Program-made: the position numbers and the translations under genes
In this document: positions 1 through 1,014 of the stretch, one piece after another
How positions within the stretch are numbered: position 1 is the first letter of the stretch
How the letters are laid out: each line of letters starts with the position of its first letter
NCBI RefSeq assembly: GCF_003334765.1
Contig: NZ_QOWT01000090.1
Direction: 5' to 3' (one strand)
DNA length: 1,014 bases
Source of the DNA: Escherichia coli
GTDB lineage: Bacteria > Pseudomonadota > Gammaproteobacteria > Enterobacterales > Enterobacteriaceae
Notes under the pieces: model-generated
The model's database searches: none
The model's input: the letters and a program-made list of their open reading frames with translations, nothing else
What the model was told of the DNA's origin: nothing

Positions 1-136
1 CAGCATCCTGCAGTGGCGCAATATACTCACTGAATTCCTGGATGTAGAACTGTGTGGTGACGGTCTTCCAGCCATTCGGCTCCTGCTGTATCGAAGCATA
101 CCAGGCTATTTCAATATCGCTATGCTGCGGCAGCAT
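1..136 (-). CDS. Partial CDS (start codon at 136-134, continues past window position 1): tail-fibre-assembly (Tfa)-like protein, N-terminal 45 codons
   Basis: Minus-strand translation from ATG (complement of 134-136) is MLPQHSDIEIAWYASIQQEPNGWKTVTTQFYIQEFSEYIAPLQDA, open to the window edge. An in-frame TAA (complement of 137-139) lies directly upstream, so the ORF cannot start earlier. A Shine-Dalgarno-like AAGGGG (complement of 141-146) sits 4 nt before the ATG. The segment EYIAPLQDA resembles the conserved ..EHIAPLQDA.. stretch of lambda-type Tfa proteins as I recall them. Unverified by search; only 45 codons are visible. Confidence 0.5.
   Translation of the reverse strand, partial: MLPQHSDIEIAWYASIQQEPNGWKTVTTQFYIQEFSEYIAPLQDA
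123..132. repeat. Left copy of 10-bp exact direct repeat TGCTGCGGCA, lying inside the first codons of the minus-strand Tfa-like gene
   Basis: Plus-strand 123-132 tgctgcggca is identical to 894-903. With one 3-nt indel (GCA unit) the match extends to 123-136 versus 894-904, which includes the start codon on the minus strand. Confidence 0.6.
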
Positions 137-192
137 TTAACCCCTTGTAATTCATCGCCATAATTGATTTAATTCACAAATAAAACTATAAC
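137..192. promoter_or_regulatory. AT-rich divergent intergenic region between the minus-strand Tfa-like gene and the plus-strand methyltransferase; candidate sigma70-type promoter for the methyltransferase
   Basis: 56 bp at about 27% GC (15/56, hand count) between two divergent start codons. Best plus-strand candidate: -35 TTGATT (164-169), 17-bp spacer, -10 TATAAC (187-192). A weaker alternative is -35 TTGTAA (145-150) with -10 TTTAAT (168-173). Hexamer matches in AT-rich DNA are weak evidence. Confidence 0.3.
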
Positions 193-861
193 ATGGTGAA
201 ATTAATGAAAAAAAACACAGATGATGGGGCTAAAATTTACACACCACTTACCCTAAAGCTTTATGACTGGTGGGTTTTGGGAGTATCAAATCGGCTTGCA
301 TGGGGATGTCCTACAAAGGAACACCTTCTTCCACACTTTCTGGAACATTTAGGTAACAACCATCTGGATATTGGTGTTGGAACTGGGTTTTACCTTACTC
401 ACGTACCTGAGAGTAGTCTGATATCTTTAATGGATTTGAACGAAGCTAGCCTGAACGCGGCATCTACAAGGGCTGGGGAATCAAAAATTAAACATAAAAT
501 TAGCCATGATGTTTTTGAACCTTATCCCGCGGCGTTACATGGTCAATTTGATTCCATTTCCATGTTTTACCTTCTTCACTGCCTGCCTGGAAATATATCT
601 ACAAAAAGCTGTGTAATACGCAATGCGGCGCAGGCCTTAACTGACGATGGAACTCTATACGGAGCCACAATTCTTGGCGATGGAGTTGTGCACAATAGCT
701 TCGGTCAAAAACTGATGCGCATTTACAATCAGAAAGGCATCTTTTCAAACACAAAAGATTCCGAAGAAGGCTTAACACATATACTCTCAGAGCATTTCGA
801 GAATGTTAAAACCAAGGTTCAAGGTACTGTAGTAATGTTTTCCGCTTCAGGGAAAAAATAG
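193..861 (+). CDS. Class I SAM-dependent methyltransferase (Rossmann fold), substrate unknown; alternative start at 205 gives 218 aa
   Basis: Single long ORF in the provided track (222 aa, stop TAG 859-861). Residue numbers count from Met at 193. Motif I LDIGVGTG at aa 58-65 (nt 364-387). Acidic post-I residue D81 in SLMDLNE. Motif II GQFDSISMFYLL at aa 117-128 (nt 541-576). Motif III-like LTDDGTLYGATIL at aa 149-161. N-terminal aromatic segment YDWWVLGVSNRLAW precedes motif I. No DPPY/NPPY or PC/ENV motifs. Confidence 0.85.
   Translation: MVKLMKKNTDDGAKIYTPLTLKLYDWWVLGVSNRLAWGCPTKEHLLPHFLEHLGNNHLDIGVGTGFYLTHVPESSLISLMDLNEASLNAASTRAGESKIKHKISHDVFEPYPAALHGQFDSISMFYLLHCLPGNISTKSCVIRNAAQALTDDGTLYGATILGDGVVHNSFGQKLMRIYNQKGIFSNTKDSEEGLTHILSEHFENVKTKVQGTVVMFSASGKK
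195..199 (+). promoter_or_regulatory. Shine-Dalgarno-like GGTGA serving the internal in-frame ATG at 205
   Basis: GGTGA matches the GGUGA portion of the extended anti-SD complement and lies 5 nt before ATG 205-207. No SD-like sequence precedes ATG 193-195 (upstream is caaataaaactataac). Confidence 0.35.
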
Positions 862-868
862 CATCCAA

Positions 869-901
869 CCGCAGCACGTTCTTGCTTAAGACGTGCTGCG
901 G
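869..901. terminator. Perfect 11-bp inverted repeat (stem 869-879 / 891-901, 11-nt loop 880-890) between convergent genes; candidate terminator, better oriented for the minus strand
   Basis: ccgcagcacgt (869-879) is the exact reverse complement of acgtgctgcgg (891-901), 8 of 11 pairs G:C. On the plus strand no T-tract follows (cataatccc). On the minus strand the stem is followed by ttggatgc then tattttt (complement of 853-868), a T-tract displaced by 8 nt. Non-canonical in both directions. Confidence 0.4.
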
Positions 902-903
902 CA
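894..903. repeat. Right copy of 10-bp exact direct repeat TGCTGCGGCA, overlapping the right arm of the hairpin and lying just beyond the stop of the minus-strand Tfa gene
   Basis: Plus-strand 894-903 tgctgcggca is identical to 123-132. On the minus strand it reads ATG CCG CAG CA (complement of 894-904), against ATG CTG CCG CAG CA at the left-hand gene start. Confidence 0.6.
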
Positions 904-915
904 TAATCCCAATGA

Positions 916-1014
916 TTACTCCCTGACAGGGTTCGTAGGCCACTCAATATCAGGTGCAGTTGATGTATCAACACGGTTCAGCAACACCCGATACTTTTTC
1001 CAGGCTTCCAGCAA
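916..1014 (-). CDS. Partial CDS (C-terminal 32 codons plus stop; N-terminus lies beyond window position 1014): tail fibre assembly protein (Tfa) family
   Basis: Minus-strand translation entering at 1014 is [32 protein letters not shown], ending at TAA (complement of 916-918). This closely matches the C-terminus of phage lambda-type Tfa proteins as I recall it (..[33 protein letters not shown]). Recalled from memory, not searched. Confidence 0.65.

Follow-up and report, generated by a model that had tools for sequence, protein, structure and literature searches.

In phage lambda, the boundary between the late operon and the b-region consists of the tail fibre assembly gene tfa (orf-194), a hairpin and ea47, a gene that is convergent with tfa and oriented as int. 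Phage morons, of which lambda lom and bor are examples, are promoter-gene-terminator units found in late regions. In Escherichia coli K-12, the segment tfaD-ybcY-tfaX (b0561-b0563) is annotated inside the cryptic prophage DLP12, and the same locus is annotated in thousands of genomes, so that it is an already catalogued and ordinary one, and reading its middle gene as a moron is not new in kind. A literature search for ybcY and tfaX found no functional study; the matches were a promoter SELEX, a negative result with a Keio mutant and descriptions of genomic context.

The window studied here is a stretch of 1014 nucleotides of E. coli DNA, and it has ∼99% nucleotide identity to K-12 tfaD-ybcY-tfaX over all 1014 bases (K-12 counterpart at 582,0xx-583,0xx), with the same gene order, orientation, spacers and hairpin. 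The two copies differ in that a 2-bp deletion in K-12, at window positions 207-208, destroys ATG205, and ybcY is consequently annotated as a pseudogene there, whereas the window copy is intact. Moreover, K-12 tfaX is annotated with 61 aa, compared with 89 aa in E. coli 042, whose locus is identical to the window. The 042 copy sits at the end of a complete lambdoid prophage, where it adjoins an ompW fragment on one side and is followed by tfa-stf-lom-J and the tail and head genes. At least 80% of the window was found in 3790 of 5426 complete E. coli genomes. It is also present in the viable lambdoid phages 2G7b, PhiR26_1 and Turner, in which the gene order is int-ompT-hydrolase-tfaX-ybcY-tfa-stf-lom-J and of which PhiR26_1 has the gene annotated as ‘putative uncharacterized protein YbcY’. 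A preliminary description, made from the window alone, had placed one plus-strand reading frame between two minus-strand ones in a presumptive prophage; all three frames were found (193-861 on the plus strand, 916-1014 and 136-1 on the minus strand), and the wider context in 042, K-12 DLP12 and the viable phages agrees with the prophage setting. We conclude that the window is very probably the junction of the late (tail-fibre) operon with the accessory b-region in a lambdoid E. coli prophage of the DLP12 or ompT-carrying type, and that ybcY is a captured moron module, encoding a small-molecule methyltransferase, between recombining tfa repeats. Features are listed in Table 1.

Table 1. Features located in the 1014-nt window
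Feature	Position	Strand	Basis or remark
Left repeat copy start; tfaX codons 32-45, beginning of duplicated Tfa C-terminal domain (IAPLQDA...)	1-43	-	Repeat search, Pfam
tfaX first 31 codons, from 5′ end of unrelated 79-80-aa gene (PHROG 3893 type)	44-136	-	AAGGGG Shine-Dalgarno-like sequence just upstream
AT-rich (26.5% G+C) divergent control region, tfaX/ybcY	137-204	.	Composition, SELEX peak, conserved blocks
Candidate ybcY promoter: -35 TTGTAA (145-150), 17-nt spacer, extended -10 TGaTTTAAT (165-173)	145-173	+	Inferred from conserved blocks
ybcY, predicted class I SAM-dependent methyltransferase, 218 aa	205-861	+	Annotated from ATG193 (193-861) as 222 aa
Right repeat copy, in-window part	867-1014	-	Lambda homology runs from window end down to base 867
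G+C-rich hairpin between convergent tfa and ybcY, CCGCAGCACGT-loop-ACGTGCTGCGG	869-901	.	No U-tract; part of tfa module
tfa 3′ end (K-12 name tfaD), side-tail-fibre assembly gene	916-1014	-	Last 32 codons and stop; full gene 194 aa

The right edge of the window is the 3′ end of a genuine tail fibre assembly gene. The full tfa ORF in the 042 locus (extract coordinates 20916-21500) matches Pfam Caudo_TAP near full length, at model positions 1-130 of 131 (E 2.7e-44), and PHROG 105, tail fiber assembly (E 2.7e-100). Directly upstream of it lies a 1004-aa stf gene, whose stop overlaps the tfa start, and stf, lom and J precede tfa in 042. Hence the Tfa-type assignment proposed for this edge was correct. 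The left edge was also taken for a Tfa gene, and here only part of the claim stood. Window 136-1 encodes MLPQHSDIEIAWYASIQQEPNGWKTVTTQFYIQEFSEYIAPLQDA, the start of the 89-aa ORF tfaX, which matches Caudo_TAP at model positions 75-130 only (E 6e-25), and the ‘IAPLQDA’ stretch that had been read as a Tfa N-terminal region marks the start of the Tfa C-terminal domain. The N-terminal 31-37 residues of tfaX belong to an unrelated family of 79-80-aa proteins, with PHROG 3893 aligning to residues 3-37 (E 3e-7), and the fibre-specific Tfa N-terminal domain is absent. A 79-aa homologue of this N-terminal part occurs in Klebsiella phage Kp4882-3, and in Citrobacter a full-length 80-aa partner gene is divergent from a 90%-identical ybcY homologue. 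Thus tfaX is a recombination chimera of an 80-aa gene stump and a second Tfa C-terminal domain, and not a tail-fibre structural gene. Among the best-scoring 80 of 116 IMG/VR loci, roughly one in three has a tfaX C-terminus that varies or is disrupted. Separately, searching tfaX against the PADLOC defence models gave zero matches.

The two Tfa-type ends are copies of a 227-nt direct repeat, made up of the 3′ 177 nt of tfa and 50 nt downstream including the hairpin. The repeat search returned two families, D1 and D2, with 89-90% identity and a spacing of 1049-1050 nt, and the left copy of D1 (042 extract 19847-20043) ends at window position 43. The two 89%-identical direct tfa 3′/hairpin copies thereby bracket an 823-bp module at window 44-866. 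As to the boundaries of this module, phage lambda matches window 867-1014 at 86.8%, this being the tfa 3′ end with 50 nt downstream, and its homology stops at 867, and the nucleotide homology of Citrobacter is confined to window 50-873. Relatives that lack the methyltransferase, a comparison that the preliminary description had called for, were found. Lambda shares the convergent arrangement but has ea47 in place of ybcY, and has neither tfaX nor a second tfa 3′ copy; strain 7CC has a single hybrid repeat copy and no ybcY; and phage Ayreon has a deletion of window 167-825. Recombination in the tfa 3′ repeats probably moves or deletes the ybcY module, and the fusion of the left repeat copy to the 80-aa gene stump has given the chimeric ORF tfaX. 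The module illustrates how conserved tfa 3′ ends can serve as linkers for mobile cargo.

The hairpin downstream of ybcY was confirmed at 869-901, with folding energies of -23 kcal/mol on the plus strand and -28.5 kcal/mol on the minus strand (z about -5.4; none of 200 shuffled sequences folded as stably). It lacks a T-run on both strands and a terminator scan of it called nothing; because there is no U-tract, transcription termination at this site is only putative. In lambda the hairpin lies downstream of tfa, and a second copy is located between ea47 and ea31. Because lambda carries the hairpin without the methyltransferase, we assigned it to the tfa module: it is common to tfa, was not imported with the methyltransferase and is no terminator of ybcY's own. 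The proposal of a moron between structural genes therefore needs to be narrowed. As in morons, ybcY is missing from close relatives (lambda, 7CC and Ayreon), its G+C content (41%) is lower than that of the neighbouring tfa parts (49-51%), its putative promoter region is conserved and it is placed beside tail genes. Unlike morons, it has no terminator of its own and follows the last late gene, instead of lying between two functional structural genes, since its left flank is non-structural. The ybcY gene is the first of the accessory b-region, convergent with tfa at the place where lambda has ea47, and is not wedged inside the structural operon.

The start codon of ybcY is likely ATG205 rather than the annotated ATG193, because comparison of homologues showed that ATG193 is not conserved, while ATG205 and an AGGTGA Shine-Dalgarno-like sequence are. 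The PHROG 2132 match (E 8e-157) aligns with residues 5-222 of the 222-aa ORF. The AT-rich upstream region that had been noted earlier is real and travels with ybcY, and within it the blocks CTTGTAAT (144-151) and TTGATTTAATTCAC (164-177) recur upstream of homologues whose proteins are as little as 56% identical. Phage-borne and non-phage chromosomal homologues alike retain these blocks, together with the Shine-Dalgarno-like sequence and ATG205. In K-12, the ybcY/tfaX spacer contains a SELEX peak of the RNA polymerase sigma-70 holoenzyme and an H-NS site (PMC3946193). From the conserved blocks we infer the candidate promoter of Table 1, for which transcription is predicted to start near 180, with a Shine-Dalgarno-like GGTGA at 195-199. 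Three differing promoter assignments fit the spacer, the others being TTGATT-17-TATAAC at 164-192 (PMC3946193) and TTAACC-16-CATAAT at 137-164, which came from a generic promoter scan that did no better than on shuffled sequences. ybcY would thus be transcribed rightwards from its own sigma-70 promoter in an H-NS-bound spacer, independently of the late operon, and its transcript would run into the hairpin shared with tfa. H-NS binding suggests that ybcY may be largely silent. The revised start codon and the chimeric nature of tfaX are useful corrections to the annotation, with small practical value.

YbcY was predicted to be a class I SAM-dependent methyltransferase with a Rossmann-like fold that binds SAM, which fits the small-molecule-type methyltransferase without an assigned function of the preliminary description. 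It matches Pfam Methyltransf_12 (PF08242, E 6.3e-9), PF13489 (E 1.6e-6) and PF13649 (E 7.4e-6), and motif I, HLDIGVGTG, provides the GxGxG for SAM binding. D77, the acidic residue at the end of strand 2, and H125, G153 and D185 do not vary among 104 family members. The AlphaFold2 model (pLDDT 93.7) has an alternating strand-helix order, and a fold search of the PDB gave more than 1300 methyltransferase matches at E <= 0.001. The best of these are small-molecule or lipid methyltransferases, many in number and none specific (TM 0.55-0.66), and N- and C-methyltransferases are among the neighbours. Searches for a more specific name gave little: NCBIfam returned sub-threshold matches to CpaM, RquA and PmtA only (13-17 bits versus cut-offs of 162-390), the PDB searched by sequence (single-sequence and profile) returned generic methyltransferase cores only, and the names of the family clusters are only generic. 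YmfD of the e14 element, recommended earlier for a direct alignment, resembles YbcY in being a prophage-borne protein of 221 aa with a generic SAM-dependent methyltransferase annotation. However, its gene is at the other end of its prophage, beside ymfE, lit and int and not tail-fibre genes, and pairwise BLASTP detected no similarity (E = 14), so that YmfD was rejected as a relative.

The closest characterised relatives of YbcY are fungal polyketide O-methyltransferases, at 36-41% identity. AFDB50 matches included VerB (A0A1V6NVX3; 36% identity, TM 0.93, E 1.4e-25) and a Lachnellula suecica protein named ‘N-methyltransferase vrtF’ (41% identity, TM 0.90), and fungal proteins at 40-47% identity are numerous in the family. 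DovB, almost the same protein as VerB, and AurB, CtvB and AstB O-methylate an alpha-pyrone hydroxyl (PMC12312803), and VrtF is an O-methyltransferase (PMC4294208). These enzymes (VerB/DovB, AurB, CtvB, AstB and VrtF) are similar to YbcY in having about 220-250 aa, a Methyltransf_12 fold and a full-length alignment. They differ in that their genes belong to polyketide synthase clusters and their methylation targets are alpha-pyrone or aromatic hydroxyls, whereas ybcY has no biosynthetic neighbours: no polyketide synthase or pathway gene was found near it, the neighbours being tail-fibre genes, ompT and the hydrolase. Among the longer family members scanned with NCBIfam, the sole informative fusion was one to a cytochrome P450. 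We suggest that YbcY is a cytoplasmic enzyme that, like these relatives, most probably O-methylates the hydroxyl of a small hydrophobic metabolite or xenobiotic, and that it would serve the lysogen and take no part in tail-fibre assembly. The grouping with O-methyltransferases of the VerB/AurB/CtvB type is a testable lead, and if the substrate were defined, an uncharacterised prophage gene that is among the most widespread in E. coli would gain a function.

Homologues with 56-65% identity are found in Salmonella and Enterobacter as stand-alone chromosomal genes in non-phage contexts, and they probably show the source of the phage gene. Earlier, a conserved chromosomal locus or edges unlike Tfa had been named as grounds for giving up the phage interpretation; the E. 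coli gene has a phage setting and Tfa matches at both edges, though these chromosomal relatives do exist. The module, which comprises ybcY with its putative native promoter and ribosome-binding site and the divergent 80-aa gene stump, was probably captured from such a gene on an enterobacterial chromosome or island. The ybcY gene is under purifying selection, with a dN/dS of 0.09-0.23 when copies from different genera and contexts are compared. In IMG/VR, an intact 218-aa ORF was present in all of the best-scoring 80 of 116 loci, a sample in which truncated copies would rank lower, while tfaX was variable. These 80, from the family-alignment scan, were all essentially identical E. coli prophage copies and added no diversity. 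In an ExPEC strain, DLP12 is reduced to argU-int′-tfa′-ybcY-ompT and ybcY is intact. A possible, still tentative reading of these data is that YbcY is a lysogenic-conversion O-methyltransferase acting on a host-derived or environmental small molecule, e.g. a phenolic, a quinone or a pyrone-like toxin or signal, and that it is kept together with ompT by selection long after the prophage has decayed. If true, this presumed benefit to the host would account for an intact ybcY in about 70% of genomes and also in a prophage stump of 3 kb.

The strongest competitor to the main reading, itself rather unlikely, is that ybcY is a functionless passenger, a decaying remnant that travels with recombining tail-fibre DNA and with the linked ompT. 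Retention beside ompT could indeed reflect hitch-hiking instead of selection. Decay of the gene is seen in the K-12 pseudogene and in truncated YbcY variants of other strains, which form clusters of 161 and 130 aa and include a 194-aa protein in S88. The gene is also absent from lambda as well as from strain 7CC, and Ayreon, from which it is deleted, still plates on K-12; the binding of H-NS to the spacer is in line with such a passenger. In the single assay located, a Keio mutant of ybcY showed no phenotype, though the allele concerned is the K-12 pseudogene (PMC2408971). Against decay, however, stand the low dN/dS across genera and contexts, the retention in YbcY of every invariant residue of the family and the conserved promoter blocks. 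Moreover, none of the best-scoring 80 of 116 IMG/VR loci has a disrupted ybcY ORF, while the adjacent tfaX is often broken there, and ybcY has survived intact in a prophage remnant that was stripped of almost everything else.

Far less probable is a phage role in which YbcY methylates a macromolecule, either DNA or RNA in anti-restriction or anti-defence, or a tail fibre or chaperone protein, although this would explain its position beside tfa. DNA methyltransferases are often carried by phages, ybcY adjoins tail-fibre genes in several phages, and a 69%-identical homologue in Enterobacter has P2-type tail fibre and Caudo_TAP genes 3 kb away. However, the 218-aa YbcY contains neither the (D/N/S)PP(Y/F/W) motif nor a PCQ motif, and in Pfam and NCBIfam no DNA, RNA or protein methyltransferase family was matched above noise. 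The best fold matches are methyltransferases of small molecules, lipids and polyketides, the fungal members are encoded in polyketide clusters, and close homologues stand alone on chromosomes, away from any phage genes. Membership of a defence system was rejected as well, because the best PADLOC match, mad2 (E 0.0033, 14 bits), is non-significant.

Very improbable is a third reading, in which both Tfa-type ORFs, with what lies between them, form a working or relict cassette for host-range switching, like the Mu G, P1 C or e14 P segments, and ybcY is incidental to it. In its favour are the two tfa 3′ ends, a DNA invertase that phage Turner carries between ybcY and its tfa, and the pairing of tfa with pin genes in other E. 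coli prophages. However, the copies are direct and not inverted repeats, which led us to reject an invertible segment. The region is not bracketed by any inverted repeat, 042, K-12 DLP12, 2G7b and PhiR26_1 have no adjacent invertase, and tfaX neither has a fibre-specific N-terminal domain nor is preceded by an alternative fibre tip.

As a separate observation on the hairpin at 869-901, its minus-strand form exactly matches the hairpin that ends the Rfam sRNA model CssrB, and a degenerate copy of the hairpin follows tfaX.

The window holds the already known DLP12-type tfaD-ybcY-tfaX arrangement, and ORF listing and translation confirmed the layout of the preliminary description, with a methyltransferase gene on the plus strand (ybcY) between two minus-strand edge frames (tfa on the right, tfaX on the left). 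The AT-rich upstream region was also borne out, with a G+C content of 26.5% in the spacer (137–204) against 41% in ybcY and 49–51% in the edge frames. RefSeq places a 45-aa ‘hypothetical protein’ (WP_001309429.1) on the minus strand at 806–943, overlapping the 3′ end of ybcY, the hairpin and the tfa stop, and this is very likely a spurious call.

Features of the window, with positions in the identical E. coli 042 prophage locus (L001) where available
Feature	Window	Strand	L001	Remarks
Right-edge frame (tfa 3′ end)	1014 to stop at 916	minus		32 residues in window; ORF listing and translation
Middle ORF (ybcY)	193–861	plus		complete, 222 aa as called from ATG193; ORF listing
Left-edge ORF (tfaX)	ATG136, exits at base 1	minus		translation begins MLPQHSDIEIAWYASIQQEPNGWKTVTTQFYIQEFSEYIAPLQDA
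33-nt hairpin	869–901			predicted folding −23 kcal/mol, z = −5.4
IS009 matches	959–1014 and 1–113	minus	20959–21157 and 19910–20113	

Both edge frames had been described as Tfa-type, which held in full only for the right one. The tfa gene encodes a bona fide Tfa of 194 aa; it begins where a 1004-aa side tail fibre gene stops, and its product aligns to Caudo_TAP across model positions 1–130 of 131. The match of tfaX (89 aa) is limited to model positions 75–130, and its first 31–37 residues belong to the PHROG 3893 family. In Citrobacter freundii a full-length 80-aa gene, starting MMPRRSDIEIAWYASIQQEPNG, is divergent from a 90%-identical ybcY homologue, and Klebsiella phage Kp4882-3 carries a 79-aa homologue of it. 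From the PHROG 3893 N-terminus and these full-length homologues, tfaX is thus a chimera, in which a stump of the 80-aa gene is fused to a Tfa C-terminal domain. In Citrobacter (L095 5307–5941) a frameshifted S24-peptidase/UmuD-like gene comes after the partner gene, and Kp4882-3 (L100 5004–5571) has a matching pair of 79-aa and 130-aa genes. Among the best-scoring 80 of 116 IMG/VR matches, a selection below which broken ybcY copies would rank, ybcY was intact in 80/80 loci, and tfaX, which has several alternative C-termini, was truncated or altered in about one-third. The Rfam candidate sRNA IS009 (RF02111) matches at full length in the tfa coding sequence (225 bits; gathering score 117) and with 112 bits in tfaX; what this ‘RNA family’ represents appears to be coding sequence conserved in the C-terminal half of Tfa, not a separate RNA gene.

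A 227-nt direct repeat, made up of the last 177 nt of tfa and 50 nt downstream, hairpin included, flanks window 44–866 in copies that are 89–90% identical. Three independent comparisons agreed on these boundaries: homology to lambda reaches from the end of the window back to 867, homology to Citrobacter is limited to 50–873, and in strain 7CC, where ybcY is absent, a tfaX side of K-12 type and a tail module of 2G7b type are joined by one hybrid repeat copy. Phage Ayreon has kept 50–166 and 826–1014 and lost 167–825, almost all of ybcY. The unit is thus an 823-bp module, for which the conserved 3′ ends of tfa provide a route of gain or loss. In lambda, ea47 occupies the exact position of ybcY; ybcY is convergent with tfa.

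A hairpin downstream of ybcY had been noticed and is present, but it lacks a U-tract on either strand and is part of the tfa module. Lambda carries one copy after tfa and a second between ea47 and ea31, and the stem-loop recurs at module boundaries in lambdoid accessory regions. The second lambda copy lies in the b-region (L012 1407–1448, ∼24161–24202) and is 85.7% identical to window 862–902. On the minus strand, 870–901 is base-for-base the terminal stem-loop (model positions 149–180) of CssrB, a Shigella chromosomal sRNA in Rfam. This match is confined to the hairpin, hence the same stem-loop is joined to other upstream sequences elsewhere, and the identity hints that it may mark the 3′ end of leftward transcripts.

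We aligned the upstream regions of seven homologues (56–100% protein identity) from phage and chromosomal contexts. ATG193 was not conserved, with AGG, TAG or AAG instead; ATG205 and the preceding AGGTGA Shine–Dalgarno-like sequence were, and PHROG 2132 and most homologues start at residue 5 of the 222-aa frame. Two further conserved blocks, CTTGTAAT at 144–151 and TTGATTTAATTCAC at 164–177, would fit a candidate promoter with TTGTAA as −35 and TGaTTTAAT as an extended −10, separated by 17 nt. Genomic SELEX located sites for the sigma-70 holoenzyme and for H-NS between ybcY and tfaX in K-12, with TTGATT-17-TATAAC as the proposed promoter (PMC3946193). Because the blocks are kept across phage and chromosomal homologues, the putative promoter region travels with ybcY, which is the key feature of a moron, an autonomous extra phage gene. 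The earlier moron reading of ybcY is supported in refined form. Both blocks contain the heptamer TAATTCA (148–154 and 170–176, a distance of 22 nt), which could be a regulator binding site instead of or besides promoter elements. In K-12, a 2-bp deletion at 207–208 (ATGAAAAAAAAC to ATAAAAAAAC) removes the conserved ATG205, which heads an A8 run, a likely slippage site.

YbcY matches generic class I methyltransferase families in Pfam (top Methyltransf_12, E 6e-9), and NCBIfam, PADLOC and PDB sequence searches gave no specific hit. Its own family is large: in a representative set clustered at 50% identity, 197 clusters match at E < 1e-30, with members mostly of ∼220 aa, in bacteria and fungi. 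D77, H125, G153 and D185 are invariant in 104 aligned members, and Y12, Y20-D21, W33, C35 and an HCLPG motif nearly so. The AlphaFold2 model is confident (pLDDT 93.7). Among its named neighbours in AFDB50 are VerB (36% identity, TM 0.93), VrtF (41%) and a ‘putative O-methyltransferase’ from a lichen. VerB is nearly identical to DovB, which with its homologues AurB, CtvB and AstB O-methylates an alpha-pyrone hydroxyl (PMC12312803), and VrtF is an O-methyltransferase of the viridicatumtoxin cluster (PMC4294208). Moreover, a 719-aa metagenomic member (P0244) has a C-terminal cytochrome P450 fusion of terpene/polyketide-tailoring type (NCBIfam E 2e-78), in keeping with small-molecule tailoring as a role of the family. 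DNA-methyltransferase motif IV is absent from the YbcY sequence. From these comparisons we conclude that YbcY probably methylates a small molecule, most likely as an O-methyltransferase; the literature searched assigns no function to ybcY, and YmfD of e14, previously suggested for comparison, is unrelated. Between copies from E. coli, Citrobacter, Salmonella and Enterobacter, dN/dS is 0.09–0.23. In Salmonella and Enterobacter, homologues of 56–65% identity are stand-alone chromosomal genes without phage neighbours, and closer ones are found in islands or at prophage ends; we conclude that a phage captured ybcY from the gene pool of enterobacteria.

The presumed prophage setting was found in strain 042, in K-12 and in viable phages. 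Of 5426 complete E. coli genomes, 3790 carry 80% or more of the window, many with 100% identical copies. In 042 a complete lambdoid prophage has it at one end (order: portal, capsid, tail, J, lom, stf, tfa, window, fragments, truncated ompW). A DUF4376 (tail-fibre-type) pseudogene fragment and the truncated ompW lie 3′ of tfaX (L001 19153–19770), indicating that the prophage integrated in ompW and that tail-fibre debris is scattered over its end. K-12 has ∼99% identical DNA in cryptic prophage DLP12, annotated tfaD, ybcY (pseudogene) and tfaX. Viable phages with the segment include 2G7b, ev243, PhiR26_1 and Turner; 2G7b and Turner share the order int, ompT, alpha/beta hydrolase, tfaX, ybcY, tail-fibre genes, lom, J, which PhiR26_1 matches from ompT onward. 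E. coli genomes, sampled widely, gave at least four contexts: ompT-hydrolase-tfaX-ybcY, ompT-appY-tfaX-ybcY (the K-12 arrangement), ompT adjoining ybcY directly, and tfaX-ybcY-tfa-stf in other prophages. The hydrolase gene of viable phages encodes 464–494 aa (L004 1614–3098; L003 5260–6654), and appY takes its place between ompT and tfaX in K-12; the ompT-hydrolase-tfaX-ybcY-tfa stretch is covered to 80% or more in 1167 E. coli genomes. The wide retention of ybcY extends to ExPEC strain TUM13770 (L101 3001–5982), where DLP12 is reduced to a ∼3-kb stump, argU-int′-tfa′-ybcY-ompT, of tRNA-Arg, an integrase fragment, a 375-bp tfa fragment, ybcY and ompT; only the last two are intact, and tfaX is gone except for its first nine codons. 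In Turner (L005 7893–9549), homology to the window ends at 901, and ∼1 kb of DNA with no annotated function and a DNA invertase gene separate ybcY from tfa/stf genes; this region may be a tail-fibre switching system adjoining the module.

Follow-up and report, generated by a model that had tools for sequence, protein, structure and literature searches.

A 10-nt direct repeat flanking the ybcY methyltransferase gene of an Escherichia coli lambdoid prophage is most probably a chance match between a hairpin arm and an S24-peptidase gene leader

The stretch of Escherichia coli DNA analysed here (1,014 nt, hereafter the window) is most probably the right-arm end of a lambdoid, DLP12-type prophage, in which the two copies of a 10-nt sequence, TGCTGCGGCA, lying on either side of a methyltransferase gene are unrelated sequences that had no part in placing the cassette. 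The gene itself, ybcY, is a moron-type cargo unit of the DLP12-type locus and occupies the dinI slot adjoining the probable tfa terminator. The features of the window are as follows.

1-43, minus strand: second-tfa-derived part of tfaX (tfa codons 137 onward), running on to the left of the window
44-49, minus strand: fusion joint of leader and tfa fragment at chimeric-ORF codons 30-31, between the homology limits 43 and 50
50-145, minus strand: leader and 5'-proximal region of a humD/umuD'-like S24-peptidase gene, by homology to Salmonella and E. coli loci
123-132: left copy of TGCTGCGGCA, in the palindrome 122-136
146-192, plus strand: upstream region specific to ybcY, where the cargo cassette begins on the left; has promoter-like elements
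193-861, plus strand: ybcY, class I SAM-dependent methyltransferase ORF, stop TAG 859-861
862-868: spacer CATCCAA, the right end of the cassette swap, shared with ybcY-less phages
869-901: hairpin (perfect 11-bp stem, 11-nt loop), convergent between tfa and ybcY
894-903: right copy of TGCTGCGGCA, made up of the final 8 nt of the hairpin 3' arm and 2 nt more
905-1014, minus strand: 11-nt spacer (905-915) and intact tfa 3' end, stop 918-916, 32-residue translation

The plus strand has exactly two copies of TGCTGCGGCA, at 123-132 and 894-903. Read on the minus strand, the left one falls within ATG CTG CCG CAG CAT, the opening codons of the ORF running from 136 to 1, and the right copy within ATG CCG CAG CA (904 to 894), separated from the tfa stop TAA (918-916) by the 11 nt at 915-905; in all of this the initial annotation was exactly right. 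Of dinucleotide shuffles of the same length and composition as the window, 43.5% contained an exact direct repeat of 10 nt or more somewhere along their length. Between the flanks 1-192 and 862-1014 an exact 10-mer was shared in 2.6% of shuffles, in agreement with the chance expectation of ~0.02 estimated earlier, and between the two intergenic stretches in 0.8%, both restrictions having been picked after the repeat was seen. At 0.8-2.6% of restricted shuffles, pure chance is not a comfortable explanation. Gapped local alignment of the junction regions on both strands revealed no homology past the 10 bp, with a score reached by 2.4% of shuffles. Each copy is embedded in a symmetrical sequence absent from the earlier reading, the left in a 15-nt palindrome (ATGCTGC-G-GCAGCAT, 122-136) and the right in a perfect 11-bp inverted repeat (869-879 and 891-901).

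An exact 10-mer in each of the intergenic regions, identically oriented and with an ATG before each copy on the minus strand, together with its low flank-restricted chance (0.8-2.6%), had suggested that recombination at the short repeat brought in or exchanged the cassette, one copy being the original downstream gene start and the other regenerated. We consider this highly improbable, as the right copy is found as part of a hairpin in cassette-free phages, the left ATG did not originate as the start of Tfa, the breakpoints lie away from the repeats, at ~145/146 and 861/862, and the left alleles other than the major one do not match the right site.

The right copy is a conserved hairpin arm, not an insertion scar. 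The hairpin at 869-901 folds with a dG of -23 kcal/mol on the plus strand (z = -5.4) and -28.5 on the minus strand (z = -4.3), and over 11 variants 98.3% of the stem cells are paired, with one compensatory pair. The arrangement of tfa, 11 nt and hairpin, with other cargo beyond, recurs in lambda, PhiR49_2, SPF_0923 and JNQH497: PhiR49_2 is 100% identical to the window over 862-1014, hairpin included, without ybcY, and lambda and SPF_0923 carry the same hairpin with one compensatory change, reading TTTCTGCGGCA at the right site, also without ybcY. The hairpin thus already stands behind tfa in phages that have no cassette, which speaks against the right copy being a retained or regenerated gene start. 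In PhiR68_2, Turner and O157, ybcY is accompanied by the same hairpin with no adjoining tfa, and a T-run follows it (TTTTTC or TTTAATTTTT); the right site reads TGTCTGCGGTT in PhiR68_2 and O157, and TGTCTGCGGCA in the second hairpin of locus L018. The tfa gene of the window corresponds to RefSeq WP_000885574.1 (194 aa), which matches PHROG 105, tail fiber assembly, with E = 2e-100.

This hairpin is probably a bidirectional terminator common to tfa and ybcY. In the window its plus strand has no T-run, and a terminator scan gave no canonical terminator; the U-run on the minus strand is only loose (UUGGAUGCUAUUUUUU). In Rfam, the hairpin also matched the 3' hairpin of the sRNA CssrB, below threshold.

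The cassette was originally placed at ~137-893, with the repeat copies at its edges. In loci where dinI takes the place of ybcY and the left flank is kept, homology to the window ends at ~145/146, and PhiR49_2, which has dinI cargo, matches the window from 862 (lambda, SPF_0923 and the second L018 hairpin from 867), so the limits are ~145/146 and 861/862, and each copy is set back from its joint into the flank, by 13-23 nt on the left and 33-42 nt on the right. PhiR49_2 was also considered as a single genome with both flanks and dinI, and was rejected: it lacks the left flank, and the dinI at its prophage end is of a different allele. Cassette-free phages retain the whole hairpin, and dinI-state loci retain the left site.

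An insertion at the repeat had been expected to leave relatives with an empty site, in which the tfa TAA is followed after 11 nt by ATG(CTG)CCGCAGCATAGCGAT. We searched 5,426 E. coli genomes with a synthetic query joining 1-132 to 904-1014; there was no single-piece match among the best-ranked ones, all of which were two-piece. Three places of ~286 bp (H137, H139 and H148) were considered as empty sites and rejected, as they lie inside ybcY loci, at a tfaX with a normal tfa 3' end. The nearest case is phage Ayreon, which has an internal ybcY deletion that retains both sites. The window resembles target-site and microhomology duplications in having a short direct repeat either side of an inserted-looking gene, and differs from them in that its repeats lie off the breakpoints, both pre-exist in cassette-free relatives and not all carriers of the cassette have the repeat; nor was a single-copy empty site seen among the best-ranked matches. 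Of the proposed cassette, what stands is that the methyltransferase gene is swappable between conserved flanks; short-homology recombination at the 10-mer is not supported.

The left copy falls in 'tfaX', which is a chimera of the leader of an S24-peptidase gene and the 58 terminal codons of a second tfa, an origin that also explains the K-12 pseudogene of that name. A full Tfa has ~194 aa, and the homology of the left ORF to it starts only at the ORF's own codon 32 (window position 43 or below), which corresponds to tfa codon 137; in locus L018, the alignment of the tfaX and tfaD units (~90% DNA identity) likewise starts at window position 43, tfaD nt 408. Matches to Tfa by tblastn and PHROG cover only residues ~27-77 of the 89-aa form of the ORF, and these align to the C-terminal part of lambda Tfa. 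The product is thus not the full ~190-aa protein with N- and C-terminal TAP regions that defines Caudo_TAP (PF02413). Among full-length Tfa proteins, none carried AWYASIQQEPNGWK, the longer matches being read-through or fusion artefacts.

Upstream of the joint, the region 50-145 supplies codons 1-29 of tfaX, its ATG (136-134) and an SD-like AAGGGG, and is 86-96% identical to two Salmonella loci (L022 and L021) and two of E. coli (L023 and L024). There, its homologue lies between an S24-peptidase gene (Pfam PF00717, E = 3.7e-9; named 'HumD family translesion DNA polymerase' or 'S24 family peptidase' in the source records) and an SOS-box-like sequence with dinI. With homology to Tfa beginning only at codon 32 and 50-145 coming from this leader, the left ATG is not the ancestral Tfa start that it had been assumed to be. 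The second tfa retains its own stop, spacer and hairpin, which amounts to a tandem duplication, at ~90% identity, of the tfa 3' end with its hairpin.

In some genomes PGAP calls a dinI 5' fragment at 38-117; we rejected it, as the sequence has no similarity to real dinI alleles, and the call stems from a Salmonella deletion that joins the leader in frame to dinI (L021). In all, two database annotations are flagged as probably spurious. A recurrent breakpoint at 107/108 was rejected as well: the BH100 breakpoint really lies at ~113-116, from a deletion beginning in the ompT-downstream region, and SW071614 has a separate terminase-tfaX deletion at 107/108, so there is no hot spot.

We read ~30 loci among ~4,800 matching E. 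coli records, and only one of six left-site alleles, the major E. coli one, gives the 10-nt match; the five others, TGCCGTGGCA, CGTCGTGGCA and CGTTGTGGCA among them, share 5-6 nt. Loci at the smpB site combine left TGCCGTGGCA with right TGCTGCGGCA, the two sites match at 8 of 10 positions in BH100, Ayreon and L026-L029, and in PhiR68_2, Turner and O157, which have the cassette, the repeat is absent, the two sites sharing at most 6 nt. The major left allele differs from that of Ayreon and BH100 by three substitutions within 15 nt, in loci with 97-98% identity elsewhere; two of these account for the match to the hairpin arm, and together they also yield the perfect 15-nt palindrome.

Such a cluster could mean that the identity is secondary, TGCCGTGGCA having become TGCTGCGGCA in the major lineage either by gene conversion templated on the hairpin arm or because base pairing of the hairpin RNA with the tfaX start was selected for on a read-through late transcript. 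We judge this unlikely. The third substitution, at position 133, departs from the hairpin sequence, the left palindrome shows no stability signal as an RNA hairpin (z = +1.1), and carriers of the hairpin variant TGTCTGCGGTT retain the same left allele. In those lineages, moreover, divergence is greater throughout the tfaX region than in ybcY (83% protein identity for P0022), and clustered differences at the left site are therefore to be expected. The two match-creating substitutions of the three are what a short conversion patch would also be expected to give.

The preferred reading is that of unrelated sequences. In the window tfa is followed by the stable hairpin 11 nt past its stop, as in lambda and other phages, and ybcY, with its own AT-rich, putative promoter region, converges on that hairpin. 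In the main E. coli lineage the humD-like leader is cut short at 44-49 and joined to the 58 terminal codons of a second tfa. A plausible route has a donor with the order stf-tfa-hairpin-ybcY-humD-like gene and a recipient with stf-tfa-hairpin-dinI, recombining by a homologous crossover in the tail-fibre region and by an illegitimate one that attached the humD leader midway along the recipient tfa and so produced the chimeric 'tfaX'. The 10-mers would be a hairpin arm in one case and codons 2-5 of the humD leader in the other, identical by chance in one allele lineage. No single genome among the ~30 loci read has the proposed donor arrangement, an intact humD-like gene beside ybcY; Ayreon comes closest, with stops in its humD-like gene and ybcY deleted.

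The cargo gene corresponds to RefSeq WP_000239881.1, and its true start is likely the ATG at 205. Pfam methyltransferase families match the 218/222-aa product, and residues 5-222 align to profile positions 1-218 of 218 in PHROG 2132; NCBIfam gave no match for any of the three proteins of the window. A promoter-like site lies at 137-164, though the number of such sites is not above that in shuffles, and in K-12 the ybcY/tfaX spacer is reported as an RNA-polymerase-bound constitutive promoter region with H-NS (PMC3946193).

Morons are independent cargo transcription units, defined for HK97 gene 15 and reviewed by Cumby et al. 2012 (PMC3594210). Like those of lambdoid phages, the ybcY unit is a single gene with a putative promoter region, a probable hairpin terminator and a lower GC than its neighbours (0.28-0.36 in the 146-192 region, and 0.28-0.45 across 101-850 against ~0.50 in the tfa flanks), placed at the end of the late operon and oriented against late transcription. 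It also varies among related phages as morons do, being absent from lambda, PhiR49_2, SPF_0923 and JNQH497 despite the same tfa 3' end and hairpin. It departs from morons in that, in the window, no T-run follows the hairpin on the strand of ybcY and the hairpin is common to ybcY and the convergent tfa, and in that the cassette replaces other cargo, dinI, and is not a pure addition.

Related prophages have dinI, sitABCD or ea47 in place of the methyltransferase gene. The dinI/msgA-type gene, with its SOS-box-like sequence, occupies the ybcY position in other prophages, and the divergent pair of dinI and a humD(umuD')-like S24-peptidase gene, known from the tail-fibre end of enterobacterial prophages, provides a close parallel. 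The leader of that pair is window 50-145, and ybcY holds the position of dinI relative to both this leader and the tfa hairpin; the window differs in having the putative ybcY promoter and the gene in place of the SOS-box-like sequence and dinI, and in its S24-peptidase gene being down to 29 codons fused to a tfa fragment. These comparisons show that ybcY and dinI alternate as cargo in a single slot by the probable tfa terminator, and correct the limits of a very common unit, 3,790 of 5,426 complete E. coli genomes containing at least 80% of the window. The K-12 DLP12 segment tfaD'-ybcY-tfaX-appY-ompT, in which the same three features are annotated, is 99.1% identical over the window, but its ybcY is frameshifted and its tfaD 5'-truncated, whereas the window lineage, 100% identical to O121 RM8352, has both genes intact. 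In the phage collection ybcY appeared in only 15 E. coli phage records, at 99% identity or more, and a search for more distant contexts in phages and plasmids found only near-identical E. coli copies.

Several independent contexts show homology breaking off immediately to either side of the hairpin: ybcY, dinI, sitABCD or ea47 lie to its left (break at 862 or 867), and tfa, a pin-ynaE module or the chromosomal yciG side to its right (901/902). In PhiR68_2 and Turner, moreover, pin lies 1.1 kb from ybcY. That the hairpin and palindrome are recombinase sites, for instance of the Pin invertase or as an attC-like folded site, that move the cassette is nonetheless scarcely credible, given that the left boundary, at 145/146, lies away from the palindrome, that the 8-10 nt motif is the only repeat, inverted or direct, common to the cassette ends, that there is no recombinase gene near window-type loci, and that breaks beside terminators are the usual pattern of phage mosaicism.

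What we describe is ordinary phage mosaicism with a partial tfa duplication, and has little significance past tidy annotation. The hairpin region behind tfa (862-901) may conceivably, though doubtfully, serve as a boundary at which cargo is exchanged within ~40 bp of shared sequence; if so, the same hairpin element would close both the tfa module and the ybcY module, and the tfa-hairpin-ybcY joint of the window would have come from a crossover inside the hairpin. A more remote variant of such an exchange would have the left 10-mer allele patched from the hairpin.

E. coli O121 RM8352 (reverse strand, 605,697-606,710) matches the window at 100% identity, and the K-12 DLP12 locus tfaD'-ybcY-tfaX does so at 99.1%. 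Among 5,426 complete E. coli genomes, 3,790 contain at least 80% of the window, as do 14 phage records. Its genes are arranged as follows:

1014 to 916 (stop TAA 918-916), minus strand: 3' part of tfa (tfaD in K-12), an intact tail-fibre-assembly gene
193-861, plus strand: ybcY, a class I SAM-dependent methyltransferase gene
136 to 1, minus strand: first 45 codons of 'tfaX', in annotations a partial tail fibre assembly protein

Translation of ybcY probably begins later than annotated (ATG 193): the alternative ATG 205 has a good Shine-Dalgarno sequence (GGTGA at 196-200), the PHROG 2132 alignment begins at residue 5 and some gene calls give 218 aa. A RefSeq 45-aa 'hypothetical protein' (WP_001309429.1; 806-943, minus strand; labelled 'nucleocapsid protein' in K-12), whose ORF overlaps the ybcY 3' end, an entire hairpin and the tfa stop, in all likelihood does not represent a real protein.

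The initial annotation had described a 10-mer, TGCTGCGGCA, at 123-132 and 894-903, and had taken its copies for the joints of a ybcY cassette inserted or swapped by short-homology recombination. Both exact copies are present, with no third in the window, and their minus-strand readings and the 11-nt spacing past the tfa stop were correct. A dispersed repeat is excluded, as in ~150 kb of related loci the 10-mer occurs only at the two homologous positions and at one unrelated site (in loci L015 and L018), and gapped alignment on both strands found no similarity past the 10 bp. The chance estimate of 0.02 was right for the flank comparison chosen, since with the search confined to the two flanks 2.6% of shuffles gave such a repeat, but that comparison was picked after the repeat had been seen; confined to the two intergenic stretches, the value was 0.8%. 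Anywhere in such a window, exact direct repeats of 10 nt or longer are common (43.5% of dinucleotide shuffles).

Loci that carry dinI where ybcY sits and keep the left flank lose homology at 145/146, between ...CATCATTTAACCCCT and CTTGAACAC..., and phages lacking ybcY match from 862 (PhiR49_2) or 867 (lambda, SPF_0923). The ybcY-specific segment is therefore ~146-861, consisting of an AT-rich putative promoter region and the ybcY gene, with a GC content of 0.28-0.45 vs ~0.50 in the flanks. The 10-mers lie outside it, within the flanks, 13-23 nt and 33-42 nt away; since the true limits are 145/146 and 861/862, the proposed joints at the repeats had to be abandoned, and the inference of a recombination scar from the real repeat is not supported. 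What lies here, with its limits redrawn, is a prophage cargo unit that is ordinary and very widespread. Its deviating GC and putative promoter region are of the sort that define morons (PMC3594210); among constitutive promoter regions bound by RNA polymerase, Shimada et al. list one with H-NS in the K-12 ybcY/tfaX spacer (PMC3946193).

The right 10-mer comprises the final 8 nt of the 3' arm of a hairpin plus 2 nt. This hairpin, a perfect 11-bp inverted repeat (869-879/891-901) with an 11-nt loop, is very stable as RNA on the two strands (-23 and -28.5 kcal/mol; z-scores -5.4 and -4.3), and pairing held in 98.3% of the stem cells of 11 variants, vs 23-54% with a slid partner, with a single compensatory change (C:G to A:U, in lambda and SPF_0923). 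An equal element lies at equal distance behind tfa in phages without the methyltransferase, and so the right 10-mer was not made by cassette arrival; beyond the hairpin lie dinI in PhiR49_2 (100% identity over 862-1014), sitABCD in Salmonella phage SPF_0923 and E. coli JNQH497, and ea47 in lambda. In phages PhiR68_2 and Turner and in E. coli O157, the hairpin sits behind ybcY with no adjacent tfa and is followed by TTTTTC or TTTAATTTTT, which would make it a canonical ybcY terminator there. The hairpin thus ends both the tfa and the ybcY modules. Homology breaks right at its edges (left 862 or 867; right 901/902), and this clustering on its two sides allows the idea that the hairpin is an exchange point for cargo, which would go modestly beyond the phage mosaicism already known.

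Below threshold (36 bits, E = 1.7e-5; gathering score 76), Rfam matched positions 870-901 (minus strand) to the 3'-terminal hairpin of CssrB, a Shigella sRNA family, suggesting that an RNA 3' end was earlier detected at the hairpin on the tfa strand. Also, the last ~70 nt downstream of differing dinI alleles are conserved together with the hairpin loop (locus L024, 3440-3545; locus L026, reverse complement, 2910-3000), in L024 even with a different stem, which suggests that the dinI 3' flank and the hairpin move together as one unit.

The left copy had been regarded as an ancestral Tfa gene start; however, Tfa homology begins well inside the left ORF, and the 10-mer and ATG lie in the leader of an S24-peptidase gene. 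Tfa is 194 aa long, and the left ORF (whole in locus L018, 89 aa) resembles it only from residue ~27-32 on, a part that corresponds to the C-terminal portion of lambda Tfa. The DNA identity between tfaX and tfaD, ~90%, starts at window 43 on the tfaX side and at codon 137 on the tfaD side, and takes in the stop, the 11-nt spacer and a second hairpin copy. Positions 50-145, which hold the 10-mer and ATG, are 86-96% identical to Salmonella loci L021 and L022 and to 39 E. coli genomes (e.g. L023, L024), the matches lying upstream of a Peptidase_S24-domain gene (Pfam E = 3.7e-9) and in one case reading into it. This gene, for which the sources use the names 'HumD family translesion DNA polymerase' and 'S24 family peptidase', is oriented divergently to a dinI/msgA-type gene with an SOS-box-like sequence; since most of its homologues, at 129 aa, lack the leader, the leader's coding status is uncertain. 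Consequently, tfaX is a chimera of 29 leader codons, two junction codons (49-44) and 58 codons of a second tfa. No genuine full-length Tfa with the AWYASIQQEPNGWK stretch was found in a 5.8-billion-sequence protein collection.

In K-12, tfaX (1-136, minus strand, extending left of the window; L018 2521-2790) is called a 'pseudogene'; the 89-aa ORF is still intact in a lineage with only 83% protein identity (protein P0022), where it may be maintained or just young. Positions 38-117 (plus strand) are labelled 'DinI family protein, incomplete' by PGAP in some genomes, an assignment we rejected as the stretch has no similarity to real dinI; it also occurs at L017 1650-1729 and L021 2486-2776, and the label seems to spread from a Salmonella deletion joining the leader in frame to dinI. 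The two halves of the Rfam 'sRNA' model IS009 (RF02111) match tfa/tfaX coding fragments below threshold (959-1014, minus strand, model 144-199; 1-113, minus strand, model 1-108), and so this family may be nothing more than a piece of tfa.

Of six left-site alleles recovered, only the major E. coli allele, ATGCTGCGGCAGCAT, has 10 nt in common with the window hairpin. The following have no more than 5-6 nt in common with any variant of the hairpin, the background level:

TGCCGTGGCA: Ayreon and BH100; same motif in the smpB-site loci L026-L029
CGTCGTGGCA: L022, L023
CGTTGTGGCA: L024

In PhiR68_2, Turner and O157 the major left allele occurs together with another form of the hairpin, TGTCTGCGGTT, and these three hence have the cassette without the repeat. 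That a short conversion patch from the hairpin made the left copy match strikes us as very improbable; in its favour are the low flank-restricted chance value and the fact that two of the three substitutions between the major allele and that of Ayreon and BH100 are those creating the match.

An empty site had also been predicted. Against every complete E. coli genome, a synthetic join of 1-132 and 904-1014 gave no match in one piece among the best-ranked matches listed, and the three best-ranked ~286-bp matches opened all lay inside ybcY loci. Nearest to an empty site was phage Ayreon, with window ~166 joined to 826; it was rejected as an internal ybcY deletion that retains the promoter end, the last 36 nt and both motif sites. 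Three independent deletions end in or beside the cassette (L012 3107/3108; L004 ~2509-2516; L010 ~3001) and illustrate continuing decay of the locus:

window 107/108: terminase fused to tfaX
window ~113-116: ompT-downstream region fused
window ~166 to 826: internal to ybcY

Within the ybcY 3' end, AAAACCAAGGTT (808-819) matches the core of the crossover sites of Hin/Gin/Pin type (hixL); PhiR68_2 and Turner have a gene for the invertase Pin ~1.1 kb from ybcY, the Ayreon deletion ends at 826, and the conjunction may be coincidence.

The locus most likely arose from a donor phage of the order stf-tfa-hairpin-ybcY-humD-like gene and a recipient of the order stf-tfa-hairpin-dinI. One crossover would have been homologous, within the tail-fibre genes, and the other illegitimate, connecting the humD leader (near window 50) with the recipient tfa at codon ~137. 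The product would be dinI->hairpin'<-tfaX / ybcY->hairpin<-tfa, an order seen at the smpB, dusA and yciE sites. Later events would include deletion of the tfaX 3' end beside a hydrolase or appY, placement of a pin-ynaE module right of the hairpin, the K-12 ybcY frameshift, and the BH100, SW071614 and Ayreon deletions. One E. coli assembly (L028 897-2944) has the ybcY-tfaX-dinI unit adjoining P2-type tail genes (gpU, X, D) and not lambdoid stf-tfa, and so either the unit moved between phage types or two prophages fused.

Follow-up and report, generated by a model that had tools for sequence, protein, structure and literature searches.

Tail fiber assembly (Tfa) proteins are modular according to the summary given in PMC9608196 (citing North 2019), in which a variable N-terminal domain binds the fiber, trimerization being the role proposed for the conserved C-terminal helices. 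The only relative with a solved structure, Mu Tfa (PDB 5YVQ), aligns to lambda-type Tfa solely over residues 126-191. The closest described counterpart of the gene analyzed here is tfaX of Escherichia coli K-12 (b0563, ylcE), a gene of the cryptic prophage DLP12 that is flanked by ybcY and appY, the locus order being tfaD-ybcY-tfaX. The DNA stretch under study (the window, 1,014 nucleotides in full) is 99.1% identical to this K-12 locus, covering the 3' end of tfaD, ybcY and the 5' end of tfaX, and contains the following features.

1-136, minus strand: first 45 codons plus one base of the short ORF (tfaX ortholog), from translation; the ORF runs past the left edge of the window
1-40, minus strand: start of the tfa-derived segment (Tfa codons ~137-150), from DNA alignment with full tfa, three-way alignment with the parent genes and PF02413
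29-136, minus strand: codons 1-36, from the 5' end of a ~80-aa prophage gene family (PHROG 3893), by profile, tblastn, DNA alignment and hhalign
134-136, minus strand: ATG start of the short ORF, from the sequence
137-139, minus strand: in-frame TAA directly upstream of this ATG, from the sequence
141-146, minus strand: AAGGGG Shine-Dalgarno-like run, 4 nt before this ATG, from the sequence
137-192, no strand: 56-bp spacer separating the short ORF from the divergent methyltransferase gene
137-164, plus strand: sigma-70-like site TTAACC-16-CATAAT in the spacer, from a promoter scan
193-861, plus strand: class I SAM-dependent methyltransferase of the ybcY family, 222 aa, from the ORF list and RefSeq annotation
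869-901, no strand: hairpin with a 14-bp stem between the convergent tfa and methyltransferase genes, from RNA folding
916-1014, minus strand: 3' end of the resident 194-aa tfa gene (last 32 codons plus stop), from translation; full ORF at 6916-7500 of locus L001

The left-hand gene is the tfaX ortholog. It has the same start codon and the same N-terminal 61 residues as the K-12 gene, with a divergent methyltransferase neighbor in both, and, when the ORF is extended from genomes in which the window is 100% identical, it matches PHROG 2341 over the full length of the profile (E 5e-56; residues 1-87 to profile positions 1-87 of 88). Of 90 loci surveyed, the 87 that retain the start region of the ORF all have the divergent methyltransferase. 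The K-12 gene stops at codon 62 (TGG to TGA), yielding a 61-aa form, and K-12 ybcY is a pseudogene, whereas in the window the methyltransferase is intact and the ORF in window-identical genomes runs on to 101 aa (L001), to 89 aa with a native Tfa end (L018) or, through a frameshift, to 66 aa (L098); therefore, the window alone does not tell which form its own genome carries. RefSeq labels the gene as a partial tail fiber assembly protein, "missing N-terminus". We consider it likely, with a probability of roughly 80%, that this gene is a chimeric recombination remnant located beside a methyltransferase moron and not a tail fiber chaperone. The locus itself is already known as tfaX; new, but minor, are the derivation of its 5' third from PHROG 3893 and the duplicated tfa arms that accompany the moron into several prophage types.

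Minus-strand translation of positions 1-136 reads M-LPQHSDIEIAWYASIQQEPNGWKTVTTQFYIQEFSEY-IAPLQDA. The original prediction described an N-terminally short Tfa-like gene in which a start codon preceded by an in-frame stop is followed by the IAPLQDA motif at residues 39-45; the stop and the motif (window 2-22) are exactly so placed, and the shortness is borne out by PF02413, which is matched only from model position 75. The distance of about 50 residues between this motif and the C-terminus, given there for lambda-type Tfa, is 51 in the adjacent full-length 194-aa protein (residues 144-150; L001 6916-7500), and the anticipated size of ~90 aa equals the commonest form of the family, 88 or 89 aa. 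Within the window, the tfa-like part is limited to residues ~32-45 of the short ORF; only the first 14 residues of the conserved Tfa C-terminal helical region fall inside it.

With the extended ORF, the expected similarity to Tfa lies far above chance level, and it is confined to this helical region. The Caudo_TAP family of Pfam (PF02413) is matched with E 1.1e-17, residues 31-77 aligning to model positions 75-121 of 131, compared to positions 1-130 for the adjacent full-length Tfa (residues 72-191), and in a BLASTP comparison with the latter protein 39 of 46 residues are identical (E 6e-24). Residues ~32-75 of the L001 ORF are 85% identical to Tfa residues 137-180; codons ~37-75 of the short ORF correspond to Tfa codons 137-180, that is, to the conserved C-terminal helical region alone (IAPLQDA...LLNRVDTS), which is shared also by residues 112-174 of Mu U. 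At the DNA level, the tfa homology in the L001 ORF is a ~130-bp patch beginning near window position 40. Compared with the lambda-type Tfa of 194 aa, the short ORF lacks residues 1-136, including the fiber-binding N-terminal domain, in place of which its residues 1-36 match PHROG 3893 and no tfa family; the L001-type allele also lacks the APDIEWP...E terminus. None of the orthologous loci compared encodes a longer protein with the Tfa N-terminal domain. Since only the C-terminal helices of Tfa are kept, fiber recognition is not to be expected. The position of the gene differs as well: a tfa gene is expected directly downstream of its tail fiber gene and in the same orientation, whereas a hairpin and a convergent methyltransferase gene separate the short ORF from stf-tfa, and some of its contexts have no adjacent fiber gene at all.

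The first 36 residues come from another gene. The PHROG 3893 profile (79 positions) matches residues 3-37 of the ORF at profile positions 2-36 (E 5.7e-8), and hhalign against the parent family aligns residues 1-37 to 1-37 with a probability of 96.7% (E 3e-10). A tblastn search with residues 1-38 retrieves the family of this short ORF (hereinafter, the stub) and the N-termini of small ORFs in Klebsiella phages, among these a 79-aa ORF with 51% identity (E 8e-6), as well as weaker matches in HK225 (gp28), HK140, mEp390 and others. Both HK225 gp28 and the Klebsiella ORF match PHROG 3893 end to end, and a database search with the Klebsiella protein leads to a widespread enterobacterial family of ~79-80 aa that is named "DNA polymerase V" in NCBI records. 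The closest parents (P0185, P0163, P0155) share 72-76% of the first 36-37 amino acids with the stub and are unrelated to it beyond. Between the Shine-Dalgarno region and about codon 29 (window position ~50), the DNA is ~88-90% identical to that of the parent genes; parent-like sequence persists through CAGGAA (codons 33-34) and is followed by tfa from CAGTGAG-TAT-ATTGCG, which places the fusion junction at codons ~33-37 (window ~26-40), around CAGGAA/CAGTGAG. Upstream, the AAGGGG run aligns with the AAGAGAGGG/AAGAGGAG region that precedes the parent 80-aa genes in loci L095-L097. Homology to the parent loci begins only ~10-15 nt before the ATG, the parent upstream region being replaced in the window. 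The idea that residues 1-36 could be a diverged middle region of Tfa, compacted in a genuine Tfa of a short type, draws on a superficial likeness between QQEPNGWKTV of the stub and QKWNGTAWVKD of lambda-type proteins (QEPNGW against QKWNGTAW) and on a weak DNA alignment; the latter match is in a different reading frame, the Pfam alignment ends at residue 31, and the PHROG 3893 matches together with the DNA identity to the parents already refute this explanation, leaving it with next to no probability.

The parent proteins are predicted by AlphaFold to form one compact domain (pLDDT 92) that spans residues 5-73 and consists of a helix (5-15), a hairpin, helices 28-37 and 44-54 and two further strands. 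Relative to members of this family such as HK225 gp28 and the Kp4882-3 79-aa ORF, the stub has a homologous Shine-Dalgarno region, start codon and first ~36 residues but lacks the C-terminal 44 residues with helix 3 and the beta strands; of the whole domain of ~79 residues it retains the first helix, the hairpin and the second helix, that is, less than half. The genomic setting is not shared either. In the parent loci (L095-L097), the 80-aa gene is followed by a gene for an S24 (UmuD-like) peptidase and is divergent from dinI, whereas the stub has neither of these neighbors but the methyltransferase gene upstream and tfa-derived sequence downstream. A LexA-box-like palindrome, TACTGGATGGATATACAGTA, is located between dinI and the 80-aa gene (spacers at L095 ~230-290, L096 ~3966-4030, L097 ~3990-4054), which suggests that the 80-aa gene and the S24 peptidase gene may be jointly under SOS control; in the window, the stub is not preceded by this palindrome. 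Genes of PHROG 3893 are located at L095 290-559, L096 4031-4273, L097 4055-4297, L013 2501-2800 (HK225 gp28) and L014 2504-2743. Foldseek searches with the parent-family fold returned only weak winged-helix-like matches (best E 0.1), and the label "DNA polymerase V" is apparently erroneous, a transfer from the annotation of the neighboring gene. A "DinI family" pseudogene called by PGAP antisense to the stub (window 38-118, plus strand; 2538-2618 in L098, from strain NCTC86) has no HMM support and was rejected.

Together, the profile and DNA alignments show that two or three pieces are fused in frame in the short ORF. The first comprises the ribosome-binding site and the first ~36 codons of the ~80-aa PHROG 3893 gene and the second, codons ~137-180 of a lambda-type tfa; the third is the variable 3' end, which is either a native Tfa end (88/89 aa) or a degenerate one (101 aa), or is cut off by a premature stop. 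The 88/89-aa forms (the 89-aa allele is carried, for example, by L007) keep the last 14 Tfa residues, with native ends such as ANPVRE, TSPAE, EEPDTM and AVPVME. In the 101-aa ORF of L001, the sequence after DTS reads VALGMKLF... in place of the native 14-residue end. In a fixed register, 23 of the first 39 nt of this tail agree with another tfa 3' end, against a background with a mean of 9.9 and a maximum of 21 over ~10^4 registers; the tail thus resembles a tfa end that has degenerated, with loss of its stop, more than foreign DNA. The L001-type tail junction is found in 901 genomes. Other forms have 82 aa or 66 aa, the latter via a 7-nt deletion located just left of window position 1 and carried by phage 2G7b and strain NCTC86. 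The original prediction offered two alternatives for the short gene, a stand-alone C-terminal-domain Tfa or the stump of a gene whose 5' part was replaced when a cassette arrived. The evidence favors the stump, and the 5' part has indeed been replaced; the stand-alone Tfa finds no support, and a single replacement event does not agree with the several junctions observed and with the damage to the 3' end in many genomes. The new 5' part itself is not anonymous cassette DNA but comes, in frame, from the start of the unrelated PHROG 3893 gene.

The state of the stub was surveyed in 90 loci chosen for an intact 222-aa methyltransferase. An 88/89-aa stub with a native Tfa end is present in 62 of these loci and a 101-aa form with a degenerate tail in 14; the stub is cut by a nonsense mutation or a frameshift in 11 (one being an 86-aa form) and has lost its start region in the remaining 3. 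The 62 intact ORFs with their Shine-Dalgarno-like run, along with the existence of a separate family, PHROG 2341, speak against the remnant reading. They are also a reason to consider a functional stand-alone protein in which the C-terminal helices of Tfa, expressed alone, would co-assemble with full-length Tfa and either aid the resident phage or poison fiber assembly in superinfecting relatives. Such a protein would fit the presence of the stub in inducible phages (e.g., the PhiR series and 2G7b) and the structural model of the 101-aa ORF, which has an overall pLDDT of 59 and in which the two Tfa helices (residues 28-47 and 53-71) are the best-modeled part, with pLDDT of 66-76. It would, however, be devoid of the fiber-binding domain and carry less than half of a foreign domain at its N-terminus, and the nonsense, frameshift and degenerate-tail alleles are common, whereas the adjacent methyltransferase is intact at 222 aa in all 90 loci, which were selected by that property.

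The pattern of substitutions points in the same direction. Codons 1-36 contain 16 nonsynonymous variants, two of them stops, against 9 synonymous ones (pN/pS 0.59), compared to 21 against 28 (pN/pS 0.21) in the methyltransferase; these counts are small, come from loci ascertained via the methyltransferase, and a Fisher-type contrast between the two genes would not be significant alone. Pairwise values are 0.05-0.29 between parents, 0.13-0.39 between stub and parent, and ~0.5 between stub alleles. These values suggest relaxed constraint on the N-terminal piece, as far as can be judged from sequence variation. The density of intergenic variants was left out of the comparison and is probably inflated by misaligned indels. 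Differences between alleles in the Tfa piece are mostly synonymous, as expected if the variation was imported from functional tfa genes, and such import explains its low dN/dS without a functional stub. Searches of NCBIfam and of defense-system models (PADLOC) with the stub, the parent protein and the methyltransferase gave nothing significant, including no specific NCBIfam match for the methyltransferase; for a product that poisons related phages, the PADLOC result in particular is an adverse one. Altogether, we regard a functional stand-alone protein as unlikely. A specific version of it, in which the intact 88/89-aa alleles would encode an expressed decoy that forms mixed oligomers with the Tfa of related phages, interferes with or tunes fiber assembly and travels with the methyltransferase moron, is less probable still. 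Under the preferred reading of the gene as a chimeric remnant, the product of the short ORF would be unable to chaperone a fiber, and the ORF would remain open mainly through its youth and shortness.

Whether the stub is transcribed bears on the same issue. In K-12, the ybcY/tfaX spacer bound the RpoD holoenzyme in genomic SELEX and was flagged for H-NS (PMC3946193). RNA polymerase thus binds this spacer in vitro and transcription is possible, which counts in favor of a stand-alone protein. The published predicted -10 element of tfaX, TTAAAT (PMC3946193), overlaps the ATG, however, and accordingly a transcript from this promoter would lack the start codon. The promoter scan detected no minus-strand sigma-70-like promoter upstream of the stub ATG in the window. 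The binding data, together with the AT-rich spacer and its plus-strand sigma-70-like site, are compatible with another explanation as well, namely that the sole importance of the 5' part of the ORF is in regulating the divergent methyltransferase gene at the DNA level, either as an upstream promoter element or through nucleation of H-NS, with the ORF itself incidental. The strict linkage between the 5' end of the stub and the methyltransferase would agree with such a role but is explained equally well by physical adjacency, and the candidate promoter lies in the spacer, outside positions 1-136. This regulatory explanation appears improbable, slightly more so than a functional stand-alone protein. 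If the stub segment of a chimeric remnant had any role, it would be as DNA.

The chimeric remnant is part of a probably mobile module. Many E. coli chromosomes carry the window with 100% identity, and 3,790 of 5,426 complete genomes contain at least 80% of it; the stub-specific 157 nt (N-terminal piece plus spacer) occur in 3,437 of the 5,426, in up to four copies per genome, and copies number ~4,800 in 3,821 complete genomes. The window is found also in temperate phages, such as 2G7b, ev243 and the PhiR series. In O121 RM8352 (L001), it ends a DLP12-type lambdoid prophage, with the gene order J, lom, stf, tfa, methyltransferase, short ORF, alpha/beta hydrolase, ompT, envY, ybcH, nfrA. Four contexts of the module were distinguished: DLP12-type lambdoid prophages (L001, L002), P2-like prophages by ssrA/smpB (L004-L006), a position directly after a gpD gene (L003), and Rac-like prophages near trp that have an invertible fiber segment (L007-L010). 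Across these contexts, the core, made up of the tfa 3' end, the hairpin, the methyltransferase, the spacer and the 5' end of the stub, is 98-100% identical, whereas the left junctions inside tfa vary by context (q347, q573, q666, q688) and the type of the stub 3' end co-varies with the downstream flank. Such a nearly invariant core with shifting left junctions and flank-linked 3' types is the pattern expected if the tfa 3' copies are homology arms. The stub and the 3' end of the resident tfa would bracket the methyltransferase with ~130-230 bp of tfa homology, and homologous recombination in tfa 3' ends could then shift the methyltransferase together with the stump between unrelated prophages. 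An experiment on the K-12 copy is relevant here: under Red, 2 of 12 recombinants had arisen by exchange between the "unnamed pseudogene" of DLP12 by ybcX (= tfaD) and the final 200 bp of lambda tfa (PMC545071). From the mosaic patterns and this one Red-dependent experiment, we infer that the module has spread by recombination.

In its organization, the module resembles phage morons at the lambdoid tail fiber end, with an oppositely oriented, self-contained gene after tfa that has its own promoter-like site and hairpin terminator, and, as in mosaic tail fiber/tfa recombination, junctions are located inside tfa. It differs from ordinary morons in being bracketed by two tfa 3' ends, one of which is fused to the 5' end of another gene; in the window, this fusion yields an ORF annotated as "tail fiber assembly protein". 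In L007-L010 (4895-5280), the left junction of the module lies at a distance of only 97 bp from the stop of tfa, next to a fragment of a resolvase/invertase (60 aa), and the insertion was therefore not a simple crossover in a resident lambda-type tfa. Phage Ayreon (L012 2436-2640) was considered as a methyltransferase-free ancestor of the module. Its methyltransferase is reduced to the last ~35 nt, and the Tfa fusion is replaced, downstream of this remainder, by a full parent-type 80-aa gene in decay, which is interrupted by a stop at codon 33 and has lost its frame thereafter, so that Ayreon is a deletion derivative instead.

The consequences of these findings are modest, and the current understanding of tail fiber assembly is unchanged. 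Nevertheless, thousands of E. coli genomes label the short ORF "tail fiber assembly protein"; with no fiber-binding domain and half of its length derived from another gene, it should not be treated as a chaperone in predictions of host range or of receptor-binding modules. The locus further provides a worked example of a moron placed between duplicated tfa 3' ends in lambdoid, P2-like and Rac-like prophages, the spread of which fits tfa 3' ends as recombination hot spots, and it draws attention to a family of ~80 aa that accompanies dinI and umuD-like genes and is misnamed "DNA polymerase V".

The methyltransferase at the center of the module has an ambiguous start, at ATG 193 or at ATG 205 behind a GGTGA run. 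In a scan of viral contigs with this gene, only copies at least 99% identical were recovered, which offers no deep evolutionary contrast. Downstream of it, the hairpin at 869-901 is unusually stable (-23 kcal/mol, z -4.8, none of 200 shuffles as stable) and is likely the terminator shared by tfa and the methyltransferase gene. In the 89-aa alleles, the stub too is followed by a related hairpin, and therefore the duplicated tfa arm includes the terminator. The 45-aa "hypothetical protein" WP_001309429.1 annotated by RefSeq at window 806-943 on the minus strand overlaps both the 3' end of the methyltransferase gene and this hairpin, and is probably a spurious call.

Follow-up and report, generated by a model that had tools for sequence, protein, structure and literature searches.

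The intact form of the Escherichia coli prophage gene ybcY very likely starts at ATG 205, 12 nucleotides inside its annotated reading frame

Two in-frame ATG codons stand at the beginning of a methyltransferase gene carried by E. coli prophages, and the question raised by this locus is which of them starts the protein and which promoter supplies its mRNA. The window that we analyzed is a stretch of 1,014 nucleotides from E. coli, and all positions below are counted from its first letter. Its longest open reading frame (ORF) runs from 193 to 861 and encodes 222 amino acids; RefSeq annotates this ORF, on the plus strand, as a class I SAM-dependent methyltransferase. A first-pass annotation, made from the letters alone, had instead favored the downstream codon because it has a ribosome-binding site, and had placed the likeliest transcription start between the two ATGs. 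The elements on which it relied were all found where it had put them, namely, ATG 193-195, GGTGA 195-199, ATG 205-207, TTGATT 164-169, and TATAAC 187-192, the last two being separated by a 17-nt spacer. These elements and their surroundings are as follows.

1 to 136, minus strand: 5' portion of a tfaX-like fragment of a tail-fibre-assembly gene that reads away from the methyltransferase gene, its start codon at 136-134
22 to 34, plus strand: -10-like hexamer TATACT (22-27, assigned by eye in this analysis) and transcription start site (TSS) of K-12
145 to 150, plus strand: candidate -35 TTGTAA of a putative promoter, its TTG invariant and always 17 nt ahead of the -10
165 to 173, plus strand: candidate extended -10 TGaTTTAAT, predicting a start at 179-181
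164 to 192, plus strand: promoter candidate TTGATT-17-TATAAC, also nominated by Shimada et al. 2014
193 to 204, plus strand: in-frame codons MVKL added by PGAP, most likely 5' UTR
195 to 199, plus strand: Shine-Dalgarno (SD) sequence GGTGA, 5 nt (200-204) ahead of ATG 205
205 to 207, plus strand: probable true start codon ATG, from homologous loci and the SD
205 to 861, plus strand: methyltransferase coding sequence as most likely translated, 218 amino acids plus stop
869 to 901, unstranded: strong hairpin in the interval where the methyltransferase and tail-fibre-assembly genes converge, -23 kcal/mol, z -5.2, 11-bp stem
916 to 1014, minus strand: 3' end of a tail-fibre-assembly gene (RefSeq annotation, E. 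coli 042)

The gene is the intact form of the DLP12 pseudogene ybcY (b0562) of K-12, which in MG1655 lies between tfaD and tfaX. Many E. coli chromosomes are 100% identical to the window, matches were found in 4,824 of 5,426 complete E. coli genomes, and the locus is also present in viable lambdoid phages. The K-12 and window alleles occupy the same locus, are about 99% identical in DNA, and have the same upstream region but for one base. Unlike the intact window allele, however, K-12 carries a frameshifting 2-bp deletion (an intact allele is found in strains such as E. coli 042 and NCTC86). This deletion, at window positions 207-208, falls exactly on the ATG 205 codon and abolishes it, and all that is left is a 9-codon ORF from ATG 193 (MVKLIKKHR, then stop).

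The identity of the neighbor at 1-136 is based on K-12, where tfaX is annotated at that place, and on E. coli 042, where the same sequence is a partial tail fibre assembly pseudogene. We also considered the minus-strand ORF at 1-136 as the transposon gene Urf2, which was ruled out by its annotation as a tail-fibre-assembly fragment. In Rfam, parts of both tail-fibre-assembly segments on the minus strand (1-113 and 959-1014) matched IS009 (RF02111) incompletely and below threshold, at model positions 1-108 and 144-199, so the sequences of this candidate sRNA family and of tail-fibre-assembly genes appear to overlap. A perfect 7-nt inverted repeat (ATGCTGC/GCAGCAT, 122-136) overlaps the minus-strand tfaX start codon; no other short repeat was seen near 137-216, and an Rfam search of 137-216 returned no known RNA element. 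RefSeq also lists a 45-amino-acid hypothetical protein, WP_001309429.1, on the minus strand at 806-943. It looks spurious, and its ORF overlaps the methyltransferase 3' end, the hairpin, and the tail-fibre-assembly gene.

As for the protein itself, the Pfam families Methyltransf_12/23/25/11/31 match residues 52-182, all of them generic methyltransferase domains, and the glycine-rich motif I, DIGVGTG, is invariant in the family. A search of NCBIfam gave nothing near its cutoffs, and the sequence matches in the PDB, to juvenile hormone acid methyltransferase and UbiG, were weak. Orthologues are found on the chromosomes of many genera, and relatives at 45-53% identity reach Pseudomonas, Dyella, Agrobacterium, and Acidobacteria.

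The sequence features around the two ATGs differ sharply. The 20 nt ahead of ATG 193 contain no G, and the predicted duplex energy with the 3' tail of 16S rRNA is -0.3 kcal/mol for ATG 193 versus -7.4 kcal/mol for ATG 205. When compared with 1970 control ATGs in related loci, the latter value lies in the best 7%, whereas the former is worse than 90%. The first-pass statements that the longest ORF begins without an SD and that GGTGA is well placed for ATG 205 are borne out by the energies. GTG 196, the remaining nearby candidate, was ruled out as a start, having no SD (+1.3 kcal/mol) and no conservation. SD pairing is also a property of the family, with a median of -5.4 kcal/mol over 42 non-redundant orthologue starts versus -2.5 kcal/mol for the control ATGs (Mann-Whitney p ~1e-10), and close relatives carry the SD variants AGGTGA and AGGA. 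A simplified thermodynamic initiation model, which we wrote for this analysis from a published formula, favors ATG 205 over ATG 193 by about 100-fold or more, a ratio to be read as an order of magnitude only.

Homologous proteins point to the same codon. Among 120 homologues, those of other genera, including Salmonella, Citrobacter, Enterobacter, Klebsiella, Yersinia, Erwinia, and Aeromonas, begin at the Met aligned with ATG 205, and this residue (M5 of the 222-amino-acid form) is an invariant column in an alignment of 41 homologues of 56-99% identity. Outside the E. coli prophage clade no MVKL-type extension is seen, and within it the extension varies (MVKL, MVKS, MVKP, MLKL, and MKS). Because the starts chosen by gene callers are not independent evidence, the orthologous DNA itself was inspected. 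In nearly every enterobacterial locus where the motif YDWWVL could be located, an ATG stands 19 codons ahead of it, and this ATG is often the sole start codon past the upstream in-frame stop; at locus L013, the stop is followed at once by the conserved ATG. The Salmonella orthologue L007 (88% identical) reads AAG-GTG-AAA-TCA-ATG, without ATG 193 and with the longer SD AGGTGA, while copy L003 (90% identical) reads AGG-ATG-AAA-TCA-ATG, its upstream ATG being shifted by one codon.

Variation among close copies was surveyed in 79 IMG/VR prophage copies whose protein is 99-100% identical from M5 onward. ATG 193 is absent from 10 of them, being replaced by ACG in eight and by ATA in two, and codon 4 is TTA, TCA, or CTA; across the E. 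coli sequences, the MVKL residues vary as L, S, or P. Four of the 12 bases at 193-204 are segregating sites (pi 0.079), compared with 28 of 654 in the coding sequence (pi 0.0047; third codon positions, pi 0.0107). Diversity at 193-204 is therefore about 17 times that of the coding sequence (Fisher test, p 0.0017 against the coding sequence and p 0.022 against third codon positions), in a set of copies chosen by identity over 205-858 and not mutually independent.

The downstream start is in fact already in use in the K-12 annotation, in PHROG 2132, and in the wider annotation of the family. The K-12 ybcY pseudogene feature, 582152..582806, corresponds to window 205..861 once the 2-bp deletion is taken into account (655 = 657 - 2). 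The phrog_2132 profile, which has 218 positions, is matched end to end, 1-218, by the 218-amino-acid form (E 7e-157); the family has no assigned function and so gives length and start information only. The 222-amino-acid form is that of RefSeq PGAP and of the phage ev243 record. Automatic annotation picks ATG 193 because it opens the longest ORF, an ordinary instance of a pipeline placing the start codon too far upstream. The supplement of the initiation-site profiling study of Nakahigashi 2016 holds no ybcY entry, and K-12 itself is without the ATG 205 codon.

The protein very likely has 218 amino acids and starts at ATG 205, a conclusion drawn from sequence comparison. The first-pass proposal of a 218-residue product beginning MKKNTDD is strongly supported by homologue N termini, upstream stops, and the loss of ATG 193, and further by SD conservation, the K-12 annotation, and the PHROG profile. 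Translation from ATG 205 would be positioned by GGTGA at 195-199, presumably acting as an SD, and ATG 193 would be a lineage-specific, dispensable in-frame ATG within the 5' UTR.

Could RefSeq nevertheless be right in starting the protein at ATG 193, with 222 amino acids? The codon opens the longest ORF and is PGAP's choice, it is kept in 69 of the 79 close copies, and it lies within transcripts from the TSS mapped at window position 34 in K-12 (see below). It has, however, no SD of its own at -0.3 kcal/mol, and the SD that does exist lies downstream of it and would put the ribosome on ATG 205. The codon is also lost in intact copies and orthologues, and MVKL is not conserved, all other genera beginning at M5. 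We regard this reading as highly improbable. A compromise, in which alleles with ATG 193 make a major 218-residue and a minor 222-residue form, has somewhat more to recommend it, given that any transcript beginning upstream of 193 carries both codons and that little base pairing is predicted in the A/U-rich leader ahead of ATG 193. Some initiation without an SD can take place on leaders that are rich in A/U and free of G, which makes a minor 222-residue isoform possible. Against this, the initiation model strongly favors 205, the extra codons at 193-204 bear no sign of selection, and the two ATGs are only 12 nt apart, so that initiating ribosomes would exclude each other. Use of both codons is accordingly judged quite unlikely, and ATG 205 as the start is preferred.

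The origin of the mRNA is a separate matter. The first-pass annotation had singled out TTGATT-17-TATAAC as the best promoter, a ranking that does not hold: under relaxed rules, four plus-strand candidates within 137-204 all score 9 of 12, so that it ties with three others. Two of the four tied candidates carry the TG of an extended -10, and TTGATT/TATAAC is not one of them. The relaxed-rule total for the window is 7, versus 4.1 +/- 1.9 in shuffled sequences, and is reached by 11% of shuffles. A consensus scanner found 2 promoter-like sites in the window versus 2.2 +/- 1.8 in shuffles; it leaves TTGATT/TATAAC unlisted because the last position of the -10 is C rather than T. In a 68-nt spacer of 26% G+C, matches to promoter hexamers are cheap. 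The scanner's only plus-strand site, TTAACC-16-CATAAT (137-164), was rejected as the family promoter, its -10 not being conserved (CATTAT, GAATTA, or GGATTA at the CATAAT position in close relatives).

The spacer has been examined before. Shimada et al. 2014 (PMC3946193) reported an RpoD holoenzyme genomic-SELEX peak in the ybcY/tfaX spacer, flagged H-NS binding there, and gave TTGATT-17-TATAAC for ybcY as a pick from sequence, not as a mapped start. Both hexamers are conserved in close relatives only. At the position of TATAAC, other genera have TATTAC, TGTTAC, AATAAC, TGTATA, AAATAG, TATTTA, AATGAC, or AGTTCA, none of which ends in T. Within E. coli, 60 of the 79 prophage copies have C at position 192 and 19 have T, the T allele forming a perfect TATAAT 17 nt past TTGATT, so this promoter may well fire in those alleles.

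A different layout emerged when orthologous upstream regions were anchored on the conserved ATG. The pattern TTGnnn-17-TGnT[T/G]TAAT precedes that ATG in 15 loci from nine genera (Escherichia, Salmonella, Citrobacter, Pluralibacter, Enterobacter, Klebsiella, Yersinia, Yokenella, and Buttiauxella). Invariant in all 15 are the TTG, the 17-nt spacer length, the TG, and T.TAAT, while the spacer sequence and the flanks vary; the distance from the end of the layout to the ATG is 30-34 nt. The window version, TTGTAA-17-(TGa)TTTAAT, matches at 9 of 12 positions plus the TG and predicts a start near 180; the SD would then lie within a leader of 25 nt. The supposed -35 of the first-pass candidate, TTGATT, overlaps the TG of this conserved extended -10.

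The layout resembles extended -10 sigma-70 promoters of the TGnTATAAT class: a TG stands one base ahead of the hexamer, a -35 with TTG is separated from it by 17 nt, and all of these positions are conserved here across genera. Unlike them, the window hexamer is TTTAAT, with T for A at -11. This T occurs at -11 of the conserved hexamer in every genus, where A is normally critical, and is odd for a promoter under selection. The conserved element may therefore be weak, activator-dependent, or not a promoter.

Transcription starts mapped in K-12 were taken from Kim 2012 and Cho 2014, which list for ybcY a sigma-70-assigned TSS at 582200 (-) in U00096.2, with 37 reads, corresponding to window position 34, and another at 581993 (-), with 5 reads, corresponding to window position ~243 inside the ORF. 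The printed flank of TSS 582200 ends at window position 34, which confirms the coordinate mapping. The K-12 v3 positions of the predicted starts are 582831, 582812, and 582840 (v2 = v3 - 777), and neither list holds a K-12 start near 180 or 199 or at 197-205; missing starts are weak evidence, given the shallow depth of both lists and the binding of H-NS at this locus. The TSS at 34 is inside and antisense to tfaX, and that at ~243 follows TAAAAT at 231-236; both are typical of pervasive initiation in AT-rich acquired DNA. In the K. pneumoniae part of Kim 2012, a search by sequence for the orthologue promoter returned a sole match, to an unrelated E. coli gene (pgaA).

The TSS at 34 shows that a transcript with both ATGs and the SD exists. 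RNA folding predicts an unpaired probability for the SD of 0.14 in the transcript from 34 versus 0.42 in one from 180, which suggests that the SD would be more occluded in the longer transcript. The TSS at 34 also bears on what the first-pass annotation held to be the refutation of its own reading, namely, transcript 5' ends upstream of 193 together with homologues whose conserved residues align with MVKL. Such a 5' end exists in K-12, but residues aligned to MVKL are found in no homologue outside the E. coli prophage clade; with the former found and the latter not, its interpretation is not refuted. Its idea of transcription from 199-200 fared less well, there being no start near 199 in two published K-12 TSS lists and no conservation of TATAAC across genera. 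A start at 199-200 would moreover leave GGTGA off the mRNA, so translation from ATG 205 cannot be put down to the SD and to a near-leaderless transcript at once.

The near-leaderless reading takes TTGATT-17-TATAAC as the working promoter, with a TSS at about 199-200 and ATG 205 read from a leader of 5-6 nt without an SD. Both hexamers are present at ideal spacing, the pair is kept in close relatives and reaches a perfect TATAAT in the 19 copies mentioned above, and the same pair was nominated in the spacer bound by RpoD holoenzyme (Shimada et al. 2014, PMC3946193), although that nomination came from sequence and not from mapping. Other observations weigh more heavily. A TSS at 199-200 would drop the SD even though SD pairing is family-wide, and other genera sometimes have a hexamer quite unlike a -10 (AATGAC or AGTTCA). 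Leaders of a few nucleotides are translated more poorly than truly leaderless or SD-led mRNAs, which counts against it as well. The TTG of its -35 is equally well explained as the TG of the conserved extended -10, and the two K-12 TSS lists are without a start near 199. Translation from so short a leader is in our estimation rather unlikely. Conservation of the SD requires a functional mRNA whose 5' end lies upstream of 195, and the best candidates for its start would be the cross-genus promoter layout, near 180, and the K-12 TSS at window position 34.

The extent of similarity to other loci may give insight into how the gene moves. The stretch that is similar to the loci of Salmonella, Pluralibacter, and Enterobacter runs from about 137-141, right past the tfaX start codon, to about 868, a few bases beyond the stop codon. 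Since homology with L003, L007, L010, and L011 covers only the promoter-like region and the gene, the gene and the 65 nt upstream of it appear to be one mobile unit. We tentatively suggest, on these alignments, that TTGnnn-17-TGnTTTAAT may function as a genuine promoter, perhaps a regulated one, and travel with the methyltransferase gene as a self-contained expression cassette (~137-868), a possibility that we rate at somewhat below even. The hairpin at 869-901 lies outside the shared block and is not kept with the gene in L003 or L007. It has no adjacent plus-strand T-run, which is why a terminator scan was negative. Its minus-strand sequence matches part of an Rfam model, the 3' end of the Shigella sRNA CssrB, but below threshold (36 bits versus a gathering score of 76).

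This arrangement is reminiscent of phage morons, cargo genes that bring expression signals of their own, such as lambda lom/bor and those of HK97, in that a non-structural gene lies between opposite-strand tail-fibre-assembly genes, with lower G+C upstream and a putative promoter element travelling with it. It differs from them in that the window hairpin has no T-run and is not carried along with the gene. A literature search on this phage methyltransferase as a moron returned nothing specific. Taken as a whole, our proposal is that the window gene is a lambdoid-prophage cargo gene of E. coli (a "moron") encoding a methyltransferase, that it would be translated from ATG 205 by way of GGTGA with ATG 193 dispensable, and that its mRNA would begin upstream of 195; we hold this joint reading with considerable confidence.

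In practice, the effect is a four-residue correction to RefSeq WP_000239881.1, a protein record used in the annotation of thousands of E. coli genomes, and the correction makes that record agree with the annotation of K-12 and with the other family members. It is relevant only to those who express, tag, or search proteomics data for the protein. The lesson is that, in AT-rich horizontally acquired DNA, matches to promoter hexamers should not choose start codons. More interesting than the start codon is the question of what this phage-borne methyltransferase, conserved from Escherichia to Pseudomonas, does. If the cassette is real, it would move between enterobacterial chromosomes and lambdoid phages, and lysogens would express the methyltransferase independently of phage late transcription.

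Follow-up and report, generated by a model that had tools for sequence, protein, structure and literature searches.

What does the open reading frame (ORF) at positions 193-861 of this stretch of Escherichia coli DNA encode, is it a working gene, and which molecule might its product methylate? A first-pass annotation, made from the letters of the window (the whole stretch of 1,014 nucleotides analyzed here), had described a small, prophage-borne class I SAM enzyme whose target could not be read from the sequence. That last statement still holds for the substrate itself, while the gene, its family and its likely chemistry can be narrowed down as follows.

Identity of the gene

The ORF is an intact allele of ybcY, a gene already known and annotated (Table 1). 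Its protein is 100% identical to RefSeq WP_000239881.1, named "class I SAM-dependent methyltransferase", and this identical protein is annotated across many E. coli genomes, among them E. coli 042, where the coding sequence lies at a site 100% identical to the window. The window as a whole matches many E. coli chromosomes with 100% identity, and at least 80% of it is present in 3790 of 5426 complete E. coli genomes (about 70%). One phage record names the protein "YbcY". The same gene is found in the cryptic prophage DLP12 of strain K-12 (b0562), and with the flanking tfaD/tfa and tfaX included, both loci share about 99% DNA identity except for a 2-bp deletion. Another K-12 protein, YmfD of prophage e14 ('putative SAM-dependent methyltransferase'), was rejected as a candidate identity, as BLASTP similarity was absent (E = 14). 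For ybcY, the E. coli papers examined that name the gene report no function of either allele, and a literature search found no mention of the accession WP_000239881.1.

That the ORF is real, and far above chance, follows from Pfam matches, from a full-length match to PHROG 2132 (residues 5-222 on profile positions 1-218 of 218, E = 8e-157), from 2296 homologues in a large protein database and from a dN/dS of 0.10-0.20 against enterobacterial homologues. By this ratio, the bacterial homologues are under purifying selection.

Table 1. Features located in and around ybcY (positions are those of the window).
Feature	Position	Strand	Basis or remark
ORF, RefSeq form of ybcY	193..861	+	222 aa; RefSeq annotation at the same coordinates as WP_000239881.1
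ybcY CDS, probable true start	205..861	+	218 aa + stop; homologue and PHROG starts, Pfam, AlphaFold2
N-terminal extension MVKL, 4 codons, RefSeq annotation	193..204	+	probably untranslated; missing from all more distant homologues
Bases GA, deleted in K-12 DLP12 allele	207..208	+	pairwise alignment with NC_000913 582,152-582,806
Sigma-70 promoter of ybcY, TTGATT-17-TATAAC	164..192	+	genomic SELEX listing; same hexamers and spacing in the window
Alternative promoter-like site, TTAACC-16-CATAAT	137..164	+	consensus scan, weak
Strong hairpin between convergent ybcY and tfa	869..901	.	11-bp stem CCGCAGCACGT / ACGTGCTGCGG
tfaX-like ORF, 5' part (MLPQHSDIEIAWY...APLQDA...)	1..136	-	tail-fiber-assembly remnant, divergent from ybcY
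tfa, 3' end of intact tail-fiber-assembly gene	916..1014	-	ORF list; convergent with ybcY
Direct repeat (hairpin and tfa 3' end), in-window part of right copy	867..1014	.	repeat search

Start codon and the K-12 allele

Residue 5 of the 222-residue form is the first residue of all 32 aligned homologues and of the PHROG profile. In addition, the -10 hexamer of the published ybcY promoter occupies positions 187-192 and thus abuts ATG193, so that the transcript would begin downstream of 193. Consequently, the true start is probably ATG205, giving a protein of 218 residues, and not the annotated ATG193.

This assignment bears directly on strain K-12. While the window copy is intact, b0562 lacks bases 207-208 and is annotated as a pseudogene, and it is one because this deletion destroys ATG205. 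Employing blastn with a 51-mer spanning the deletion, we found the K-12-type allele in 380 genomes, whereas about 3440 (some 90% of carriers) possess the undeleted type, and in the sampled E. coli genomes an intact coding sequence is annotated. One might argue that ybcY is nothing but a decaying, non-functional passenger of defective prophages, given the start-codon deletion in K-12 and about 10% of carriers, the truncated versions that occur in the protein database, and flanks made up of tail-fiber gene debris and IS elements. However, the prevalence of the undeleted allele, its intact coding sequence in sampled genomes, the low dN/dS and the invariance of catalytic and SAM-binding residues across the family speak against such decay, as does the presence of the gene in inducible, plaque-forming phages. 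We therefore consider the passenger explanation very unlikely.

Fold and class assignment

Members of the class I superfamily carry a GxGxG motif I after strand beta-1 and an acidic, SAM-ribose-binding residue at the end of beta-2, and YbcY possesses both: motif I reads HLDIGVGTGFY (residues 57-67 of the 222-residue form, with GVGTG at 61-65), and D81 ends beta-2. The AlphaFold2 model (pLDDT 89.8, pTM 0.86) shows the seven-strand topology of this class with a confident Rossmann fold, comprising a seven-stranded beta-sheet whose strands alternate with helices and which ends in a beta6-beta7 hairpin at the C-terminus. Further along the chain follow HD at residues 105-106, FDSISMFYLLHCLPG at 119-133 and GTLYGATILG at 153-162, while the pre-motif helix YDWWVLGVSNRLAW (residues 24-37) is among the best conserved segments of the family. 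Thus all class I motifs claimed by the first-pass annotation, and the pre-motif segment preceding them, were located in the canonical order. Judged by these motifs, YbcY is likely to bind SAM through GVGTG, the invariant D81 and H105-D106. Pfam matches comprise Methyltransf_12/23/25/11/31 (E 6e-9 to 3e-4), i.e., families of the small-molecule type. Curated NCBIfam models scored far below threshold: 15.6 bits (E = 0.01) for PmtA (NF045882) with a cut-off of 390 bits, and 16.9 and 17.4 bits for RquA (NF038261) and CpaM (NF043040) with cut-offs of 175 and 180 bits, respectively; models for UbiG and UbiE gave no match at E <= 0.1. Among the PADLOC defense models only mad2 was hit (E = 0.003, 14 bits), which is not meaningful.

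Could YbcY nevertheless act on nucleic acids, either as an orphan phage DNA enzyme with an anti-restriction or epigenetic role or as a modifier of tRNA or rRNA? We regard this as highly improbable. The motif [DNS]PP[YFW] of N6-adenine and N4-cytosine enzymes is absent from YbcY, and so are the PCQ motif of C5-cytosine enzymes and a match to the DNA_methylase Pfam family. The sole ENV, at residue 199 of the 218-residue protein, is part of the C-terminal hairpin, which is the wrong order for C5 motif VI. Neither N6_Mtase nor MethyltransfD12 or related DNA/RNA methyltransferase families of Pfam match YbcY, and a target-recognition domain is lacking, as the core fold of the AlphaFold2 model accounts for the entire 218-residue protein. 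The surroundings of ybcY, inspected in four E. coli genomes and in two phages, contain no restriction or defense gene. Furthermore, close homologues are chromosomal and outside phages, fungal homologues lie within polyketide clusters, and a His-Cys pair of YbcY is conserved in family members that are proven polyketide O-methyltransferases. The best 50 Foldseek matches in the PDB are all small-molecule or lipid-headgroup enzymes. A membrane segment is not predicted either, because the maximum 19-residue hydropathy amounts to only 0.95, in line with the cytoplasmic location proposed before.

Taken together, the earlier interpretation stands, because Pfam, AlphaFold and the fold searches agree with each other, while DNA-methyltransferase motifs, a restriction gene and a membrane segment are all absent. 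With moderate confidence, we regard YbcY as a soluble class I SAM-dependent methyltransferase of small molecules that acts on neither DNA nor RNA.

A compact family shared by bacteria and fungi

Sequence comparison places YbcY in a tight family of compact proteins of about 219 residues that is common to bacteria and fungi, a relationship that is new. Its members are conserved over their full length and occur in Proteobacteria, Planctomycetes, Acidobacteria and fungi; 419 clusters (50% identity) match YbcY at E < 1e-30, again over the full length. The family is consequently not phage-specific, with chromosomal homologues in bacteria and further ones in fungi, which answers in the negative the question, raised before, of whether it is always associated with phages. 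A lichen-fungus member shares 44% identity with YbcY (BLASTP, E = 4e-53). The Foldseek search of AFDB50 delivered 'Methyltransferase verB' with 36% identity over 228 columns (TM 0.91/0.89, E = 8e-26) and other fungal members with 33-46% identity. The first-pass annotation had missed these fungal polyketide O-methyltransferase relatives and the wider distribution of the family, as well as the name ybcY and the probable start at 205.

The only characterized relatives of YbcY that we found are fungal polyketide alpha-pyrone O-methyltransferases. DovB, which is nearly identical to VerB, was demonstrated experimentally to O-methylate an alpha-pyrone hydroxyl, and AurB, CtvB and AstB do likewise; the target of these enzymes is the 4-hydroxyl of the alpha-pyrone in the tailoring of fungal polyketides (PMC12312803). 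Together with proteins named VrtF-like in AFDB, VerB/DovB, AurB, CtvB and AstB are homologous to YbcY over all of the approximately 220 residues, and this homology extends to an N-terminal YD..VL..SN..W.C helix and a C-terminal YN.KGIF.N..D segment. Since the nearest characterized relatives are polyketide O-methyltransferases, the likely chemistry of YbcY is narrowed; presumably, both have the SAM-dependent methylation of an acidic hydroxyl in common. However, the fungal enzymes are products of genes inside polyketide synthase (PKS) clusters and have a defined substrate, a polyene-pyrone, whereas the bacterial genes stand alone, with neither a PKS nor another partner, which weakens the analogy to VerB.

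YbcY might instead methylate a small molecule at another atom or function (carboxyl oxygen, carbon, sulfur or nitrogen). Examples would be detoxifying enzymes such as Tam, TehB, TPMT and Rv0560c, or carboxyl methyltransferases similar to juvenile-hormone-acid O-methyltransferase (JHAMT). We consider this alternative less likely, as matches to such enzymes have only 11-21% identity, mainly within the SAM-binding core, while each characterized relative with more than 30% identity methylates a hydroxyl oxygen. Among solved structures, UbiG and the insect juvenile-hormone-acid O-methyltransferase are the best sequence matches (E 1.6e-5 to 7e-4), but here only the SAM-binding core with motifs I-III aligns (approximately residues 41-165). 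UbiG, moreover, functions in ubiquinone biosynthesis, whereas the gene of YbcY is located outside any such context.

Candidate catalytic residues and the proposed reaction

Across 73 diverse family members, Y24, D81, S121, H129, N186 and D189 are invariant, as is G65, while Y16 is nearly so. The best Foldseek matches in the PDB point to two phosphobase or phospholipid enzymes, PfPMT (3uj6) and PmtA (8ys9), which share with YbcY the class I core, an N-terminal helix bearing a tyrosine and a histidine directly after beta-4. The position of the catalytic dyad of PfPMT corresponds to Tyr16 and His129 of YbcY: in an hhalign comparison, Y16, Y24 and H129 fall on Y19, Y27 and H132 of PfPMT, at a match probability of only 69.6%. 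Mutant entries of PfPMT, Y19F and H132A, are held in the PDB according to the Foldseek listing.

This resemblance gives rise to a further explanation, namely that YbcY N-methylates phospholipids or phospho-bases in the manner of PmtA or PfPMT, acting on phosphatidylethanolamine or phosphoethanolamine and thereby altering the envelope of the lysogen. Besides the aligned residues, it draws on the top PDB match itself, the phosphatidylethanolamine N-methyltransferase of R. thermophilum (8ys9, E = 5e-12), on the many PfPMT entries among the top 20 matches, on a weak NCBIfam match to Legionella PmtA (E = 0.01) and on the neighboring genes ompT and lom, which represent envelope-related cargo. The first of these matches, and the fact that PfPMT itself methylates nitrogen, count against O-methylation. 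However, PfPMT and PmtA share only 15-20% identity with YbcY at a TM of about 0.6, YbcY is devoid of the C-terminal lid domain of PfPMT (218 versus 266 residues), and the methylated atom would differ, nitrogen in these enzymes as opposed to the oxygen proposed for YbcY. We consider a lipid-directed role improbable.

By analogy to its characterized relatives, YbcY would most likely O-methylate a free small molecule at a hydroxyl group of enolic or phenolic character. With 36% identity to VerB, this chemistry is likely, yet short of certain. SAM would be the methyl donor, and the acceptor would be an acidic hydroxyl, enol or phenol, on a fairly hydrophobic metabolite or xenobiotic in free form. 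His129 (in LHCLPG, directly after beta-4) might serve as general base, assisted by Tyr16 of the N-terminal YDWWVL helix.

Expression signals and prophage setting

In lambdoid prophages, ybcY is flanked by tfa on one side and a remnant of tfa on the other, and its transcription runs opposite to that of the tail genes. Prophages, and likewise 14 near-complete phage records, carry it beside stf/tfa, lom and J, in agreement with the prophage origin suggested by the first-pass annotation; in phage records ev243 and PhiR26_1 the ybcY cassette is found beside differing tail-fiber-region genes. Further neighbors are ompT, yciGFE paralogues and IS elements. In the window, the tfaX-like ORF is nearly identical to K-12 tfaX and annotated by RefSeq as a partial tail fiber assembly protein, while tfa on the other side belongs to a 585-nt RefSeq gene adjoining the tail-fiber gene stf. 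The ybcY cassette lies between two direct copies of a roughly 227-nt sequence (19817-20043 versus 20867-21092 on L001, 89-90% identity), which are 1050 bp apart, the left one ending at window position 43. Positions 1-113 give a sub-threshold match to Rfam IS009.

The divergent spacer between ybcY and tfaX has a GC content of 27%, and a genomic SELEX study lists a sigma-70 promoter and an H-NS site within it (PMC3946193), on the basis of in vitro SELEX with K-12. The alternative promoter-like site is a weak candidate, because sites from the consensus scan were not above chance expectation; if used, it would yield a leader of about 33 nt with a Shine-Dalgarno-like GGTGA at 195-199. Downstream, the hairpin folds with -23 kcal/mol (z = -5.4). 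It has no adjacent U-tract, the closest T-run being about 10 nt away on the minus strand, and a scan of the window for intrinsic terminators called none, this hairpin included. On the minus strand, the hairpin resembles the 3' end of Rfam CssrB below threshold.

With its location between phage modules, its own promoter, the downstream hairpin and a deviating base composition (GC 41% and GC3 36%, compared to about 50% GC in the flanks), ybcY is a prophage moron, and its expression is predicted. It represents horizontally acquired, AT-rich cargo of the stf/tfa-ompT region. Given its own sigma-70 promoter, ybcY is probably active in lysogens and silenced by H-NS, as far as the in vitro promoter map of K-12 indicates. 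YbcY probably serves the host cell and not the virion, as might its neighbors ompT and, in some strains, an Mn catalase and the yciGFE paralogues.

The genomic surroundings of homologues were compared through a scan of 100,044 species genomes, which led to 80 loci that were subjected to ORF calling and all-against-all clustering. No partner conserved across genera was found in these 80 bacterial species loci; what recurs near homologues is limited to generic paralogues of SDR and LysR and to a chemoreceptor gene specific to Pseudomonas. A conserved partner was equally absent from homologue contexts in Salmonella, Yersinia, Enterobacter, Klebsiella, Citrobacter, Methylocaldum and others, and neither E. 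coli ybcY nor the 80 loci have a PKS gene nearby. One E. coli homologue with 84% identity shares its islet with genes for a tannase, an esterase, a TetR regulator and an O-methyltransferase of family 3. This islet gives a weak contextual hint toward phenolics; it occurs on two contigs only, is interrupted by IS elements, and NCBIfam annotation of its neighbors delivered nothing decisive.

One might speculate that YbcY is a detoxifying O-methyltransferase of lysogenic conversion, which would cap toxic or reactive phenolics or enolics of the gut jointly with OmpT, the Mn catalase and the YciGFE paralogues. Candidate targets would be plant polyphenols, such as gallate and pyrogallol, or microbial toxins such as 4-hydroxy-pyrones or 4-hydroxy-quinolones. 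This more specific proposal is rather unlikely as it stands.

Significance

ybcY is an ordinary gene, annotated in many genomes just as the first-pass annotation described it, and as it stands this matters little. Yet an apparently intact, constrained copy is carried by about six out of ten complete E. coli genomes, and the enzyme has been invisible to classical genetics because the laboratory reference K-12 carries the start-codon deletion. The family shared by bacteria and fungi is unusually compact, and with polyketide O-methyltransferases as the only characterized members found, it offers a concrete, testable class of substrates. The slot occupied by ybcY is the tail-fiber-proximal cargo slot of lambdoid phages, home of virulence and stress genes, where an enzyme that modifies small molecules would represent a different kind of lysogenic-conversion function. 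If the detoxification reading were true, ybcY would raise the fitness of the lysogen, and a trait of most natural E. coli would have been overlooked since the K-12 allele is null.

Identity, alleles and start of ybcY

The window contains one long ORF of 222 aa (see table), located exactly where the first-pass annotation had placed a methyltransferase and listed in RefSeq as WP_000239881.1, 'class I SAM-dependent methyltransferase'. The same protein is called YbcY in the phage record PhiR26_1. YmfD of prophage e14 was dropped as an identity for the ORF, since it is unrelated to YbcY. Many E. coli chromosomes are 100% identical to the whole window, at least 80% of which is present in 3790 of the 5426 complete E. 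coli genomes. Alignment to the tfaD-ybcY-tfaX region of DLP12, a cryptic prophage of K-12 MG1655, gave ~99% identity. There, ybcY (b0562) carries a pseudogene annotation, and comparison with the K-12 locus (L009, 6153-6807) revealed a 2 bp deletion of window bases 207-208 by which ATG205 is lost. Based on allele-specific queries against the genomes, this deletion junction occurs in 380 of ~3822 carriers, largely laboratory strains, and the undeleted allele in ~3440. Within a spread sample of carriers, 3 of 29 full-length rows were shorter by 2 bp, and the intact 669-nt CDS is annotated in all three sampled non-K-12 genomes. Compared with four to five enterobacterial homologues, ybcY showed a dN/dS of 0.10-0.20 and hence purifying selection. 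Thus it is not a decaying passenger, and that it represents a non-functional remnant is highly improbable.

Residue 5, encoded by ATG205, is the first aligned position in 32/32 homologues and in the PHROG 2132 profile. A constitutive sigma-70 promoter map obtained by genomic SELEX assigns TTGATT-17-TATAAC to ybcY and places it, with an H-NS site, in the spacer between ybcY and tfaX (PMC3946193). The -10 element of this promoter lies directly against ATG193. Its transcript would start near 199-200, leaving only ATG205 and a very short leader. If the weaker promoter-like site further upstream were used, the leader would contain GGTGA at 195-199. Under either promoter, ATG205 is the probable start of ybcY. 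The GC content is 27% in the upstream spacer, 41% in ybcY (GC3 36%) and ~50% in the flanks; the low values of gene and spacer fit a foreign origin and H-NS binding.

Further observations concern the flanks. The start codon of K-12 tfaX is overlapped by its own -10 hexamer as given in PMC3946193, thus the divergent tfaX transcript may be non-coding. Folding predicted a strong hairpin between the convergent genes ybcY and tfa (-23 kcal/mol, z = -5.4), which has no adjacent U-tract and was not called by a terminator scan. Its minus strand matched the 3' end of CssrB, a Shigella sRNA family, below threshold (36 bits vs. a gathering score of 76). The RefSeq entry WP_001309429.1, which overlaps the ybcY 3' end and the hairpin, is probably a spurious gene call.

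Features of the window (window coordinates)
Feature	Position	Strand	Remark
tfaX-like remnant, its start	1-136	-	piece of a tfa gene flanking ybcY
Rfam IS009 (E. coli sRNA candidate)	1-113 and 959-1014	-	truncated sub-threshold matches in tfaX and tfa
Direct repeat, first copy	up to 43		
Weaker promoter-like site	137-164		consensus scan; not above chance
ybcY promoter hexamers	164-169 and 187-192	+	hexamers of PMC3946193 placed in the window
ybcY ORF	193-861	+	222 aa
WP_001309429.1	806-943	-	RefSeq 45-aa 'hypothetical protein'
Direct repeat, second copy	867-1014 onward		
Hairpin	869-901		
Intact tfa, 3' end	916-1014	-	other flank of ybcY

Protein class and possible reaction

YbcY had been read from its sequence as a small class I SAM enzyme, and both profile and structure comparison bear this out. 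It matches the Pfam families Methyltransf_12/23/25/11/31, and a confident AlphaFold2 model built with 33 homologues (pLDDT 89.8, pTM 0.86) shows the seven-strand topology of class I enzymes and a helical cap at the N-terminus. Neither [DNS]PP[YFW] nor PCQ motifs were found across the YbcY sequence. The top 50 Foldseek matches in the PDB were small-molecule or lipid-headgroup methyltransferases only, including PE N-methyltransferase 8ys9, JHAMT, PfPMT, SgvM, AtmM/RebM and plant O-methyltransferases. The earlier statement that YbcY is no DNA methyltransferase therefore holds, and methylation of nucleic acids is very unlikely. We are highly confident that YbcY is a class I enzyme acting on small molecules. 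The same sequence was searched for hydrophobic segments and contains none, in agreement with the earlier reading as a probably cytoplasmic protein. PDB sequence searches returned only JHAMT and UbiG, across the SAM-binding core. With the NCBIfam models CpaM, RquA and PmtA, the cut-offs of which are 175-390, YbcY reached ~16 bits. The acceptor is not evident from solved structures alone.

An exhaustive profile search retrieved 1751 cluster representatives. Of these, 419 reached E < 1e-30, and almost all of the 419 comprise ~219 residues and align over their whole length. A second search added members from Planctomycetes, Methylocaldum, Trichodesmium, Burkholderiales and others; no name among them was informative. 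Fungal representatives stem from Endocarpon (44% identity, E = 4e-53), Letrouitia, Alyxoria and Atractiella, and Foldseek against AFDB50 found dozens of fungal members (33-46% identity, TM ~0.9). Among these, one carries the Swiss-Prot name 'Methyltransferase verB' (36%), another takes its name from VrtF, and a third, from Cladonia, is labelled 'putative O-methyltransferase'. VerB is the methyltransferase of the verrucosidin cluster (PMC8176439). Heterologous expression and deletion experiments demonstrated that the near-identical DovB O-methylates the alpha-pyrone hydroxyl, a reaction that AurB, CtvB and AstB carry out in the pathways to aurovertin, citreoviridin and asteltoxin, respectively (PMC12312803). 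VerB/DovB, AurB, CtvB and AstB were the sole characterised relatives of YbcY found at >30% identity.

Across 73 diverse members, Y24, H57, G65, D81, S121, H129, G157, N186 and D189 (222-aa numbering) are invariant, and Y16, D25, W37, C39 and C130 nearly so. Profile alignment set Y16/Y24/H129 of YbcY on Y19/Y27/H132 of PfPMT (probability 69.6%; PfPMT sequence verified against PDB entry 3uj6). We take Y19/H132 to be the catalytic dyad of PfPMT, of which the mutant entries Y19F and H132A are among the Foldseek matches. From the conserved residues and this alignment a mechanism can be proposed. SAM would be gripped by motif I, D81 and H105-D106, while His129, with the help of Tyr16 on the N-terminal lid helix, would deprotonate the acceptor, onto which the methyl group would then be transferred by SN2.

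Thus YbcY is best supported as a stand-alone cytoplasmic small-molecule methyltransferase, the most likely reaction of which is O-methylation at an acidic hydroxyl, enolic or phenolic, on a free metabolite or xenobiotic. Taken as a whole, we consider this O-methylation model about evenly balanced between right and wrong. Next in order stands small-molecule methylation at another atom or functional group, which we regard as possible but rather doubtful. N-methylation of a phospholipid or phospho-base, an activity represented by 8ys9 among the structural matches, follows as improbable. Nucleic-acid methylation and a non-functional remnant come last.

Genomic setting

As previously proposed, ybcY is prophage-borne in E. 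coli. In strain 042 it ends a lambda-like prophage at the ompW site, in the order J, lom, stf, tfa, ybcY (opposite strand) and tfa debris. It also adjoins tail-fibre genes and ompT in 14 near-complete inducible lambdoid phage records, including ev243, 2G7b, the PhiR series, Kati and Turner. In O157:H7 TX 376-2 and strain A17 (L015, 7240-9453, and L017, 7247-9460), ompT precedes ybcY, and prophage-borne yciG/yciF/yciE paralogues with a manganese catalase come after it, followed by tfa and stf. Together these form a stress-related cargo block by the tail-fibre genes. Neither restriction enzymes, whose absence next to the gene had been noted before, nor defence genes occurred near ybcY in the contexts examined, and PADLOC gave nothing meaningful. 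Direct repeats of ~227 nt, each consisting of the hairpin and the tfa 3' end, flank the cassette (L001, 19817-20043 vs. 20867-21092; 89-90% identity, 1050 bp apart). Homologous recombination between tfa genes could thus move or delete it, which suggests cassette gain and loss by this route. These surroundings have the anatomy of a prophage moron, and host-benefiting cargo of lambdoid prophages is the best-supported role of ybcY.

The family itself is not phage-specific. Homologues with 56-68% identity in Salmonella, Yersinia, Enterobacter, Klebsiella and Citrobacter occupy non-phage settings. Those of Yersinia and Enterobacter are chromosomal, and that of Citrobacter lies by DinI and CdiI genes. 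The chromosomal Salmonella enterica homologue (L003, 5987-8663; 56% identity, 1111 member sequences) is located near the SseJ-like gene sseJ, 460 bp downstream of an adjoining gene of the PMT_2 (ArnT-like) glycosyltransferase family. In Klebsiella pneumoniae (L021, 1-7654; 64% identity, 192 member sequences), two GerE-type regulators, an EamA transporter and iro-like siderophore genes are neighbours, an arrangement presumably similar to that around rmpA on virulence plasmids. Distant members such as those of Methylocaldum have unrelated neighbours. Among 80 loci from a scan of species-representative genomes, followed by ORF calling and clustering, no neighbour was common to several genera except generic SDR and LysR paralogues. 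In 12 Pseudomonas loci of a single lineage only (L064-L089, ~3800-5900), a gene for a 685-aa methyl-accepting chemotaxis protein lies 19-159 bp upstream on the same strand; this pairing could be synteny kept by descent, or the two genes could be functionally linked. An 84%-identical E. coli homologue resides in an IS-rich islet (L025, 3115-11095, and L026) with a tannase-family esterase, a family-3 (catechol-type) O-methyltransferase, a PHB-depolymerase-family esterase and a TetR regulator, to which NCBIfam annotation added nothing. This islet is a weak hint toward phenolic substrates.

Since databases already list ybcY, the sequence of its protein and the class to which it is assigned, the finding is an ordinary one. 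Its interest is modest: a constrained, apparently intact ybcY is present in ~63% of complete E. coli genomes and null in K-12, and its family is common to bacteria and fungi. As the only characterised family members found are polyketide O-methyltransferases, experiments have a starting point.

Follow-up and report, generated by a model that had tools for sequence, protein, structure and literature searches.

The low-GC block at about positions 137–861 of the 1,014-nt Escherichia coli sequence analysed here (hereafter the window) is probably the gene ybcY together with its own AT-rich promoter region, present as a moron-type gene in the variable arm downstream of tfa in DLP12-type prophages. 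The block starts in the AT-rich promoter region and finishes at the stop codon of the gene. The locus itself is the tfa/ybcY/tfaX segment of DLP12-type lambdoid prophages. The composition of ybcY is what horizontally acquired phage cargo ordinarily shows, and as such is already known.

The first-pass annotation had described a dip in GC content over the methyltransferase relative to both flanks, using counts made by hand. Exact counting returned the same four values: 69/136 (50.7%) for 1–136, 15/56 (26.8%) for the spacer at 137–192, 266/660 (40.3%) for 181–840, and 76/153 (49.7%) for 862–1014. The dip was confirmed by these counts and by the external references described below. The annotated open reading frame (193–861) has 273 G or C residues in 669 (40.8%), with GC1 of 49.8%, GC2 of 36.8% and GC3 of 35.9%, and ybcY alone (205–861) has a GC content of 41.1% and a GC3 of 35.6%. 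The reading frame differed from both flanks by Fisher’s test (p = 0.0086), and 137–861 differed from the remainder of the window by a likelihood-ratio test (p = 0.0025). A free scan for the best-scoring segment, with a minimum length of 300 nt, returned 135–860, which is near-exactly the intergenic region plus the reading frame; the log-likelihood ratio of this segment was equalled by 12.5% of shuffled windows and was not significant. Segmentation with two change points chose a 56-nt promoter stretch and not the gene, and the sharpest single compositional feature of the window is the stretch at 160–215, with a GC content of 16%. Judged from the 1-kb window alone, the dip is modest. It is the genome context that renders it convincing.

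At least 80% of the window was carried by 3790 of 5426 complete E. coli genomes (∼70%), in agreement with the reported presence of DLP12 in 74% of strains (PMC6379469), and many E. coli chromosomes were 100% identical to it. Positions 44–192 taken by themselves were matched in 3821 E. coli genomes, as against 3790 for the full window at the 80% threshold. In the cryptic prophage DLP12 of strain K-12 the gene order is tfaD, ybcY (a pseudogene, b0562), tfaX, appY and ompT. K-12 DLP12 resembles the window in gene order, in ∼99% nucleotide identity over 137–870, and in the promoter motif TTGATT-17-TATAAC. It differs in that its ybcY is inactivated by the deletion of 2 nt, which abolishes ATG205 and alters the reading frame, whereas the copy in the window is intact (218 or 222 aa, depending on the start codon). 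The intact protein is typical of most other E. coli, with 6589 member sequences in its 99%-identical cluster; frameshifted copies are also found in some strains besides K-12. The intact phages PhiR26_1 and 2G7b carry the order Tfa, YbcY, TfaX, hydrolase, OmpT and integrase, and in strain 042 the tfa/ybcY/tfaX module terminates a lambdoid prophage inserted at ompW. This synteny, and the near-identity with K-12 DLP12 and intact DLP12-like phages, place the window in the right arm of a DLP12-type lambdoid phage. The prevalence of ybcY in cryptic DLP12 remnants could be a matter of hitch-hiking with ompT.

Two genes flank ybcY, and both read on the minus strand. On the left, positions 1–43 (GC 48.8%) are the tfa-derived segment of tfaX, in which the left-hand copy of a long repeat has its inner end. 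They share ∼85–88% identity with an internal stretch in the 3′ part of tfa, both that of lambda and the adjacent one; past the left edge of the window the repeat copy reaches about −88 in PhiR26_1 and, in 042, about −183. Positions 44–136 are the unique 5′ part of tfaX, recognized from its ORF translation (MLPQHSDIEIAWYASIQQEPNGWKTVTTQFYIQEF), with an ATG at 136–134 and a GC content of 51.6%. tfaX is a chimera, with a unique 35-codon head fused in frame to a tfa-derived tail. The head at 44–136 matches positions 1–45 of phrog_2341 and has no homologue in lambda, and in the phage collection it is always accompanied by ybcY or a ybcY remnant. On the plus strand, PGAP labels about 38–118 as a DinI-family fragment in some genomes; a BLASTP comparison of this frame with one Citrobacter DinI returned nothing, and no NCBIfam model matched it. 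The divergent, AT-rich intergenic region at 137–192 contains the ybcY promoter candidates, and ybcY follows on the plus strand (205–861), identified by its open reading frame and by Pfam and PHROG matches, with a TAG stop at 859–861. On the right, 866–1014 is the second copy of the long repeat, defined by repeat alignments and read on the minus strand (GC 49.7%). It comprises a hairpin and the 3′ end of tfa, whose last 32 codons and stop lie at 916–1014 and match tail-fibre-assembly PHROGs. This copy extends past the window to about 1092, and within the window it is 86.8% identical to lambda 22459–22608.

Two promoter candidates were found ahead of ybcY. The first, TTGATT (164–169) and TATAAC (187–192) separated by 17 nt, was read directly in the window; the second, TTAACC (137–142) and CATAAT (159–164) separated by 16 nt, came from a promoter scan. 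For the K-12 spacer between ybcY and tfaX, Shimada et al. 2014 (PMC3946193) list a site bound by the RpoD holoenzyme in vitro by SELEX as well as an H-NS mark, and the promoter predicted there is TTGATT-17-TATAAC. The −10 element at 187–192 leaves hardly any leader ahead of ATG205. The TTAACC-16-CATAAT candidate leaves space for a GGTGA Shine-Dalgarno sequence before the same codon.

Between the convergent tfa and cargo genes lies a stable hairpin at 869–901, seen as an inverted repeat with a perfect 11-bp stem and an 11-nt loop. Its predicted folding energy is −23.0 kcal/mol (z = −6.3) for the plus strand; for the minus strand it is −28.5 kcal/mol (z = −5.4). Lambda, Ayreon, PhiR49_2 and SPF_0923 all have the hairpin; its sequence differs in lambda and SPF_0923, where folding is nevertheless predicted. 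No T-run or U-tract adjoins the hairpin, and a terminator scan came back empty. The hairpin serves as the mosaic junction described below; it may also be a bidirectional terminator or an RNA-end element, and we regard that role as putative.

Homologues of YbcY at 56–90% identity occur across the Enterobacterales and in Testudinibacter, in settings that vary with the host. In Enterobacter, Yersinia and Testudinibacter the gene is a stand-alone chromosomal gene amid housekeeping genes, and in Enterobacter the same housekeeping neighbourhood surrounds it in three assemblies. The Salmonella homologue lies between a phage integrase gene and a gene encoding a DUF4376 domain together with tail-fibre-related genes, and the Citrobacter homologue adjoins dinI. 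The GC content of the gene, compared with that of its flanks, was 39.3% against 51.4% in Enterobacter, 40.4% against 45.9% in Citrobacter, 41.9% against 45.6% in Salmonella, 43.3% against 45.1% in Yersinia, and 44.2% against 47.4% in Testudinibacter. The family therefore lies at 39–44% in every host examined, whatever the GC content of the host, and only in hosts of lower GC content does its composition look native.

This constant 39–44% across hosts could also reflect a constraint intrinsic to the family. On that rival reading, the low GC content is a selected property of the gene family or the locus, serving for example H-NS recruitment or promoter function, and is not the residue of a low-GC donor. 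Every homologue examined keeps to the same range in hosts of about 45% to about 55% GC, Enterobacter included; an H-NS mark is listed at this very spacer in K-12; and the most extreme AT stretch of the window is the regulatory region at 160–215. Against this, every codon position is depressed and the largest deficit falls at synonymous third positions (35.9% compared with 55.2% in the host). Many other accessory genes of the same phage share the bias, which is the general pattern of horizontally circulating cargo, and the gene differs little from its flanks in Yersinia and Testudinibacter, which would be expected of a native-like composition. We consider a purely intrinsic origin of the low GC content unlikely. 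It overlaps with horizontal acquisition by a phage, our main explanation, and does not exclude it.

We compared ybcY with a host reference of 102 ORFs of at least 600 nt taken from 169 kb of E. coli 042, which is a sample of one strain. In this sample, host ORFs had a GC content of 51.8 ± 4.3% and a GC3 of 55.2 ± 6.7%; ybcY lay at z = −2.56 and z = −2.87, respectively, in the 2nd percentile for each. Its Karlin codon-bias distance was 0.519, compared with 0.314 ± 0.084 for the host ORFs, which places it in the top 2%. Since GC content, GC3 and codon bias all fall in the extreme 2% of the 042 ORFs, the gene sits outside normal gene-to-gene variation in that sample. The intact phage PhiR26_1 gave a second reference. 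Its 62 genes have a mean GC content of 50.0% (SD 6.5%), and ybcY is the 5th lowest among them. The 23 genes of the late operon directly upstream of ybcY average 56.2 ± 2.9%, and ybcY is ∼5 SD lower. The other low-GC genes of PhiR26_1 are mostly accessory genes on the opposite strand (YbcV, PD-lambda-1, a lipoprotein, Bor, the hydrolase, OmpT and NmpC), joined by YbcW, a short plus-strand ORF. By GC content the phage genes form two groups, core and accessory, and ybcY sides with the known accessory genes. The ∼50% GC left flank of the window is a short island only: the complete arm on the left of tfa in DLP12-type phages, 4366 nt, has a GC content of 41.0%, a low-GC tract of ∼4.4 kb in intact phages. 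In composition, the block is foreign to the host as well as to the phage core, and the earlier suggestion of a foreign origin is supported.

Ordinary gene-to-gene variation in GC content, with no implication for ancestry, is a still less probable account of the dip. It would fit the non-significant free scan, the 5.9% of 669-nt windows in the 169 kb of 042 that are at or under 40.8% GC, and a z of only −1.4 for ybcY when it is set against all 62 PhiR26_1 genes. It does not fit a gene in the 2nd percentile of host ORFs for three measures together, nor a drop of ∼5 SD relative to the adjacent late operon, nor a deficit that is greatest at third codon positions. The grouping of ybcY with known accessory genes, and a right boundary that coincides with a mosaic junction, also argue against it.

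That junction is seen when related phages are compared. Lambda, PhiR49_2 and SPF_0923 share the sequence from 862/867 to 1014, and at this point they carry other cargo: ea47 in lambda, dinI in PhiR49_2 and sitCD in the Salmonella phage SPF_0923, all convergent with tfa. In phages Turner, Kati and PhiR68_2 the break lies at 901, and the tfa to which the module is joined is a different one. Each of the long repeats that flank the block is a copy of the 3′ end of tfa. Their inner edges fall at 43/44 and 865/866, so that the unique insert is 44–865 and takes in the unique head of tfaX, the AT-rich spacer and the ybcY gene. In PhiR26_1 the flanking repeat is 132 nt long with 87% identity; in 042 it covers 197 nt ungapped or ∼227 nt gapped, hairpin included, with ∼89% identity. 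Both have a period of 1049 nt.

The first-pass annotation had placed the GC shift at the boundaries of a shorter direct repeat, TGCTGCGGCA, and had read the enclosed segment as a cassette. The repeat is an exact 10-mer at 123–132, within codons 2–5 of tfaX, and at 894–903, in the 3′ arm of the conserved hairpin (plus-strand coordinates). The right edge proved to be a real junction, as just described; the reading of the 10-mer as the boundary is not supported, and we judge the repeat coincidental. A repeated 10-mer is present in 42% of dinucleotide shuffles of the window, which puts TGCTGCGGCA at chance level; its two copies lie 5–14 nt and 33–42 nt outside the GC shift; and the right copy pre-exists in lambda and other phages that lack ybcY. 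In addition, phage comparison and synthetic-junction queries in E. coli genomes found no collinear empty site lacking only ybcY. These queries joined 1–132 to 904–1014, and then 44–132 to 904–959, without enforcing collinearity. Matches reported as 100% covered in two pieces were rejected because they were non-collinear: owing to the tfa repeat, the right half matched the tfa copy left of tfaX in 042-type loci.

A discrete mobile cassette, whether integron-, transposon- or IS-like, with TGCTGCGGCA as its 10-bp target-site duplication, is accordingly very improbable: an exact 10-nt repeat does bracket the low-GC block, and its hypothetical excision would put an ORF beginning ATG-CCG-CAG-CAT 11 nt past the tfa stop, but the true repeats are the 132–227-nt tfa copies with other edges, no terminal inverted repeats were seen at the block edges and no transposase or integrase gene next to ybcY in the annotated regions inspected, the synthetic empty-site queries were matched only out of order, and the deletion of about 165–825 in phage Ayreon is internal and not a precise excision. 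The architecture speaks for homologous recombination at the end of tfa as the route of exchange, and not for a self-mobile cassette.

PGAP starts ybcY at ATG193 (222 aa). The probable start is ATG205 (218 aa) instead, given the position of the K-12 deletion at ATG205, an alignment with phrog_2132 that begins at residue 5, and the lengths and first Met of the homologues; most of these are 218 aa long with an invariant first Met. The best Pfam match is Methyltransf_12 (PF08242, 6.3e-9), followed by Methyltransf_23, 25 and 11 (PF13489, 1.6e-6; PF13649, 7.4e-6; PF08241, 6.2e-5), and the match to phrog_2132 has an E-value of 8e-157. No NCBIfam model reached its cutoff (17 bits compared with 175–180). 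The protein contains a SAM-binding motif I, HLDIGVGTG, and its AlphaFold2 model has a pLDDT of 91.4. With the glycine-rich motif I and the seven-strand Rossmann-like fold of the predicted structure, ybcY is assigned to the class I SAM-dependent methyltransferases. Relative to the Citrobacter copy its dN/dS is 0.20, and across 37 YbcY homologues there are 62 invariant columns, values that mark it as a functional protein-coding gene and indicate purifying selection.

We also considered whether YbcY might be a DNA methyltransferase. This identity is improbable: a regular-expression search of the 218-aa protein found neither form of the catalytic DNA-methyltransferase motif IV, (D/N/S)PP(Y/F/W/H) of N6A/N4C enzymes or PCQ of C5 enzymes, and no DNA methyltransferase stood among the listed top structural matches. 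The fold resembles class I methyltransferases acting on small molecules and lipids, namely a juvenile hormone acid methyltransferase (7ec0) and a bacterial phosphatidylethanolamine N-methyltransferase (8ys9), and further UbiG/Coq5, DhpI and BelI, at an identity of only 12–21% in a flat list with no standout match. The substrate is probably a small molecule or a lipid and not DNA. In size and shape, the YbcY fold is near that of the bacterial phosphatidylethanolamine N-methyltransferase. The literature consulted on ybcY gave no functional data beyond one SELEX promoter listing and mentions of synteny; a null phenotype is recorded once, for a ybcY mutant under Hha overexpression. Tentatively, and at rather long odds, YbcY could be a lysogenic-conversion enzyme, a prophage-borne small-molecule or lipid methyltransferase that purifying selection keeps in ∼70% of E. 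coli for modifying a host metabolite or envelope lipid. If so, its phenotype would have been missed because K-12 has a 2-bp frameshift at the start codon.

Capture and exchange by phages, our preferred explanation of the block, would run as follows. A temperate phage would have captured ybcY from a lower-GC lineage or gene pool, and homologous recombination, acting through the conserved 3′ end of tfa and the hairpin, would then have spread the gene; recombination of this kind would explain the tfa-derived direct repeats of 132–227 nt on both sides. In the lysogen, ybcY would probably be transcribed from its own sigma-70 promoter and probably be damped by H-NS, and the probable target of the enzyme would be a small molecule or a lipid, not DNA.

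The phage moron concept reportedly goes back to Juhala, Hendrix and co-workers in 2000. Like morons such as bor and lom, and like the b-region arm of lambda, where ea47 holds the corresponding position, ybcY is an extra gene in a variable position that reads against late-operon transcription, with its own promoter candidates, a 3′ hairpin and a composition unlike that of its neighbours. The position is variable in that ea47, dinI or sitCD occupies the same junction in related phages, and the composition is distinct at 40.8% GC for the reading frame compared with 56.2 ± 2.9% for the late operon. It is unlike them in that its hairpin has no U-tract, so that a terminator role is only putative, and in that it lies in a multi-gene low-GC arm (ybcY, hydrolase and ompT; 41% over 4.4 kb) and is not a single insert between otherwise adjacent genes. 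Lambdoid prophages of O157 and Salmonella carry exchangeable effector loci downstream of the tail-fibre genes, before the attachment site. ybcY shares with these loci its niche past the tail-fibre and tfa genes and a cargo that varies between related phages, and differs from them in that the cargo is a cytoplasmic methyltransferase. ybcY is already catalogued as an accessory, or moron, gene just past the tail-fibre genes and is no new kind of element.

It is a well-known rule that temperate phages have accessory genes richer in AT than either the phage core or the host. Our compositional finding meets this rule again at a locus already annotated in K-12 as ybcY of DLP12. The tfa 3′-end repeats and the junction at the hairpin suggest that cargo at the end of the tail-fibre genes is swapped by homologous recombination and not by cassette insertion. 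A methyltransferase that is intact and under purifying selection in most E. coli, and that is inactivated in K-12, is a reasonable, if minor, candidate for functional study.

The copy of ybcY in K-12 bears directly on where translation of this methyltransferase begins. Aligned to the window, K-12 ybcY (L009 ~18805) carries a 2-nt deletion at window positions 205–206, by which TTAATGAAAAAAAAC becomes TTAAT--AAAAAAAC; outside this deletion the two genes are ~99% identical. The deletion abolishes ATG205 and throws the ATG at position 193, the start chosen by PGAP, out of frame, and K-12 ybcY is therefore a pseudogene. This lesion supports ATG205 as the true ybcY start, and it accounts for the lack of K-12 phenotypes.

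Loss of ybcY took a different form in phage Ayreon. There (L003 ~1475–1540), the spacer upstream of the gene (window ~137–164) is fused directly to the final ~36 nt of ybcY (826–861), which makes this an internal deletion of the methyltransferase rather than its clean absence.

A hairpin lies directly downstream of tfa, at 869–901 in the window, at ~1503–1537 in lambda (L002) and at ~19817–19850 in locus L001. Its stem is a perfect 11 bp and very stable (dG −23 and −28.5 kcal/mol; z ~ −6). The hairpin is kept in lambda, Ayreon, PhiR49_2 and SPF_0923, and it marks the place at which cargo differs among phages. In lambda and SPF_0923, a C in the 5′ arm of the window's hairpin is replaced by A and a G in the 3′ arm by TT, and the lambda version is predicted to fold as well (−15.5 and −21.2 kcal/mol). 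No U-tract is adjacent to the hairpin at 869–901; it may serve as a terminator, in protection of RNA ends or as a recombination hotspot.

Among matches in the phage collection, MW057783.1, named “Campylobacter phage CJLB-4” (H58), aligns to the tfa end of the window with 86.8% identity, the same as lambda, at coordinates nearly those of lambda, and its length (48,361 nt) is lambda-like. This record looks like lambda sequence deposited as a Campylobacter phage; contamination or mislabelling may be the cause.

In PhiR26_1, the other strongly AT-rich genes are likewise accessory (L010 9690–11192, 19073–19606 and 43842–48207). GC content is 35.1% for PD-lambda-1, an annotated defence gene, 32.6% for YbcV and 41% across the 4.4 kb of the hydrolase and OmpT arm; cargo and core are separable in this phage by GC alone.

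Two other annotations fall within the window. WP_001309429.1, a 45-aa “hypothetical protein” placed by PGAP on the minus strand at 806–943, overlaps the 3′ end of ybcY, the hairpin and the 3′ end of tfa, and is probably a spurious ORF call. In some genomes PGAP also labels a putative incomplete DinI-family pseudogene on the plus strand at ~38–118 (L022 3038–3118; L024 2495–2574), antisense to the tfaX head. This putative fragment gave no match by BLASTP against one DinI or in an NCBIfam search. In PhiR49_2, a dinI gene is the cargo at the corresponding position; in Citrobacter, dinI adjoins the ybcY homologue. Should the DinI label be correct, the head of tfaX would be an antisense relic and no real gene.

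In E. coli O84:H7 Trh52 (L023 1403–4383), ompT and a frameshifted copy of ybcY, with fragments of tfa and of an integrase, adjoin tRNA-Arg. This locus is a minimal DLP12 remnant, and it illustrates how far this prophage can decay with its ompT-ybcY end still kept.

Follow-up and report, generated by a model that had tools for sequence, protein, structure and literature searches.

On the evidence of sequence comparison, the hairpin at positions 869-901 is a native and conserved element of the region downstream of the tail fibre assembly gene (tfa) in lambdoid phages and prophages, as indicated by its membership in a hairpin family and by its independence from the neighbouring methyltransferase cargo gene. 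It is, in our view, an ordinary example of an element type already known. With a probability of roughly 0.65, we infer that this resident element acts as a weak two-way terminator or stabiliser of transcript 3' ends, and likewise as a joint for recombination. "The window" hereafter is the whole 1,014-nt stretch of Escherichia coli DNA that was analysed; numbers preceded by L denote fetched loci.

Layout of the locus

E. coli O121 RM8352 carries a 100% identical copy of the window in a DLP12-type prophage, at the end towards ompT. It comprises the following features.

1-137, minus strand: 5' part of a tfaX-like short open reading frame (ORF), which starts at 137
123-132, no strand: left copy of the 10-mer TGCTGCGGCA, the "duplicated gene start" of the first-pass annotation; chance-level similarity or microhomology
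137-164, plus strand: promoter-like site TTAACC-16-CATAAT upstream of the methyltransferase gene, a consensus match only
193-861, plus strand: cargo gene for a 222-aa class I SAM-dependent methyltransferase, ybcY homologue, phrog_2132
862-868, no strand: conserved flank CATCCAA (TTGGATG on the tfa strand), part of the conserved island
869-901, no strand: palindromic stem-loop of the CCGCAG...CTGCGG family of lambdoid phages and prophages, from repeat search, folding and homologues
902-915, minus strand: 14-nt spacer TCATTGGGATTATG from the tfa stop to the stem, type-A flank
916-1014, minus strand: 3' end of tfa, with its stop codon at 916-918, matching the Rfam "IS009" model

The methyltransferase gene is convergent with tfa and has a lower G+C content than its flanks; the promoter-like site upstream of it matches the consensus no better than chance would allow. 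The end of tfa at 916 is also the end of the late tail-fibre operon, in which stf is likewise on the minus strand. As the methyltransferase gene ends at 861 and the tfa stop codon lies at 916-918 on the opposite strand, the hairpin begins 7 nt and 14 nt past the respective stops. Its flank at 862-868 is also found in dinI-type contexts, in the form TTGG[A/C]TG, and the spacer TCATTGGGATTATG likewise stands before a second hairpin copy, after tfaX, in fuller loci.

Several observations concern the neighbouring sequences in their own right. Rfam family RF02111 ("IS009"), listed as a gene of the sRNA type, consists of 199 nt within the tfa coding region and gives full-score matches in every tfa locus examined (959-1014 and 1-113 of the window, minus strand; 2844-3042 of L016); it has the appearance of conserved coding sequence, not of an sRNA. 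The tfaX-like ORF (83-88 aa; 1-137 of the window, minus strand; 3883-4134 of L016) has a PHROG of its own, phrog_2341, and shows matches to tail fibre assembly families at its C-terminus. Leftward of about position 45 it is a diverged second copy of the tfa 3' region, and it may encode a functional short protein, not a mere fragment.

RefSeq places a 45-aa "hypothetical protein" (WP_001309429.1, named "nucleocapsid protein" in K-12-type records) at 806-943 on the minus strand, spanning the hairpin and antisense to the methyltransferase 3' end. We rejected this ORF as a gene: its ATG (905-903) is missing in A-tract variants and its downstream frame changes with each context, and the ORF is probably spurious. 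In E. coli CT01 (L004, at about 3002) and in phage Ayreon (L010, at about 2115), the methyltransferase gene is cleanly deleted internally, with 166-826 of the window missing; both deletion alleles retain the two ends of the gene and a hairpin with perfect arms.

Structure of the hairpin

Repeat search and folding delimit a 33-nt palindromic stem-loop of 11+3 bp with one bulge and a tetraloop. The first-pass annotation had described a perfect 11-bp hairpin between convergent genes, and the arms at 869-879 (CCGCAGCACGT) and 891-901 (ACGTGCTGCGG), of 11 nt each, are indeed 100% complementary, with 8 G:C pairs. They are 11 nt apart, and within this spacing 881-883 pair with 888-890 and T880 is bulged, which brings the total to 14 bp. 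Folding of 865-905 as RNA on both strands, as had been proposed, gave -23.0 kcal/mol for the plus strand and -24.4 kcal/mol for the minus strand (z about -5.8), and none of 200 shuffles was as stable. By chance, 1014 nt would be expected to contain 0.004 perfect 11-bp inverted repeats whose loop is at most 20 nt, which bears out the earlier view that the palindrome is not accidental; the hairpin is also conserved in homologous loci.

A family of hairpins downstream of tfa

Other copies, for which a search had been suggested, are numerous; they are GC-rich palindromes of about 33-34 nt, in which CCGCAG and CTGCGG enclose an inner stem-loop. Members of the family occur in 5205 of 5426 complete E. 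coli genomes, at 12,776 places, with a median of 2 and a maximum of 7 per genome. Among 80 viral loci fetched via Tfa, taken together with the loci fetched earlier, 17 of the 28 distinct tfa-downstream sequences carry a member. A pattern scan of genome contigs yielded, among the matches listed, true members only in Escherichia (E. albertii and the E. coli clade), these matches being mostly chance palindromes of high-G+C genomes. The family alignment (A1) has a mean column identity of 90%. Placement 11-15 nt past the tfa stop is the rule in the family, and the 14 nt found in the window conform to it. Within the family, the allele of the window forms the most stable stem (-21.9 vs -15 to -17 kcal/mol).

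Phage lambda (NC_001416, L096) possesses two copies. The first, CCGCAGAAACGTTGTATGAAATAACGTTCTGCGG at 22573-22606, lies 15 nt past the tfa stop and faces ea47, and the second, at 24162-24195, lies between ea47 and ea31; at neither place does the NC_001416 record annotate a feature. Like the hairpin of the window, the lambda tfa/ea47 palindrome stands between convergent genes and has an outer stem of CCGCAG/CTGCGG. A bulged A and, in the inner stem, an A:U pair where the hairpin of the window has C:G set the lambda copies apart, and their stability is lower (-17.7 kcal/mol); moreover, the neighbouring cargo is ea47 in lambda, whereas it is the methyltransferase gene in the window.

The hairpin is not tied to any one neighbour. 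Variants are found without the methyltransferase gene in lambda, HK630, mEp460, Qin and Chlobot, and locus L015 has the identical 33-mer with a dinI-type flank and likewise without this gene. BLAST homology of lambda and HK630 to the window runs from 867 rightwards. The hairpin is found together with at least six kinds of 5' flank and at least six of 3' flank, and around its copies homology stops within 0-7 nt of the stem.

Many copies have a conserved flank of about 65 nt upstream on the anti-tfa strand (cgtaaaatc..ggctggaaatcattcaata..cactatcgaaa..caccagccaa; for example 2441-2555 of L094, 1866-1975 of L007 and 2440-2540 of L005). It is found after dinI, at the Qin prophage end beside ydfJ' and at the second lambda copy. 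In mEp460 and Qin the hairpin is then followed by a T-run, so that the unit of flank and hairpin resembles a 3'UTR or an sRNA; a search of Rfam returned no match to this unit.

Proposed role and conservation as DNA

A hairpin that is real, not accidental, conserved and located at two convergent 3' ends makes a role as terminator, insulator or recombination site reasonable. It is placed where the late tail-fibre operon meets convergent accessory genes, which are the methyltransferase gene here and ea47, dinI or others elsewhere. An RNA copy of either strand would fold into a stable stem-loop, marking the 3' end of the transcript, protecting it and causing weak termination. Termination at the allele of the window would probably be leaky, since neither strand has a U-tract adjacent to the stem, with Rho completing it further downstream. 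The same element, a short conserved stretch flanked by variable modules, may also be a joint where recombination replaces one cargo module by another.

It is possible, if unlikely, that the hairpin has no function as RNA and is a conserved DNA island that persists and spreads via homologous recombination among phages and prophages. This would agree with the conservation of the sequence itself, and not merely of its pairing: at 90% column identity there is little covariation, with a compensatory change in only one of 11 pairs and six pairs invariant. Mosaic breakpoints close to the hairpin and the hybrid hairpins of ACN001 and Turner point in the same direction. Because covariation is minimal, the conservation may reflect recent common ancestry and not selection on structure; the members are so similar that covariation neither proves nor refutes such selection.

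Against a mere DNA island stands the constant position of the hairpin right after stop codons, as does the presence of unrelated, non-homologous strong hairpins at the same spot after tfa in other phages (L065, L085, L061). Furthermore, a T-run adjoins the hairpin on the anti-tfa strand in mEp460, Qin, ACN001/Turner and L069, which gives these variants the full anatomy of a canonical terminator; in L069 and L086 an A-tract on one side of the hairpin is matched by a T-rich tail on the other. The CssrB RNA, which is taken to end at the hairpin (see below), likewise argues for a role in RNA.

Transcription termination

The reading as a weak two-way terminator or 3'-end stabiliser has to be distinguished from that of a canonical intrinsic terminator working efficiently for the methyltransferase gene, for tfa or for both, which we consider distinctly improbable. 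The stem is GC-rich and the loop short (dG about -23 kcal/mol), as is typical of intrinsic terminators, and both the rank of this stem as the most stable of its family and its start close behind two stop codons would suit an efficient terminator. A U-tract directly after the stem is absent on both strands, with T at three of eight positions on the minus strand and at two of eight on the plus strand, and the T-run at 854-859 is offset from the stem by 9 nt. We therefore consider the allele of the window weak as a terminator. Polymerase modified by Q or N would in any case disregard a hairpin of this kind. The earlier proposal that the hairpin, with an offset T-tract, could terminate the minus-strand Tfa gene is retained in a weak form only. 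The same distinction applies in comparison with bidirectional intrinsic terminators, with which the hairpin shares a GC-rich palindromic stem common to two convergent transcription units and from which it differs in the lack of a U-tract on either strand and in the K-12 data below, which indicate read-through followed by Rho termination.

An automatic terminator scan of the window returned no match; this result is uninformative, since the same scan also missed the T-run variants of the hairpin that served as controls. Tails and stem energies were scored by script in place of the scan. No relevant description of a lambda terminator after tfa emerged from a literature search.

In K-12 MG1655, the corresponding hairpin at 582113-582145 (814-846 of L093) has one mismatch, a G-to-A change in one arm (ACATGCTGCGG), so that the tfa strand has a C:A mismatch and the strand of ybcY, a pseudogene in this strain, a G:U wobble. 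Adams et al. 2021 (PMC7815308, supplementary file 2) report a minus-strand region of Rho termination at 582001, about 110 nt beyond the hairpin and antisense to tfaD, and antisense RNA of tfaD is increased in K-12 under bicyclomycin, i.e., upon inhibition of Rho (PMC5909445). The position of the Rho region downstream and the bicyclomycin-raised antisense RNA suggest that K-12 transcripts in the methyltransferase direction pass the hairpin, which argues against an efficient terminator. So does the curated set of K-12 Term-seq 3' ends (PMC7815308, supplementary file 1), in which none falls at 58209x-58216x, with the reservations that expression of DLP12 is poor and that the K-12 allele is mismatched. 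Read-through on both strands together with a lack of conservation of the palindrome in homologous loci had been named at the outset as evidence that would count against a functional hairpin; read-through is indicated for K-12 in the methyltransferase direction, and the palindrome is conserved in homologous loci.

Relation to the small RNA CssrB

The Rfam CssrB model (RF02799) ends in 32 nt (positions 149-180 of 180) that are identical in sequence to 901-870 of the window on the minus strand. In Shigella flexneri, CssrB (chromosome-encoded sRNA B) gives a Northern band of about 180 nt, and its 3' end was assigned by prediction of a rho-independent terminator (PMC3071730). Both the shared sequence and the Northern band would be compatible with the hairpin of the window being the 3' end of a CssrB-like small RNA transcribed from the tfa strand. 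We nevertheless consider this very unlikely: only the hairpin matches, model positions 1-148 having no counterpart in the window or in any fetched locus, and the score of 36.2 bits lies below the gathering score of 76, so that the window does not contain a CssrB gene. In addition, no promoter-like site was found on the minus strand in 902-1014.

Recombination and exchange of cargo genes

In ACN001 and Turner the methyltransferase gene is joined to the Qin-type hairpin and its flank, which shows that a crossover took place at the hairpin element. A joint for ordinary homologous recombination, as in our preferred reading, is to be kept apart from a sequence-specific site, either folded DNA of the attC type or duplex, for a cargo-swapping recombinase or a DNA-binding protein. 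The conserved arm sequence, the single extrahelical base that recurs in most family copies and a layout that resembles arrays of genes plus hairpins could be taken as hints of such a site. No dedicated recombinase is consistently adjacent in the fetched loci, and ordinary homologous recombination also explains the breakpoints, so that we hold a specific site to be highly improbable. We give hardly more credence to the broader idea that the CCGCAG...CTGCGG palindromes are dedicated joints for cassette exchange (hot spots or sites of enzymes acting on folded DNA) and not mere terminators; if it were true, lambdoid phages would swap the cargo genes behind their tail-fibre operon through these palindromes.

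A separate observation is AAAACCAAGGTT at 809-820, inside the methyltransferase 3' end, which we take to resemble the core of the hix/cix/gix sites of DNA invertases. A pin invertase lies nearby in Turner and ACN001, and a comparable core was sought near pinQ in L094 and not found there; the likeness is probably due to chance.

Morons of lambdoid phages, as Juhala et al. in 2000 and Hendrix and colleagues are said to have described them, consist of a promoter, a gene and a terminator. The window resembles this architecture in its gene of lower G+C content, the promoter-like site upstream, the hairpin after the stop and the location beside tail-fibre genes. It differs in that the hairpin is a resident element downstream of tfa that is common to other cargos, and is not the cargo's own.

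Origin of the hairpin

Since the stem-loop is widespread after tfa in lambda-like phages and prophages, lambda included, insertion of the methyltransferase gene did not create it. The different cargo contexts cease to be homologous at 861/862, i.e., at the methyltransferase stop codon. This boundary lies to the left of both arms, which contradicts the claim of the first-pass annotation that a cassette carried in an inverted copy of the junction. Its description of the hairpin as half native and half cassette-derived fails likewise, as both arms travel as one unit in loci without the methyltransferase gene (L015, lambda).

The duplication of a gene start that had been proposed together with this origin holds in part: the 10-nt direct repeat TGCTGCGGCA does exist, at 123-132 and 894-903 (repeat search), but local alignment returns just these 10 nt and the pair is near chance level, one or more 10-mer pairs turning up in 35% of shuffled windows. 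In the majority allele (37 of 40 loci) the 10-mer is present at 123-132; L004, L009 and L010, as minority alleles, have TGCCACGGCA at this place, and their hairpin arms are still perfect. That a cassette inserted at a gene start, duplicated about 10 bp, brought an inverted junction copy and left the hairpin as a by-product is thus extremely improbable, as the presence of TGCTGCGGCA on both sides of the methyltransferase gene in most loci and the low G+C content at 151-250 are outweighed by the co-occurrence of the arms without this gene, by the cargo boundary, by a repeat that cannot be extended and by perfect arms in alleles that lack it.

A larger duplication was found in fuller relatives (L016, others, and E. 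albertii L132), where a direct repeat of about 225 nt brackets the methyltransferase module. Each copy takes in the last ca. 63 tfa codons, the 14-nt spacer and also the hairpin; the two share about 90% identity and lie 1049 bp from each other (2930-3132 and 3960-4182 of L016; about 1-45 and 862-1014 of the window). The genome from which the window comes has a truncated left copy (L001, at about 5915).

Implications

The present result is mostly a correction, in that the hairpin belongs to lambda-like phages as a resident element of a boundary and is not the scar of a cassette insertion. The stem alone, without a U-tract, gives no ground for annotating an efficient terminator. As the 3' end of CssrB is this very hairpin, the family also explains part of one Rfam entry. 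For the biology of E. coli prophages, the hairpin marks a place at which accessory genes are swapped.
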